From an uncultured Verrucomicrobiae bacterium (GTDB taxonomy: Bacteria > Verrucomicrobiota > Verrucomicrobiia > Chthoniobacterales > JAATET01), in NCBI GenBank assembly GCA_963719495.1, contig CAVRCI010000009.1:143409-207408 (forward strand): 64,000 bases of DNA, in the 5' to 3' direction. Every line of letters starts with the position of its first letter. Position 1 is the first letter of the stretch. The notes under the pieces were generated by a model. That model saw nothing but the letters and a program-made list of their open reading frames with translations, was not told the origin of the DNA and made no database searches. The translations under genes were made by a program, and so were the position numbers. Shown here in pieces: positions 1 through 64,000 of this stretch.

Positions 1-799
1 TCTCCGCCGCCACCGCGTCGCGCACCTCGGCCACCGTCTGACCCCTCGCCTCCGCGACGTTCGCCTCGGCCAGCGCCACGACATCGGCCTCGCCTCCCGT
101 GATCGACAGCCGCAGCCGTTCCTGCTCCGCCAGCAACTGCGCGATCAACGCACCCTGCGCGTCCAGCTTGCTCGCCGCCTCCGCGATCACCGCCTCCTGC
201 GACTGCGATTTGGCGTAAAGAAAAACCCCACCCGCCACCGCGACCAGCAACGCCGCCGCCGCCACGACCAGCGTCAGCCGCCGCCGCGCCCGCTCCTTCG
301 CCAGTTCGTCCCGCAACGACTCCACGCTGAGCTGCAGCTCCCGCGTCCGCGAGTTGAGGTCCTCCCGCGAATCGAATTCGTAATACAGCTCGTCCCGCTC
401 GAGCAGCCGCCCCCGGTGCGCCACCTGCAGCTCCCGCTTGTCCTCCGGCTCCGGAGCGTGCTCGTCGAACGGAAATCTCTCCCCACACAAAAACACGTAA
501 CACGGCAACCCCAGCTCCACCGCGATCTCATACTCCATCTGCGTGAAACTCCGCCGCTCCGGCCCGTCCAGCACCGGCTGCGGCTCCGCCCCGTAGTAGA
601 ATCCCGCCAGGTGCACCACCGCATTGCACGTCTCCAGCTTCGTCCGCAGCATCTCGCGAACGCTCTTGTAATCCGGCGGAAAATCGTCCTGCACGATCGG
701 CAGGCACTCCATCCGCCGCAGCCCCTCGCTCACCAACCCCCGCGCCGTCCGCAGATCCCGACTCGTGGCGCTGACAAAAATCCTCGGGACCGGTTGCAT
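1..799 (-). CDS. DUF4062-like domain protein with a transmembrane helix and coiled coil (3' end outside window)
   Basis: Not in the ORF track (no stop in window). Manual translation from ATG at 799: MQPVPRIFVSATSRDLRTARGLV...VVHLAGFYYG...SFTQMEYEIAVELGLPCYVF matches the DUF4062 pattern (IFVSS..DL...R; S.T..EY..A); then LTLVVAAAALLVAVAGGVFLY. Confidence 0.7.
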   Translation of the reverse strand, partial: MQPVPRIFVSATSRDLRTARGLVSEGLRRMECLPIVQDDFPPDYKSVREMLRTKLETCNAVVHLAGFYYGAEPQPVLDGPERRSFTQMEYEIAVELGLPCYVFLCGERFPFDEHAPEPEDKRELQVAHRGRLLERDELYYEFDSREDLNSRTRELQLSVESLRDELAKERARRRLTLVVAAAALLVAVAGGVFLYAKSQSQEAVIAEAASKLDAQGALIAQLLAEQERLRLSITGGEADVVALAEANVAEARGQTVAEVRDAVAAE

Positions 800-866
800 C
801 GCCCCACCCAAGGGGAAACCCGGTTGGCGGGCAACAATTTTACCCCTTGCAATCTGCTTGCGCTGC

Positions 867-2021
867 TCAGTCCGCCCCGATTTCCAGATAAATCGGGCCC
901 GCCCGTGCGATCGAATCATCCAGCACCCGTTCGCCCACTTCCGCAAAACCCGGCTCGTCCGGCGGCACCTCGGCCCCGTCCCGAATCCAGCCGACCAACT
1001 TCTGGTCCTCGAAATTATAGATCTCGTTCGTCCGCCCGACCTCGCTCATCTCCGTGTCGCGGCCCATTCGGACTTCGTAGGCCGACACCAGCAATCCCTC
1101 CCGCCAATAGTAAATGACGTAGCTCTTGTTCTCGTCGTCCTCCCGGTCGCTGTAGACGAGCTGCTCCAGCACGTAAGCTTTGACGTATCCCAGATAACTC
1201 AACCGCCGCCCCGGACGGTCGCTATCCGCGTGGACCTTCACCTTGCGAACGTCCTCGCCCTCCACCTCCACGTCGATCGCGTCCCGCAACGCCACGAATT
1301 CCTCCGCCGTCGACCCCGCTTCAACCGTTGGCTCCTCCTCCGGCTCGGGGTCGTCGCCCATGCTCGGCTCGACTTCGACCGCAAACACGTTCACCTCCGG
1401 GTCATCGCCCGTCCGGGTGGCACGAACGAGCATTTCGCCCGTCATCTCCGACCGATCCGCCGCGGCGTATTTGACCCGGAACTCGATCGGCACCGAGGGT
1501 CGCGGCTGCGGCTCATGGTGCTCGATCCATTTGGGCGTGTAGCGAAACACGGTGTCGGAATCCACGTCCACTCCCCTGGCCCGCTCGGCGGCCACGGCCG
1601 CGGCGTCCAGCTTCGGGAGAATGTCGTGCTGCGTCGCCGACTCCTGCGCCGCATCGATCAGATACGCCTTTACCGTCTCCGACTCCGTTCCGTAGAGCAG
1701 CAGCCCGAAATAATACCCCTCCATGTCTGGGCTCCACTTCACGAGCAGCGACTCGTCGTCCGACTCCGCCAGATACGGAAACAGCCGGTCGTCCTCCGCC
1801 GTGAGAGTCAGCACCGGCTTCTGGGTGCGCAGATTCACGATGAGATTTTCGTCATCCCCCGTCATCACAACGCCAAACTCCCCGTCCGCCGAAGCCGAAT
1901 CATCCACCAACAAGCCCCGCTTCCCATCGTAAGTCGCGACCTCGAATTGAGCCGCGGCAAACGGAAGACCGAACCCGGCAAAAGCCAGGGAGAAAGAAAA
2001 CACTGCGTCGAAAATCTTCAT
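867..2021 (-). CDS. Hypothetical secreted acidic protein
   Basis: 384 aa ORF with signal-peptide-like N-terminus (…FGLPFAAA) and natural amino-acid composition. Confidence 0.7.
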   Translation of the reverse strand: MKIFDAVFSFSLAFAGFGLPFAAAQFEVATYDGKRGLLVDDSASADGEFGVVMTGDDENLIVNLRTQKPVLTLTAEDDRLFPYLAESDDESLLVKWSPDMEGYYFGLLLYGTESETVKAYLIDAAQESATQHDILPKLDAAAVAAERARGVDVDSDTVFRYTPKWIEHHEPQPRPSVPIEFRVKYAAADRSEMTGEMLVRATRTGDDPEVNVFAVEVEPSMGDDPEPEEEPTVEAGSTAEEFVALRDAIDVEVEGEDVRKVKVHADSDRPGRRLSYLGYVKAYVLEQLVYSDREDDENKSYVIYYWREGLLVSAYEVRMGRDTEMSEVGRTNEIYNFEDQKLVGWIRDGAEVPPDEPGFAEVGERVLDDSIARAGPIYLEIGAD

Positions 2022-2090
2022 ACTTCGTTAGACTGCATATTACGAACCGCCCCGCGGTTCGAACCAATTCCGAAATCCCCCTGAGATGCG

Positions 2091-2174
2091 AACCACGGAA
2101 GGACACGGATAAACACGGATGTTTATCCATGAATCGTATCCCCCATCCGCGTTCATCCGTGTCCATCCGTGGTT
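2091..2174. repeat. Inverted short-unit arrays (AACCACGGA.../...ATCCGTGGTT) forming an intergenic hairpin
   Basis: aaccacggaaggacacggataaacacggat ... atccgcgttcatccgtgtccatccgtggtt. Confidence 0.7.
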
Positions 2175-2225
2175 AAAAGCATTTCCGCATCGCATCCCGC
2201 ACCCCCCCTCCTCTAAAAATCCAGG

Positions 2226-3005
2226 GTGCCCACCAAGCCCCGAGCCAGTCGAAAGCCCGCCGCCAAGCGGTCGACCCGCCGGACCAAACTCCGCACCAGC
2301 CTCGCGCCCACTCTCCCCGACACCGTCCCCACCCGCTGGGTCAAGTTCCTCGTCGGCCTCTTCCTGCTCCCCCCGGCCCTCATTCTCACCCAGACCTTCT
2401 TCACGGCCTTCGCCCGCGCCACGGTCCACGAGGCCTTCTGGGCCACCGAGGAATTCTGGTTCTTCAGCCTCGGACTCGTCCTCTGGATCGTCACCTTCGT
2501 CGCGCTCCCCCGCCCCACCCTCGTCTACGTCTTCGGCCACGAACTCACCCACGCCATCTGGGTCTGGTGCATGGGCGGCCGCGTCAGCGCCTTCCAGGTG
2601 ACCGAACGCGGCGGCCACATCCTCTCCGACCGCATCAACACCTGGATCGCCCTCGCCCCCTACTTCTTCCCCATCTACAGCCTCCTCGTCATCGCCATCT
2701 ACGGCGCCCTCGGCCTCGCCTTCGACCTCACCCCCTTCCGCCCCGTCCTCTTCATGCTCATCGGCGCGACCTGGGGCTTCCACCTCAGTTTCACCCTCTG
2801 GATGATCCCCAAAGGCCAAAGCGACCTCCACTACGGCGGCACCTTCTTCTCGCTCACGATCATCTACACCCTCAACCTCGCCATCCTCGCCGTCTTCCTC
2901 GTCGTCGCCTCCCCGAACCTCACCCTCGCCACCTTCGGCCGCGACCTCCTCGACAACGCCATCACCGCCGCCGTCGCCGCCACCGACCTCGTCCAAAACC
3001 GCTGA
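2226..3005 (+). CDS. Membrane metalloprotease, peptidase M50-like
   Basis: HELTH zinc motif after a TM helix, downstream LAPYFFP motif, several TM segments. Confidence 0.7.
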   Translation: MPTKPRASRKPAAKRSTRRTKLRTSLAPTLPDTVPTRWVKFLVGLFLLPPALILTQTFFTAFARATVHEAFWATEEFWFFSLGLVLWIVTFVALPRPTLVYVFGHELTHAIWVWCMGGRVSAFQVTERGGHILSDRINTWIALAPYFFPIYSLLVIAIYGALGLAFDLTPFRPVLFMLIGATWGFHLSFTLWMIPKGQSDLHYGGTFFSLTIIYTLNLAILAVFLVVASPNLTLATFGRDLLDNAITAAVAATDLVQNR

Positions 3006-4147
3006 AACCCGACCGCTCCAATCTGCTCGCCCACTTGGCCGAACTCCAAACCGCACACGGCGGTGCGATCCCGGTCGAAACCTACGTCCGTGAGGCCCTC
3101 TACCACCCCACCTTCGGCTACTACTCGCAAAACATCCGCACCGTCGGCCGCCGCGGCGATTTCTCGACCACCGTCACCCTCGGTGACGCCCTCGCCCGAG
3201 CCCTCGCCCGCTGGCTCGCCATCAACCGTCCCGCCGACAAAGCCCCCTGGCACGTCATCGAAGCCGGACCCGGCACCGGCGAACTCGCCGCCGCCATCCG
3301 CAAGCACCTCGGTTTCTGGACCCGCCGCGCCCTCACCTACCACCTCGTCGAGAGCTCCCCCGTCCTCCGCGCCGAGCAGCAGCACCGCCTCCGCCGCCAC
3401 CGCAACGTCCGCTGGCATGCCTCCATGACCGCCGCCCTCACCGCGTGCGGAGGCCACGCCACCATCGCCTCCAACGAACTCATCGACGCCTTCCCACCCC
3501 GAGTCTACGAGTTCCGCGCCGGCCACTGGCACGAAGTCGCCGTCCAGATCCACGAAGGCCGGATCGCGGAAATCCTCCTCCCCGACCGCCCCATCCCCGC
3601 CACCTCCATCTTCGACCAACCCCACCCCGAAGGCCAACGCGTCGAAGTCCACGTCACCGCCGCCGAGTGGCTCGCCACCTGGGTCCCCGCCCTCCGCGCC
3701 GGCCAGGTCCTCACCATCGACTACGGCGACACCGCCGACCGCCTCTATCACCGCCGCCCCCACGGCACCCTCCGAGGCTACTACCACCACCAGCGAGCCG
3801 AAGGCCTGAGCATCTACCACCGCTTCGGCAAACAGGACATCACCGGCGACGTCAACTTCACCGACCTCGAGACCTGGGGCCACCATCTCGGACTCGAAAC
3901 CGTCGCCCTCACCGATCAGACAACCTTCCTCGCCACCCACGGCTCCAAAAAGCCCGCCACCCCCCACGACGCCGCCCTGGCCGACCACACCGGAGCCGGC
4001 ACCGCCTTCAAAGTCCTCATCCAAAAGAAAACGGCTGCCCCACCAATCGGCCTCCAACTCTGGCCGACAGGCCCGCAGGGCTGCATCGGGGGAGCACAGG
4101 GTTGCCTTCGGCGGTCTCCGCTTCGCTCCGGCTCCAGCCTGTCGTGA
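3002..4147 (+). CDS. SAM-dependent methyltransferase, MidA/NDUFAF7 family (start uncertain: 3002 or 3035)
   Basis: ALYHPTFGYY, GRRGDFST, IEAGPGTGELA, SNELIDAFP, IDYG, QDITGDVNFT motifs; the 5' part of ORF 2567..4147 is an out-of-frame shadow of the upstream gene. Confidence 0.85.
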   Translation: MKPDRSNLLAHLAELQTAHGGAIPVETYVREALYHPTFGYYSQNIRTVGRRGDFSTTVTLGDALARALARWLAINRPADKAPWHVIEAGPGTGELAAAIRKHLGFWTRRALTYHLVESSPVLRAEQQHRLRRHRNVRWHASMTAALTACGGHATIASNELIDAFPPRVYEFRAGHWHEVAVQIHEGRIAEILLPDRPIPATSIFDQPHPEGQRVEVHVTAAEWLATWVPALRAGQVLTIDYGDTADRLYHRRPHGTLRGYYHHQRAEGLSIYHRFGKQDITGDVNFTDLETWGHHLGLETVALTDQTTFLATHGSKKPATPHDAALADHTGAGTAFKVLIQKKTAAPPIGLQLWPTGPQGCIGGAQGCLRRSPLRSGSSLS

Positions 4148-4175
4148 CGGGTCCGGCAGCTGCCGGACCCGTCAC
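4144..4175. repeat. Perfect 32-bp palindrome with no loop
   Basis: gtgacgggtccggcag|ctgccggacccgtcac. Confidence 0.9.
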
Positions 4176-4552
4176 AACTGCACGCAAGTGCACCGCGAAG
4201 CGGCCTCAGCGGCCCTTGCCCGGAAAAGTCACCGGTAGTGGCCCGAAAGCAAATCTGAAGGAAAAAGCGGTGAGATTGGTGGGTCGCCAAGTATTCAACG
4301 GCGGCGGGGAGTCGAGATAGGATCGATTCCGGGGGATTGGACGGGAAAGGGGTGGATTTTGCGCCGCGGCAGGCACGATTTGGCAGACCGAGTGCAGAGC
4401 AGGTTTGAGGCAATCAAGCAGCGATGAGTTGGGGCTGCGGACCTGGACTGAGGCGGGCGGACCGCAACCGGCAAGACGCTGTTGGGCCTGAGCAAAGACA
4501 CTCTTGAGCGCCCCGAACTCCACGATCCGCCGAAGTCATCGAGCTTTAGGAA

Positions 4553-4647
4553 TTTGAACAGAAGCACGCAAAGATCGCAAAGGGATGAAAGAATCCTGGA
4601 ATTCTTCTTCCTGTATTCTTTGCGACCTTCGCGACCTTCTGTTCAAA
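4553..4647. repeat. Inverted-repeat intergenic element
   Basis: tttgaacagaagcacgcaaagatcgcaaag ... ctttgcgaccttcgcgaccttctgttcaaa. Confidence 0.7.
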
Positions 4648-4709
4648 AGCATTTCTATTTCACGGGCGTCCAGTTGACTCGCTCGCTCCCGCTCGTCTCG
4701 CCCTCCGGG

Positions 4710-5294
4710 CTAGGAGCTGGCCGGATCCTTGGCCGGAGCGAGGTAAGAGTCCACCCAGGCACCCGTCTTCAGGTTCATTGCCGTGTCGACGGCTTTCTCG
4801 AAAGCCGGAACCGTGCTTTTCACCCACACGATCTCGCCATTGTCGTTCGTAATGACCAGGAGCCAGCCATGGTAGCTTTCGCCAAACACCGCGTCAGTCC
4901 GATCGTAACGTAGTTCGATCTCCTTGGTCTCGTGCTCCAGCACCCGCCCGTCACGCGCGTTCGAGAGTGCAATGGGAAACTCTTCGCGCTGCACGATCTT
5001 GTAGCACTTGCGATCCACCGCGGACCGGGCCACCACCCAGAAATATGCCGTCAACCCCTCGACACTCGCGTTGAGCTCTTTGTTCGTGACCTTGATACCC
5101 ATCTTCACGCGCTCGGACCGGTCGTCCCAATCCCCACCCTCCACCTTCGTCGAGCGCTCGCGAATCACGCTCACGTCCAGCCGCGGAGGATTCTTCGCCA
5201 TTGGCATTTCCGCCATCGCGCTCATTGGCAAACAAGCCGCCATCAGGCTTGGTAAAATGCGCCCCGAGAATTTGCGACTAATTTGACGGTTCAT
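4710..5294 (-). CDS. Hypothetical secreted protein (start uncertain)
   Basis: Signal-peptide-like N-terminus followed by a beta-rich globular region. Confidence 0.65.
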   Translation of the reverse strand: MNRQISRKFSGRILPSLMAACLPMSAMAEMPMAKNPPRLDVSVIRERSTKVEGGDWDDRSERVKMGIKVTNKELNASVEGLTAYFWVVARSAVDRKCYKIVQREEFPIALSNARDGRVLEHETKEIELRYDRTDAVFGESYHGWLLVITNDNGEIVWVKSTVPAFEKAVDTAMNLKTGAWVDSYLAPAKDPASS

Positions 5295-5447
5295 TACCTC
5301 CTCCCCTACCGAAGCGATTCTCGAATTCCAAGCCTATCCGAAAATCTCGGGGAATCCCCTAGACCCTCGATCGCAGTGTATCTATCCGCTCAATCTCGCC
5401 CACCTCCAATCTCGACTTTCCAAGTCGGAATTCCCAACCTCCCGCCC

Positions 5448-6845
5448 ATGAGCACCCACCTGTTCCGCGAGAAAATGGAAACCGCCGGCGTCAGCGAATC
5501 CGCCATCCGGGCCTTCGAAAACGGCTACGAACGCTTCGCCCGTAACGAGAACGCCCTCATCCCCGAGACCGACATCACCCCCGTCGAATCCCTCCCCAGC
5601 CTCGACGAAATCCGGGACTCCTTCGCCACCGCCGACTCCGCCACCCTCCTCTCGCAGACCGCCGTCCTTAAACTCAACGGCGGCCTCGGCACCAGCATGG
5701 GCCTCGAACGCGCCAAATCCCTCCTCCCCGTCCGTGGCGACGACACCTTTCTCGACCTCATCGTCCGCCAGATCCTCAGCTGGCGCGAGTCCACTTCCAA
5801 CGTCCGATTCCTGCTGATGAACAGCTTCAGCACCAGCGCCGACACCCGCGCCGCCCTGGCAAATTATCCCGCCCTCGGCGACCCCGCCGACCTCGAACTC
5901 CTCCAGAACAAAGTCCCCAAGATCGACGCCGCCACCCTCGAGCCCGCCACGCACCCGGCCGCCCCCGAGCTCGAATGGTGCCCCCCCGGCCACGGCGACC
6001 TCTACGCCGTCCTCGCCGGCTCCGGAGCCATCGACGAACTCCTCGCCAGCGGCATCACCTACCTCTTCGTATCGAACTCCGACAACCTCGGTGCCACCCT
6101 CGACCCCGCCCTCCTCGCTTGGTTCGCCGAATCCGGCAAACCCTTCGCCATGGAAGTCACCGCCCGCACCCACTCCGACCGCAAAGGTGGCCACCTCGCC
6201 CTCCGCGACGGCCACCTCATCCTCCGCGAATCCGCCCAGTGCCCCGACACCGATCTCGAATCGTTCCAGGACATCGACCGCCACCGCTACTTCAACACCA
6301 ACAACCTCTGGCTCCGCCTCGACCGCCTCCGCGACGCCATCCACGAAGCCGGCGGCTTTCTCCCCCTTCCCGTCATCCGAAACCAAAAAACCGTCGACCC
6401 CCGCGACAAGAAATCCACCCCCGTCGTCCAGCTCGAGACCGCCATGGGAGCCGCCATCGAGTGCTTCCCCGACGCCGGAGCCATCGCCGTCCCCCGCTCC
6501 CGCTTCGCCCCCGTCAAAACGACCGGCGACCTCCTCACCCTCCGCTCCGACGCCTACGAAATCGCCCACGACGGCCGCACCCAGCTCGCCCCATCCCGCG
6601 ACGGCATCCCGCCCCGCATCGAACTCGACGGCCACTACAAACTCGTCGACCAGCTCGACGCCGCCACACCCGACGGCCCCCCATCCCTCGTCAACTGCGA
6701 CTCCCTCACGGTCAAAGGCCCCATCATCTTCGGCCCCAACGTCGTCATCACCGGCCAGGTCATCCTCACCAACAAAGCCGACACCCCAGCCATCCTCCCC
6801 CCCGGCACCTACGCCAACACCCAGCGCGCAGCGCCCTTCCTGTAG
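5448..6845 (+). CDS. UTP--glucose-1-phosphate uridylyltransferase (UDPGP/UGP1-type)
   Basis: LKLNGGLGTSMG, LMNSFST, WCPPGHGD, SNSDNLGA, FNTNNLW, QLETAMGAAI, RFAPVK. Confidence 0.92.
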   Translation: MSTHLFREKMETAGVSESAIRAFENGYERFARNENALIPETDITPVESLPSLDEIRDSFATADSATLLSQTAVLKLNGGLGTSMGLERAKSLLPVRGDDTFLDLIVRQILSWRESTSNVRFLLMNSFSTSADTRAALANYPALGDPADLELLQNKVPKIDAATLEPATHPAAPELEWCPPGHGDLYAVLAGSGAIDELLASGITYLFVSNSDNLGATLDPALLAWFAESGKPFAMEVTARTHSDRKGGHLALRDGHLILRESAQCPDTDLESFQDIDRHRYFNTNNLWLRLDRLRDAIHEAGGFLPLPVIRNQKTVDPRDKKSTPVVQLETAMGAAIECFPDAGAIAVPRSRFAPVKTTGDLLTLRSDAYEIAHDGRTQLAPSRDGIPPRIELDGHYKLVDQLDAATPDGPPSLVNCDSLTVKGPIIFGPNVVITGQVILTNKADTPAILPPGTYANTQRAAPFL

Positions 6846-7247
6846 AGGGTTGGGAGGGTCGCGCCCTCCGTCACCATCTCCCGGAACGCCCGACCCAGGA
6901 ACCCCGCCCGCCTCACACGATCAACCGCACACCCTGCCGATCCGCCGTGCTGTCGGGCAACTTCTCTTCGGCAATTCGCGTAAGGTTCGTCGGAATCCGC
7001 CACTTTTCCGAAAGCTCACGAATCCGTCGGATCTTCCCGCGATTCGTCCGCGCCACCGCAGTCGTTGGCCGTCCGTCACCCGTGATGCTCCGAGCCGTCC
7101 ACCAACACCAACTCCGAACACCAGCCTCCGCCCGTGACGCTCACCACCCACCTCCCGGCCAACCACGGAGCCGGAACTCAACTCGTCGGAAAGCAATTCC
7201 GGTTGCGAAAACAGCGCTTTGCCGTCACGCTTGCAAGACGCCAGCCG

Positions 7248-7463
7248 ATGAAAACGCCAATCCTTTCCACCCTCGTCCTCCTCGCCCTTCCGGTCTTCGC
7301 CCACGCCCACGGCGGTCACGCGGAAGCGGTCGGAGCCACGCACATCGCCTTTCACCTGGCACCCGCGGCAGCGCTCATCGTTCTCACCCTCGGCGCAGTC
7401 GGCCTCATCAAAAACCGCCGCCGCCAGCCATCGAAAGTCGCCGTCCAGCGGGACTCCGACTAG
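7248..7463 (+). CDS. Small His-containing membrane protein
   Basis: Signal peptide, AHAHGGH, one TM helix, basic tail. Confidence 0.6.
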   Translation: MKTPILSTLVLLALPVFAHAHGGHAEAVGATHIAFHLAPAAALIVLTLGAVGLIKNRRRQPSKVAVQRDSD

Positions 7464-7587
7464 ACGTCTAATCGCCCAGGCGAGATCTTCGCCCACCAGG
7501 GATCAGAAACGAAGCAGGGCTTCGATACCACGCCTGAAAGCCCTCCCAAAGAATCGGCGGATCTATTCACCCCGCTCGGGGCAATCC

Positions 7588-7734
7588 TAGAGCACTTTCA
7601 AATTGATTGGACGATTCGATCCGGCAAGCGGGGGGAGGGCGTCCCGCCCTCCTGATCCAAACTCGAGGACAAGACGTCCTCGCCCCGTTTCGTCGTCCCT
7701 TGCCTAGGTCGCCAGTTACTTTGAAAATGCTCTA
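7588..7734. mobile_element. MITE-like element with 15-bp terminal inverted repeats
   Basis: tagagcactttcaaa ... tttgaaaatgctcta (1 mismatch); internal hairpins. Confidence 0.6.
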
Positions 7735-7840
7735 AATGAAGGGTAGCGCGAGACTTCCACCTGCCCAGGACATCCTCGGAGAATCATTGCCCGCAGGTCC
7801 GAAGGCGTCGAGGGGCGTCTTCCGCGTCCCTAAACCCCAC

Positions 7841-7876
7841 AAAAAAGGCGCCCACCAATACAACCGGTGAGCGCCT
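7841..7876 (-). terminator. Intrinsic terminator after rpsD
   Basis: Minus strand: ggcgctcacc-loop-ggtgggcgcc followed by TTTTTT. Confidence 0.75.
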
Positions 7877-7928
7877 CTTCGTCGCGCTGGAGTCGTAAAG
7901 ACCTCCCTCGCGTGAATGTGCGGAGGAA

Positions 7929-8540
7929 CTAACGCGAGTAGAGCTCGACGACCAACTGCTCGTTTGCAATCGGATTGATCTCGTCGCGGGTCGGGATGCG
8001 CACGACCTCTCCCGAAAAGTTGTCTTTATCGACCATCACCCAATCGGGGACTGGCACGACGGCCGTCTGATCCATGCTGCGCTGCGCGAGGCGACGAGAT
8101 CCCTGGACGTCCTTGATGAGAACCTTGTCGCCCGGCTTCAAATTCGCCGATGAGACGTCAAGCTTGCGTCCGTTAATCTGAACGTGTCCGTGGGACACCA
8201 TCTGACGAGCCGCGGCGCGGGTCTTCGCGAAGCCCATGCGGAACACAACGTTGTCGACGCGGGTCTCCAGGAGCTGAAGCAGAGTTTCACCGGTCACACC
8301 ACGCTTGTTCAGCGCAATGTGGAAATAACGGCGAAACTGCTTCTCGAGCACACCGTATTGGAAACGAAGTTTCTGCTTCTCCGCCAACGCCAAAGCGTAG
8401 TCGGACACCTTCCGGCGCGACCCTTTCGGTCCGTGCATGCCGGGGCGGTAGTTCTTGCGTTCAAAAGCCTTCGCCGAACCGCCCAACATGACGTTGAAGC
8501 GGCGACTGACTTTGGTTTTGGGTCCTGTGTAACGAGCCAT
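7929..8540 (-). CDS. rpsD: 30S ribosomal protein S4
   Basis: MARYTGPK, LAEKQKLRFQYG, LETRVDNVVFRMG, EQLVVELYSR. Confidence 0.98.
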   Translation of the reverse strand: MARYTGPKTKVSRRFNVMLGGSAKAFERKNYRPGMHGPKGSRRKVSDYALALAEKQKLRFQYGVLEKQFRRYFHIALNKRGVTGETLLQLLETRVDNVVFRMGFAKTRAAARQMVSHGHVQINGRKLDVSSANLKPGDKVLIKDVQGSRRLAQRSMDQTAVVPVPDWVMVDKDNFSGEVVRIPTRDEINPIANEQLVVELYSR

Positions 8541-8544
8541 TTAA

Positions 8545-8579
8545 ATTGCGGATTTGGGATTGCGGATTGCGGATTGGAT
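8545..8579. repeat. Heptamer array (ATTGCGG-like x5) filling the rpsK-rpsD spacer
   Basis: attgcgg atttggg attgcgg attgcgg attggat. Confidence 0.85.
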
Positions 8580-9439
8580 TAGACCCGGCGTTGTTTGGGT
8601 GGGCGGCAACCGTTGTGGGGCACCGGGGTCACGTCTTTGATCGTGCTGATGTCGAGGCCGATGGCCTGCATGGCGCGAACGGAGGATTCACGGCCGGAGC
8701 CCGGCCCCTTGACGCGCACTTCAACTTCCTTGACGCCGTGGCCCATGGCCTGGCGGCAGGCATCCTGCGCCACCATCTGCGCCGCGTAAGCGGTGCTTTT
8801 TCGAGAGCCCTTGAACCCACACTTACCGGCGGTCGACCAGCCGAGGACCGCTCCGGTCAGGTCGGTGATGGTCACGATCGTGTTGTTGAAACTGGCCTGG
8901 ACGTGGGCGATGCCGACGCTGACGTTCTTACTGCCCTTGGCTTTGACGACCTTGATTGGCTCGATGTTGTCGTCGAGCGATATGCTGACCGCGGACGGCT
9001 GGGCGGAAGTGGGAGCCTCGGCTTCCTTCTTCTTGGATTTCTTCGCGCCCTTGACCTTCGGAGCGGCGGCCTCATCGGCTTTCGGCGCGTCGGCAGCACC
9101 TTCTGCCTTCGGAGCCTCGGCGACCGCGTCAGCCTTCGGCTCATCAGCGGCAGCTTCTTCAGCCTTCGGAACTTCAGCAGTTTCGGCCTCAGCCTTTGGG
9201 GCTTTGGCAGCCGCCTTTTTGGCTTTCGGCTCTTCCGCGGCCGTCTCTTCCGCCTTCACTTCTTCGTCCTTCGTTTCGGCAACGGGTTCTTCGGCCTTTG
9301 GCTCCTCCTTTGGCGCTTCGGCTGCTGGTTCAGCAGTCTCTTCCTTGGCAGCAGCGGGAGTCTCCTCGGGTGCGGCGGTTTCCGCCTTCACCTCGGTCTC
9401 GGGCGTCTCTTCGTTCGGTGTGTTCTCTTCGTCGGCCAT
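8579..9439 (-). CDS. rpsK: 30S ribosomal protein S11 with long Ala/Glu/Lys/Pro-rich N-terminal extension
   Basis: [43 protein letters not shown]. Confidence 0.96.
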
Positions 9440-9464
9440 GGTCGTATTCTTCGAAATCTAAGGA

Positions 9465-9860
9465 TTAAACTTTGCCCGTCTTCGCGTTCGGGTTGCGCTG
9501 GATACCGACGGTGCGGCGTGGCCCCTTTCGGCTCCGGGCGTTGGTGGAGGTGCGCTGTCCGCGCACTGGCAGGCCGCGGCGGTGACGGATGCCTCGGTAG
9601 CAGTTGATCGCTTGGAGACGCTTGAGGTTGCCCTGGATCTCACGGCGAAGGTCGCCTTCGATCACGACGCGGCTCTCGCTGATCGAGTGAATGAGCGTGC
9701 CGATCTGCTCGGGAGTCAGGTCCTTGGCGCGAACGTTCGGATCAATGTCCGACTGCTCGAGCAGCTTCTTGGCGGTCTTGGGTCCGATCCCGTAAATGTA
9801 GGGAAGGGAGGCTTCGATGCGTTTGTTTCCGGGGATGTCGACTCCGAGTAGGCGAGGCAT
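9465..9860 (-). CDS. rpsM: 30S ribosomal protein S13
   Basis: [33 protein letters not shown]; start placed at ATG 9860. Confidence 0.97.
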
Positions 9861-9870
9861 ATGAATTTTT

Positions 9871-9976
9871 GATTGAGGATTGCGGATTGCGGATTTGGAC
9901 GAGCGGATTGCGGGTTGGGCGGGGTGGTCGGGCGGCAGCGCCAATCCGAAATCCGCGTTCCGCGATCCGAAATGGA
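9871..9976. repeat. Inverted pair of heptamer arrays (GATTGCG-like / CAATCCG-like) between rpmJ and rpsM
   Basis: gattgag gattgcg gattgcg gatttgg ... caatccg aaatccg cgttccg cgatccg. Confidence 0.8.
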
Positions 9977-9977
9977 A

Positions 9978-10091
9978 TCAGCCCTGCTTCTGCTTGTGGC
10001 GGGGGTTTTTGCAGATGACGCGGACGACGTTCTCACGCTTGACGATCTTGCAACTTTCGCAGAGGCGCTTGACTGAGGCTCGGACTTTCAT
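9978..10091 (-). CDS. rpmJ: 50S ribosomal protein L36
   Basis: Manual translation [37 protein letters not shown] (37 aa; too short for the ORF track). Confidence 0.97.
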
Positions 10092-10286
10092 GATTTCAGG
10101 ATGAATAAATTAATTGCGGTGGCCGGAGCCTTGTCATGCGGCGTCGCTGCGGCCCGGACGAGTGGTCTGGGAGGATGCGGATGATGGGCATCCTCTCCTG
10201 GCTCCGGCAGCTTGGTCGGGCGTCCCTCCGGCCCACGTCCGGAGACGCGGAACCATCGTCTAGGGACACCTCGACGACCGTATTCG

Positions 10287-11054
10287 CTACTTCAATAGCG
10301 ATCTCCGGTTGGATGTCAACACTTCCGGTGCTCCGTCGGTGATTAAAATCGTGTGCTCGAAGTGGGCCGATGGCGATCCGTCCCGGGTGACGACCGTCCA
10401 CTTGTCGTCGAGCACGTCGACTTCGCTCCGCCCCAGGTTGATCATTGGCTCGACGGCAATCGTCATTCCCGACTTCAGTTTCGGCCCCGTGCCCCGCTTG
10501 CCGTAATTGGGAACCTGGGGGTCCTCGTGCAACTTCCGACCCACCCCGTGGCCGACGAATTCGCGCACCACGGTGTAGCCGTTGCGGATCGTCTCGGCTT
10601 CGATGAAGGAACACATGTCGCCCAAACGTCGCCCACCCCGCGCCAATTGGATCGCATCGTTGAGAATCTGCTCGGTCACCCGGAGCAGGCGTTCGGTCGT
10701 CGGATCGATGATCCCGACCGGAATCGTCGACGCGGTGTCGCCAATGTAGCCGTTGAAAATCACACCGCAGTCGAGCTTCACGATATCGCCGTAGGCAATT
10801 TTGCGCGGCCCGCCGTAGCCATGGACCACCTCCTCGTTCACGGAGATGCAAAGCTGGCCGGGAAACGTGCCCCGGTAGTTTTTGAAAGCGCTCTTGGCAC
10901 CAGCCTCGGCGATCCATTCGCCCGCCATCTCATCGAGTTCCTTCGTCGTGATGCCGGGGACGATTTTATCGGCGACCCGATTCAAAATGCTGGCGGCCAA
11001 GTCGCCGGAGCGGCGCATTTTCTCGATTTCCGAAGTCGATTTCCGCGGGATCAT
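10287..11054 (-). CDS. map: Methionine aminopeptidase type I
   Basis: CISVNEEVVHG, GDTA, FVGHGVGRKLHEDPQVPN, AVEPMIN, SAHFEHTI. Confidence 0.97.
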   Translation of the reverse strand: MIPRKSTSEIEKMRRSGDLAASILNRVADKIVPGITTKELDEMAGEWIAEAGAKSAFKNYRGTFPGQLCISVNEEVVHGYGGPRKIAYGDIVKLDCGVIFNGYIGDTASTIPVGIIDPTTERLLRVTEQILNDAIQLARGGRRLGDMCSFIEAETIRNGYTVVREFVGHGVGRKLHEDPQVPNYGKRGTGPKLKSGMTIAVEPMINLGRSEVDVLDDKWTVVTRDGSPSAHFEHTILITDGAPEVLTSNRRSLLK

Positions 11055-11710
11055 CGGGCGACCTCCCCGTTCAAAGCGGCGACGATTGCGTCCGAGACCC
11101 TAGCCCGATCGACGGAGGCATCGATGTCGGTGAGAACGCCAGTCGTGCGATAGTAATCGATCACCGGATCCGTCAACCGCCGATGTTCCTCGAGTCGGCG
11201 GGCAAGCGCCGTAGGCGTGTCGTCCGAACGCCGCTCGAGCTTGGCACCACAATCCTCACACGCGTCGCCCGGCGACAAATTGTGAAACGTCATTCCATAC
11301 GTTGCGCCGCATCGCACGCAGGTAACCCGGTTGAGAATCCGGTCCTCGATCACCGCATCCGGGAGGGTGAGATTGATCGCCAGATCGATCTTCGCGTCCC
11401 GCTCGCTCAAGGCCGCGTCGAACTCCCGCGCCTGTCCAATCGTCCGCGGAAACCCATCGAGCACGAATTTTTCCCAATGCCCCTCGTTCAGCCAGTTGAT
11501 CAGAATGCGCAGCGCGACTTCGTCCGGAAAAAGCCGACCTTCCCGGGTCCAGACCTCCATTTCCTTACCCAGATCGGTGCCGCGAGCCCGCTCTTCGCGC
11601 ATCATGGCGCCCGTCGATGCGGACGGAATGCCGTGAGCGTCCTCGATCAGTTCCGCCTGCGTTCCTTTGCCGGACGCGGGCGGACCTAACAGGACGATTC
11701 GCCGATTCAC
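11051..11710 (-). CDS. adk: Adenylate kinase (Zn-lid type)
   Basis: LLGPPASGKGTQA, LDGFPRT, CxxC...CxxC lid, RSDD. Confidence 0.96.
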   Translation of the reverse strand: MNRRIVLLGPPASGKGTQAELIEDAHGIPSASTGAMMREERARGTDLGKEMEVWTREGRLFPDEVALRILINWLNEGHWEKFVLDGFPRTIGQAREFDAALSERDAKIDLAINLTLPDAVIEDRILNRVTCVRCGATYGMTFHNLSPGDACEDCGAKLERRSDDTPTALARRLEEHRRLTDPVIDYYRTTGVLTDIDASVDRARVSDAIVAALNGEVAR

Positions 11711-11720
11711 GAATGCGCCC

Positions 11721-13220
11721 CTATTGCCCGGAAGCCAGCCAAACGGTCATTCCAGCGATCACCACAATGGCGATCACCAGATAGATCCAAACCAGCGAGC
11801 TGTCCGAAATGACGGCATTCGATCCCATCCGACGGCTTTCCCGCGACCCGCGGATTTTGCCCTTTCGAAGGAAGCCATCGTAATGACGTTGGAGAAGGTG
11901 AGTTTCGACCTGTCGCATCGTGTCGAGCACGACGCCCACGATGATGAGTAGTCCCGTTCCGCCGAAGAACTGCGCGGTCATGTAGGGAACCTGCAGCCAG
12001 CGGCTGAGAAGCTGCGGCAGCACAGCGATAATCGTGAGGAAGATGGCACCCGCGAAGGTCAGCCGGGTCATCGTGTAATCGAGGAATTCAGCCGTCGGCT
12101 TGCCGGGCCGCACTCCGGGAATAAACCCGCCGTATTTCTTGAGATCGTCGGCAATCTGCGAGGGCTGGAACTGCGTGGCGACCCAGAAGTAACTGAAGAA
12201 GAAGATCATCAGCCCGAAGAAAACGTAGTGCGGCCAACCGACCGTCAACGCGTCGGCAATCGACCGAGCCACCTCAGACTGCGGGAACGCCATCTGCGCG
12301 ATGGTCGAAGGAAAGAGCAGAATCGCCTGCGCAAAAATGATCGGCATCACGCCAGCGTAGTTCACTTTGAGCGGCATGTATTGCGTCTGGCCGCCGTAGA
12401 CCTTCCGTCCGACCACGCGCTTGGCGTATTGGATCGCGATCTTGCGCTGGGCCTGGGTCACGGCAATGACCGCCGCGATCACGATCAGGAGGAAGGCCAC
12501 CATCAGAACGAGCACGACCGGACTGACCTGCGCCGCTCCGTCACCAGTCGGAACGAACGTGTTCCAAGCCTGAATGAGACCCGCTGGCAACTGAGCCAGG
12601 ATGCCGACGGTAATGATCAACGACACGCCATTGCCGATGCCGCGATCGGTGATCTGGTCGCCCAGCCACATCAGGAACATCGTGCCCGCGCTCATCGTGA
12701 GCACGGTGATAGCCCGGAACGCGAAACCGGGATCCGAGACCAACGGAATTCCGAGACGCGTAATCGTATCCATGATTCCCGGCAGAAACGGGTTCGCCTG
12801 CGGATTCTCGAGCGACAGCGCGAGGAGGTAACCTTGAAACACGCAGAGCGCCAAAGTGGCGTAACGCGTGTATTGCATGATCTTCTGCCGGCCACCGTCT
12901 TCCCGCGAAAGTTTACCCAACCGCGGGATCACCGCTGTGAGCAACTGCATCATGATCGACGCCGAGATGTAGGGCATGATGCCCAGCGAGAAAATTGCCG
13001 CCGCCTGAAGCGCGCCGCCGCTGAACAGATTGAAGAGCGCCGCGACACCGCCGCCGGTGTTTTCACCGGCGCTCTGGAACCACACGCGCAGGACTTCCGC
13101 GTTCACGCCCGGCGTCGTGATCGCCGCACCGACGCGCATGATGACGATCATCGCCAACGTGAAGAGCACGCGCTGGCGCAGCTCCGGAATTCGAAAAATG
13201 TTGGTGAAAGCAGAAATCAT
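11721..13220 (-). CDS. secY: Preprotein translocase subunit SecY
   Basis: LGIMPYISASI, GIGNGVSLII, AGVMPIIFA, FIPGVRPG, GGTGLLIIVGV. Confidence 0.98.
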   Translation of the reverse strand: MISAFTNIFRIPELRQRVLFTLAMIVIMRVGAAITTPGVNAEVLRVWFQSAGENTGGGVAALFNLFSGGALQAAAIFSLGIMPYISASIMMQLLTAVIPRLGKLSREDGGRQKIMQYTRYATLALCVFQGYLLALSLENPQANPFLPGIMDTITRLGIPLVSDPGFAFRAITVLTMSAGTMFLMWLGDQITDRGIGNGVSLIITVGILAQLPAGLIQAWNTFVPTGDGAAQVSPVVLVLMVAFLLIVIAAVIAVTQAQRKIAIQYAKRVVGRKVYGGQTQYMPLKVNYAGVMPIIFAQAILLFPSTIAQMAFPQSEVARSIADALTVGWPHYVFFGLMIFFFSYFWVATQFQPSQIADDLKKYGGFIPGVRPGKPTAEFLDYTMTRLTFAGAIFLTIIAVLPQLLSRWLQVPYMTAQFFGGTGLLIIVGVVLDTMRQVETHLLQRHYDGFLRKGKIRGSRESRRMGSNAVISDSSLVWIYLVIAIVVIAGMTVWLASGQ

Positions 13221-13287
13221 AAAATCAGCACAAAAGAGGGAAGGTGATCAAAGGCGGGAAGGCTGGAACGGGCAATCGAAAACAAAG

Positions 13288-13378
13288 TGTAGCGGCTGGT
13301 CTGTGACCGCCGCAGACTCCAAGACCGATCGGTGCCGCCATTGACACAAGCAAGCGGCGGTCACAGACCGCCGCTACA
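13288..13378. repeat. REPIN-like inverted REP pair (GTAG type)
   Basis: tgtagcggctggtctgtgaccgccgc ... gcggcggtcacagaccgccgctaca; same unit at 34756-34844. Confidence 0.85.
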
Positions 13379-13401
13379 AGGACATCGAACACTCAAAAGT
13401 C

Positions 13402-13878
13402 TTATGCTTTCGGGCGAAGAGCAGCCGTCTTCTCGCGGAGCGAGATCGTGCCGCCAACCGCTTCGATTTTCTCGCGGGCCGTCGCCGTCAGATGATCGAT
13501 TTCCAGCGTGAGTTTCTTGGTGATCTCACCACGCCCGAGCACCTTGACGCCGTCGAGTTTGCCTCGAACGAGCCCGTGCTGACGGAGAGCCGCCTCATCG
13601 ACGGAAGCTCCTTCGTCGAACAAGCGCTCGAGGTCATCGAGATTTACCGTCCCAAAGACCGTCTTGAATTGCTTGTTGTTGAAGCCGCGCTTGGGAAGAC
13701 GACGAATCAGGGGCATCTGGCCGCCCTCGAAGCCGGGACGGATCGATCCGCCGGAGCGAGCCTTCTGTCCCTTGTGGCCCTTGCCGGACGTCTTACCCTG
13801 GCCGGAGCTTTCACCGATGCCGAGGCGTTTCTTCCGGTGCTTGGCACCGGGATTTGGTTTCAGATCGTGGAGTCTCAT
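13402..13878 (-). CDS. rplO: 50S ribosomal protein L15
   Basis: [30 protein letters not shown]. Confidence 0.98.
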
Positions 13879-13884
13879 CGGGAA

Positions 13885-14475
13885 TTAGGCGGTAATGACG
13901 GTTTCGTCGGCGACCGCTTCCGTGTCGACGGCGGCGGTCTTGGGTGGCGAAATCCGCTTGCCACGAATGGCCATGATTTCGTCGCGCTGACGGAGAAGCC
14001 CGAGCGCGGTGAAGGTCGCCTTGACGACGTTGGCGTGATTGTTCGAGCCCTGCGACTTCGCGAGGATGTCGCGGATGCCGACCGCTTCCAAGACGGCGCG
14101 GACGCCGCCGCCGGCGATGACGCCGGTTCCCGCCGAGGCGGGGCGGAGCATCACGCGACCGCCGCCGAACTCACCTTCGACCAGGTGCGGGATGGTCGTT
14201 TCGCGCATTGGGTAATCCTTGAGGTTCTTGCGAGCAGCCTCGGATCCCTTGCGGATCGCTTCGGCAACTTCGTTCGCTTTGCCGAAGCCGAATCCGGCTT
14301 TGCCCTTGCGGTTGCCGGTGACGATCAGTGCGCTGAAGCTGAAACGACGACCGCCCTTGACGACCTTCGCACAACGATTGATGAAAACGACTTTCTCGGT
14401 GAATTCCGAAGGCTCCTCCTGGGGGCCGGGTCCGCGACCTTTGCGGTCCCGGCTATTTCTGCGATCCATTGCCAT
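13885..14475 (-). CDS. rpsE: 30S ribosomal protein S5
   Basis: [31 protein letters not shown]. Confidence 0.98.
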
Positions 14476-14499
14476 AATGCTAATTCCTTCGAACGGGGG

Positions 14500-14856
14500 T
14501 TAAAAGTCGAAGCCCGCTTCGCGAGCCGCGTCGGCGAGGGCCTTGACCTTACCGTGATATTGGAAGCCGCCGCGGTCGAAAACCACGCGCTTGATGTTTT
14601 TGCCGGAGGCGCGCTCGACGAGGAGTTTGCCAACTTTCTGAGCGGTCACGACGTTGGCGTGGGCTCCGCCCTCGGCCTTGAGATCCTTTTCGGTCGTGTG
14701 AGCCGAGGCGAGGGTTTTGCCGATCGTGTCGTCGATGACCTGCGCCGTGATGTGGCGGCCGGAGAAGTGCACCGCGAGACGCGGGCGCTCGGCCGTGCCC
14801 TGAACTTTTTTGCGAACGCGCTGGTGGCGAACTTTGCGAATATTGAGATGTGCCAT
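14500..14856 (-). CDS. rplR: 50S ribosomal protein L18
   Basis: [29 protein letters not shown]. Confidence 0.98.
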
Positions 14857-14874
14857 GGGATGTTTCCTGGAAAA

Positions 14875-15414
14875 TTACTGGACCTTCTTGCCTTCCTTGC
14901 GGCGGACGACTTCGTCGGTGTAGCGGACACCCTTGCCCTTGTAGGGCTCCGGTGGGTAGTAGGACCGGATGTTCGCGGCGCATTGGCCGACAGACTGCTT
15001 GTCGATCCCCTCGACGGAGATTTTCGTGTTGTCGGTCACGGTGACCGTGAGGCCCGACGGGATTTCGTGATGGATGGGGTGCGAGAACCCAAGGCTTAGG
15101 TTCAACTTCGAACCCTGGACGGCGGCCTTGAAGCCGACACCCTGAATCTCGAGGTCGCGTTTGAACCCGGTGCTGACGCCGGTGATCATGTTATTGACCA
15201 AAGCGCGGGACAGACCGTGGAGCGCGCGGACGCTGCGGGCGTCGCTTTCGCGTTCGAAGGCGGCTTTCCCGTCGGCGACGGTGAGCTTGATGGCCTTCGG
15301 CAAGGTCCACTCGAGCTTACCCTTCGGTCCTTCGACCGTGACGAGGCGATTGCTGCCTTCGGACACTTGGACCTTTTCTGGCAGGACGATTTCTTTTTTT
15401 CCGATACGTGACAT
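14875..15414 (-). CDS. rplF: 50S ribosomal protein L6
   Basis: MSRIGKK, PEPYKGKG. Confidence 0.98.
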   Translation of the reverse strand: MSRIGKKEIVLPEKVQVSEGSNRLVTVEGPKGKLEWTLPKAIKLTVADGKAAFERESDARSVRALHGLSRALVNNMITGVSTGFKRDLEIQGVGFKAAVQGSKLNLSLGFSHPIHHEIPSGLTVTVTDNTKISVEGIDKQSVGQCAANIRSYYPPEPYKGKGVRYTDEVVRRKEGKKVQ

Positions 15415-15448
15415 GGCTGGAATTCGTTGAGGATTCGTTTCTTCGGAA

Positions 15449-15844
15449 TTACCAGACGTAGGCGAGGAGCTCGCCGCCGACCTTCTTACGCCGCGCTTCG
15501 TGGCCGGTCATGATGCCGCTCGAAGTCGAGAGGATTGCGATACCCATGCCACCGAGAACGCGGGGAATCTCGGTCGATCCAACGTATTTGCGGAGACCGG
15601 GCTTGCTGACGCGCTTGAGGCCAACGACCGCGGACACCTTTTTGACGAACTTCGTCTGGATCTTGATGATGGGAAACTTACCGGTGGTGTCCACCTCGTA
15701 GTCTTTGATGTAGCCCTCATCCTTGAGGATGCGGGAGAGTTCGCCCTTCATCTTGGAGAAAGGGACTTCGAAAACCGGCTTGCTGACGGCGGCTGCGTTG
15801 CGCAGGCGGGTCAGGAAGTCGGCGATTGGGTCGGATACGGTCAT
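15449..15844 (-). CDS. rpsH: 30S ribosomal protein S8
   Basis: DPIADFLTRLRNA, SKPGLRKY, GGELLAYVW. Confidence 0.98.
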   Translation of the reverse strand: MTVSDPIADFLTRLRNAAAVSKPVFEVPFSKMKGELSRILKDEGYIKDYEVDTTGKFPIIKIQTKFVKKVSAVVGLKRVSKPGLRKYVGSTEIPRVLGGMGIAILSTSSGIMTGHEARRKKVGGELLAYVW

Positions 15845-15903
15845 GATATGTGCGGCGATTCGAGCTGTGGCTCCCGGGACGAAATGCCGGGAAACCTTTC
15901 AGA

Positions 15904-16527
15904 TCAGCTTTGGGTCGCGGCCTCCTCTTCGTCTTTGGCGTCGTCGGTCTTGGCGACGGGCTCTGGTTTGGGTTTGTCCGAAAACGGCACGCCGAGTTCG
16001 ATGAGTAGATCCTTCGCTTCCGCGTTGGTGGTGGCCGTCGTGACGATCGTCACGTCGAAGCCGATGTTTCGTTTGATTTTATCCAGTTCGATCTCAGGGA
16101 AGATCGATTGATCCGAGACGCCGAGGGTGTAGTTCCCGTTGCCATCGAAGGCTTTCGGAGACACCCCGCGGAAATCGCGGATGCGCGGGAGCGACGTCTT
16201 GATGAGGCGCTCGAGGAACTCATACATCGTGCGTCCGCGGAGGGTCACCTTGGCACCGATGGCCTGGTTCTCGCGGAGCTTGAAGTTCGCGACACTCTTC
16301 TTGGCGACGGTCTCGACCGGGCGCTGACCCGTGATCGCGGCGATTTCGTTCTTCGCGATTTCGAGGGACTCCTTCACGTCCTGAGCGGAACCCACGCAGC
16401 TGTTGATCACGACTTTCGTGACCTTCGGGATCTGGTGCGGGTTCGTGTAACCGTGCTTCTCGCGAAGCGCCGGGATGACGCGTTTGCGGTAGTCGGTGAG
16501 AATTTCTGGTTCGGCTAGAGCGGACAT
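15904..16527 (-). CDS. rplE: 50S ribosomal protein L5
   Basis: ITGQRP, FKLRE, LPRIRDFRG, FDGNGNY. Confidence 0.98.
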   Translation of the reverse strand: MSALAEPEILTDYRKRVIPALREKHGYTNPHQIPKVTKVVINSCVGSAQDVKESLEIAKNEIAAITGQRPVETVAKKSVANFKLRENQAIGAKVTLRGRTMYEFLERLIKTSLPRIRDFRGVSPKAFDGNGNYTLGVSDQSIFPEIELDKIKRNIGFDVTIVTTATTNAEAKDLLIELGVPFSDKPKPEPVAKTDDAKDEEEAATQS

Positions 16528-16533
16528 GGTCGG

Positions 16534-16806
16534 TTAAGCGGCCTTTTTTTTGTTGGTCTCGCCTTTCTCGGTGAGTTTGACGTTCGAAATGTGGATCGGA
16601 CCCTCCTGCTCGAGGATCGCGCCGTTCGGCTGATCCTGAGATTTCTTGTGGGTCTTCTTGATCATACGCACGCCCTCGACGAGGACCTGCGACTTGGTGC
16701 GAATCACCTCGAGGACTTTGCCGGTGGAGCCCTTGTGGTTCCCGGCGGTGACTTCGACGACGTCGCCGCGCTTCACGTGAAAAGTGGTTTGTGGCTTCTT
16801 GATCAT
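16534..16806 (-). CDS. rplX: 50S ribosomal protein L24
   Basis: KOW motif [20 protein letters not shown]. Confidence 0.97.
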
Positions 16807-17168
16807 AGGACCTCCGGAGCGAGCGAGACGATCTTCATGAAGTTCTTCTCGCGAAGTTCGCGGGCGACGGGTCCGAAGACGCGGGTGCCGCGGGGGTTGG
16901 AATCTTTGTCGATGATGACGACGGCGTTCTTGTCGAAACGCAGGACGGAACCGTCACGCCGCTTGATCGGATGGGCGGTGCGGACGACAACGGCGCGAAC
17001 GACGTCACCTTTTTTGACGGCACCACCGGTCGAGGCTTCCTTGACGTTGCAGGTGATGATGTCGCCGACGCCGGCGAACTTCGTCGCCTTGCCGATGACG
17101 CCGATCATGTGAGCCCGACGAGCGCCGGTGTTGTCGGCGACTTCGATATTGGAGAGGAGCTGGATCAT
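16803..17168 (-). CDS. rplN: 50S ribosomal protein L14
   Basis: [27 protein letters not shown]. Confidence 0.98.
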
Positions 17169-17175
17169 TGGATAA

Positions 17176-17451
17176 TCAGTGCTGAATGACCTCGACCAAG
17201 CGCCAGCGCTTCAAGCGACTGAGCGGGCGGGTTTCGGCGATCACGACGCGGTCACCTTCCTTGGCCTCGTTTTTCTCGTCGTGAGCGTGGAACTTGGCGG
17301 TGCGTTTGATGATCTTACCGAACCGGGGATGCGGAACGCGGCTGGTCGTCATGACGACGATCGTCTTGTCCATTTTGTCGGAGGTGACGATACCGATCTG
17401 CGTCTTGCGCAGCGGGCGGGTCGGGGATTCGAGGGTGGCTTCTTCGCTCAT
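17176..17451 (-). CDS. rpsQ: 30S ribosomal protein S17
   Basis: [20 protein letters not shown]. Confidence 0.98.
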
Positions 17452-17454
17452 GGC

Positions 17455-17658
17455 TTAGTTGGCGGTGGCGGCTTTCGACTTCTCCACGATCACGGCTTCG
17501 ACCCGCGCGACGTTGCGGCGGATTTCCTTGATCAGGTGGGGTTTCTCGAGCTGTCCGCCCTGTTGCTGAATGCGCAGATTGAACGCTTCCTGCTGGAACT
17601 CGCGTTTGCGAGTGGCCAGCTCCTGGAGAGTCATCTCGCGGGCTTCTTGAATTTTCAT
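17455..17658 (-). CDS. rpmC: 50S ribosomal protein L29
   Basis: MKIQEAREMT...FNLRIQ...IKEIRRNVAR; position between rplP and rpsQ. Confidence 0.95.
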   Translation of the reverse strand: MKIQEAREMTLQELATRKREFQQEAFNLRIQQQGGQLEKPHLIKEIRRNVARVEAVIVEKSKAATAN

Positions 17659-17671
17659 CGTATCGTTAAAA

Positions 17672-18088
17672 TTAGGCGTGGTGCCGGGAGAGGAACCGCG
17701 TGCGGACCGGCAGCTTGTTGGCGGCGAGGCGCAGGCACTCCTTGGCGAGCGACTCGGGCACGCCAGCAAGCTCGAAGAGGACGTTGCCCGGGCGGACCGT
17801 GGCGACCCAGTATTCCGGCTGGCCCTTACCCTTACCCATGCGGGTCTCCGGTGGGCGCTTGGTGACGGACTTGTCAGGAAAGATCCGGATCCAGAGTTTG
17901 CCTTTACGCTTCATGTGGCGGTTCATCGCAACACGGGCGGCTTCAATCTGGGTATTCGTGATCCAGGCGCGCTCCAGAGTTTGGAGTCCGTATTCGCCGA
18001 AATCAATCGAGAGACAGCGGGACGCGTTTCCTTTTCGGCTGCCGCGCTGCGACTTCCGATACTTCACGCGTTTGGGCATCATTGGCAT
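17672..18088 (-). CDS. rplP: 50S ribosomal protein L16
   Basis: [23 protein letters not shown]. Confidence 0.98.
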
Positions 18089-18139
18089 CTCAGTATCCTC
18101 CTAAAAATTCTATGGTTTCGATGGGTTCGCCGGTCGCGA

Positions 18140-18823
18140 TCAGACAGCGGCGACGGGTTCAGGAGCTGGCGGCGGAACCGCTGGCTTCTCTTCTTCCTTC
18201 TCAGCGGGCTTCACGACCCAGCACTTCACACCGATCTTCCCGGCGGTCGTGTCGGCTTCGCAGAAACCGTAGTCGATCGGCTGGCGGAGCGTGTGAAGTG
18301 GGATGGTTCCCTCGCGATACCACTCGGTGCGGGCGATTTCCGATCCGCCGAGGCGGCCGGAGATGCGGACCTTGATGCCCTCGGCACCCATGTCCATGCC
18401 GGTCTGAACCGAGCGTTTCATGGCGCGGCGGAACGAGATGCGGCGGGCGAGCTGGCTCGCGACGTTCTCGGCAACGAGCTGCGCGTCGATCTCGGGTTTC
18501 TTGATTTCGATGATGTCGATCTTGACCTGTTTGCCGCCAGCGATGTTGGCGATCTCCTGGGTCATGATTTCGATCTCGGAACCCTTTCGGCCAATGACGA
18601 CCCCCGGGCGGGCGGTGAAGATCGTGATGCGGACCGTATTCCAAGCGCGCTCGATGAGAATCTTCGACATCGCGGCCGTCTTGAGACGGTTCTCGAGGAA
18701 TTTGCGGATCTTCGCGTCGATGAAAATGAATTCGCTGAGCTCCTTCTTGGAAGCATACCACTTCGACTTCCAGTCACGAGTGACCGGGAGGCGGAATCCG
18801 ATTGGGTTGACTTTCTGTCCCAT
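18140..18823 (-). CDS. rpsC: 30S ribosomal protein S3
   Basis: MGQKVNPIGFRL, ARPGVVIGRKG, PLHTLR. Confidence 0.98.
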   Translation of the reverse strand: MGQKVNPIGFRLPVTRDWKSKWYASKKELSEFIFIDAKIRKFLENRLKTAAMSKILIERAWNTVRITIFTARPGVVIGRKGSEIEIMTQEIANIAGGKQVKIDIIEIKKPEIDAQLVAENVASQLARRISFRRAMKRSVQTGMDMGAEGIKVRISGRLGGSEIARTEWYREGTIPLHTLRQPIDYGFCEADTTAGKIGVKCWVVKPAEKEEEKPAVPPPAPEPVAAV

Positions 18824-18826
18824 AAC

Positions 18827-19309
18827 TTAGCTTTTGGTCTCCTCGGCGACGACTTCCGTCTCCGTGGTCGGCTCGGCGGCTGGAGGCTGCTCGTCCTTCG
18901 TTTCTTTCTTCGATTTTGGCGTCTTGGCGGTCGACGTCTTCTTCTTGGCACCCTTGGGCTCACGGCGGACGATTTCGATCTCGTCGGTGAGGGTGATCTT
19001 GATGTGGGCGGTCCGCTTGCGGATCGGGCCGGCACTACCGCGGGCCTTCGGACGAAAACGCTTGAGGGTCGGGCCTTCGCCGACGACGGCTTCCTTCACC
19101 ACGAGGCTTTCGGTGCGCAGGTTGTTGTTGTTTTCGGCGTTCGCGATGGCACTCTTGAGCGTCTTGACGATGAGCACCGCGGCCTTCTTCGGCGTGAATT
19201 GGAGAAGACTGAGCGCGTCCACGGCGGGAAGACCCTGGATCTCCTTGGTCACCTCGCGGGCCTTGAAGGCCGAGATCTTCGCGTAGCGATATGTCGATTG
19301 AACCTGCAT
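18827..19309 (-). CDS. rplV: 50S ribosomal protein L22 (C-terminal extension)
   Basis: KSAIANAENN, EGPTLKRFRPKARG, KRTAHI. Confidence 0.97.
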   Translation of the reverse strand: MQVQSTYRYAKISAFKAREVTKEIQGLPAVDALSLLQFTPKKAAVLIVKTLKSAIANAENNNNLRTESLVVKEAVVGEGPTLKRFRPKARGSAGPIRKRTAHIKITLTDEIEIVRREPKGAKKKTSTAKTPKSKKETKDEQPPAAEPTTETEVVAEETKS

Positions 19310-19342
19310 GAATGTTTTCGTTTGAGTGTCTAAAAAATTGGT

Positions 19343-20131
19343 CTAATTCCGGGCGTCGACCCGGAGTTGGTCCCCGATTCGGATCGGGTTCTTGTCGTTC
19401 TCTAAATTCTGAATCACCGCTCCGCTGATCGCTTCCCGCACGTCGACCACTTTGACCTGGCCGACTCGGTTGCCGTCCCGCCACACCTCGAAAGGCATGC
19501 CGATTTTGACTCCCTGCTTGTCCCCGACGTTGGCGACCACGAGGGAGAATTCGTCCTTGAGTTCGACGACCATCCCATCGGAGAGGCTAGCGGCGAAGGG
19601 AGTCGCGGGGACCGCTTCGGGAGCGGATCCAAGCAATTCCTTCGCCTTCCGAAGTTGCGTTTCCGCTGCCATTCGGGCATCAGCCGGAATTTCGCGGGCA
19701 GATTGGATAAGGGTTAGGACGGTCTCTGTCAACTCGATCAATTGAGTTTGCAGCTCGGCGTTCTCTTTTTTCGCAAGTCGCAGGTCCCGGACTGCGGCGA
19801 TGAGCCGTTGCTCGATCTTCGACGTGTTGCCATCGAGTCCGTCGATCCCGAGCGCCTGCAGCTTGAGCGAGAGTTCCTCGGATTGCCGCTTGAACATCTC
19901 GGCCTCGCTGTTCGCGCTGGCGAGACTGCTCGTGAGAACCTTCACACTGTTTTGCAACAACAGAAGGCGCTCGTAAATCGGTGCGTCGCCCGTGAACGTG
20001 TCGGTCCGGCCGCCCGCAATCACTTGCGGGACGCCTGATTCAGAATTTCTCAAAGATCGATTGTCTTGTCCGTTGACGGGATACGTCAGCGAAAAGACGC
20101 AGAGGCCTGCCACGGTTGCGGCAAGTTTCAT
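19343..20131 (-). CDS. Hypothetical secreted coiled-coil protein inside the S10 operon
   Basis: Signal peptide, heptad-rich middle, C-terminal beta domain (VVANVGDKQGVKIGMPFEV...IRIGD); 6-nt gap from rpsS stop. Confidence 0.8.
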   Translation of the reverse strand: MKLAATVAGLCVFSLTYPVNGQDNRSLRNSESGVPQVIAGGRTDTFTGDAPIYERLLLLQNSVKVLTSSLASANSEAEMFKRQSEELSLKLQALGIDGLDGNTSKIEQRLIAAVRDLRLAKKENAELQTQLIELTETVLTLIQSAREIPADARMAAETQLRKAKELLGSAPEAVPATPFAASLSDGMVVELKDEFSLVVANVGDKQGVKIGMPFEVWRDGNRVGQVKVVDVREAISGAVIQNLENDKNPIRIGDQLRVDARN

Positions 20132-20137
20132 CCTCCG

Positions 20138-20416
20138 TTATTTGCTCACCTTGGCGGTGTGAGATCCGTGCCGTTTGAAGATTCGCGTCGGCGAAAATTC
20201 TCCCAGCTTGTGGCCAACCATGTTCTCGGTGACGAACACCGGGATGAAGGTTTTGCCGTTGTGGGTGTTGAAAGTGTGGCCGACGAAATCGGGAGTGATC
20301 GTCGAGCGCCGGGCCCAGGTCTTGATGGGCTTTTTGGTGTTCGCGTCGTTGAGCTTGTCGATTTTCTCGAGCAGCTTGAGGTCGACGTAGGGGCCTTTTT
20401 TGAGTGAACGGGACAT
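20138..20416 (-). CDS. rpsS: 30S ribosomal protein S19
   Basis: [22 protein letters not shown]. Confidence 0.98.
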
Positions 20417-20425
20417 GATGCGGGA

Positions 20426-21277
20426 TTACTTGGACTTCGACTTGTTCTTGCGACGTTCGACGATGAAACGATCCGACGGCTTGTTCTTCGTGCGGGTCTT
20501 GAAGCCCTTGGCGAGCTGACCCCACGGGCTGACCGGATGCTGGCGACCGCCACCACCCTTGGACTTACCGTTACCGCCACCGTTGGGGTGATCGATCGGG
20601 TTCATGACCATACCACGAACGTGCGGGCGCTTGCCGAGCCAACGGGAGCGTCCGGCCTTACCGCTGGAAACGTTCTCGTGGTCGGTGTTGCCGACCTGGC
20701 CGATCGTGGCGTAGCACTCGACGTGAATGCGGCGGAGTTCGCCGGATCCCAGTTTTACGTTGGCGTAATCGCCTTCGCGACTCGCGATGACAGCTCCAGT
20801 GCCGGCGCTGCGCATCAACTGAGCGCCGCGGCCCGGGATGAGCTCGAGATTGTGAATGGTGACGCCGAGCGGGACGAGGCGCAGTGGCATCGCGTTGCCG
20901 GGCTTCGGCGGAGCTTTCTCACCCGCGGTCACCTTGTCGCCGGCGGTCACGCCGACGGGTGCCAGAATGTAGGTCTTCTCGCCGCTAGGATATTGGAGCA
21001 GAGCGATGCGGGCCGAGCGATTGGGATCGTATTCGATGCCGATCACGTCGGCGACGACGTCGCGGATCTTGCGCTTGAAATCGATCTCCCGGTAACGGCG
21101 CTTGTGCCCGCCGCCACGGTGGCGCGAAGTCATCCGACCGTTGTTGTTGCGGCCGCCCGATTTCTTGAGTTTGCGGAGAAGGCTCTTCTCCGGCTCGGAT
21201 TTGGTGATCTCCGCGAAGTCCGGCAGCGCCTTGAAGCGGCTGGCTGGAGTGAGCGGTCGAAATGTTTTGAGTCCCAT
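20426..21277 (-). CDS. rplB: 50S ribosomal protein L2
   Basis: [30 protein letters not shown]. Confidence 0.98.
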
Positions 21278-21294
21278 GGCTAGTATCCCGTCGC

Positions 21295-21579
21295 TTAGAC
21301 GAGGTCGAGTTTGTCGCCTTCTTTCAAGGTGACGATGGCTTTTTTCCAGTGAGCACGGCGACCGAAGTCGGCGCGACGCTCGCGCTTCTTTTTGCCGTCG
21401 TAGTTCATGGTATTGACGGACGTCACCGACTTCTTGAAGAGCACCTCGACGGCGCGCTTGATCTCGAGCTTGTTGGCGGTCTTGCTGACGCGGAAGACGT
21501 ATTTGTTCTGCGTCTCGGAGAGAAGCGTCGCCTTCTCCGTGAGCAGGATGGTTTGGATGGTGTCGTGGATCGTGCTCAT
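21295..21579 (-). CDS. rplW: 50S ribosomal protein L23
   Basis: [23 protein letters not shown]. Confidence 0.97.
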
Positions 21580-22193
21580 GCTGCGAGTCGTTCGGAGATT
21601 TTCTGGATACCGTCGCGGGTGACGATGATTTTGTCGAAAGCGAGGAGCTGCTCGGTGTTTACATCGGAGGCAACCACGAGCTGGGTCGACTTGACGTTGC
21701 GACCGGCCTTGTAGGTCGTCTCGTCGAAGCTGGCTCCGATCACGAGCGTCTTCTTCGCGCCGGTGAAAGCGTCATTCACGAGGGAAACGAATCCCTTGGT
21801 CTTGAGCTCGGCGACCGCGAAGTTCTCGACGATGAGAACGTCGCCGTCCTTGATCCGCTCGCTGAACGCCTTGCGAAAGGCGAGCTTCTTGACAGCTTTC
21901 GGCACGTTCTTCGTGTAATCACGAGGACGCGGACCGTGAGCGGTGCCACCACCGGTCCAAATCGGCGAGGACTTGTAGCCGGCGCGGGCGCGACCGGTTC
22001 CCTTTTGGCGCCAAGGCTTGGCACCGGATCCAGCGACTTCGCCCTTGGTCTTCGTCTTGGCGGTGCCGCTACGGCGGGCCGCCTGGATGGCGACGACGAC
22101 GTCGTGGACGGCCTGATTGCCTTTTTTCGCGTCCGTGATGAGGACGATATTGGCTTGTTCCGCGTCGGCGGAGGTAAACGTAGGTGCGCTCAT
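21576..22193 (-). CDS. rplD: 50S ribosomal protein L4
   Basis: [27 protein letters not shown]. Confidence 0.98.
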
Positions 22194-22194
22194 C

Positions 22195-22845
22195 TTAGTC
22201 CTTCTTCACTTTGGCTTTTTTGATCGACGGGCGGACCACCACGTAGGAGCCCTTCGCGCCGGGAACGGCTCCGCTCACGAGGAGCAGATTGTCTTCCTCG
22301 CGGACCTGAACGATCTTGAGATTCTGAGTCGTGATGCGGTCGTCGCCCATGTGGCCGGGCATCTTGGTGTTCTTCCAGACGAGGCCTGGCGTCGAACCCG
22401 CGCCGACCGAACCGGTGCGGCGATGCATGGTGTGACCGTGCGAGGCGGGCTGACCCGCAAAGTTGTGGCGCTTGATGGGGCCTTGAAAACCCTTGCCCTT
22501 GGACTGGCCGACGACGTCGACCCACTGTCCGACCTCGAAGGTGGTCACGGGAAGGTCGACACTCTCCGGGGCGGCTTCACCGTCCTTCAAGCGGAATTCC
22601 TTGATGAAGCGCTTGGGCGTCGAATCGGTTTTGCCGAAGTGACCGAGCTGCGCTTTCGTCACGCGCTGGGGCTTCTGGTCGTCGAAACCAACCTGAATGG
22701 CGGTGTAACCATCCTTGTCGGCGTCGCGGACCGCGAGCACGCGGTTGCCGCCCGCCGCGATGACGGTCACGGTAATGGCGTTCCCGGCATCGTCGTAGAT
22801 GCGGGTCATGCCGAGTTTTTTTCCTAGGAGTCCGATGCTGCTCAT
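22195..22845 (-). CDS. rplC: 50S ribosomal protein L3
   Basis: GKKLGMT, SKGKGFQG, KMPGHMG. Confidence 0.98.
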   Translation of the reverse strand: MSSIGLLGKKLGMTRIYDDAGNAITVTVIAAGGNRVLAVRDADKDGYTAIQVGFDDQKPQRVTKAQLGHFGKTDSTPKRFIKEFRLKDGEAAPESVDLPVTTFEVGQWVDVVGQSKGKGFQGPIKRHNFAGQPASHGHTMHRRTGSVGAGSTPGLVWKNTKMPGHMGDDRITTQNLKIVQVREEDNLLLVSGAVPGAKGSYVVVRPSIKKAKVKKD

Positions 22846-22862
22846 GGTTCGCGTTCTCTGGG

Positions 22863-23174
22863 TCAGATCTTGATGGTGATGTCCACGCCGGCTGGGAGGT
22901 TGAGCTTACGCAGCTCGTCGACGGTCTTGGCGGTCGGCTCGACGATGTCGAGAAGGCGCTTGTGGGTGCGGATTTCGAACTGGTCCATCGACTTTTTATC
23001 GACGTGGGGCGAGCGGTTCACGGTGAACTTCTCGATGCGAGTGGGCAGCGGGATGGGTCCGGTGACCTTACTGCCGGTGCGTTTGGCCGTCTCCACGATC
23101 TCGAGCGCCGAGGCGTCGATGATCCGGTGATCGAAGCCCTTGAGGCGAATACGAATTTTTTGACCGTTCTGCAT
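22863..23174 (-). CDS. rpsJ: 30S ribosomal protein S10
   Basis: [26 protein letters not shown]. Confidence 0.98.
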
Positions 23175-23186
23175 GTGAATTAGAGC

Positions 23187-25361
23187 TTAGTAATTTTGAT
23201 CGAGAATCGAAGTGAGGACCTGGGGCGGGACGGGCTCGAAGTGGGATGGCTGCATCGAGTAGGACGAGCGGCCCTTCGAAAGGGAGCGGATCGCAGTAGC
23301 GTAGCCAAACATCTCGGCGAGGGGGACCTGAGCCTCGACCGTGGTGAGAATCCCCTTGGTCTCCATCCCTTGGATGTGCGCGCGGCGGCGGTTGAGGTCG
23401 CCGATGATGTCACCCTGAAATTCGTCGGGCGTAATGTTTTCGACTTTCATCACGGGCTCGAGGACAACCGGGCTGGCGTTTTTGATCGCATCCTTCATCG
23501 CGAAGATCGCGGCGAGCTGGAAGGCCATGTCGTTCGAGTCGACTTCGTGGAAGCTGCCGTCGACCAGTTCGACGTGGAGGTCGACGACCGGGTAGCTGGC
23601 GATGACGCCATTGGTCATCCCTTCCCCGAGGCCCTTGAGAACCGCGGGGATGAACTCCTTGGGAATCGTGCCTCCGGTGATCTGGTTGTCGACCGTGTAG
23701 CCCTTGCCGCGCTCGTTCGGACGGACCTTGATGACGACGTGGCCGTATTGGCCCTTGCCGCCGGACTGGCGAATGAGTTTGCCCTCGCCGTCGGCGTTGG
23801 CGGTGATGGTCTCGCGGTAGGCGATCTGCGGCTTGCCGGCGTTCGCCTGGACCTTGAACTCACGGAGGAGCCGGTCGCGAATGATCTCGAGGTGAAGCTC
23901 ACCCATCCCGGCGATGATCGTTTGACCGGTCTCTTCGGCGGTCGAAACGCGGAAGGTGGGATCTTCTTCGGCAAGGCGCGCGAGGCCGACGCTCATCTTG
24001 TCGGAGTCGGCCTTCGTCTTCGGCTCGATGGCCATCGAAATGACCGGGTCGGGGAAGGACGGTGGGATCAGGAAAACGGAACGCTTTTCGGCGCAGAGGG
24101 TGTCGCCGGTCTGGACGTTCTTCAGCCCGACGATCGCGGCGATGTCCCCGGCGTAGCAGACGTCGACGTCCTCGCGCTTGTCGGCTTGGATCTGGATCAG
24201 ACGGCTCACGCGCTCGCGCTTGCCGGTGCGGGGGTTGTAAACATTGTCGCCCTTGGCGAGCTTCCCGGCGTAAACGCGGAAGAAAACGAGTTTACCAACG
24301 AACGGATCGCTCCAAAGTTTGAAAGCGAGCGAGCAGAAAGGGGCATTGTCGTCGGTCGCGATGAGGACCTGCTCGTCGGTCGCGGGGTCCTGGGCCTCGG
24401 CGGCGGGGACGTCGAGCGGGCTCGGGAGGTAATCGACGACGGCGTCGAGGAGAAATTGGATTCCCTTGTTCTTGAAGGCCGAGCCTCCGGCGACGGGGAC
24501 GAAGCGATTGAGAATCGTCTGACGACGGATGGCGGCTTTGAGGTCCTGCTTGGTGATTTCCTCTTCGGCGAGGAACTTGGCACCAATCTCCTCGTCGAGA
24601 TCGCACATCCGCTCGAGGAGCGCCTCGTAAGCGAGAGCGGCCATGCCCTTGAGATCGGACGGGATGTCCTGAATCTCGTAGGTCGATCCGAGCAGGTCGT
24701 TGTCGGAGTAGACGACGGCTTTCTGGTTGAGCACGTCGATCTGGCCGCGGAGAGTTTCCTCCTTGCCGAGCGGGATGAGCACCGGGAGGCAATTCGCGCC
24801 GAGCTTCGAGCGCATGCTCTCCATCGCGGCGTCGAAATCGGCACCGGTGCGGTCCATCTTGTTGACGAAAGCAATGCGCGGAACGAGGTATTTGTCGGCT
24901 TGACGCCAGACGGTCTCCGACTGTGGTTGGACGCCGGCGACACCGCAGAAAACGGCAATCGCGCCGTCGAGCACGCGGAGCGAGCGCTCGACCTCGGCCG
25001 TGAAGTCCACGTGGCCAGGGGTGTCGATAATGTTGATCCGTTGATCCTCGTCTTCGAATGCCTTGTAGATCCCGCCCTGCTCGGCGCGCTGGAGCCAGTG
25101 GCAGGTCGTCGCGGCGGACGTGATCGTGATGCCGCGTTCGCGCTCCTGCTCCATCCAATCGGTGACCGTCGTGCCCTCGTGGACCTCGCCGATCTTGTGG
25201 ATCATTCCCGTGTAGAAAAGGATGCGCTCGGTGAGAGTCGTCTTGCCGGCGTCGATGTGCGCGGCGATGCCGATGTTGCGCGTGCGCTGCAACGGATAAG
25301 CGCGATCGGGCGAATTGGGATTCGCAATCTCGATCGGTTCGTCCTGGAGCATGGCTGGCAT
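23187..25361 (-). CDS. fusA: Elongation factor G
   Basis: AHIDAGKTT, RGITITSAAT, DTPGHVDF, NKMD, GMGELHL. Confidence 0.98.
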   Translation of the reverse strand: MPAMLQDEPIEIANPNSPDRAYPLQRTRNIGIAAHIDAGKTTLTERILFYTGMIHKIGEVHEGTTVTDWMEQERERGITITSAATTCHWLQRAEQGGIYKAFEDEDQRINIIDTPGHVDFTAEVERSLRVLDGAIAVFCGVAGVQPQSETVWRQADKYLVPRIAFVNKMDRTGADFDAAMESMRSKLGANCLPVLIPLGKEETLRGQIDVLNQKAVVYSDNDLLGSTYEIQDIPSDLKGMAALAYEALLERMCDLDEEIGAKFLAEEEITKQDLKAAIRRQTILNRFVPVAGGSAFKNKGIQFLLDAVVDYLPSPLDVPAAEAQDPATDEQVLIATDDNAPFCSLAFKLWSDPFVGKLVFFRVYAGKLAKGDNVYNPRTGKRERVSRLIQIQADKREDVDVCYAGDIAAIVGLKNVQTGDTLCAEKRSVFLIPPSFPDPVISMAIEPKTKADSDKMSVGLARLAEEDPTFRVSTAEETGQTIIAGMGELHLEIIRDRLLREFKVQANAGKPQIAYRETITANADGEGKLIRQSGGKGQYGHVVIKVRPNERGKGYTVDNQITGGTIPKEFIPAVLKGLGEGMTNGVIASYPVVDLHVELVDGSFHEVDSNDMAFQLAAIFAMKDAIKNASPVVLEPVMKVENITPDEFQGDIIGDLNRRRAHIQGMETKGILTTVEAQVPLAEMFGYATAIRSLSKGRSSYSMQPSHFEPVPPQVLTSILDQNY

Positions 25362-25405
25362 CGGGATGGGTTGAAAATTCGGGGTTCGAGTAGCGGCGCG
25401 GGGGG

Positions 25406-25879
25406 TTACCAGCGGAAGTGGGCGAAAGCGCGGTTGGCCTGCGCCATCTTGTGCATGTCGTCGCGCTTTTTGATGGCGTTGCCCTGGCCGGCGGCGGCGT
25501 CGCGCAGCTCGTTGGCGAGGGCGTCCTTCATCGGGATGCCGCGGCGGTTGTTGGCGAAATTGACGAGCCAGCGCATGGCAAGAGCGACCTGGCGCTCCTG
25601 CGGGACCTCCATCGGAACCTGGTAGGTCGCGCCACCGACTCGGCGGCTCTTGACCTCGAGGCGGGGCCGGACGTTGTCGATCGCCTTGTTGAGCGTCTCG
25701 AGGGGGTCGACCGTGTCGCTGCCCTCGTGGGATTTGTCGATGGCACCGTAAACGATCTTTTCGGCGGTGGCCTTCTTGCCCCGGCTCATGACGGCGCTGA
25801 TGAGACGCGCAACGAGCGGACTCGCGTAGCGGCTATCGCGTTTGACTTCTTTGTGAATGACTCGACGACGACGGGACAT
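25406..25879 (-). CDS. rpsG: 30S ribosomal protein S7
   Basis: SRRVGGATYQVP, HKMAQANRAFAHFRW. Confidence 0.98.
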   Translation of the reverse strand: MSRRRRVIHKEVKRDSRYASPLVARLISAVMSRGKKATAEKIVYGAIDKSHEGSDTVDPLETLNKAIDNVRPRLEVKSRRVGGATYQVPMEVPQERQVALAMRWLVNFANNRRGIPMKDALANELRDAAAGQGNAIKKRDDMHKMAQANRAFAHFRW

Positions 25880-25888
25880 GGCTTCTTG

Positions 25889-25920
25889 AAATTAGAAATG
25901 CGGAATGCTGAATTAGAAAT
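25889..25920. repeat. Degenerate heptamer array in the rpsL-rpsG spacer
   Basis: aaattag aaatgcg gaatgct gaattag. Confidence 0.6.
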
Positions 25921-25923
25921 CTG

Positions 25924-26340
25924 TTAGCGTTTTTTGCCGCCCTTGCCCTTTGCGGGCGCTTCCTGACCGGGTTTCGGGCGCTTGGCACCGTATTTCGAGC
26001 GGCCGCGACGCCGACCGTCGACTCCGAGGGCGTCGAGCGCGCCGCGAACGATGTGGTAACGCGTGCCCGGCAGATCCTTCACGCGTCCACCGCGAACGAG
26101 GACGATGGAGTGCTCCTGGAGATTGTGCCCCTCGCCGCCGATGTAGGCGATGACCTCCTGGCCATTCGTGAGGCGGACTTTGGCGACCTTACGCAGCGCG
26201 GAGTTCGGCTTCTTGGGGGTTCGCGTCATGACCTGAACGCAGACCCCGCGGCGTTGCGGGCAATTGTTCAGCGCGGGCGACTTCGATTTCGTCGTCACTT
26301 TCTTCCGTCCGTGGCGGACGAGTTGGTTGATCGTAGGCAT
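25924..26340 (-). CDS. rpsL: 30S ribosomal protein S12
   Basis: [28 protein letters not shown]; start placed at ATG 26340. Confidence 0.98.
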
Positions 26341-26448
26341 GAGCGTTTTTTGGAAAAGCGGTTCTGTAAATCCGAGACGTCCTGGGGACAAAAAAGCCAC
26401 ACTAGGAATGTGGCTATCCTCGAACCCCGTCGGAGTGCGGGAGAGAGG

Positions 26449-26476
26449 AAACTAGCGGTTGGCGTGGGCAGCGCAA
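26449..26476 (-). promoter_or_regulatory. Candidate sigma70 promoter for the str operon
   Basis: Minus strand TTGCGC-N16-TAGTTT with an A-tract upstream. Confidence 0.35.
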
Positions 26477-26668
26477 TCCTTTTTTGGAAAATTTCATGCC
26501 GTTTTTACCGGAAGGCGGTTGGCAATGTTCGACGAAGCCGCGGAGGCGGTGCCGAGACCGGGCGGAGCATTTCAACGAGATGGCCCTCCCGAGAGCTGGC
26601 CGAACCCGATTCGTTTGCGGCGGAATTGACGACACACCCCGGCTCGTGAGACTTTGCGCGGCTCGCGC

Positions 26669-29185
26669 ATGGGAGGCAAAAAGAACAAGTCCAAACAGCG
26701 GCAGCAGCAGCGACGGAAGGAAATCCTCGCCGCGTCGCCCGACGACCTTGCGCTCAAAGCGGAGGACGAGATGGAGGTGGGGCGGTATCGTCAGGCCCGC
26801 GACCTGCTCAAGCCGCTCGCCAAGGCCGACCCGGGCCGCTTCCTCGCCCTGCTCGTCCAGGCCAACCTCGCGCTGGCGCGGCAAATGATCGACCGCGGTC
26901 AGGCCAGCGAGGCCGAGCAGGTCCTCGCTTACGTCCGGACGCTCGCGCCCAAGAGCGGCGTCTCGCCCACCATCGACCTGGAACTCGCCCTCTCTAAAAA
27001 AGACTGGCCCGCCGTTGCCAGCAGCGCCGCCGCGATCCTCGCCAGCGCCGCGCCCGACGGGAGCACCCGCGCCGCCGACGCGCTCGTCGCCGCCGGTGAG
27101 CGGCTGCCCGACGAAGCCGCCACGCCCGCCCTCCGCGCCGCGCTGCACGGCATCCTCGAGGCGTTCGACGCGGTGGCCGACTCGCGGTTCGACGACGCGC
27201 GGGACGCGATCCGCCCCATCGAGCGGGCGAGCGTCTTCGCGCCGTGGAAGGTGCTTCTCCGCGGGATGATTGCCCTGCACACCGGCGACGCGGCGGCCGC
27301 CCGGCGGTTCTTCGAGACGTCCCTCGACGGTGCGCCCGCTCGCGCGGCCCGCGCGTTCCTGCCGTTCTGCGGCGGCACACTCCCGCCCGGCGACGCGCTG
27401 CCCTCGGCCCTTGGGACCGCCGTGGCCCGCGTCGCGAATCTTGGCCCGGCCACGCCCGCCCTCGTCCTCGCGGAGACCGCCTGGCGCTCCGGCCAACCCG
27501 CCGCCGCCTACCGGGCGCTCTGCGACGGCATTGCCAACTTCCCTTCCGCCGCGCCGGGCGTGAACGGGGAACTGACCCAATTCTTCCTCGCCGTCCCGCG
27601 GATGCTCGACTGGAAGGCCGCCAACGCGTTCGTCGATGTCTTCGACCGGATTCTCGTCTCGAACCGTGCCAGGAACCGCGCCGAGGAGCGCCTCGCCTGC
27701 CGCATCGTCGTCGCCCCCATCGCCCAAGACGGTCGCGACGACGCGCTCCTCCGCAGCCTTTGGGAGCGATTTGTCCGGCTGCACGCCCTCGACTTCGGCC
27801 CGGACCCGCGGCTCGCCTCCGCCGTGGATACGCACCTCGGCAGAAAATTTGCGGCCCCCAATCCCTGGGGCTTCAACTCGGGACAACCCCACCACCCCCG
27901 CTGGGCCGACGAACTCCTCACCCGCGCCGTCGAACGCGATCCCGACAATCTCGACGCCTGCCTCGCCCTCCTCGACCTCCGCGAACTCGAGGGCAACGCG
28001 AGTGCCCGCAATCATCTCCTCGACGACATGGCGGACCGATTCCCCGACGACAAGCGGGTGCTGCGCCGAGCCGGCCTCCTCGCTCTCGAGCGCAAAGCCT
28101 ACACCAAAGGCACCGGCTACCTCGAGCGCCTCCGCGCCATCGACCCGAACGACGCGACGACCTTGCGACCGCTGATTGTCGGCTATTTCATGATGGCCCT
28201 CGACCACTTCGGAAAAAACAAGCCCGCGCGCGCTCGTGAGCTTTTCGCTGTCGTCCGCCGCCTCGCCCTGCCGCCCAACAGCGGCGACGTCCTTTGCTCG
28301 CTCGAGTTCGTCGTCGCCAAACAGGCCAACGTCGAATCCATCGAAGGCGATCCCGCCATCGCACTCGCCAACCGGGAAGAAGCGCTCGCTCTCGCCCGGT
28401 TTGAGTCGCCCCTCGCACTCTACTTTGCGCTCTGCGGCGGAGAGGAAAAAACCGTGCAGCTCTGGCGCGACCGTTTCACCGCCGCCACACGACAAGCCGT
28501 CTCCGGCGCGGAACTCCTCGAGGTCGTGCGCGCCCTCATCCACGTCGATGGTCTCCGCTCCAACGTGGACATCGATTGGGCCATCGAAGCGGTCACCCGA
28601 CTTGCCTCCCACACCCGGAAACATCCGATCTCCCGCGAGTCCGCGGTCGCCATCGTCGAACTCCTCCACGCCGCGGACGACTTCGACGACATCCTCGATG
28701 CCATCACGGATGGACGGCTCGCCGCGGATCCTGGTGACCCGTATTTCGGGTTCGAGCGGTTCGTCGCGGCGGGTCGCTTCGAAGACAGCCCGACGGAAGC
28801 ACCTTTTGACCAGCTCGAGAGCTTGGCCGACGAAGCCCGCCGCCGCAACGACCGCGCCGCCCTCGACGCCATCGGTCCCATCCTCGCCCAAGCGCGGTCT
28901 CGCTCCCCGCGCACCCGCTCCAGCGGCCCGACTTTCACACCGCTGGACATCGACGAGATGGACGATGACGACGATGACGATGAAGAATCGGACCCCAAGA
29001 TGGATCACTTCCGCCAGGAGATCGCCGCCATGTCCGACGCCGAGTTTCGCCGTTTCCGCAAGCGCATCGGGCGGAAAATCGACCCCCTCATTCTCGACGA
29101 ACTCCGCGCCGCCTCCCGCGAACCCGATCCACCGAAGCCCGGGCACCTGAACCTCTCGGCCCAACTCGACCTTTTCCCAGAATGA
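26669..29185 (+). CDS. Large helical-repeat (TPR-like) protein ending in QLDLF
   Basis: TPR-like segments (GRYRQARDLLKPL, LTRAVERDPDN, YLERLRAIDPND), acidic tract, C-terminus QLDLFPE. Confidence 0.8.
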   Translation: MGGKKNKSKQRQQQRRKEILAASPDDLALKAEDEMEVGRYRQARDLLKPLAKADPGRFLALLVQANLALARQMIDRGQASEAEQVLAYVRTLAPKSGVSPTIDLELALSKKDWPAVASSAAAILASAAPDGSTRAADALVAAGERLPDEAATPALRAALHGILEAFDAVADSRFDDARDAIRPIERASVFAPWKVLLRGMIALHTGDAAAARRFFETSLDGAPARAARAFLPFCGGTLPPGDALPSALGTAVARVANLGPATPALVLAETAWRSGQPAAAYRALCDGIANFPSAAPGVNGELTQFFLAVPRMLDWKAANAFVDVFDRILVSNRARNRAEERLACRIVVAPIAQDGRDDALLRSLWERFVRLHALDFGPDPRLASAVDTHLGRKFAAPNPWGFNSGQPHHPRWADELLTRAVERDPDNLDACLALLDLRELEGNASARNHLLDDMADRFPDDKRVLRRAGLLALERKAYTKGTGYLERLRAIDPNDATTLRPLIVGYFMMALDHFGKNKPARARELFAVVRRLALPPNSGDVLCSLEFVVAKQANVESIEGDPAIALANREEALALARFESPLALYFALCGGEEKTVQLWRDRFTAATRQAVSGAELLEVVRALIHVDGLRSNVDIDWAIEAVTRLASHTRKHPISRESAVAIVELLHAADDFDDILDAITDGRLAADPGDPYFGFERFVAAGRFEDSPTEAPFDQLESLADEARRRNDRAALDAIGPILAQARSRSPRTRSSGPTFTPLDIDEMDDDDDDDEESDPKMDHFRQEIAAMSDAEFRRFRKRIGRKIDPLILDELRAASREPDPPKPGHLNLSAQLDLFPE

Positions 29186-29487
29186 ACCCCTTTACCACCC
29201 TCGGAGTCGCCCCCACCGCCGACGACCGCGCCATCCGCGACGCCTACCTCGTCGGCATCCGCGCCTCGCCGCCCGACACCGACCCCACCCGGTTCCGCGC
29301 CATCTCCGACGCCTACGAACTCGTCAAAACCGCGCCAGCCCGCATCCGCTACCAGCTCTTCGACGAGACGTCCCCCGGCGACAGTCCGCTCGACGTCGTC
29401 GTCCGCCACGCCGTCGGGCGCGGCGCACCCAAGCCCATGAACCGCGACACCCAGCGCGCCTTCCTGCGCGATTGTCTCGAATCATGA
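29182..29487 (+). CDS. Small J-domain-like protein with PPD in place of HPD
   Basis: NPFTTLGV...IRDAY...SPPDTDPTRFRAISDAYELV follows the J-domain pattern; ATGA overlap with the upstream gene. Confidence 0.8.
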   Translation: MNPFTTLGVAPTADDRAIRDAYLVGIRASPPDTDPTRFRAISDAYELVKTAPARIRYQLFDETSPGDSPLDVVVRHAVGRGAPKPMNRDTQRAFLRDCLES

Positions 29488-30194
29488 ATCCCGACCCGGC
29501 CGACTGGAAGGAACGCGCCTTCGACGACTTCGCCCGCTGGCTGCACGCCGCCGACGCGACGCCGCCGACCGCGGCCCCCGACGCCGAAGCCGACGCCCCC
29601 GACCTCCACTCCCTCCTCGCCGAGCTCACCGCCCTCCGCCACGAAGCCCGCACCGGCAACCGCCGCGCCGCGGAATCCGCCGGTCAGACCACCGCCGCCC
29701 TCCAGCGTTGCGAAGCAACCCTCACCGGGCTCCTCGCCTTCCACGCATCCACCACCACCGATCGCCCACCCTCGCGCGCTCACTGCCTCGCTCTCGTCGA
29801 ACTCCACGACCGGCTCGCCCGCGTCGCCGCCGCCCTCGACCGCCCGCCCTCACCCCCCGCCTCACCCCCCGCCTCACCCCCCCGCCGCGGCTGGCTCGGT
29901 ACCCCCACCCCACCCCCGCCCACCGACGCCTGGGCCGCCGCGTGGGAAAGCGTCCGGCAGGGCCTCGGCATCGTCCAGCGCCACACCGAAGCCGTGCTCA
30001 CCAGCGCCGGAGTCCTGCCGATTCCCACCCGCAGCCTCCCCTTCGACCCCCTGCGAATGGTCGCCATCGCCACCGAGCCGCACCCTCACCTCCCGACCCA
30101 CCACGTCACCGACGAACTCGCCCCCGGCTACGAATTCCAGGGCGAAATCCTCCGCGCCGCCGAAGTCAAAGTCTGCGCCCCGCCCGCGCCATAA
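29484..30194 (+). CDS. GrpE-like nucleotide exchange factor
   Basis: N-terminal coiled coil; PFDPLRMVAI...VTDELAPGYEFQGEILRAAEVKV; ATGA overlap. Confidence 0.85.
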   Translation: MNPDPADWKERAFDDFARWLHAADATPPTAAPDAEADAPDLHSLLAELTALRHEARTGNRRAAESAGQTTAALQRCEATLTGLLAFHASTTTDRPPSRAHCLALVELHDRLARVAAALDRPPSPPASPPASPPRRGWLGTPTPPPPTDAWAAAWESVRQGLGIVQRHTEAVLTSAGVLPIPTRSLPFDPLRMVAIATEPHPHLPTHHVTDELAPGYEFQGEILRAAEVKVCAPPAP

Positions 30195-30234
30195 CTCCCA
30201 ACTCCCAACTCGCAACTCGCAACTCGCAACTCGC
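30193..30234. repeat. Heptamer array (AACTCSC x6) spanning stop codon to ATG
   Basis: aactccc x2, aactcgc x4, then atg. Confidence 0.9.
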
Positions 30235-31962
30235 ATGAAAGACCCCATCGTCGGCATCGACCTCGGCACCACGAACTCCGCCATCGCCTCGCTCCAGGAC
30301 GGCGTCCCCCGCGTTATCGACATCGACGGCGCCCCCTCCCTCCCCTCCTGCGTCGGCATCGATCCCACCGGCCAGCTCCTCGTCGGTCGCCCCGCTCGCA
30401 ATCAACTCGTCGCCGCCCCCGACTCCACCGTCACCTCCATCAAGCGCCTCATGGGCCGCGACACCACCGTCACGCTCGGCGACCGCACGTTCACGCCCGA
30501 GGAAATCTCCGCCCTCATCCTCCGCGAGCTCAAGCTCCGGGCCGAAGCCGCCCTCGGCCACCCCGTCACCCGCGCCGTCATCACCGTCCCCGCCTTCTTC
30601 GACGAGAATCAGCGCAAGGCCACGCAAAACGCCGGCACCCTCGCCGGCCTCGAAGTCGTCCGCATCATCAACGAACCCACCGCCGCCGCCCTCGCCTACG
30701 AAGCCGGTGAGCGCGGCGACGAACGCATCCTCGTCTACGACCTCGGCGGCGGCACCTTCGACGTCTCCGCCGTCGTCGTCGAAGGCGGCGTCGTCGAGGT
30801 CAAAGCCAGCCACGGCGACACGCAGCTCGGCGGCGACGACTTCGACGCCCTCCTCGTCGGCCACGTCGCCGCGCGCTTCGAGGCGGAGCACGGCATCGAT
30901 CTCACCGCCGATCCCGCCACCGCCCGCCGCCTCCAGGTCGCCCTCGAGCGCGCCAAATGCCGACTCTCCGACGAACCCTTCACCACCGTCCGCGAAGAAT
31001 TCGTCCACGGCGACCTCCACCTCGAACTCGAAATCGACCGCACCACCTACGAAGAACTCATCACCCCGCTCTTGGAAAAAACCCTCGCCTGCGTCCAGCG
31101 CGCGCTCGAAGACGCCGCGATCCCCGCGTCCAAACTCGACAAAGTCATGCTCGTCGGCGGCTCCACCCGCACGCCCCTCGTCCACCAGATCCTCCGCCAG
31201 CGCCTCCGCATCGAACCCCGCCACGAGATCGACCCCGACCTCATCGTCGCCCTCGGAGCCGCCATTCAGGGCGGAGCCAGTGCCGGAGAAAAATCCCGCG
31301 CCATCCTCGTCGACATCACGCCCCACAGTTTCGGCACCGACGCCGTGGACACCGGCGGCTGGTCCGCCGACACCTACTACGTCCCCGTCATCCACCGCAA
31401 CACCCCCCTGCCCGCCAGCAAGTCCGAGGTCTTCAACACCATCCACGACAACCAGGACACCGTCCGCGTCAAAGCCTTCCAAGGCGAAAGCGACGTCCCC
31501 GACAACAACCTATTTCTCGGCGAATTCCTCATCGAAGGCCTCAGTCCCGTCCCGCGAGGGAATCCCATCGTCACGCAATTCGACCTCGACCTCGACGGCC
31601 TGCTCCGCGTCACCGCCACCGAGAAAGCCACCGGCCTGCGCGCCAGCGTCACGCTCGACACCCGCGGCACCTGCGACACCCTCGACCTCGACGCCGCCGC
31701 CGCCAACCTCCGCGCCACCACCGGCGACGCCCCACCCGCCCCCGCCGACGCCACCACCCTCGACCCCACCCTCCTTGCCACCACCCGCGATCTCGAGAAA
31801 CGCGCCCGCGCCCTCCTCGCCAGCGGCATCGACCCCGAAGACGCCACCGAGATCGGCCTGCTCCTCGACCAATGCGCCACCGCCGAGCGGGACGCCGACG
31901 CCCCCACGCTGATCGAAAAATCCGAAATCCTCGCCGACCTCGTCTATTACCTTGAAGACTGA
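30235..31962 (+). CDS. Hsp70-family chaperone (specialised DnaK paralogue, shortened C-terminus)
   Basis: GIDLGTTNS, TVPAFF, INEPTAAALAY, YDLGGGTFDVS, LVGGSTR; linker AILVDITPHS; 575 aa. Confidence 0.93.
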   Translation: MKDPIVGIDLGTTNSAIASLQDGVPRVIDIDGAPSLPSCVGIDPTGQLLVGRPARNQLVAAPDSTVTSIKRLMGRDTTVTLGDRTFTPEEISALILRELKLRAEAALGHPVTRAVITVPAFFDENQRKATQNAGTLAGLEVVRIINEPTAAALAYEAGERGDERILVYDLGGGTFDVSAVVVEGGVVEVKASHGDTQLGGDDFDALLVGHVAARFEAEHGIDLTADPATARRLQVALERAKCRLSDEPFTTVREEFVHGDLHLELEIDRTTYEELITPLLEKTLACVQRALEDAAIPASKLDKVMLVGGSTRTPLVHQILRQRLRIEPRHEIDPDLIVALGAAIQGGASAGEKSRAILVDITPHSFGTDAVDTGGWSADTYYVPVIHRNTPLPASKSEVFNTIHDNQDTVRVKAFQGESDVPDNNLFLGEFLIEGLSPVPRGNPIVTQFDLDLDGLLRVTATEKATGLRASVTLDTRGTCDTLDLDAAAANLRATTGDAPPAPADATTLDPTLLATTRDLEKRARALLASGIDPEDATEIGLLLDQCATAERDADAPTLIEKSEILADLVYYLED

Positions 31963-32446
31963 GCCACCCGGCCCGCCGGCCGCCCCGTCGGCGCTCACCT
32001 GCCCCGCCTGCGGCAAGTCGAACGCCCCCGCCGCCCCCGCCTGCCGACGCTGCGGCTGCGATTTCACACTCCTCAACCGCGCCACCACCGCCGCCACCGC
32101 GCACCTCCTCCGGGCAGAAAACCACCTCCGCGCCGGCCGCCCCCGCCCCGGCCTCGCCGCCGCCACGACCGCCTGGACGATCCGGCACACCCCCAAAGCC
32201 GCCCGCCTCGCCTTCGTCGCCAGCGTCCTCCTCCGCGAGCACCCCACCGCCCTCCGCTGGCACGCCCGAGCCACCAGCAACGAACCCGCCCAACCACCCA
32301 CCGGCCAATTCGCAAAACGCCCCACCCCGGGCCGGGCACCCCACCCCCACGGACGCCGAATCCTCGTCGCCGCCACCCTCACCGCCGCCGCCCTCGCCAC
32401 CCTCGCCCACTACCGCCGCCACGCAGCCGCGCTCGAGGATGCGTGA
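31952..32446 (+). CDS. Zinc-ribbon plus helical/TM protein
   Basis: CPACG...CRRCG, helical region, hydrophobic C-terminal segment; overlaps the Hsp70 stop. Confidence 0.65.
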   Translation: MKTEPPGPPAAPSALTCPACGKSNAPAAPACRRCGCDFTLLNRATTAATAHLLRAENHLRAGRPRPGLAAATTAWTIRHTPKAARLAFVASVLLREHPTALRWHARATSNEPAQPPTGQFAKRPTPGRAPHPHGRRILVAATLTAAALATLAHYRRHAAALEDA

Positions 32447-33027
32447 AATCGGCTCTGGAGCCACGCGGGTCTCCGGGCGTCCCGGTGCCAGCCGCCCCTC
32501 CCGATGGTGGGGAAGCCGCGCCGCCGGGTTCCCACTTCCGGTCACCCGTTGCGACCGAGCCTCGGCGGACGACCGATACTCCGCGAGCGACCGTCCCCAC
32601 AATAGAAATAGCGTTTTTCCAACCTGACCCACATGGCGCCGCTATAAGCGGATTGTCGGTCGCTCTCGTCCTGAAAAATCAGAGATCCTTCCTTGCATGC
32701 GGGATGACAGGTTTGGACGAAGACGTTGCTTCGCAACGATCATGGCCCGCCCCCCAAGCTGTCATTCCGTGGTAATCCGATGAGCCATCGACCGACTTTC
32801 ACTTCTTTGTGTTCATCAAAAGGCAATCTCTGACTTTTCCCACCCCGCGCGCCGCCGCCCTGCGAGGTTTCAGGTGCCAGCTGACCCCTTCGATCCGGTC
32901 ACAAATCCGGCTCCGGGTGGGTGAAAATGCGAACACTTAGCCGCCTTGTCTCGGGCGATTCCCGAGGCCTCCCGTTGAAACGGGCTAAGCCCCATTCCTC
33001 CCCGGGAACGATGGCCGGCTAGGACGC

Positions 33028-33921
33028 TCATCCCTTCGTTCCGTAAAAACACGGGCAGCAGCCAAATTCCTTCGCGAAGGCTTTGCTGAAGTGACTCAGG
33101 CTCGAGTAGCCGACCGCCATCGCCGCTTCCGTCACATTTCCTCTGCCGCCGCGCAGGAGTTCGGCGGCGCGTTCGAGCCGCGCTCCCCGGAGGAATTGCG
33201 AAATGGTCAGCCCGGTCTCGTCACGAAAGATCCGGCTGAGATGGAACGGGCTGCAACCAACCAGCTTGCCAAGTTCCGCGAGTGTCGGCGGGTGCTCGAG
33301 ATCGGCGGTCAGCAATCCACGCGTCCGGACGACGCGCGCGCTCGCGATCCGCTGCGTCCGTCGGCAGAAGAACTCCTCTTCCGGCTCGAAAAGACCGAGC
33401 GCCGCGACCTCGAGAATTTTTCCGTGGTGCCAGCAGGACCACGCACCCGGGATACCCGGAGGATCGAGGAGATCACGCGCCACACCGACGAGCGCTTCGG
33501 ACATCGCGGAGACGCACGCATCGTCTCCCCCCGGGCTTCCCGGCTCGAGAAACTCCAGCACCGGTCGCCGCACCGCCAGAGTGCCCGAGGGCAGCCACCG
33601 CGCAACCCAACTCTTCCGGAACTCGACCGCGACAAACTGGTGCCGCCCGTCTCCGTTTCGGTCGAGCATCGGATGGCCCGACCGCGCGAAGGCCAGGCTC
33701 ACGTGCCCGGGCTCGATCTTTGGTGCCTCCGACTCGATCCCGGTCGCCGCCCGCCCCGCCAGGTTCAAGCAGACCAGGAGGGACAGCTCGTCGAAGAGGT
33801 GGCGCCCTTCCCCTTGATCCGCCCGGTCCCACCGCGTGATCCGGAAACCGTCCGCGTCCAGATCACCGAAACCTCCCGCTCGATCACCAATCGCCTTCGT
33901 TGATTCGCTCCCGGCCACCAT
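33028..33921 (-). CDS. AraC-family regulator (PchR-like)
   Basis: PPTLAELGKLVGCSPFHLSRIF...NVTEAAMAVGYSSLSHFSKAF; start placed after SD AAGGGAG. Confidence 0.9.
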   Translation of the reverse strand: MVAGSESTKAIGDRAGGFGDLDADGFRITRWDRADQGEGRHLFDELSLLVCLNLAGRAATGIESEAPKIEPGHVSLAFARSGHPMLDRNGDGRHQFVAVEFRKSWVARWLPSGTLAVRRPVLEFLEPGSPGGDDACVSAMSEALVGVARDLLDPPGIPGAWSCWHHGKILEVAALGLFEPEEEFFCRRTQRIASARVVRTRGLLTADLEHPPTLAELGKLVGCSPFHLSRIFRDETGLTISQFLRGARLERAAELLRGGRGNVTEAAMAVGYSSLSHFSKAFAKEFGCCPCFYGTKG

Positions 33922-33935
33922 CACTCCCTTAATAT

Positions 33936-33954
33936 GCGATTGAGTCTCATTTGC
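33936..33954 (-). promoter_or_regulatory. Fur-box-like site upstream of the AraC gene
   Basis: GCAAATGAGACTCAATCGC, 12/19 match to GATAATGATAATCATTATC, in a heme-uptake locus. Confidence 0.6.
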
Positions 33955-33956
33955 AA

Positions 33957-34742
33957 TCACTTAGCGGTGGTCGGCGTGGATTGGACCTCGAAAAAGTTCG
34001 AATCGCCGCCGACGCGGGCGACGGGAATCCCGTAGGCCGCGCTCAACCATTCGCCGACGAGCACCGCGCCCGCGTCCCCGCTGGCCAGCACCCGGCCCCA
34101 CGACATGAGGCAGACCTTCGTCGCGTAGGTCGCGCAGAGGTGCAGATCGTGCAGCACGACGACGACGCACCCGCCGTCGCGCGCGAAATCCCGCGCGAGT
34201 CGGAGCACGGAGTGCTGGTGCTTCAGATCCAAGCTCGAAGTCGGTTCGTCGAGCAACAGGTAGCGGCCCTCGGTCTCCCCATCGAGCTGCGTGAGCGCGC
34301 GGGCGACGTGGACGCGCTGACGCTCCCCGCCGGACAGCGTCAGGTAATCCCGGTCCGCAAATCCAACCAATCCCACGGATTCCAAAGCCCGGATCGCCGC
34401 CCGCGCGTCGGCGCTCGTCTCGCGCCCCGTCCACCGCGGAGCGCGGCCCTGCAGGACGACGTCGATGACCGCGAACGGAAAGTTCAGCGCGCTCGATTGC
34501 GTGACCACAGCCCGCCGCCGGGCGAGGTCCCGCCCGTCCCAATCCGGCAGCGGCCGCCCGCCGACCTCGACCGATCCCGAGTCCGGCGCGATCTCGCCCG
34601 CCAGCACCCGCAGCAAGGTTGATTTACCCGCCCCGTTTGCGCCGAGGATGGCGGTCACCTCGCCCGGTCGCGCGCGGAAGTCGACGTCGCCAAGGATCAG
34701 TCGTCCTTTCCGCTCCAAATTCAAACCACGCGCCCGGATCAT
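33957..34742 (-). CDS. hmuV: Heme ABC transporter ATPase
   Basis: GANGAGKST, LSGGERQRVHVARALTQL, LLDEPTSSLD. Confidence 0.92.
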   Translation of the reverse strand: MIRARGLNLERKGRLILGDVDFRARPGEVTAILGANGAGKSTLLRVLAGEIAPDSGSVEVGGRPLPDWDGRDLARRRAVVTQSSALNFPFAVIDVVLQGRAPRWTGRETSADARAAIRALESVGLVGFADRDYLTLSGGERQRVHVARALTQLDGETEGRYLLLDEPTSSLDLKHQHSVLRLARDFARDGGCVVVVLHDLHLCATYATKVCLMSWGRVLASGDAGAVLVGEWLSAAYGIPVARVGGDSNFFEVQSTPTTAK

Positions 34743-34755
34743 CTTCCGACCAATC

Positions 34756-34844
34756 TGTAGCGGCGGTCTGTGACCGCCGGTGCCTTCGCGATCAAGGCGC
34801 GCCCCATTTTCGTGGAAATCCGGCGGTCACAGACCGCCGCTACA
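34756..34844. repeat. REPIN-like inverted REP pair (GTAG type)
   Basis: tgtagcggcggtctgtgaccgccgg ... ccggcggtcacagaccgccgctaca. Confidence 0.85.
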
Positions 34845-34863
34845 TTGGGTTGGGTGCGACCGT

Positions 34864-35964
34864 TCACGACTGCCAGGCTCCCTTGTTGCGCAGGAGCAGC
34901 CAGAGGAAAAACGGCGCGCCGATGATCGCCGTCAGGATGCCGATGGGGAGTTCCGCCGGGGCCGCGACCGTTCGCGCCACGATGTCGGCTCCGACGAGCA
35001 GACTCGCGCCGAGCAACGCCGCGCCCGGCAGCAGAAACCGGTGATCCGGGCCCGCGACCAACCGGACGACGTGCGGCACGACCAACCCGACGAACCCGAT
35101 CGCCCCCGACATCGCCACCGCCGCCCCGACCCCGACCGCGGTCAGCACGATCACCGCCCACTTGGCCCGCTTCACGTCGAAGCCGACGTGACGGGCTTCC
35201 GCCTCGCCGAGCAGCAGCGCGTTGAGCGCCCGCGACCAGATCGGCAGCAGCCCGAGCGTGAGCGCCACGCACGGCAGCGCGAGTCCAACCTTCCCCCAAG
35301 TCGCACCGCCGAGGCTACCAAGACTCCAGAAGGTCACGTCGCGCAACTGATCGTCGGTCGCGAGAAAAACGAGAAAACCCGTGAGCGCCATCGCCAAAGC
35401 CGCAACCGCCACGCCCGCCAACAACATCGTTGCCACGATCACCCGGCCATCGTGCATCGAGAGCAGATAAATCGTCGTCATCGTAACCAGCGCCCCGACG
35501 AACGCCGCCAGCGGCAGCAGCAATGGTCCGAGGATCGCCGGCAAAAGAGCGCGCACCGGATCGCCGAGTACGATCACCGCGACCGCCGCCAAGGCCGCGC
35601 CCGCCGAGACGCCGATGATCCCCGGATCGGCCAAAGGATTGCGGAAAAGTCCCTGCATCGCCGCGCCCGACATCCCAAGCACCGCACCGATCAAGGCCCC
35701 CAGCAAGATACGCGGCAGCCGAATCTGCTCCACCACCGCGCGCACCGTCGGCGAGATCTCCGTCGCGCCCGTCACCCGGCCGGCAACGACCTCGGCCAGA
35801 TCGCTCAGCGTCACCGCCATCGGACCCGTCACCAGAGCCGTCGCGATCACGGCGACGAGCAGGCCGACGAGCGCGCCCCATTGCCAGGTCCGCCGCCGGG
35901 TGCGCCGCCGCCAATTCTCGAAAGCCCGATCGGCGGCGTCGACCTCGAGCGCTACCGTCGTCAC
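34864..35964 (-). CDS. hmuU: Heme ABC transporter permease (FecCD family)
   Basis: IRLPR, QGLFRNPLADP, LLLGEAEA, IGFVGLVVPH, ELPIG. Confidence 0.92.
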   Translation of the reverse strand: MTTVALEVDAADRAFENWRRRTRRRTWQWGALVGLLVAVIATALVTGPMAVTLSDLAEVVAGRVTGATEISPTVRAVVEQIRLPRILLGALIGAVLGMSGAAMQGLFRNPLADPGIIGVSAGAALAAVAVIVLGDPVRALLPAILGPLLLPLAAFVGALVTMTTIYLLSMHDGRVIVATMLLAGVAVAALAMALTGFLVFLATDDQLRDVTFWSLGSLGGATWGKVGLALPCVALTLGLLPIWSRALNALLLGEAEARHVGFDVKRAKWAVIVLTAVGVGAAVAMSGAIGFVGLVVPHVVRLVAGPDHRFLLPGAALLGASLLVGADIVARTVAAPAELPIGILTAIIGAPFFLWLLLRNKGAWQS

Positions 35965-36782
35965 TTCCGAGCCGCCTGCGCCAATTCCAAGGCGGCTTGG
36001 GCCGCGCGCGGTCCCATTCCCAGCAGATACAGATCGTCCATGACGACCACGTTGCCGTCCACGACCGCCGGCGTGCCCGCGAGCGCCGGCAGGGCTTTCA
36101 ATTTCTCGAGCCCTCCCAGACCGCCGACCGTGCGCTCGCCGGTGACGACCACGCGAGGCCCGAGCGCGAGGAGCGATTCCGGCGAGACGGGTTTGTAGCC
36201 CTCGTAACTCGAGATGACATTTTCCAAGCCCGCCGCCTCCAGCATCACGTCGGCCGCCGTGTCGGTCCCAGCGGCGAGCAGGACTCCGTCGCCGCGGCCC
36301 ATGAGATAGACCGCCTTCAGATTCTCGCCGCCCTTGGTGACGGATCGAGTCCGCTCGACTTCGAATTCGAAGTTTTTCGCCAATTCAGCACCGGCTTCGG
36401 CCAAACCAAGAGCGCCCGCGACGCCGCGGATTTTCTCGGTGATTCCGGCAAGACTCGACTCGTCTGGAGCGACGTAAATTTCCACCCCGGTCGCGCGCAG
36501 TTGCTCCATCACGTTCGGAGGCCCCGCGGCATCCGACGCCAGGATGAGATCCGGCTCGAGCGCCAGCACGCCCTCCGCCGAGAGCGCCCGCACGTAGCCG
36601 ACGTTCGGCAGCTCGCCCGCCGCTTCCGGATACGAGCTCGTCGAGTCCACCGCAACCAGCTTCCCGCCCTCTCCAAGAGCATAGACGATCTCGGTGATTT
36701 CTCCGCCGAGGCTCACGATCCGCTCGGCGGCCTGCGCCGAAGCAGCGCCGACGATCAAAGTTGCCAGAACAATGGTTCTCAC
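35961..36782 (-). CDS. hmuT: Heme ABC transporter periplasmic binding protein
   Basis: RIVSLGGEITEIVYALG, VGYVRALSAEGVL (Tyr heme ligand region); GTG start at 36782 overlapping the hmuS stop. Confidence 0.9.
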   Translation of the reverse strand: MRTIVLATLIVGAASAQAAERIVSLGGEITEIVYALGEGGKLVAVDSTSSYPEAAGELPNVGYVRALSAEGVLALEPDLILASDAAGPPNVMEQLRATGVEIYVAPDESSLAGITEKIRGVAGALGLAEAGAELAKNFEFEVERTRSVTKGGENLKAVYLMGRGDGVLLAAGTDTAADVMLEAAGLENVISSYEGYKPVSPESLLALGPRVVVTGERTVGGLGGLEKLKALPALAGTPAVVDGNVVVMDDLYLLGMGPRAAQAALELAQAARK

Positions 36783-37822
36783 GAGAGACCCTCCGCGAGT
36801 TCGCGCCAGCCACCGTCCTCGACCTCGCCCGGCTTCCGTTTGCCAAAGATCAGCGCGATATTCCCGCCGTCGGCATCGTAAAGCTCCACCGCCGTCACGA
36901 CGCCGTCGCGCGTCGGCTTCCGCACGCGCCACGCCGAGGCCACTCCGGAATCCCGGAGGTGGAGATTGAACTCCGGATCCAGCACGTTGGTCCAATCCTT
37001 GAAGGGCTGGATGTTCGACACCGTCCCGGTGTGAATCTGGAGACAGCCCCGGTTGCCGACGAAGACCATGATTGGAAGCTCGCTTGCCGCCGCGGCGCGC
37101 AGGATCGTGCCGGTCACGTCCGTCGGGAGCGGCTCGGCAAATTCCTCGCCCACGAGGCGCAACGCCTGCACCCGACCGACACTGAATTTTTTCAGTAAGC
37201 TGAAAAATTCGTGCGTGTCCTGCAATCCGCGCCAAGCCTCGCGCAACCCTTCGAGGTCGATCTCGCCGTCCGGCCGGTCGACCTCCGCTTCCGGCGACGG
37301 CTCGGCGTCGAACGTCGGCGACTGGTCATCGGCCTTGCGATCGGCGATCAACGCGTCGAACGCCGCGCGGTCGCTGTCATCCTCGAGGAAGACCTTGTGC
37401 ATCGCGGAGCCATCCGAGCCGAAAATCTGAATGCTGTCGTTCGCACCGGTCGCGTCGTCTTTGCGGACCGCGAAGGCCGTCGTCCACTGACGCGGAAAGA
37501 GCCGCAGGTCGATGTCCGGACCCACAACCTGCCCCATCGCCCCACCGGCGAAGAAACCAATCTCGCGAAAATGCCCGTTGCGCTCGTGCACGGCGTGCTC
37601 GTTCCGCGTGAGACACATGACGTAACCAAGCGTTTTGCAGGCGTCGAGCAGCTCATCCCACTCGGGCTCGAGCCGCGTGACGTGTTCGCCGCATCCGGTC
37701 GCGAGGAGGGCGGCTTCGCTGGTGCCCAGGCGGGCGGCGACGTCGCGGATGCGGAGCCGGGGTTCGGCGGCACGGAGCGCCGACCATTTTTCGGAGAGTT
37801 CGTTTTCGATGGTTGGGTTCAT
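36779..37822 (-). CDS. hmuS: Heme-degrading/trafficking factor HemS/HmuS
   Basis: LTRNEHAVHE, DLRLF, HKVFL, MVFVGNRGCLQIHTG, FNLHL, VRKPT. Confidence 0.95.
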   Translation of the reverse strand: MNPTIENELSEKWSALRAAEPRLRIRDVAARLGTSEAALLATGCGEHVTRLEPEWDELLDACKTLGYVMCLTRNEHAVHERNGHFREIGFFAGGAMGQVVGPDIDLRLFPRQWTTAFAVRKDDATGANDSIQIFGSDGSAMHKVFLEDDSDRAAFDALIADRKADDQSPTFDAEPSPEAEVDRPDGEIDLEGLREAWRGLQDTHEFFSLLKKFSVGRVQALRLVGEEFAEPLPTDVTGTILRAAAASELPIMVFVGNRGCLQIHTGTVSNIQPFKDWTNVLDPEFNLHLRDSGVASAWRVRKPTRDGVVTAVELYDADGGNIALIFGKRKPGEVEDGGWRELAEGLS

Positions 37823-37827
37823 GAGAT

Positions 37828-38637
37828 CTATTGAGCGGTGATGGTGAAGTTTGGGTTGTCCGCGTCGGCGGCCTGGATCGACCAGCGGCGCATGTCCTGG
37901 AGCTGATCTTCGTCGAGGAGTTCGGTGTGACCGTCGAGCATCACGGTGACGGCGCGCTTTCCGTAGCGAAGGTCGATGAACCCGAACGCGGCGGCGGATT
38001 GCTCCTCCTCCCAGGTATTCGCCCAGCGGCGGCTGCTGAAAAACGGCGACTGGACCCGGTAATTCCCGATCTTCCCCGGCTCGCTCCGGGCCGAGGCGAA
38101 GACGATCAGCTTGGACGGATTGGAGACCTGCACCATCCGGGTCGCGCAGAAATTACCGACAACATCGAGAGCCCTCGGGATCGGCTTGAGGTCGCTGCCG
38201 TTGCCGAAGTCTCCGCCGACGAACGTGACGTTCATCCCGAGATTCGGCGAGATGCTGGCCGCGTAGTAGGAGTCGGTCGTTTCGCTCCGCACGTCGTTTC
38301 CGGTCAGGATGAGCGCGCTCTCGTCGTATTCCACGTAGGGAGCGAGGCGCCACGGGTAGCGGGCACTGGCCGGCCAGTGAATGAGATTGCCCGCGGCATC
38401 CCGCGCGTCGGTGCCCGCGGGTGCGTAGCCTGCCATGAGGTGGCCGTCGTTCTCAGCCGCGTGGAGTTGATACCCAACGATCAGTTTGCGCCCCGCGGAA
38501 ATCTCCTGCGCCTTGAGCCCTTCGTTCTGCAGCCGCCCGACGACCGGCACGGTCACCACGGCCAGCACGGCGAGGATCGCGGTCACAGCAAGGACCTCGA
38601 TCAGCGTGAAGGCTCGGTCTCGATCAAATCCGCGCAC
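37828..38637 (-). CDS. Prepilin-type N-terminal cleavage/methylation protein with a C-terminal DGH motif (H-X9-DG-like)
   Basis: RAFTLIEVLAVTAILAVL; LRYGKRAVTVMLDGH. Confidence 0.85.
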   Translation of the reverse strand: MRGFDRDRAFTLIEVLAVTAILAVLAVVTVPVVGRLQNEGLKAQEISAGRKLIVGYQLHAAENDGHLMAGYAPAGTDARDAAGNLIHWPASARYPWRLAPYVEYDESALILTGNDVRSETTDSYYAASISPNLGMNVTFVGGDFGNGSDLKPIPRALDVVGNFCATRMVQVSNPSKLIVFASARSEPGKIGNYRVQSPFFSSRRWANTWEEEQSAAAFGFIDLRYGKRAVTVMLDGHTELLDEDQLQDMRRWSIQAADADNPNFTITAQ

Positions 38638-39544
38638 GTCGCCACCTCCCCAAGAGAAACAGCCCCGCCAGGCCAACCAGAGCGATCACCGAGGGCTCCG
38701 GCACGGCCGTGAGGTCGCCCGAAAGACGTCCCGCCAATCCGAGCGAGCGATCGTTCTGATGAAAGAAATCGTCCTTCGTGTAGAACGACGGAAATCCCGA
38801 CCCCGCCATCTGGCTCGTCGCCGAGATCCCGGTCACCATCAGGTCCAGCGAACCCGCGTTCAACGCGTCCTGGACGTAGGCCAGGATGAACGGATCGCTC
38901 AGCTCGAGATCGAACGTCATCACCGAGTCGATCGGCACCAAGCTCCCCGGCGTCACCATCGAGATCTGACCGATCGCCCAAGGGCTGACCTCGAACCCAT
39001 CGCGGACGTTGTTGGAAACATCCCCGAGCGTCCCGGCTCCGTCGAATCCGGCCGCGAACGCGTCCCGCGTCCGCTCGGCCCCCGTCCCCGAGCCGGTGGT
39101 GAACGGAGACGATTCGTTGAAGGTCGCCGCCGTCGTGCCATTTCGATACCCGGTGCCGAAGAGCTCGATCGGCCGACCCGAGTCGGCGTCCGTCATCGGA
39201 TCGAGGTAAGTCCCCAACGCGTCCCGCGTCGGGTCGTAGACGAATTGGTTGTCGACGTTCACCGTGATCGCCAGCCGCAGCGAAGAGACGCCGTAATTGG
39301 ACGCGCCCAACCCGGCGGCCGCGATGCCCGTGGTATCGAACCGCAGGAAATACTGCGCGTCCCGGTCGTCGAAGCCGGACTCGCCAGCGGCTCCGAAGAC
39401 CGACGCCCCGGAGCGAGTGCCGGGCGTTTGGTTGAACGGATACATCCACCGGTCGCCGGCGGGTTCGTCGATTTGAAAAGGCGCCGCCCACGCCGCGCCA
39501 CCGCAGAGGGTGAGGGTCAGGATCGCCGGAAGACGGAATTTCAT
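38624..39544 (-). CDS. PEP-CTERM surface protein
   Basis: Signal peptide; C-terminal VPEPS + TM + RWRRAR. Confidence 0.9.
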   Translation of the reverse strand: MKFRLPAILTLTLCGGAAWAAPFQIDEPAGDRWMYPFNQTPGTRSGASVFGAAGESGFDDRDAQYFLRFDTTGIAAAGLGASNYGVSSLRLAITVNVDNQFVYDPTRDALGTYLDPMTDADSGRPIELFGTGYRNGTTAATFNESSPFTTGSGTGAERTRDAFAAGFDGAGTLGDVSNNVRDGFEVSPWAIGQISMVTPGSLVPIDSVMTFDLELSDPFILAYVQDALNAGSLDLMVTGISATSQMAGSGFPSFYTKDDFFHQNDRSLGLAGRLSGDLTAVPEPSVIALVGLAGLFLLGRWRRARI

Positions 39545-39707
39545 GGCGGCGAAGGTAGCTGCCTCTCCGCCGCGCCGCTAACGGTGGCTTGCGAAGCTTT
39601 GACGCTTCCTTGCGGTCCGAGATCGACCCGCCAGCGCAAGGCGACGCTAACCTTCCGCAAGCGTCCGTTAGCGGGATTCCCGGGACTTCGGCAGACTCCG
39701 CCGCATC

Positions 39708-40448
39708 ATGTTCAAAAGCCGACCCGTCGCCATCGCCATCAGTCTTCTCGCCGTGACCACCGCCGCCCACGCAACACCGCTCGGGCTCAGTTCCGACCCG
39801 ATGGGCGATGCCTGGGACCGCGGCGACGCCAACACCGCATTCGGCACTTGGGATCATTTCGCGAGCTACACGTTCTCCAACCTCGCCGCTGACTCAGCCA
39901 GCGGATTCGCCAGCCTCGGGCTCGACCAGTCGACCACCCTCACCGGGAACCCGGGCAGCGACCAGGGAGCAGGCACCTACGATTCGTTCGCCGGTTTTAG
40001 CGGCTCCCCGGGCACCGACCTCCTCTACAACGGCAACCGCAACACCAACTTCTCCGTCGACGGCACCACCGCGTTCGCCATCAAAGGCTTTACGCTCCAG
40101 GTCAAACAAACGCTCAGCCAAGCGTCGCTCGGTGGATCGGTGACTCCGACGCTGAACGGGATCGCCGCTGATGGCTTCACGACGACGTCCGGCACCGGCG
40201 ACACCACCAGTCCCGGCGGGGACTACAGCGTGACGACCTGGAATTGGGGTGATTCGCTCGCCGCGACCTCGAGCACAACGTTCACTTTGGCAATCACGCC
40301 AACCAGCACCCGGACCGCCTTCGACAGCATCGTCGTCGACGCCGGCCCGGTCGCCGCCGTCCCCGAGCCCGGTGTCGTCGCGCTTCTGGCGCTGGGCGCT
40401 CTCGCTCTGCTGGTGAGCCGGCGGTTTCGACGCCAGACAACGGTCTGA
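39708..40448 (+). CDS. PEP-CTERM surface protein (Ser/Thr/Gly-rich)
   Basis: Signal peptide; C-terminal VPEPG + TM + RRFRR. Confidence 0.9.
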   Translation: MFKSRPVAIAISLLAVTTAAHATPLGLSSDPMGDAWDRGDANTAFGTWDHFASYTFSNLAADSASGFASLGLDQSTTLTGNPGSDQGAGTYDSFAGFSGSPGTDLLYNGNRNTNFSVDGTTAFAIKGFTLQVKQTLSQASLGGSVTPTLNGIAADGFTTTSGTGDTTSPGGDYSVTTWNWGDSLAATSSTTFTLAITPTSTRTAFDSIVVDAGPVAAVPEPGVVALLALGALALLVSRRFRRQTTV

Positions 40449-40450
40449 GT

Positions 40451-40563
40451 TCAGCCGACCCGATTCCCGACGTAGATCCCGGCCCCGTCCCGATTCTCGG
40501 CGCGGGCCGGCGCGCCGCCGACAACCCCGTCATTCTCCACGTCCGACGCCACGACGGAATGCG
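40451..40563 (-). pseudogene. 3' remnant of a second copy of the acetyltransferase at 44139-44729
   Basis: Encodes AHSVVASDVENDGVVGGAPARAENRDGAGIYVGNRVG*, versus AHAVVTADVENDAVVGGAPARVLNRDGAGVYVGNRVG* in the intact gene. Confidence 0.85.
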
Positions 40564-40620
40564 CTGGGGTCGGCGCTGGGGTCGCGCTGGGGTCGTCGCG
40601 CTGGGGTCGGCGCTGGGGTC
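40561..40620. repeat. GCGCTGGGGTC x5 tandem array
   Basis: Direct reading; it truncates the acetyltransferase remnant. Confidence 0.85.
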
Positions 40621-40686
40621 GGTCCATACCTTTGTCACGTGGCATTAGTATGGACAGACCCTTTTTCATACCTGTGAGGGGTCGGT

Positions 40687-42291
40687 GAGGGGTCAGGCGG
40701 CATGAAAGGCTGATGAATAGAGCGTTGCTGGGAAGTGGGGCCCGGAGAGCCTGATAAAATGAATGGTGTAGGTTGGGGTGATGAAAACCCAACCAAAAAG
40801 CCTACCGACGGAATCGAGCTTCATTGGCATCGATTATCACAAGCGATACAGCGTCTATTGCGTGGTTGATGGCCACGGCGAGGTGCTCGGCCAAGGGCGC
40901 ATCGAGCACGCGATCAGCGGAGATTTTGGGCGGCTCGTCGAGCGGTGGCCGGGGTGCCGGATCGTCTTCGAAGCGAGCATGAACTGGCACTGGCTCTACG
41001 AGATTCTCGAGCAGGTGATGCCCGCCGAGAACATCGTGTTGGCCAACCCGTTTAAGACGCGGATCATCGCCGAGGCCCAAATCAAGACCGATAAGATCGA
41101 CGCCCGAGCGTTGGCCAATCTGTTGCGGGCCAATTTGATTTCGAGCGTCCACATCCCCAGTCGCGAGACCCGCGACATCAAGAACGTGCTGCGCCAGCGC
41201 TGTTTCTTCGTGCGCCAACGCACGATGCTGCGCAACCGCATCCACCGGTTACTTGGTGGGCAGCACGAACTTAAACTTCCTGTCTGCAGCGACCTCTTCG
41301 GCAAGAAGGGACTGAGTTTTCTGGAGAAGCTCGAGTTGCCCGAACCAGCAGGCATGCTCCTGACCCAGCAACTCGCCCTCCACAACGAGTTGGTCGCTCG
41401 CATCCGCCAAGACGAGGCAGCGCTCAAAGATCTCATGAGCCAAAGCCCCGAGCTCACCCACGTCTGCAGTCTCCCCGGGATGGGACCCATCCTCGCCGCG
41501 GTTGTCGTCGCCGAGATCGACGACATCTCGCGCTTTGCCTCCGCGCAGAAGCTCTGCGGCTACGCGGGACTCTGCCCGGCGACGAGCAGCAGCGGCGGTA
41601 AGACCTACCACGGACGCCTGCTGCCCCAGTGCAACAAGTGGCTGCGTTGGGCCTTCGTCGAGGCCGCCTGGGTAGCCGTTGGCTGCTCGCCCTACTTCGG
41701 CGACTACTACAAAAACAAACGCGCTCACGGCAAGAAAGCCAACACCGCCATTCTGGCCACCGCCCGCCGGATGGCCCGAATCACCTGGAGCCTCTTGACC
41801 CAGGGGCGTTCCTACACGAACTTTCCTGAATCCCAAAAGCTCCGAAGCCAGCGCCGTGACGCGGACGGGCAAACGCCTTCCCGATCCGGCCTGGCCAAGG
41901 AAAAAATTGAAGACATGAAAACCCCGAAAACACGCCAGGGACGCAAACGTCGATCTTCTCGAAAACAATTTCCCCAGCCGCTCCAATGAACGACTGGTTG
42001 GTCGCTAAGTCTTAGCACTTAGTCGGCGCACCTTGGGTCAGGATGGAGGGCTGGGGATCTGATCGCCACAATGGATGGGGGCCAGAAGTGCCCGCCCCGC
42101 AGAGAAGTGTGATTCCAGCATCGCTATCGTCCCAAGTTTACAGGCTCCTTCCCTTAATGTAAGAGCCCGCGCTTTTCCCTGCCCTGATGGTCACCCATTG
42201 GGCGCTTTCTTCTGCGTCCCATGCCCCACTCGGTCCAAGAACCCTCTAAATTAGACCCTTGACAGCCCTTCGACCCTTTTTTCAGAGAGGT
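40687..42291 (+). mobile_element. IS110-family element (IS1111-like, long 3' non-coding region)
   Basis: Joining the flanks at a shared GGT core recreates the adjacent sequence 42317-42356; TTGACA at 42259 near the right end. Confidence 0.8.
40781..41989 (+). CDS. IS110-family transposase/recombinase
   Basis: DEDD motifs FIGIDYHK, FEAS, KTDKIDA; C-terminal SLPGMG...RFASAQKL..YAGLCP...SSGGK. Confidence 0.95.
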   Translation: MKTQPKSLPTESSFIGIDYHKRYSVYCVVDGHGEVLGQGRIEHAISGDFGRLVERWPGCRIVFEASMNWHWLYEILEQVMPAENIVLANPFKTRIIAEAQIKTDKIDARALANLLRANLISSVHIPSRETRDIKNVLRQRCFFVRQRTMLRNRIHRLLGGQHELKLPVCSDLFGKKGLSFLEKLELPEPAGMLLTQQLALHNELVARIRQDEAALKDLMSQSPELTHVCSLPGMGPILAAVVVAEIDDISRFASAQKLCGYAGLCPATSSSGGKTYHGRLLPQCNKWLRWAFVEAAWVAVGCSPYFGDYYKNKRAHGKKANTAILATARRMARITWSLLTQGRSYTNFPESQKLRSQRRDADGQTPSRSGLAKEKIEDMKTPKTRQGRKRRSSRKQFPQPLQ

Positions 42292-42356
42292 CATTCATAT
42301 GGACACATTTCGGGCGTGTGAGGGGTCGGTCATTCATATGGACACATTTCGGGCGT
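42289..42356. repeat. 29-bp direct repeat
   Basis: ggtcattcatatggacacatttcgggcgt at 42289 and 42328. Confidence 0.95.
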
Positions 42357-42532
42357 TCAGCGAACACCTGCCGCTCCAGAACACGCCCTCTGATGAAACA
42401 AAATGAACGACCGACGCCGTTGCTTCCGGATGACGGAAGCAGGCGTGATCATCGAATCCCGACCGGACGGACGGGAGGCACCGCCGCGAGGCGCGGCCGA
42501 CCAATGCATCCACGCGAAACCCAACCGCAGAC

Positions 42533-44028
42533 CTACCGCCGGAGGATCCGAATTTTCGCCCGCTTCGATTTCAACCCGATGCCGTCGACGGCGCGGACCT
42601 TCACGACCACGCGACCCTGATCTTTCGTGATCCGTAGGACGACCTTGAAAGTGCCGTTGCCCTTCACCTTCGCTTTGGCGACCTTGCCGCCGCGAGCCTT
42701 CACGTCCAGATCGGCGACCCCGGAGGCGTCGCGGGCGGTCCCGCGGATCACGACCCGCTTGCGCAGCGTCTCGATGGTCTTTCGACCGCGAACCTTGAGT
42801 TCCGGGCGAGTGACGTCGACGGGCGGCACGGCGACCGGATCGGCGGGTCGGGTGAATCGGAGGACACGTCGATTGCTGAGATCCGCCACCCACAAGTTCC
42901 CGGCCGGACTCAGGAAAAGACCGTAGGGAAAATCCAACCGATCCGCGGCGACATGCGCATCAACGGCAAAGAATGACGACTGCCCGACGACCCCGTCCGC
43001 GAGTGGTTGATTATCCGCCGAAGCCACGTTGTCGTAGCGCAGGACGCGGTTGTTCCCGCTGTCCGACACCCACAATGACCCGAAGGAATCCTTGGCGACA
43101 TCGCGGGGTCCACTCAATCCGACGCTGCCACCACCGGTGCTCGAAGTATCGAAGTCCGGCTGGCCGATGACCAGATCAGCGTCAGGACCATTTCCACGAC
43201 TGGCAGCATTGTCGTAGGCCGTCACGCGGTTGTTGGCACTGTCCGCCCCACCCACAACCGACTGGAGGTATCGAGCATGACGCCAACCGGCTGCGCCAAT
43301 CGGTCGATTCCCAACGGAAGAAATGTGCTTCCGCTACTGATGAAGTCGTCCTGCCCGATCACTTGCGTCGCCGCGGCTCCGTCCGCCAAGGCTGCCGCAT
43401 TGGCGAAACGGAGAACGCGGTTGTTGATCCGGTCGGAAACCCAGAGATCCCCGCCCCCGTCGATCCAGAGGCCCGACGGGGCGGTAAACTCGCTCGCCGA
43501 GAGACCCGATGCCCCGGAAGTGAAGTTAATTTGACCGAGCACGAGATTCGCCGCGGCGTCGCTGCCCAACGCCGACGCGTTGGTCCACATGAGAATTCGG
43601 TTGTTACCAGAATCCGCTACCCACAGCCGACCCGCTGAGTCGACCTGGACGCTGATGGGGAAACTCAGTCCGCGAGAGGTCGGATTGGACTCTCCACCGT
43701 TCACGGAGACGTCGGAAAAGTCATCCTGCCCAAACACGACCTCTGCGGCGGCACCGTTGCCGAGTGCGTCCTCGGGAGGATACCGCAGCACGCGATTCCC
43801 GGAGGAGTCCACCACAAAAACCTTCCCGGTGGTTGGATCGATCGCGATGCCGTTTGGTTGGACAAAATTTGAGTCGGAGGTCGTCGCGGCGGCGTTGGTG
43901 TTGAAATCCGATTGCCCCAACACCAAATCCGCGCTCGCGGAAGTCGAGATCTGGGCGGTTAGGCTAGCAGCGAAAATCAGCAGGACGCTCGCGCCTAAGG
44001 CAGAAATTTTACGGAAAGACAATTGCAT
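42533..44028 (-). pseudogene. Secreted NHL-repeat protein with basic Ig-like C-terminal domain, frameshifted at about 43246-43249
   Basis: Repeats LWVADSGNNRI and ADLVLGQSDF continue across two frames; break at ...tgg gtg gg gcg gac (LWV/ADS). Confidence 0.8.
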
Positions 44029-44138
44029 ATCCGAACCATTACACGCATTGGTCAGGGTGTCCCCCGCCAATTTGTCGGCGTCACCAGTTGCCGATCTTTC
44101 AGGGCGCACTGCGAACAATCCGAAGGGCCCGCCGCAAT

Positions 44139-44729
44139 TCAGCCCACGCGATTCCCGACGTAGACCCCGGCCCCGTCCCGATTCAGGACGCGGGCCGGCG
44201 CGCCGCCGACGACCGCGTCATTTTCGACGTCCGCCGTCACCACCGCGTGCGCCGCGACCAGCACGTTTCGTCCGACGACGACGCGCCCGAAGACACAAGC
44301 ATAGGACCCGAGGTAGACGTGGTCGCCGATCGTGGGCGCGCCCATTCGATCGCCGCGGAAGACGCCGCCGATCGTCGCGTGATTCACCACCGTGCAATTC
44401 CGCCCGATCGTCGCGCCCTTATTCACGGTCAAGCTCCCGGCGTGCAGGATGATGAACCCCGGCCCGATGCGCACCGACTGCGGGATCTCGATCGCCCGGC
44501 GCGAGCTCGCCCACGCGAAGACCAGGTCGCTGACCGCCCCGATCACCCGCCAGCCGTTGAAAAAATCGCGACACCGCATCAGCACAATCACGTGAAAGCA
44601 CGCCGACGTGAACGTGATCCGCAGAAATTCCTCCCAGTCCGTCCGACCCCGGTGCCGATACAAGTCGGCGCGGATGATCTCGGTCAGCGGTTCAAAATTC
44701 GGGACGTCGATTTTCATGAGGATCGGCAT
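44139..44729 (-). CDS. Serine O-acetyltransferase-like left-handed beta-helix acyltransferase
   Basis: IGPGFIILH, IGRNCTVVNHATIG, PTIGDHVYLG, VVGGAPAR. Confidence 0.85.
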   Translation of the reverse strand: MPILMKIDVPNFEPLTEIIRADLYRHRGRTDWEEFLRITFTSACFHVIVLMRCRDFFNGWRVIGAVSDLVFAWASSRRAIEIPQSVRIGPGFIILHAGSLTVNKGATIGRNCTVVNHATIGGVFRGDRMGAPTIGDHVYLGSYACVFGRVVVGRNVLVAAHAVVTADVENDAVVGGAPARVLNRDGAGVYVGNRVG

Positions 44730-44764
44730 TCGGTCCCAGGCGATGGGACTTCAAATGCGTTTCA

Positions 44765-44903
44765 GACAGGATTAACAGGATAACAGGATTAACAGGATGA
44801 TTCCAAAGGGTGAATGGGACCCTGATCTGTTACCCTTCGAGCGCAACGAGGGCTCAGTCCGAAGAGACTAAAATCCAATCCTGTGAATCTTGTTAATCCT
44901 GTC
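44765..44903. repeat. Inverted (ACAGGATTA)n arrays
   Basis: gacaggattaacaggataacaggattaacagga ... aatcctgtgaatcttgttaatcctgtc. Confidence 0.8.
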
Positions 44904-44965
44904 CCTTTCCGGATCCCGATCGAAAAGGAAGCATCCCGCCGGCCCGTTCGTCACGAAGAGTCGGT

Positions 44966-45640
44966 ATGAGTTACCGAGTCAAGATCCGCGAAGCCGAAAT
45001 GCTGAACCACAACGTCCGTCGCTTCCGCACGGAGAAGCCGCCCGGCTTCGAATTCGAGCCCGGTCAGGCCACCGAGCTCGCCCTACCGAACGAGGCTGAC
45101 CTCGCCGACGAGAAGCGCCCCTTCACCTTCACGTCCCTGCCCGCCGACCCCGACCTCGAGTTCACCATCAAAATCTACCCCGGGCACGACGGCGTGACCG
45201 ACCGGCTCGCGGCCTACGGCGAAGGCGACGTCTTCGAGATCGGCGACGCCTGGGGCGCGATCACGTATCAGGGGCCCGGCATCTTCCTGGCCGGCGGCGC
45301 GGGCATCACCCCGTTCCTCTCGATCCTACGGGATCTCGACGATTCCGGCGATATCGACCGCTGCGGCCTTTGGTTCAGCAACCAGACCGCGGCCGACATT
45401 TTCCTCGAGCGGGAACTCACCGACCGCCTCGGCGACAAGCTCCAACTTTTCCTCACCGACGGAGAATCGGGAACGGCCACGTCGGGCCGAATCGACCGCG
45501 ACCGCCTCAAATCCGACCTCACCAGTTTCGACCAAAAATTCTACATTTGCGGCCCCGAAGACATGGTCACCGACCTCACCCACGCCCTTGAGACCCTCGG
45601 CGTCGACGAAGACCACATCATCACCGAAGACTTGGGCTGA
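44966..45640 (+). CDS. FAD/NAD(P)-binding ferredoxin/flavodoxin reductase-like oxidoreductase
   Basis: FEPGQ, RPFTFTS, AGGAGITPF, YICGP. Confidence 0.9.
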   Translation: MSYRVKIREAEMLNHNVRRFRTEKPPGFEFEPGQATELALPNEADLADEKRPFTFTSLPADPDLEFTIKIYPGHDGVTDRLAAYGEGDVFEIGDAWGAITYQGPGIFLAGGAGITPFLSILRDLDDSGDIDRCGLWFSNQTAADIFLERELTDRLGDKLQLFLTDGESGTATSGRIDRDRLKSDLTSFDQKFYICGPEDMVTDLTHALETLGVDEDHIITEDLG

Positions 45641-45949
45641 AAGAAAAGGCGGCGCCAGCCGCCCCCTCGACCAGAGCGGGTAGGGCAGCCGGACCCCGGG
45701 TGCCGTGACCTTCTCCCAGCGCGCCCAAACAACGAGGCAGCTCCGCCCAGCCACGTGAGCCAAGAAGCATCGCGGGTCCCCAAGACCTCCACCCTCAACC
45801 GGTAATCAAAAATGGGAGCCCGACGGCGCGGCCTCCCTACCTTGGGGAACAGAATCCGCAAAAACCGCGTCGCCGAGCCGCGCGGAAAGCGTTTTGATTC
45901 AAATCGGAAGTCAACGCCAAGCCCGCCGCCCGACCCGCCAAGCCAAACC

Positions 45950-47260
45950 ATGCTCACCGAAGCCACCGCCATCGTCCGCCGCCTCCGCGAAGCCGGGCAC
46001 ACCGCCTACTTCGCCGGCGGCTGCGTGCGCGACCGACTCCGCGGGGTTGCCGCCCACGACATCGACATCGCGACCAGTGCGCGCCCCGAGGAGGTGGCCG
46101 CGCTCTTCCGGCGCACGATTCCGGTCGGCGCGCAGTTCGGCGTGATGATCGTCGTCGAACACGGTTTGCAATTCGAAGTCGCCACCTTCCGCACCGAAGG
46201 CACCTACCTCGACGGGCGACGCCCCGATTCCGTCACTTACAGCGACGCCAAGCACGACGCCCAACGCCGCGATTTCACGGTTAACGGTCTCTTCTTCGAC
46301 CCCATCGACGAGCGCGTGATCGACCACGTCGGCGGCATCGCCGACCTCGAAGCCCGCACCCTGCGCGCCATCGGCGACGCCGCCGCCCGGATCCGCGAGG
46401 ACAAACTCCGCATCCTGCGCGCCGTCCGGTTCGCCGCCACGCTCGACTACGAGATCGATCCCGCGACGTGGGACGCCGTCCTCGCCGCCGCGCCGGACAT
46501 CGCGGTCGTGAGCCCGGAACGGATTCGCGACGAATTGGTGAAAATTTTCACCTCGCCCCAGCGCGTCCGCGGCTTCGACCTCCTCGACGCCAGCGGCCTG
46601 CTTCGACTCCTCCTCCCGGAAGTCGCCGACACCGCGGGCTGCGAGCAACCGCCGGAATTTCACCCCGAGGGCGACGTCTTCGTGCACACGCGCATCATGC
46701 TCGAAATGCTCCCGCCGGACGCGTCGGCGACGCTCGTCCTCGGCGTCCTCTTCCACGATATCGGGAAGCCACCGACGTCGTTCACCGACGAGACGGGGCG
46801 CATCCGGTTCAACGGCCACGAGCACGTCGGGGCCGACATGACGGTCGGCATCATGAAACGACTCCGGTTTTCCAACGACCAGATCGACGACGTCGTCGCG
46901 CTCGTGAAGAATCACATGGCCTTCAAGGACGTCCAATCCATGCGCGTCGCCAAGCTCAAGCGCTTCCTCGACCGCGAGACGATCGACGACGAACTCGAAC
47001 TCCACCGCGTCGATTGCGCGTCGAGCCACGGCATGCTCGACAACCACGTTTTCCTCGAGGCGAAACGCGAGGAATTCGCCAACGAGCCGCTCGTCCCGCC
47101 GCCGCTCGTCACCGGTCACGACCTCATCGCGCTTGGGCTGAAACCCAGCCCGGCCTTCAAGCAAATCCTCGACACCGCGCACACCGCCCAGCTCGAGGGA
47201 GCGTTCCCCGACCGAGCCGCTGCGCTGGAATGGTTGCGCGACGTGGCGCTCGTCCGCTAA
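45950..47260 (+). CDS. cca: CCA tRNA nucleotidyltransferase with HD domain (poly(A) polymerase family)
   Basis: AGGCVRD, DIDIAT, EVATFR, RRDFTVN, EDKLRILRAVRF, FHDIGKP. Confidence 0.88.
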   Translation: MLTEATAIVRRLREAGHTAYFAGGCVRDRLRGVAAHDIDIATSARPEEVAALFRRTIPVGAQFGVMIVVEHGLQFEVATFRTEGTYLDGRRPDSVTYSDAKHDAQRRDFTVNGLFFDPIDERVIDHVGGIADLEARTLRAIGDAAARIREDKLRILRAVRFAATLDYEIDPATWDAVLAAAPDIAVVSPERIRDELVKIFTSPQRVRGFDLLDASGLLRLLLPEVADTAGCEQPPEFHPEGDVFVHTRIMLEMLPPDASATLVLGVLFHDIGKPPTSFTDETGRIRFNGHEHVGADMTVGIMKRLRFSNDQIDDVVALVKNHMAFKDVQSMRVAKLKRFLDRETIDDELELHRVDCASSHGMLDNHVFLEAKREEFANEPLVPPPLVTGHDLIALGLKPSPAFKQILDTAHTAQLEGAFPDRAAALEWLRDVALVR

Positions 47261-47316
47261 CCGCACTGGCAAGAACGTCGTTGCGATTCCCCGCAGCGTG
47301 ATGTCTAATTTAAGCC

Positions 47317-47628
47317 ATGGCCGCGACAATCGTCTTCATTCTACTCGCCATCGCGATCGCCTACCTGATTTTTCGAACCAGACAAAAGCACGGCGTGGAC
47401 CGGACCGAGTTCATTGTGATCATTCAGCGCACCGCCGACGACACGGGCAAGCTCGCGGATTTTCGGGCCCTCGTCCACAACCCGATTCTCAACGACCCGG
47501 AGCTGGAAGCCGCCCGCGGTCGCCTCGTCCACCTCGACGACAAATACGGGCGCGGCAAGGGCGAATCACTCACCGAGCCTCACCGCAAGGAGCTCGGTGA
47601 GATCGCCGACGAACTCCGCCGCGCGTAA
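47317..47628 (+). CDS. Small membrane-anchored hypothetical protein
   Basis: N-terminal TM helix plus helical domain. Confidence 0.65.
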   Translation: MAATIVFILLAIAIAYLIFRTRQKHGVDRTEFIVIIQRTADDTGKLADFRALVHNPILNDPELEAARGRLVHLDDKYGRGKGESLTEPHRKELGEIADELRRA

Positions 47629-47689
47629 CCGCGGGAGCGTCCGCGATATTTCTTTCCCACGCGGGACCCGGATCGGCTAGAAAGTCCCC

Positions 47690-48976
47690 GTGCATCAGTT
47701 CCGCTACCACGACGGTCGTCTCCACTGCGAAGACACCTCCCTCGACGCCATCGCCGACGCCGTCGGCACCCCGGCCTACGTTTATTCCGCCAACACGATT
47801 CGGGAGAATTACCGCCGTCTCGACCGCGCGCTCCACGAGCTCGACCACCGCATCTGCTACGCGCTCAAAGCGAATTCCAACCTCGCGATCCTGAATCTCC
47901 TCGCCTCCGAGGGCGCGGACTTCGACCTCGTCTCCGGCGGCGAACTCTTCCGCGTGCTCCAGGCCGGCGGCCGCTCCGACCGCTGCACCTTCGCCGGCGT
48001 CGGCAAGACGCGGGCGGAAATCGAATACGCCCTCGAGCACGGCATCCACTCCTTCAACGTCGAAGGCGAAGAGGAACTCGCCCAGATCAACGCCATCGCC
48101 GCCGAGCGCAACGTCCGCGCCCCCATCGCAATCCGCGTCAATCCGAACGTCGACGCCGGCACGCACAAATACATCTCCACCGGCAAGAGCCAGAACAAGT
48201 TCGGCATCGGCCTCGACCGCGCCGCCGAAGTCTACCGCGCCGCCGCGAAGCTCGACCACCTCCGCATCGTCGGCGTCCAGACCCACATCGGCTCGCAAAT
48301 CCTCGACACCGCCCCGTTCGCCGAGGCCATCACCAAACTCATCCCGCTCGTCGAAGAAATCCGCGACGCGCACGACATCGAATTCTTCAGCATCGGTGGC
48401 GGCGTCGGCATCGTCTACGACGACGCCCTCGCCAGCGGCACACCCGATTGGTGGCGGGCCCACCCGTCCCGCATCACCCCCGAGGCCTACGCCGCCGCCG
48501 TCGTTCCGCTCCTCAAACCGCTGGGCCTCCGCATCCTGCTCGAGCCCGGCCGCTTCCTCGTCGGCAACGCGGGTGCCCTCGTCACCTCGGTCGTCTCCGT
48601 CAAAAAGACCCCCGCCAAGCATTTCACCATCGTCGACGCGGGCATGAACGATCTCATCCGCCCCGCCCTCTACGAAGGCCACCACGAGATCCACCCGCTC
48701 ACCGAGCCGACCACGCCCGAGCTGGCGAAACAGGACATTGTCGGCCCCGTCTGCGAGAGCGGCGACTTCTTCGCCCAGGACCGCGAACTCCCCGTCACGG
48801 AAGCCAACGACCGCCTCGCCCTCCTGAGCGCCGGAGCTTACGGATTCGTCATGGCGTCAAATTACAACAGCCGCCCCCTCCTCCCCGAAATCCTAGTCGA
48901 CGGCGAAAAATGGCAAACCATCCGAGCCCGCCAAACCTACGAAGACCTAATCCAAGGCGAAAAAATCCCGGATTAA
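47690..48976 (+). CDS. lysA: Diaminopimelate decarboxylase
   Basis: YALKANSN, VSGGEL, HIGSQ, EPGR, VGPVCESGD, AGAYG..MASNYN. Confidence 0.96.
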   Translation: MHQFRYHDGRLHCEDTSLDAIADAVGTPAYVYSANTIRENYRRLDRALHELDHRICYALKANSNLAILNLLASEGADFDLVSGGELFRVLQAGGRSDRCTFAGVGKTRAEIEYALEHGIHSFNVEGEEELAQINAIAAERNVRAPIAIRVNPNVDAGTHKYISTGKSQNKFGIGLDRAAEVYRAAAKLDHLRIVGVQTHIGSQILDTAPFAEAITKLIPLVEEIRDAHDIEFFSIGGGVGIVYDDALASGTPDWWRAHPSRITPEAYAAAVVPLLKPLGLRILLEPGRFLVGNAGALVTSVVSVKKTPAKHFTIVDAGMNDLIRPALYEGHHEIHPLTEPTTPELAKQDIVGPVCESGDFFAQDRELPVTEANDRLALLSAGAYGFVMASNYNSRPLLPEILVDGEKWQTIRARQTYEDLIQGEKIPD

Positions 48977-49036
48977 GAAAGTGGAATCGGCATCCTGCCG
49001 ATCACCAACCCAACGGCAAAGCCGCACTCCCCCCAC

Positions 49037-49064
49037 CAATCACCATTCACCAGTCACCAATCAC
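49037..49064. repeat. Heptamer array (CAnTCAC x4)
   Basis: caatcac cattcac cagtcac caatcac. Confidence 0.8.
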
Positions 49065-49078
49065 GCCAAGCTCAACCC

Positions 49079-50128
49079 TCACCCGTGCGCCCCGGCCAGC
49101 ACGTCGGTCGCCGCCAACCCCAGCTCGAAAGGCTCCAGCGCCATCGGCTCGTCGTGGTCCAGATACTCGCGGCACAGCGCAAAAAATTCCCCCTCCGCCT
49201 GCGCCCGCCGCACGTCGTGCAGAAACCGCCCCGTCGGCTCCACGCCCAGCGCCAGGTAATTCATCACCTTCTTGACCCGCTGGACCCGCTTCCGCTCGTC
49301 CACCCCGGGCGTCTCCGTCGATTCGTAAAGCCCCCGCACGTATTCCAACACGTCCCGCCCCGTCGGCAACCTCACCGCTTCCCCGACCCGCAGCGCCCGC
49401 AACTGCGAGAACATCCACGGATTCCGAATCGCCCCACGCCCGATCATCAGCCCCGCCGCCCCCGTCCGGCGTAAAATTTCCAGCCCACCCGCCGCCGACG
49501 CGACGTTTCCATTCGCCAGCACCGGACACCGCATCGCGCCCACCGCATCCGCGATCCGGTCGTAATGCACCTCCGACCGATACCGCTCGGCCACCGTCCG
49601 CCCGTGCACCGACAGCAGATCGATCTCGTGCCGCCCAAAGACCTCCAGCAACGCGTCGAATTCCCCCACCTCGGCGAACCCCAACCGAGTCTTCACCGTA
49701 AACCGCCCCCGGATCGCCGCCCGCAACTCCCCCAAAATCCGGTCGATTTGCGGTAAATCCCGCAGCAACCCACCGCCCGCGCACTTTCGATAAACTACCG
49801 GAGCCGGACAGCCCAGGTTGAGATCCACGCCCGCCACCGGGTGCCGATCCTCCAACTCCCGCGCCGTCCGCACCAGCGCCGCCACGTCATTCCCGATCAG
49901 CTGCGCCACCGCCGGCCGCCCCGTCGGATTCTCCACCACCGACCGCAAAATCTCGCGATCCAGACGGGACGTTTCCAAGACGCGAAAAAACTCCGTAAAA
50001 TAAACGTCCGCCGCCCCGTAGCCCGCCGTCAGGCGCCAAAAATCCCAATCCGTGACGTCCTGCATCGGCGCCAGCGCCAGCAACGGCCCGCCCGTCCCCC
50101 ATTCCTCCACCACGTTCACGACTGGCAA
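49079..50128 (-). CDS. tRNA-dihydrouridine synthase family protein
   Basis: LAPMQDVTD, DLNLGCP, TVKTRLG, VHGRT, ANGNV, MIGRGAIRNPW. Confidence 0.93.
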   Translation of the reverse strand: MPVVNVVEEWGTGGPLLALAPMQDVTDWDFWRLTAGYGAADVYFTEFFRVLETSRLDREILRSVVENPTGRPAVAQLIGNDVAALVRTARELEDRHPVAGVDLNLGCPAPVVYRKCAGGGLLRDLPQIDRILGELRAAIRGRFTVKTRLGFAEVGEFDALLEVFGRHEIDLLSVHGRTVAERYRSEVHYDRIADAVGAMRCPVLANGNVASAAGGLEILRRTGAAGLMIGRGAIRNPWMFSQLRALRVGEAVRLPTGRDVLEYVRGLYESTETPGVDERKRVQRVKKVMNYLALGVEPTGRFLHDVRRAQAEGEFFALCREYLDHDEPMALEPFELGLAATDVLAGAHG

Positions 50129-50173
50129 TTCACCACCGATCCACGCCCGGGCAAAGCTGATTTCGAATCTGAC

Positions 50174-50563
50174 CTAGCCCGACAACTCGGACGCCGCGTC
50201 GGCCAGCGCATCCGCCAAATCGTCCAGGTCGAACGGCTTCAACAAATGCCGCCGAAATCCCGATTCACTGCTCCGAGTCCGGTCCGACATCGTCCCAAAA
50301 CCACTCATTGCAATGGCGTAGCGCACGGCCCCGCTTTCAACCTCAACCAACAAATCCCAACCACTCCCGTCGGGCAGCCCGAGATCGGAAATCAAGACAT
50401 CGCAGCCCTCCGCCGCCAGTAATTCCCGCGCGTCGCGCACCGATCCGGCAGCGCGAACCCGATGCCCCAATTGCCGCAAAAACATCACCAAATACTTCCG
50501 AGTATCCGGATGATCCTCGACGACCACAATTTCAAGCGCGCCCTCGCCCTCGGATTCCCGCAT
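50174..50563 (-). CDS. Stand-alone response regulator receiver
   Basis: VVEDH, DVLISDLGLPDGSG, AMSG, LLKP. Confidence 0.9.
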   Translation of the reverse strand: MRESEGEGALEIVVVEDHPDTRKYLVMFLRQLGHRVRAAGSVRDARELLAAEGCDVLISDLGLPDGSGWDLLVEVESGAVRYAIAMSGFGTMSDRTRSSESGFRRHLLKPFDLDDLADALADAASELSG

Positions 50564-50730
50564 CCCCGCCGGGCGGTTCAACCGTGACATCGGCCCATCC
50601 GCTACCACGCCAACCTCCCCCCGCTTGAAACCAACACTCCATCCCACGTCATCCTCCTAATTTCGAATTCGCCACCCTTCCCGGCCCCATCGAAGCCCGG
50701 AATATTGCCCAGAATTTCTCGGCTTCACTC

Positions 50731-50746
50731 TGGCACGAATCCGGCT
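50731..50746 (+). promoter_or_regulatory. Candidate sigma54 (-24/-12) promoter
   Basis: TGGCACGAATCCGGCT has GG-N10-GC spacing with TGGCACG at -24; precedes a nitrogen-scavenging operon. Confidence 0.6.
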
Positions 50747-50750
50747 TTCC

Positions 50751-50778
50751 GTATTACTCGACCACGCCCGAGTATTAC
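50751..50778. promoter_or_regulatory. NikR-type operator
   Basis: GTATTA-N16-TATTAC (10-bp arms, 1 mismatch); same geometry as E. coli GTATGA-N16-TCATAC; 5 nt upstream of the NikR-like gene. Confidence 0.65.
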
Positions 50779-50783
50779 GCCCG

Positions 50784-51239
50784 ATGCCAAATCCACCGCC
50801 CACCACCGACCGCACGCCTGTCCAGCGGATCAGCGTCTCGCTCCCCGAGGCGCTCTTCAACGACCTTGAGCGGCTGGTCGAGGGTCAAGGATTCGACAAC
50901 CGATCCAAGGCCATCGCCCGCATGATCGCCCAGGCTTCCGCCGATTTTCAGGAGGACAAACGCGACCGCGTCATGGCCGGCACGATCACCCTCATCTACG
51001 ACGAGAACCAGGGCCACGTCCTCCAGAAACTCGCCGAGATCGAGCGCACCCACGTTGCCGAAGTCATCAGTTCCCTCCACGTCCAACTCCAGAGCAATCA
51101 CCGGCTCGAGGTCATCCTCATGCAGGGTCCGGCCAAAAAATTGAAGACCATCTCCGACCAACTCATCGGCACCCCCGGCGTCCGCACCGGCAAACTCACC
51201 CTCACCAGCATGATCCTCCCACCCCTCCACGCCGAATGA
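50784..51239 (+). CDS. NikR-like ribbon-helix-helix regulator
   Basis: QRISVSLP...[17 protein letters not shown]...SSLHVQL...LEVI. Confidence 0.88.
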
Positions 51240-51946
51240 CCGCTCGACTCACCGAAACCATGCGACCCGGCGCGATGTGGTCCGCCCGCATCCCGCGCCA
51301 CCGCCACGTCCGCCTCACCACCCGCGGCCCCGGCGCGAACGTCTCCGCCCTCCTCTACAACGCCGCCAACCCCCTCGATCGGCTCAACATTCCCGACACC
51401 CTCAAGGCCCTCCACACCGCCAAACTCACCCGCGGCCACGTCCTCATGTCCGACCTCGGCCACGCCCTCGCGTCCATCGTCGAAGACAGCGTCGGCTGGC
51501 ACGATCCGCTCGCCGGCCACAGCGACGCCACCTTCATCGCCGCCCGCTACGGCGGCGAGAGCTATCAGGAATTTCGCAACGACTTCCACCGCAACGCCCG
51601 CGACAACTTCCTGATCGAACTCGGCAAGCACGGCCGCGGCCTCCCCGACCTCGTCGCCAACGTCAATTTTTTCAGCAAGGTCCAGACCGACGACGCGGGC
51701 CAACTGGACTTCATCCCCGACCACGCGCCCGCCGGAGCCACCCTCGTCCTCCGCACCGACGTCGACCTCCTCCTCGTTCTGGCCAACTGCCCGCACCCCA
51801 TGGACGAATCCGAAACCTACCCGAGCCAACCCATCGAAATCGAAATCACAAAAACCGACCCGCCCACCGAAGACGACTTCTGCCGCACGTTCCGCCCCGA
51901 AAACGCCCGCGCCCTCGCCCTCACCGCCCGCCTCCTCGATCTGTGA
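51236..51946 (+). CDS. cgdA: Urea carboxylase-associated protein (DUF1989), probable carboxyguanidine deiminase subunit A
   Basis: [34 protein letters not shown]. Confidence 0.8.
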
Positions 51947-52623
51947 TCAATCCGAAATCCGAAATCCGAAATCCGAAATCCGAGATCCTCTCCGAGATCG
52001 TCCCCGCCGGAGAAGGCTGGCTCCACCCCATCGAAGCCGGCCAAACGCTCCGCATCGTCGACCTCGAAGGCAACCAGGCCGTCGACACACTTTTCTTCAA
52101 CGCCGACGACTTCACCGAGCGCTACAGCGCCCAGGACACCATCCGCGAGCAGCGCGCCATCTACCTCACGACCGGCACCGAGCTCGTCTCCAATCTCGGC
52201 AACGTCATGCTCACGATTACCGACGACACCTGCGGCCGCCACGACACGCTCGGCGGAGCCTGCGCCGCCGAGAGCAATCAAGTCCGCTACGCCCTCGACA
52301 AGGGCCACATGCACAACTGCCGCGACACCTTTCTCCTCCAGATCGCGCAATCCGGCCTCCCGCTCACCAAGCGCGACCTAGCCCACAACATCAACTTCTT
52401 CATGAACGTTCCCGTCACCCCCGAAGGCGGACTCAAATTCGAAGACGGCGTCTCCGAAGCCGGAAAATACGTCGAACTCCGAGCCGAAATGGACGTCCTC
52501 TGCCTCATCTCGAATTGCCCCCAACTCAACAACCCCTGCAACGCCCACAACCCCACCCCCATCCAGGTCACCATCTGGGAAAGAGAGGAAATTGCGGATT
52601 GCGGATTGCGGATTGCGGAATGA
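51943..52623 (+). CDS. cgdB: Urea carboxylase-associated protein (DUF1989), probable carboxyguanidine deiminase subunit B
   Basis: [42 protein letters not shown]; both termini encoded by heptamer arrays. Confidence 0.82.
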
Positions 52624-53007
52624 ATGCGGAAGAGCTCAAGGCGAGGACACGTGCCTTTGCCGTTCGCGTGCTCAAATTTGCCGACGCGGTGCCGTCGACC
52701 CCGAGCGGTCGCGCAGTGGTGAACCAGATCGTCCGAAGCGGCACCTCCGTCGCCGCAAATTATCGCGCCGCCTGCCGAGCCCGCTCGAGAAAAGAGTTCA
52801 TCTCCAAGCTCGGAATCGTCGAGGAAGAAGCCGACGAGACGGCATTCTGGATCGAGCTCGCCATCGAAGCCGGTCTCATTTCCGCAGCGAAAAGCCGCGA
52901 CCTCCTCCAGGAGGCCAGCGAACTCACCGCCATCATGGTCGCGTCGATCCGCTCGGCGCGCAGCGTCGAATGAACAATCCGCAATCCGCAATCCGCAATC
53001 CGCAATT
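52590..53007. mobile_element. Four-helix-bundle cassette with 29-bp perfect inverted heptamer arrays
   Basis: A(ATTGCGG)4 at 52590-52618 and (CCGCAAT)4T at 52979-53007; mobility is inferred. Confidence 0.6.
52620..52973 (+). CDS. Four helix bundle protein (23S rRNA-IVP-like family)
   Basis: [45 protein letters not shown]. Confidence 0.92.
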
Positions 53008-56000
53008 CACCAAGATCCTGATCGCCAACCGCGGCGAGATTGCCGTCCGGATCATCCGCACCTGCCAGCGCTTGGGAATCCAGACGGTCGCCGTCCACTC
53101 CGAGCCCGACGCCCACGCCCTCCACGTCCAACTCGCCGACGAAGCCGTCGCCATCGGCCCCGCCGCCGCCTCCGCCAGCTACCTCGACACCCAAAAGATC
53201 CTCTCCGCCGCCCGCGCCACCGGCACCCAGGCCATCCACCCCGGCTACGGCTTCCTCAGCGAAAACGCCGACTTCGCCGAAGCCTGCGCCGCCGCCGACA
53301 TCGCGTTCATCGGCCCGACCCCCGGCCAGCTCCGCAACTTCGGCCTCAAACACACCGCCCGCGAACTCGCCGCCGCCGCCGGCCTCCCCATGCTCCCCGG
53401 CAGCGGCCTCCTCACCACCATCGAGCAAGCCCACGCCGAAGCCGAACGCATCGGCTATCCGGTCATGCTCAAAAGCTCCGCCGGCGGCGGCGGCATCGGC
53501 CTCGCCCGCTGCGACACGCCCGCCGAACTCGACGAACGCTTCCCGTCCGTCGCCCGAGCCGGTCTGGCGAATTTCGGCAACGCCGCCTTCTTCGTCGAAA
53601 AATTCATCGCCACCGCGCGCCACATCGAAGTCCAGATCTTCGGCGACGGCGCGGGCACCGTCATCGCCCTCGGCGAGCGCGATTGCTCCGTCCAACGCCG
53701 CAACCAAAAGGTCATCGAAGAAACCCCCGCCCCCAACATCGCCGACGCCACCCGCTTCGCCCTCCACGCCGCCGCCGTCGCCCTCGGCGAGAGCGTCAAC
53801 TACGCCAGCGCCGGCACCGTCGAATTCGTTTATGACGCCACCACCGCCCAATTCTACTTCCTCGAAGTCAACACCCGCCTCCAGGTCGAGCACGGCATCA
53901 CGGAAGAGGTCACCGGCATCGACCTCGTCGAGTGGATGATCCGCCAAGCCGAAGGCCACTTCCGACTTTCCGACCTTGGACCTTCCGACCTTCCGACGCC
54001 GCAGGCTCACTCCCTCGAGCTCCGCCTCTACGCCGAAAACCCCCACAAAAACCACCAACCCTCCACCGGTCTCCTAACGAAGGTCCACTTCCCAACCGCC
54101 GAAGGCGGAACTCAGGCCCTCGACCCTCGACCCTCGACCCTCGACTCACCCCGCATCGACACCTGGATCGAAACCGGCACCGAAGTCACTCCCCACTACG
54201 ACCCCCTCCTCGCCAAGCTCATCGTCACCGCCCCGACCCGCGAAGAAGCCATCGACCGCGCCCTCGCCGCTCTCGCGGAGACCGAAATCCACGGCATCGA
54301 AACCAACCAGGCCTACCTCGCCACGATCCTCGCGTCCGAGCCGTTCCGAAGAGCCGAAATCACCACCCGCACCCTCGACACCTTCCCCTTCGAGCCGACC
54401 ACCATCGACGTCCTCGCCCCCGGCACCCAGACCAGCGTCCAGGACCTCCCCGGCCGGCTCGGCTACTGGTCCGTCGGCGTCCCCCCGTCCGGCCCGATGG
54501 ACCCCAAATCCTTCCGCCAAGCCAACGAAGCCCTCGGCAACTCACCAGAAGCCGCCGGACTTGAAATCACCCTCTCCGGCCCCACCCTTCGCTTCAACAC
54601 CCCCACCGCCATTTGCCTCACCGGAGCCCACCACCCCGCAACCCTCGACGGCGAAAAGGTCATCTACGGAACCCCCACCCCCGTCGCCGCCAACCAAACC
54701 CTAAAGATCACCACCGCCGAAGGCCCCGGAGCCCGAGCCTACTTGGCCATCGCCGGAGGCTTAGACGTCCCAGACTACCTCGGCAGCAAAAGCACCTTCG
54801 CCCTAGGCGGCTTCGGAGGCCACGCCGGAAGAAACCTCCAAACCGGCGACGTCCTAAGACTCACCACCACCAATCACCAGTCACTAGTCACCAATCACAG
54901 GTCACAGACACCCCCCGCCCCCGAACTCACTCACACCTGGAGCCTGCAAACCCACTACGGCCCCCACGGAGCCCCCGATTTCTTCACCGACGACGACATC
55001 GCCACGATCTTCAGCGCCACCTACGAGGTCCACTACAACAGCAACCGCACCGGCGTCCGCCTCACCGGACCCAAGCCGAAGTGGGCGCGCCGCGACGGCG
55101 GCGAAGCCGGCCTCCATCCGTCGAACATCCACGACAACGCCTACGCCATCGGCGCGCTCGATTTCACCGGCGACCTCCCCATCCTCCTCGGACCCGACGG
55201 CCCCAGCCTCGGCGGCTTCGTCTGCCCCTGCGTCGTCGTCCCGGAGGAACGCTGGAAACTCGGCCAACTCAAAGCCGGCGACAAAGTCCGCTTCATCAGC
55301 GCCAAAGGCGCAACGCATTCCACCATTCACCATTCACCCATCACCAGTCACGTCGCCGCGACCCCAACCCGCCCCGCCCTCACCCTGCGGCAAAGCGGCG
55401 GCGATTACCTCCTCGCCGAATACGGCCCGCTCGTTCTCGACGTCGACCTCCGCGTCCGCGTCCACCTCCTCCACGCCGCCCTCGAGACCGCCGCCCTCCC
55501 CGGCCTCATCGACCTCACCCCCGGCATCCGTTCGCTCCAGATCCACTTCGACCCCGCCATCCTCCCCGAGTCCGAACTCGTCGACACCCTCCTCCGCCTC
55601 GACGCCGACCTCCCCGCCACCGACGACCTCGAAATCCCCTCCCGCATCGTCCACCTCCCCATCTCCTGGGACGACCCCGCCGTCCAGCTCACCATCGAAA
55701 AATACCAGCAAACCGTCCGCGCCGACGCCCCGTGGTGCCCCAGCAACCTCGAATTCATCCGCCGCATCAACGGCCTCGATTCCATCGACGACGTCCGCCG
55801 CATCATCTTCGACGCCAGCTATCTCGTCATGGGCCTCGGCGACGTCTACCTCGGCGCCCCCGTCGCCACCCCACTCGACCCCCGCCACCGCCTCGTCACC
55901 ACCAAATACAATCCCGCCCGCACCTGGACCCCGCCGAATGTGGTGGGGATCGGCGGCGCTTACCTCTGCATCTACGGCATGGAAGGCCCCGGCGGCTACC

Positions 56001-56602
56001 AGCTCTTCGGGCGCACGCTGCAGGTCTGGAATTCCCACCGCACCACGAAAAATTTCGAACCCGGCAAACCCTGGCTCCTCCGCCACTTCGACCAACTCCG
56101 CTTCTTCTCCGTTAGCGAAACCGAACTCACCACCGCCCGCGAAAATTTCCTCCACGGCACCTACGAAATCCGCATCGAACCCACCACCTTCAAGCTCGCG
56201 GACTACCACAAATTCCTCGCCGACATCGCGCCCGAGACCGCCGTCTGGAAGGCCCGCCAGCAAGCCGCCTTCGAGGCCGAGCGCGACCGCTGGGCCGCCG
56301 CCGGTTACGCCCCCGACGACGATTCCAGCACCTCCGAGCCGCCACCCACCGCCGACGACCTCCCACCCGGCGGCCAGCACGTCGACGCCACCGTCGCGGG
56401 CAATCTCTGGAAATTCCTCGTCGCCCCCGGCGAGCAAGTCGCCGCCGATCAACCCGTTGCGATCATCGAGTCGATGAAAACAGAAATCGAAATCTGCAGC
56501 CCCGACGCCGGAATGGTCCGGTCCCTGCTTATCACGGAGGGCCGCCCGGTCACACCCGGCCAGCATCTTGTCGTCCTCACGCCGCCGCACCCGGCAACCT
56601 GA
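52970..56602 (+). CDS. uca: Urea/guanidine carboxylase (biotin-dependent)
   Basis: ILIANRGEIA, HPGYGFLSEN, FLEVNTRLQVEH, HPSNIHDNAY, KYNPART, ESMK biotin site. Confidence 0.95.
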   Translation: MNNPQSAIRNPQFTKILIANRGEIAVRIIRTCQRLGIQTVAVHSEPDAHALHVQLADEAVAIGPAAASASYLDTQKILSAARATGTQAIHPGYGFLSENADFAEACAAADIAFIGPTPGQLRNFGLKHTARELAAAAGLPMLPGSGLLTTIEQAHAEAERIGYPVMLKSSAGGGGIGLARCDTPAELDERFPSVARAGLANFGNAAFFVEKFIATARHIEVQIFGDGAGTVIALGERDCSVQRRNQKVIEETPAPNIADATRFALHAAAVALGESVNYASAGTVEFVYDATTAQFYFLEVNTRLQVEHGITEEVTGIDLVEWMIRQAEGHFRLSDLGPSDLPTPQAHSLELRLYAENPHKNHQPSTGLLTKVHFPTAEGGTQALDPRPSTLDSPRIDTWIETGTEVTPHYDPLLAKLIVTAPTREEAIDRALAALAETEIHGIETNQAYLATILASEPFRRAEITTRTLDTFPFEPTTIDVLAPGTQTSVQDLPGRLGYWSVGVPPSGPMDPKSFRQANEALGNSPEAAGLEITLSGPTLRFNTPTAICLTGAHHPATLDGEKVIYGTPTPVAANQTLKITTAEGPGARAYLAIAGGLDVPDYLGSKSTFALGGFGGHAGRNLQTGDVLRLTTTNHQSLVTNHRSQTPPAPELTHTWSLQTHYGPHGAPDFFTDDDIATIFSATYEVHYNSNRTGVRLTGPKPKWARRDGGEAGLHPSNIHDNAYAIGALDFTGDLPILLGPDGPSLGGFVCPCVVVPEERWKLGQLKAGDKVRFISAKGATHSTIHHSPITSHVAATPTRPALTLRQSGGDYLLAEYGPLVLDVDLRVRVHLLHAALETAALPGLIDLTPGIRSLQIHFDPAILPESELVDTLLRLDADLPATDDLEIPSRIVHLPISWDDPAVQLTIEKYQQTVRADAPWCPSNLEFIRRINGLDSIDDVRRIIFDASYLVMGLGDVYLGAPVATPLDPRHRLVTTKYNPARTWTPPNVVGIGGAYLCIYGMEGPGGYQLFGRTLQVWNSHRTTKNFEPGKPWLLRHFDQLRFFSVSETELTTARENFLHGTYEIRIEPTTFKLADYHKFLADIAPETAVWKARQQAAFEAERDRWAAAGYAPDDDSSTSEPPPTADDLPPGGQHVDATVAGNLWKFLVAPGEQVAADQPVAIIESMKTEIEICSPDAGMVRSLLITEGRPVTPGQHLVVLTPPHPAT

Positions 56603-56609
56603 CCGTTCC

Positions 56610-58382
56610 ATGCCACTCAAGAAACTCCCCCTCGACCTCTCCAATCTGCGCTCCGGCTACCGCACCGGCGACTTCACCCCCGCCGAAGTCGTCCGCGAGA
56701 TCCACCGCCGGATCGCCGCCCGCGGCGAAGACCACGTCTGGATCCACCTCGTCCCCGAGGAAGACGCCGTCGCGGTCGCCACCCGCCTCGCCGACCAGCT
56801 CGACCTCCCGCTGGCCGGCATCCCCTTCGCCGTCAAAGACAACATCGACGTCGCCGGCCTCCCCACCACCGCCGGTTGCCCCGCCTACGCCTACACCCCC
56901 GACCGCACCGCCACCGTCGTCCAACGCCTCCTCGACGCCGGCGCCATCCTGATCGGAAAAACCAATCTCGACCAATTCGCCACCGGCCTCGTCGGCACCC
57001 GCAGCCCCCACGGCGCGCCCGCCAGCGTCTTCGACCCTGATTTCATCTCCGGCGGCTCCAGCGCCGGCTCCGCCGTCGCCGTCGCCGCCGACCTCGTCGC
57101 CTTCTCGCTCGGCACCGACACCGCCGGCTCCGGTCGCGTCCCCGCCGCCTTCAACAACCTCATCGGCCTCAAACCCAGCCGCGGCCTCCTCAGCACCACC
57201 GGCGTCGTCCCCGCCTGCCGCTCCCTCGACTGCGTGAGCATCTTCACCAACTCCGTCTCCGACGCCGAGATCGTCCTCCAGGTCGCCGCCGCTCCCGACG
57301 AATCCGATCCCTACTCCCGCGTCCACGTCCGCCGCCCGCTCTTCGCCCAATCGTTCCGCTTCGGCGTCCCCCCCGCCACCGAACTCGATTTCCACGGCGA
57401 CGACGACTGCGCCCGCCTCTACGCCCAAGCCCTCACCCGGCTCGAACGCCTCGGCGGCACGCGCCTCGAGATCGATTACGCCCCCTTCCGCGAAGCCGCC
57501 GCCCTCCTCTACGAGGGCCCGTGGGTCGCCGAACGCTACGCCGCCGTCGGCGAATTCATCGCCAACCACCGCGACGACTGCGACCCCACCGTCGCGGACA
57601 TCATTCTCAAAGGCGCGACCCTCACCGCCGCCGAAGCCTTCGCGTCCTTCCACCGCCTCGAAGCCCTCAAGCGACGCGCCAGCGAAGTCCTCGACGCCAT
57701 CGATTTCCTCGCCCTTCCCACGACCCCGACCACGTTCAAGATCGCCGAAGTCCAAGCCGACCCCATCGCGCTCAACTCCGTCCTCGGCACCTACACGAAC
57801 TTCGTCAACCTCCTCGACCTCGCCGCGCTCGCCGTCCCGATGGGGTTCCGCGCCGACGGACTCCCCCTCGGCATCAGCTTCATCGGCCCCGCCTGCACCG
57901 ACCCGCAACTCTGCGCCCTCGGCCGCGCCTTCACTGGGGCGTCGGCCCGCAAAACCGAGCTCAACCTCCGCCCCCGCCTCCTCTCCGGAGCCGACCGCGT
58001 GAGCCTCGCCGTCGTCGGCGCCCACCTCTCCGGTTTCCCCCTCAACCACCAGCTCATTGAACGCGGCGCCCACCTCCTCGAGGCCATCGAGACCAGCCCC
58101 GACTACGCCCTCTTCTCCCTCCCCGACTCCGACCCGCCGAAACCCGGTCTCGTCCGCGTCGCCGACAACCGAGGCGTCGCCGTCGAAGTCGAAGTCTGGT
58201 CCATCCCCGTCGAAGAATTCGGCAGCTTCGTCGCCGCCGTCCCCAGCCCCCTGGCCATCGGCACCATCCGCCTAGCCGACGGCCGCCACGTCAAAGGCTT
58301 CCTCTGCGAAGAAGAGTCCACCCACCGAGCCGAACCCATCTCCATCTACGGAGGCTGGCGCCACTACCTCGAAACCCGCTAA
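56610..58382 (+). CDS. atzF: Allophanate hydrolase
   Basis: FAVKDNID, GKTNLDQFATGLVG, GGSSAGS, GTDTAGSGRVPA, C-terminal VVGAHLSG. Confidence 0.93.
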   Translation: MPLKKLPLDLSNLRSGYRTGDFTPAEVVREIHRRIAARGEDHVWIHLVPEEDAVAVATRLADQLDLPLAGIPFAVKDNIDVAGLPTTAGCPAYAYTPDRTATVVQRLLDAGAILIGKTNLDQFATGLVGTRSPHGAPASVFDPDFISGGSSAGSAVAVAADLVAFSLGTDTAGSGRVPAAFNNLIGLKPSRGLLSTTGVVPACRSLDCVSIFTNSVSDAEIVLQVAAAPDESDPYSRVHVRRPLFAQSFRFGVPPATELDFHGDDDCARLYAQALTRLERLGGTRLEIDYAPFREAAALLYEGPWVAERYAAVGEFIANHRDDCDPTVADIILKGATLTAAEAFASFHRLEALKRRASEVLDAIDFLALPTTPTTFKIAEVQADPIALNSVLGTYTNFVNLLDLAALAVPMGFRADGLPLGISFIGPACTDPQLCALGRAFTGASARKTELNLRPRLLSGADRVSLAVVGAHLSGFPLNHQLIERGAHLLEAIETSPDYALFSLPDSDPPKPGLVRVADNRGVAVEVEVWSIPVEEFGSFVAAVPSPLAIGTIRLADGRHVKGFLCEEESTHRAEPISIYGGWRHYLETR

Positions 58383-58550
58383 TTCCGCGCTCACCAATCG
58401 GAAACCGCAGGTTTCCGGGGGACCGCGGGCTTCCAGCCCGCAGTTTCGAGCTTCCAGCTCGAAACCTCCCCCCAACCCGGCGAAGCCGCACTTCCCTCCC
58501 CCCCCAAACGGGAATACTTGCACTCACCCCACCTCCAACGAACGTAGACC

Positions 58551-59144
58551 ATGAAAATCACCCACCTCACCCCGATCACCATCGCGCTAGCGATCACCTC
58601 GATCACCACCCTCACAACCACCACCATGCAAGCAGCCGAAACCAAAAAAGCTGTTCTCGCCGCCGGATGTTTCTGGTGCGTTGAAGCCATCTACGAGCGA
58701 GTCCCCGGCGTCACCGACGTCATTTCGGGCTACGCCGGCGGTCACACCGAAAACCCGACCTACGAATCATCGAACACCGGAAAAACCGGCCACGCCGAAG
58801 CCGTCGAGATCACCTACGACCCCGCCAAGGTCAGCTTCTCAGCCCTCCTCGAAACTTACTTCAAGTCCTTCGACCCCACCGAAGGCCGTGGCGTCGCCCC
58901 TGACTTCGGCAGCCAATACCGCCCCATCGCCTTCTACTCCGACGAAGCCGAAAAAACCGCCATCGACGAAAAGATCGCCGAGCTTCAGCCCAACTACGAC
59001 CAGCCAATCGCCGTCGAAGTCACCCCCCTCGACAAGTTCTGGAAAGCCGAGGACTACCACCAGGACTACGAAGAAAACAACCCGAACAACCCCTACATCC
59101 GCAACGTCAGCATCCCCCGCATGAAAAGAGCCGGCATCGAATAA
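58551..59144 (+). CDS. msrA: Peptide-methionine (S)-S-oxide reductase, exported
   Basis: GCFWCVE, GHAEAV, QYR, AEDYHQDY; signal peptide. Confidence 0.95.
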   Translation: MKITHLTPITIALAITSITTLTTTTMQAAETKKAVLAAGCFWCVEAIYERVPGVTDVISGYAGGHTENPTYESSNTGKTGHAEAVEITYDPAKVSFSALLETYFKSFDPTEGRGVAPDFGSQYRPIAFYSDEAEKTAIDEKIAELQPNYDQPIAVEVTPLDKFWKAEDYHQDYEENNPNNPYIRNVSIPRMKRAGIE

Positions 59145-59235
59145 ACTCAAGGAACGGCGCGCTTCCAGCCGCCGCACCAACCCAACCGCGAAGCGGCAAA
59201 CCACTTCTCATTCCGCATTTCAAATTTCCCATTCA

Positions 59236-59976
59236 TCACCCAAAAACCAACCGCACCGCCGCCACCCCCGCGAACCCGATCAGCATCCACTCGAACACAT
59301 CCTGCCGGATCCACCCCAGCACCCACCGCCCCAGAAATCCCCCCGCGACCACCACCGGACTCAACACGAGCGTCATCCCAAGCGAGTCCCAAGTCACCAA
59401 TCCCATCCCGACGCTCAGCGGCACCTTCGTCACGTTGACGATGGAGAAAAACCAGGCCGCCGTCCCGACGAACGCCAGCTTCGGCAACCCGCACGCCAGC
59501 AGGTAAATCGTCATTACCGGCCCCGCCGCGTTCGCCAGCATCGTGGCCACGCCGCCCACCGCTCCAACCACCCACGCGGCCACCGGATGCCCCACCGCCG
59601 CTTTCGCCAGCGCCGGCGATCGTCGCTGCACGATCAGCACCGCCAGCAACCCCAGCGTCATCCACCCAATCACCCGACCATACCCGCCATCCCCCAGCAT
59701 CGGCATCACCCACCAGCCAACCAGGATCCCGACCACCGCCGGAGGCAGCAGCCGAAATACCATCCCCCACACCACGTGAGCCCGGTAGGCCACGATCGCA
59801 AACAAATCCGCCACGATGAGCAGAGTCAGCACCGCCCCCGTCGACTCCCGAGCCGGCATCACCGAAGCAAAGATCACGATCGCCACCATCCCCAATCCCC
59901 CCAGCCCCGCCTTCGCCATCCCAATGAGAAGCGCCGCAAAGCCAATTAGCACCCATTCCCAACCCACCACCTCCAT
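59236..59976 (-). CDS. Sulfite exporter TauE/SafE family membrane protein
   Basis: GMAKAGLGG, ANAAGP, FVGTAAWFF; about 8 TM helices. Confidence 0.85.
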   Translation of the reverse strand: MEVVGWEWVLIGFAALLIGMAKAGLGGLGMVAIVIFASVMPARESTGAVLTLLIVADLFAIVAYRAHVVWGMVFRLLPPAVVGILVGWWVMPMLGDGGYGRVIGWMTLGLLAVLIVQRRSPALAKAAVGHPVAAWVVGAVGGVATMLANAAGPVMTIYLLACGLPKLAFVGTAAWFFSIVNVTKVPLSVGMGLVTWDSLGMTLVLSPVVVAGGFLGRWVLGWIRQDVFEWMLIGFAGVAAVRLVFG

Positions 59977-60092
59977 CGAGTAACCGGAAACCCCGAAAAC
60001 CGAAAGAAAAGCTATCCAGGTTCATCCGGGTCCATCCTCACCCATCCGTGGTTTGCATTGAGCTCTCCACCCCCCCGTCGTATCGTTCCAGC

Positions 60093-60692
60093 ATGCCCGC
60101 CACCGCCGAGCCGCCCACCATCGAGATGTGGACCGACCGCGAATTCCTCGAATGGCTCGAGCCCGGCATTCACGCCGACCTCATCGACGGCGAAAGATTC
60201 ATGCACTCCCCGGTCTCCCTCGCCCACGCCCGCACGATCAATTTTTTGAATCACCTCATGAGCCGCTGGCTCGAAGAGTCCAACTGCGGCGGGGAGATCT
60301 TCCGCGAAGTCGTTGCCGTCCGACTCTCCCAGCGCAACGTCTTCCTCCCCGACCTCGCGTGGTTTTCACCCGACCAGCTCCCCCACCTCGCTCCGACCCA
60401 CGCCCCGTTCGCGCCCGCCTGGATCTGTGAAGTCCTGTCACCTCGCACCGCCGATCGCGACCTCGGCCCGAAGTTTGCCGCCTACGAAGAACACGGCGTC
60501 CAGGAATATTGGATCCTCGATCCCGTCCACCAGCGCCACCAATTCCTCTTCCGCGAAGACGACTACCTCGTCGCCAGCGACCCAACCGACGGCTGGATCA
60601 CCAGCCGCACCATCCCCGGCTTCCGCGTCCGCCCCCAGTGGCTCACCGACCTCCCACCCGCCGCCGACTGCCTCCGCGAGATCACCGTTTAA
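60093..60692 (+). CDS. Uma2 family endonuclease
   Basis: DLIDG, PDLAW, CEVLSP.T...D...K...Y...GVQEYWILDP. Confidence 0.9.
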   Translation: MPATAEPPTIEMWTDREFLEWLEPGIHADLIDGERFMHSPVSLAHARTINFLNHLMSRWLEESNCGGEIFREVVAVRLSQRNVFLPDLAWFSPDQLPHLAPTHAPFAPAWICEVLSPRTADRDLGPKFAAYEEHGVQEYWILDPVHQRHQFLFREDDYLVASDPTDGWITSRTIPGFRVRPQWLTDLPPAADCLREITV

Positions 60693-60711
60693 CGAAAGGC
60701 AAGCCGCATCG

Positions 60712-60795
60712 GTCACCCGTCCCATCCGTGTTCATCCGTGGTTCTGTATTTCAAATCCGTGGTTCTGTATTCCTCATCCGCCCCGTCCGTGGTTT
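60712..60795. repeat. ATCCGTGGTT-type array; a related array lies at about 60014-60054
   Basis: catccgtgttcatccgtggttctgtatttcaaatccgtggttctgtattcctcatccgccccgtccgtggttt. Confidence 0.7.
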
Positions 60796-60809
60796 AAATC
60801 GCCCGCATC

Positions 60810-62033
60810 ATGAAAATCGTCGTCGCATACAGCGGCGGACTCGACACGTCCGTCATTCTCAACTGGCTCAAGGAAACCTACTCCGCGGAGGTCATCGCCT
60901 TCTGCGCCGACATCGGTCAGGAGGAGGAACTCGACGGCCTCGAGGAAAAAGCCCAGCGCACCGGAGCCAGCAAATGCTTCGTCGATGATCTCCAGGAAGA
61001 ATTCGCCCGCGACTTCATCTACCCGATGTTCCGCGCCGGCGCCCTCTACGAAGGCCAGTATTTCCTGGGCACCAGCATCGCCCGCCCCCTCATCGCCAAA
61101 CGCATGGTCGACATCGCCCAGGCCGAAGGCGCCGACGCCATCGCCCACGGCGCGACCGGCAAAGGCAACGACCAGATCCGCTTCGAACTCACCGCCGCCG
61201 CCCTCAGCCCCAACCTCGAAGTCATCGCCCCCTGGCGGCAGGAGCGCTTCCGCACCCTCTTCCCCGGCCGCAGCGAAATGATCGACTACTGCGCCACCCA
61301 CGGCATCAACGTCGAAGCCAGCGCCAGCAAACCCTACTCGATGGACCGCAATCTCCTGCACATCTCCTACGAGAGCGGCATCCTCGAGGACCCGTGGTTC
61401 GACTCCTCGGCGCCGGACAACAAGGCGATGTTCAAACTCTCCGCCGACCCCGAGGACGCCCCCGACGAGCCCGAGACGATCACCCTCGAGTTCGAGCGCG
61501 GCGATTGCGTCGCCGTCAACGGCGAAGCCCTCAGCCCGCTCACGGTGATGAAAAAACTCAACGCCCTCGGCGGCAAACACGGCATCGGCCGCGTCGACAT
61601 GGTCGAGAACCGCTTCGTCGGCATGAAGTCCCGCGGCGTCTACGAGACCCCCGGTGGGGCCATCGTCCACGCCGCCCACCGGCGCCTCGAATCCCTCACC
61701 ATGGATCGCGAAGTCATGCACCTCCGCGACTCGCTCATCCCGAAATACTCGACCCTGGTTTACAACGGATTCTGGTTCGCCCCCGAGCGCGAAGCCCTGC
61801 AAGCCTTCGTCGAGGAATCACAAAAAACCGTCACCGGAACCGTCCGCGCCAAGCTCTACAAAGGCAACATCATCGCCGCCGGCTTGAAGAGCCCAGTCAG
61901 CCTCTACAACCCGCAGATCGCAACGATGGAAGCCGACCCCACCCAGGCCTACGACCAAGGCGACGCCACCGGCTTCATCCGTCTGAACGCCCTCCGCCTC
62001 AAAGTGGAAGCCGGCGTCGCGCAACCAGAGTAA
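60810..62033 (+). CDS. argG: Argininosuccinate synthase
   Basis: [46 protein letters not shown]. Confidence 0.97.
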
Positions 62034-62178
62034 AACCCGGTTGCTTCCGGCGGACTGCGCTTCGCTCCGGCACAGCCTGTCGTTCTTTGCCCGCACGTTT
62101 TCGTCCTCGTTTGAGATCCTGACCACACTCGCTCATATTCGGTTGAATCGCGGTGCCTACCGTGTCACCGTTCTCGCG

Positions 62179-62745
62179 ATGAAAAAACCATCTATCTACC
62201 TCCTTGGCGCGAGCGTGGCTCTCGCACTCTCCGTCTCCACTTCCCACGCAGATCTGGCCGACCACATGGGCACCCTTCCCGACGGCCCCGACATCACCGA
62301 AGCCGACGTTGAAGCCGCGCAGGAAATGTGGGGTGATGCGGTCGTCAAGATCGGCGAGGCTGGCGACGATGCTCCCGCGGTCGCCGAGGCGGCCGCCAAG
62401 TCCGCCTACGCTTTTGAACTCGGCCCGATCCTGTTCAAGCCGACGCTGGCCGCGGAAACCCCATTTCGTCCCGACCTCGAAGGAACGCTCTCCTACTTCG
62501 TCTCCGGTAACGACAAATTCTCCGAAGATAAAGGATTCGCTCTGAAACCTTGGACCAAGGTTCGCTTCGAGAACCACAACATCAAAATCTTCGGCAACAA
62601 AGCCATCGCGATGGGACACTATTTCTTCACGGACAAAGCGACCGGTGAAGAGACCAAGGTTGAGTTCACCAAGGGCTACGTGAAAATGGATGACGGGCGG
62701 GTGCTCCTCTTCCTGCAAGACTCGTCGTTGCCCTACTCCGGATAA
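62179..62745 (+). CDS. Secreted COG4337-like (iota carbonic anhydrase-like) protein with altered HHSS motif
   Basis: AAQEMWG, LFKPTLA, LSYFV, DKGFALKPW, AMGHYFFTD; ends LQDSSLPY. Confidence 0.65.
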   Translation: MKKPSIYLLGASVALALSVSTSHADLADHMGTLPDGPDITEADVEAAQEMWGDAVVKIGEAGDDAPAVAEAAAKSAYAFELGPILFKPTLAAETPFRPDLEGTLSYFVSGNDKFSEDKGFALKPWTKVRFENHNIKIFGNKAIAMGHYFFTDKATGEETKVEFTKGYVKMDDGRVLLFLQDSSLPYSG

Positions 62746-62781
62746 CACTTCGCAGCCGTCAGACTTCCAAATTTCTACCAC

Positions 62782-62807
62782 GGAGCCGGGCCGCAAGGTC
62801 CGGCTCC
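62782..62807. terminator. Hairpin between convergent genes
   Basis: ggagccgggcc-gcaa-ggtccggctcc. Confidence 0.6.
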
Positions 62808-62826
62808 TTGCGTTTTGGAACCTGGC

Positions 62827-63408
62827 TCAATGCCTGGCGATCCGTTGCCGCTTCACGTGGACCACGATCGCCGCATGAACCGCGATCGCCACCGCAAGCC
62901 CGGCACCCTGCATCAGCCAGGTCGCTTCAACCGCCCGCGTCACCAGCCACAGCCCGGTTCCCGCAACCGGCACGAACAAAAGAACCGCGGAGACCAAGCC
63001 GGGATTATACCGCCGCAAAGCGACGGCCTGACCCACGTGTCCGACCACGTTCACCAGCGGCAAATACATCGCCATCAACCCCCAGCCAGGACCCACGAAG
63101 ACCGCCAGGTAGAGCGCGGCCAGATCGACTCCCCACACGCCCACCGAATTGATCACGAACGTCGCCCGCCGCGATAGCACTTCGACGCCACCACCCATCG
63201 TCTCGTTGACAAACGCCCGAAACCGGTCACCCGCATGCTCCTCGAGCTGGTGCAGCATGTAGACCGGCAATTGCACGTAAATCCAGAAAATCACCCCGCC
63301 CGCCACGACCCACACGATCGGCGCAAGCGCCAGCAGAACGATCCCCGCAAAGGCCGCCGCGCCGGGCCAATTCCACTTTCCGATCAGCCAATTCGAAATC
63401 ACATTCAC
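62827..63408 (-). CDS. HXXEE domain membrane protein
   Basis: LHQLEEH, YNPGL, several TM helices. Confidence 0.88.
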   Translation of the reverse strand: MNVISNWLIGKWNWPGAAAFAGIVLLALAPIVWVVAGGVIFWIYVQLPVYMLHQLEEHAGDRFRAFVNETMGGGVEVLSRRATFVINSVGVWGVDLAALYLAVFVGPGWGLMAMYLPLVNVVGHVGQAVALRRYNPGLVSAVLLFVPVAGTGLWLVTRAVEATWLMQGAGLAVAIAVHAAIVVHVKRQRIARH

Positions 63409-63499
63409 GGCCCCGAATTAGCGGACGAAGACGGATTCCACAAGCCACTGGGTAATTGCCAACCTTGCTTTCGGCCTTTTCCTCTGCAAGTCTAACTGA

Positions 63500-63853
63500 A
63501 TGAAAGCTACGCCCCTCCTCTTTGGCTTCGCCTTCGTTGCCGCCGCTTCTCCCCTCGCTCTTTTCGCGAATAACCCGCCCAACCTCACGATTTCCGGCGA
63601 GCGTTACAAAAATCCGACCACTTACCTGTTCACCGGAACGGTGCAGGACGAGTCGGGCGGCGTGACGCTCGGCTATCGGATCAAGCGTGAGCAGTTCACG
63701 GTCCCGATCCGCGGCAAAAACTGGCGGCTCCGCATCAAGCTGAAGAACCCACGCACCCGCGTCGTCTTCTTCGCCATCGACCGCGAAGGCCGCCGCTCCG
63801 CCCGCCAAAAACGAGTCCTCGTCCAGCAAGCCCCGCAGGATCAGCAAAACTAA
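63500..63853 (+). CDS. Small secreted basic Ig-like protein
   Basis: Signal peptide; PNLTI...FTGTVQDESG...WRLRIKL...AIDREGRRS. Confidence 0.7.
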   Translation: MKATPLLFGFAFVAAASPLALFANNPPNLTISGERYKNPTTYLFTGTVQDESGGVTLGYRIKREQFTVPIRGKNWRLRIKLKNPRTRVVFFAIDREGRRSARQKRVLVQQAPQDQQN

Positions 63854-64000
63854 CGCCGCTGGCAAAATCAGGAACGGCGATTTGCAATTGGCTTCGCCTG
63901 TCTCCGCTTCGCTTCGGCTGCCGAACCAACCCAGATCCGGCGAAGCCGGACACTTCCCCTTTTTGTCATCTTGAACGGAGTGAAAGATCTCTGGCTTACA

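Follow-up and report, generated by a model that had tools for sequence, protein, structure and literature searches.

To our knowledge, RNA switches are the only elements yet known to control gene expression in response to guanidine, and the guanidine-I riboswitch among them is an ON switch. A 2025 review counts guanidine-binding transcription factors among the things yet to be discovered (PMC12186494). In Synechocystis, the gdmH/gimABC genes are controlled by NtcA together with a guanidine-I riboswitch (PMC12704784, in extract). According to a 2024 review, NikR proteins are sensors of nickel alone (PMC11672702). The urea carboxylase operon CCNA_01902-01906 of Caulobacter crescentus is headed by CCNA_01902, annotated as a 'nickel-responsive regulator NikR', and nickel control of this operon was, in the extract of that study, assumed and not tested (PMC8552747).

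The window analysed here (the whole stretch of 64,000 nucleotides, from an uncultured Verrucomicrobiae bacterium) contains an operon with the same gene order as the Caulobacter operon, the two being compared by annotation and order alone (PMC8552747). The operon shares with guanidine-I and guanidine-II riboswitch systems the enzymes (cgdA, cgdB, gca, atzF), the Asp-type carboxylase and an associated ABC importer, and differs from them in that control is predicted to be exerted by a protein at transcription initiation. As in the Synechocystis system, global nitrogen and substrate-specific inputs appear to be combined and enzymes and importer have separate promoters; that system differs in its Ni-dependent hydrolase, its other global regulator and its use of RNA as the specific layer (PMC12704784, in extract). 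The features of the locus are:

50731..50745, plus strand: sigma54-type -24/-12 site, TGGCACG-N4-CGGC, 9/11 consensus positions
50750..50779, no strand assigned: predicted operator, GTATTAC-N14-GTATTAC within an inverted repeat with 11-bp arms and one mismatch
50784..51239, plus strand: NikR-fold regulator, ATG to TGA, 151 aa
51236..51946, plus strand: CgdA (UAAP1), carboxyguanidine deiminase subunit (TIGR03425, 282.5 bits, cut-off 205.95)
51943..52623, plus strand: CgdB (UAAP2), carboxyguanidine deiminase subunit (TIGR03424, 332.7 bits, cut-off 284.7), GTG start
52620..52973, plus strand: four-helix-bundle (23S rRNA IVP family) passenger gene, by profile match, with flanking inverted repeats
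52970..56602, plus strand: urea/guanidine carboxylase of the guanidine-preferring, Asp type (TIGR02712, 1752 bits)
56610..58382, plus strand: allophanate hydrolase (TIGR02713, 786 bits, cut-off 511), ATG start

From the regulator through the allophanate hydrolase, starts and stops overlap or lie close together, the cgdA start overlapping the regulator stop, and cgdA, cgdB, the carboxylase and the allophanate hydrolase all score above their NCBIfam cut-offs. Alignment to 5i8i and 3va7 places an Asp of the carboxylase opposite K. lactis N1330, a residue number that agrees with the count in the alignment. Of the top 80 among 584 related loci, 62 could be aligned and 18 gave no alignment; the same Asp is present in 60 of the 62, the other 2 being unreadable. 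Asp versus Asn marks guanidine carboxylases, according to a review extract that gives no residue number (PMC12186494). The substrate class of the operon is guanidine, judged from the Asp-type carboxylase together with the guanidine riboswitches inside related clusters and the residues of the importer binding protein described below. The four-helix-bundle gene recurs in only 2 of the 80 top-ranking loci out of 584 relatives. It lies between 33-nt inverted arms of a 7-mer repeat that are 97% complementary (52590-53007), the repeats extending into the ends of cgdB and the carboxylase gene, and a related 7-mer array without a four-helix-bundle gene occurs early in cgdB (51949-51988). Elsewhere in the window, a 403-aa ORF (40778-41989) resembles an IS110-family transposase by eye.

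The regulator matches NikR_C (PF08753; E 1e-22, 80 bits in a profile search) and reaches 110.4 bits against PRK04460, above the cut-off of 105. It falls below the cut-offs of the NikR models TIGR02793, PRK02967, PRK01002 and PRK00630, and its ribbon-helix-helix N-terminus matches RHH_1 (PF01402; E 9e-4) with 19.6 bits, just below the cut-off of 20.5. The NikR structures compared were those of Pyrococcus horikoshii (2bj1/2bj3), Helicobacter pylori (2ca9/6mrj) and Escherichia coli (1q5v/2hza), and the full-length alignment with 2bj1 gives an E value of 8e-26. For the AlphaFold2 monomer (pLDDT 85), the best structural matches are NikR proteins and the next are ACT regulatory domains; the C-terminal domain superposes on 2y3y with Z 15.5 and an rmsd of 0.9 Å over 83 residues, and the regulatory domain on ACT regulatory domains with Z 10-11.6. 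R15, S17, S19, R40 and S41 are conserved. Like NikR, the protein has a ribbon-helix-helix and an ACT-like domain, an R-x-S-x-S strand, a two-half-site box and predicted control of an ABC importer, and by these comparisons it is NikR-like in fold and in its predicted DNA recognition.

The His/His/His/Cys nickel ligands of 2bj1 align with R88, H99, Q101 and R107 of the regulator; three of the four ligands are lost, and the His3Cys square-planar nickel site is absent. A sequence-only reading of this DNA had proposed exactly this, a NikR fold with R/H/Q/R at the ligand positions and only H87 kept, and the alignment confirms it residue by residue; the E. coli ligands are numbered 76/87/89/95. In databases such proteins are entered as 'CopG family' or as 'nickel-responsive' regulators. 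The Asticcacaulis gene in the position equivalent to CCNA_01902 reads LHFS at the ligand positions. Across the 80 best-scoring loci out of 584 relatives, the old ligand positions show 15 patterns, and several cgdA-linked members have none of the four ligands left (RQQV in 9/80 loci). The full ligand set is found in 0/80 of these loci (best 80 of 584) and in 0/84 of a second set, which adds 4 loci from plasmids and 80 from metagenomes, many of them short.

Searches of the genome, which is 98.6% complete, turned up neither a urease nor an NiFe hydrogenase nor an arginase-family enzyme; urease scores above the cut-off in 5/19 relatives carrying both regulator and cgdA, and no nickel transporter is found among the annotated recurrent neighbours. 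Both predicted targets of the regulator are nitrogen-scavenging operons, not nickel transport or nickel-enzyme genes. Because the regulator fails both the nickel-site and the nickel-target tests, it is not to be filed as a nickel sensor, and nickel sensing by it in this genome appears unlikely. A role as a nickel-sparing backup for urease was considered and is unsupported, none of the three kinds of nickel-related gene searched for having been found here. An alternative is that the metal site has been rebuilt, for example from H99, E109 and H149, and that the protein is still a metal sensor, calling up a nickel-free route when nickel enzymes fail or tracking the metal of the pathway enzymes. 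H99 is present in 70/80 and H149 in 73/80 of the near loci (best 80 of 584), 32/84 proteins of the second set read HHHT, with three His kept and only Cys lost, two cgdA-linked Verrucomicrobiota proteins read HHHY, and the score above the PRK04460 cut-off fits as well. Against it stand the RQQV members, the missing nickel-enzyme genes, the low frequency of urease and the lack of a neighbouring nickel transporter, and we regard a rebuilt metal site as very unlikely, although in the second branch, with its HHHT proteins, a metal role is conceivable.

The ligand-less branch is closely linked to cgdA. Among 61 related genomes, a NikR-like gene occurs in 23, ligand-less in 19 and of the HHHC type in 4; in 19/19 genomes with cgdA the ligand-less gene lies directly 5' of it, and the genomes of 4/4 HHHC NikRs are without cgdA above the cut-off, these counts spanning kin and hence not being independent. 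In a sample of 151 genomes of the phylum, cgdA is present in 17, of which 13 have the ligand-less regulator, while in the other four, all of one genus, NikR-like matches are absent and the 1.5 kb around cgdA contains no riboswitch. These four loci (L158, L159, L163 and L164) contain cgdA and two cgdB-like genes without the regulator. Among 30 phylum loci examined, with 23 other NikR-like matches left out, all 16 HHHC genes lie in genomes without cgdA. Further afield, cgdA is present in 72/80 GTDB loci (best 80 of 584), and in the second set 79/84 loci are cluster-linked, 33/84 have both operator and promoter, and 0/84 are HHHC. Members of the branch are found with the same cluster in Acinetobacter, Asticcacaulis, Novosphingobium and Sphingobium and with importer-ligase clusters in Parvibaculum, and a sample of 301 alphaproteobacterial genomes gave 3 matches, 2 of them from the ligand-less branch. 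The earlier suggestion of a NikR-family protein repurposed in connection with guanidine is thus upheld as regards the pathway, through the 19/19 linkage among the 61 relatives and the Asp-type carboxylase.

In a 71-row tree (unrooted, with the ligand columns kept and three lone ligand losses left out), HHHC and ligand-less proteins fall on opposite sides of one branch with support 98/73, and a quick 168-row tree, also unrooted, places three separate ligand losses within canonical NikR (P0214, P0232 and P0261). E93 is present in 79/80 (best 80 of 584 loci) and 84/84 second-set loci and Q114 in 80/80 (again best 80 of 584) and 84/84, whereas HHHC proteins have Glu at the E93 position in 20% and Gln at the Q114 position in 5%. 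E93, S97, Q114 and a PPxH tail are conserved in the ligand-less branch only. The regulator thus differs from NikR in lacking His3Cys, in its extra conserved E93, Q114 and PPxH tail, in its separate side of the (unrooted) tree, in targets concerned with guanidine breakdown and import, and in operators that adjoin sigma54-type promoters. These branch-specific residues also bear on the possibility that the protein has no small-molecule ligand and is locked in a DNA-binding state, for instance by R88 filling the old metal site, acting as a constant damper or under the control of a partner such as PII. Free drift at the four old ligand positions and R88 in 73/80 near-branch loci (best 80 of 584) would fit such a lock; R88, however, is not conserved in the proteobacterial-type branch, and the branch-only E93, S97, Q114 and PPxH tail suggest a function kept at the regulatory domain, which makes a ligand-free protein decidedly unlikely.

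A GTATTA-N16-TATTAC operator had been proposed upstream of the gene, and the box is indeed present: it spans 28 bp (50751-50778) and ends 5 bases 5' of the regulator ATG. The predicted operator starts 5 bases past the -12 GC and covers the predicted transcription start, which we place at ~50757 from sigma54 geometry. It is the sole zero-mismatch GTAWTAC-N14-GTAWTAC site in the 4.54-Mb genome, which has 15 sites with at most two mismatches, and with a matrix trained on 62 sites, all from other genomes, it ranks first at 24.2 bits, binding itself being predicted; C15:159381 ranks second at 23.8 bits. The third match, C3:74902 (20.3 bits), was set aside as it lies inside a 977-aa ORF and has no sigma54 site, and C3:152798 was set aside for its position within an ORF. 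By the criterion of at least 12/14 matches within 260 nt upstream, an operator is present in 62/80 loci (best 80 of 584) as against 1/1492 coding windows from the 80 loci, a null that is lenient because coding DNA is higher in G+C. By these counts the box is not a chance occurrence. Boxes of a similar type precede HHHC NikR genes, true NikRs using like operators, but as the regulator is the sole NikR_C gene of this genome, the box can be assigned to it without difficulty. A cluster on plasmid pSA1 of Novosphingobium resinovorum (L191) contains two NikR-like genes, at 8001 and 11549, and four candidate operators.

In the window promoter, the GG-N10-GC spacing is kept (GG 50732-50733, GC 50744-50745); since the -12 box reads CGGC, not TTGC, and TGGCACG-N6-GC strings number 60 genome-wide, the site is weak taken alone. 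In the best 80 of 584 loci, a sigma54-type site of at least 7/11 adjoins 62/90 operators versus 8.7% of random positions, and one of at least 8/11 adjoins 53/90 versus 2.9%; 28/90 operators of these loci have no adjoining site on the tested strand. The operator lies past the -12 box in 30/62 cases, as here, and just before the -24 box in 32/62 (best 80 of 584 loci). In the genome itself, the window box and the C15 box are the only operators above 10 bits with a sigma54 match of at least 8, and four weaker operator/sigma54 pairs score 7. The sigma54-type promoter of the earlier reading therefore draws its support from the spacing and from the enrichment beside operators in relatives, its non-consensus -12 box leaving it weak by itself. 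A stand-alone receiver-domain gene (PF00072; 50174-50647, minus strand) is divergent from the regulator promoter and is not prominent among the recurrent neighbour clusters of relatives.

The genome encodes an RpoN scoring above the cut-off and three enhancer-binding activators, none of which exceeds the NtrC cut-off. Its own amtB-glnK and glnA have 9/11 sigma54-like sites without the operator, and no enhancer word is common to four of its own sigma54-type promoters. NtrC-like sites occur at 4/58 near-branch promoters and at 23/31 promoters of the second, proteobacterial-type set, in the latter mostly 78-125 nt upstream and against a chance level of 9%. Gating by nitrogen starvation, also proposed from the sequence, thus holds up in the proteobacterial-type branch, where nitrogen control is well supported by these predicted sites; in the present genome, where no shared enhancer was found, it can only be inferred from the sigma54-like sites at amtB-glnK and glnA. 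No operator was found at the three amt genes or glnA, with best upstream scores of at most 3.1 bits, so the predicted regulon appears local, and a role as a global nitrogen regulator is not supported.

The second-ranked box follows a better sigma54-type site, TGGCACG-N4-GTGC (10/11), lies 8 bases past the -12 GC and 11 nt ahead of the ATG of an ABC binding protein gene, and heads the following operon:

G000:C15:148793-159363, minus strand: second predicted target operon (L106), identified by the operator matrix and sigma54-type site

This operon encodes an ABC binding protein, permease and ATPase, a creatininase/MftE-family enzyme, a Rieske oxygenase and two type III glutamate-ammonia ligases, one of them nearest to the glutamate-methylamine ligase 9qur (E 2e-114), and further a protein of 235 aa that ends in a LuxR-type domain, an FGE-like protein and a TIM-barrel-like protein, the last label being a reading only, with no NCBIfam match. 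Its main genes run in the order binding protein, permease, ATPase, creatininase, type III ligase, Rieske oxygenase, ligase. From this gene content, the compound used may be a guanidino or urea derivative with N-methyl groups. In relatives, C15-type genes are fused into the regulator operon (ABC ATPase 42, type III ligase 26 and creatininase 25 of the best 80 of 584 loci), and a two-operon regulon is predicted here, made up of the guanidine carboxylase operon and the distant C15 importer operon. The importer binding protein keeps W39, W42, D113, W183 and D212, with a spacing (spacing only) close to that of the docking-named residues of GimA, which is a measured guanidine binder with contact residues from docking (PMC12704784, in extract).

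No guanidine riboswitch had been recognised upstream of the regulator, and Rfam searches agree. No Rfam family scores above the gathering threshold in an all-family scan of the window, in 49900-53100 no guanidine family is found even with E values allowed up to 10, the whole genome is free of guanidine-I and guanidine-II matches (positive controls being detected), and the all-family scan of the second operon shows no guanidine riboswitch. The guanidine-III search was run without a responding positive control, and for guanidine-IV the coverage is that of the all-family scans alone, run on the window and on the second operon. The predicted leader, at ~27 nt versus riboswitch models of 48-107 positions, has no room for a riboswitch. 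Guanidine-I is above the cut-off in 0/61 and 0/150 sampled genomes, in which the top candidates only were scored. Counts from a hand-made guanidine-I pattern were discarded, as it detected just one of its two positive controls and matched coding DNA.

Beyond this genome, guanidine-I or -II was found by Rfam scan in 10/44 regulator-bearing loci, picked by length or name from about 170, and in 0 of 16 Verrucomicrobiota loci. The presence of guanidine riboswitches within these 10/44 clusters argues that the cluster concerns guanidine. Among 42 loci with cgd genes, guanidine-I precedes 7/8 stand-alone cgdA genes versus 0/34 placed behind regulator or importer genes, an operator being detected in 26/34 of the latter. 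Five of the seven guanidine-I cgdA promoters are without an operator, and two, in Acinetobacter, have both. These positions argue that the operator tends to replace a guanidine-ON element, and at cgdA genes without guanidine-I, control appears mostly to have passed to the regulator. Strict replacement of riboswitch by protein was rejected as a rule, both being present in 10/44 loci. The same loci weaken the argument that the protein must be the sensor when the riboswitch is absent; the two inputs may be stackable, and the protein may read a different molecule. In the Acinetobacter loci L181 (4842-4999, 11820 and 17174) and L183 (2157-2331, 11830 and 19466), three operators each adjoin a sigma54-type site, and the order at cgdA is operator, promoter, guanidine-I riboswitch.

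We give an even chance to the regulator being a local repressor that is released by guanidine or a close N-substituted guanidine. Within this reading, guanidine itself as the releasing ligand is possible but doubtful, and an N-substituted precursor or carboxyguanidine is an unlikely one. The apo-regulator would be a tetramer as in NikR, contacting each half-site with one ribbon-helix-helix dimer, and would sit on the 28-bp boxes over the predicted start sites of the two sigma54-type promoters and block sigma54 polymerase; an activator would supply the nitrogen-starvation signal, so that expression would need both low nitrogen and substrate. The effector pocket would lie where the ACT-like domains of two subunits meet; candidate guanidinium contacts are E93, specific to the branch, and also Q114, S97 and the PPxH tail. 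E93 probably stands at the start of strand 2, where in ACT domains the partner subunit contacts the effector. Repression is favoured because of the position of the box, the small local regulon of import and breakdown genes and the exchange with an ON riboswitch, and a methylated precursor is a real option because of the glutamate-methylamine-ligase-like and creatininase-family enzymes.

Several observations count against release by a guanidine. An operator and guanidine-I on one cgdA promoter, as in the two Acinetobacter loci, would amount to double sensing; operators at the importer operon alone, in five loci (L218, L229, L241, L243 and L273), fit uptake feedback equally well; and known guanidinium pockets consist of aromatics and acids, whereas the sole conserved aromatic in the branch is Y72, common to true NikR as well. 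One shared ligand is not assured, because the old ligand positions vary in 15 patterns, and polarity may differ between promoters, because the operator is upstream of -24 in 32/62. The coexistence of regulator and riboswitch in 10/44 loci and the 4 of 17 phylum genomes in which cgdA has neither of them nearby count against the reading too.

The importer-only operators bear equally on a co-repressor with the ancestral NikR polarity, in which DNA binding would be turned on, and both uptake and breakdown shut, by a product or by a signal of nitrogen sufficiency; candidates are excess guanidine, allophanate, urea, glutamine and a gamma-glutamyl amide. Canonical NikR binds DNA in response to its ligand and represses import (PMC11672702, in extract), the operator is found at the importer promoter in both branches, and coexistence with riboswitches would be natural if the protein reads another signal. 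However, the amt and glnA promoters are without the operator; nitrogen control in the proteobacterial-type branch is already supplied by NtrC-like sites, closing the breakdown genes on guanidine itself would be counter-productive, and guanidine-I is missing from all 34 cgdA genes behind regulator or importer genes. A co-repressor is, in our estimate, unlikely.

In its fullest form, the derepression reading holds that a widespread NikR branch turned its nickel site into an organic-cation pocket and so provides a protein receptor, the first of its kind, for guanidine or its N-methylated forms, governing a sigma54 regulon and interchangeable with guanidine-I at cgdA, to which we allow slightly less than an even chance. 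If true, in Verrucomicrobiota and in many Proteobacteria the regulon would span import, demethylation/hydrolysis, the capture of amines and carboxylation. A search of open PMC and bioRxiv papers gave no description of the regulator, nor in the extracts of PMC12186494, PMC12623156, PMC2667541, PMC12508155, PMC11672702, PMC10781810, PMC8552747, PMC5343134 and PMC12704784. Set against the two reviews, the branch offers a concrete candidate: its operator is defined, one genome contains two of its predicted target promoters, and it has hosts that can be cultured. It would correct 'nickel-responsive regulator' annotations, which already lie behind the nickel interpretation of the Caulobacter operon. 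It also points to an uncharacterised upstream pathway of a creatininase-family enzyme, a Rieske oxygenase and glutamate-methylamine-ligase-like enzymes, which likely feeds guanidine breakdown. In the Acinetobacter locus L183, a 2OG-Fe(II) oxygenase gene, a hypothetical gene and an SMR exporter gene lie behind the importer, and by description, unaligned, they recall the methylguanidine demethylation genes in the extract of PMC12508155.
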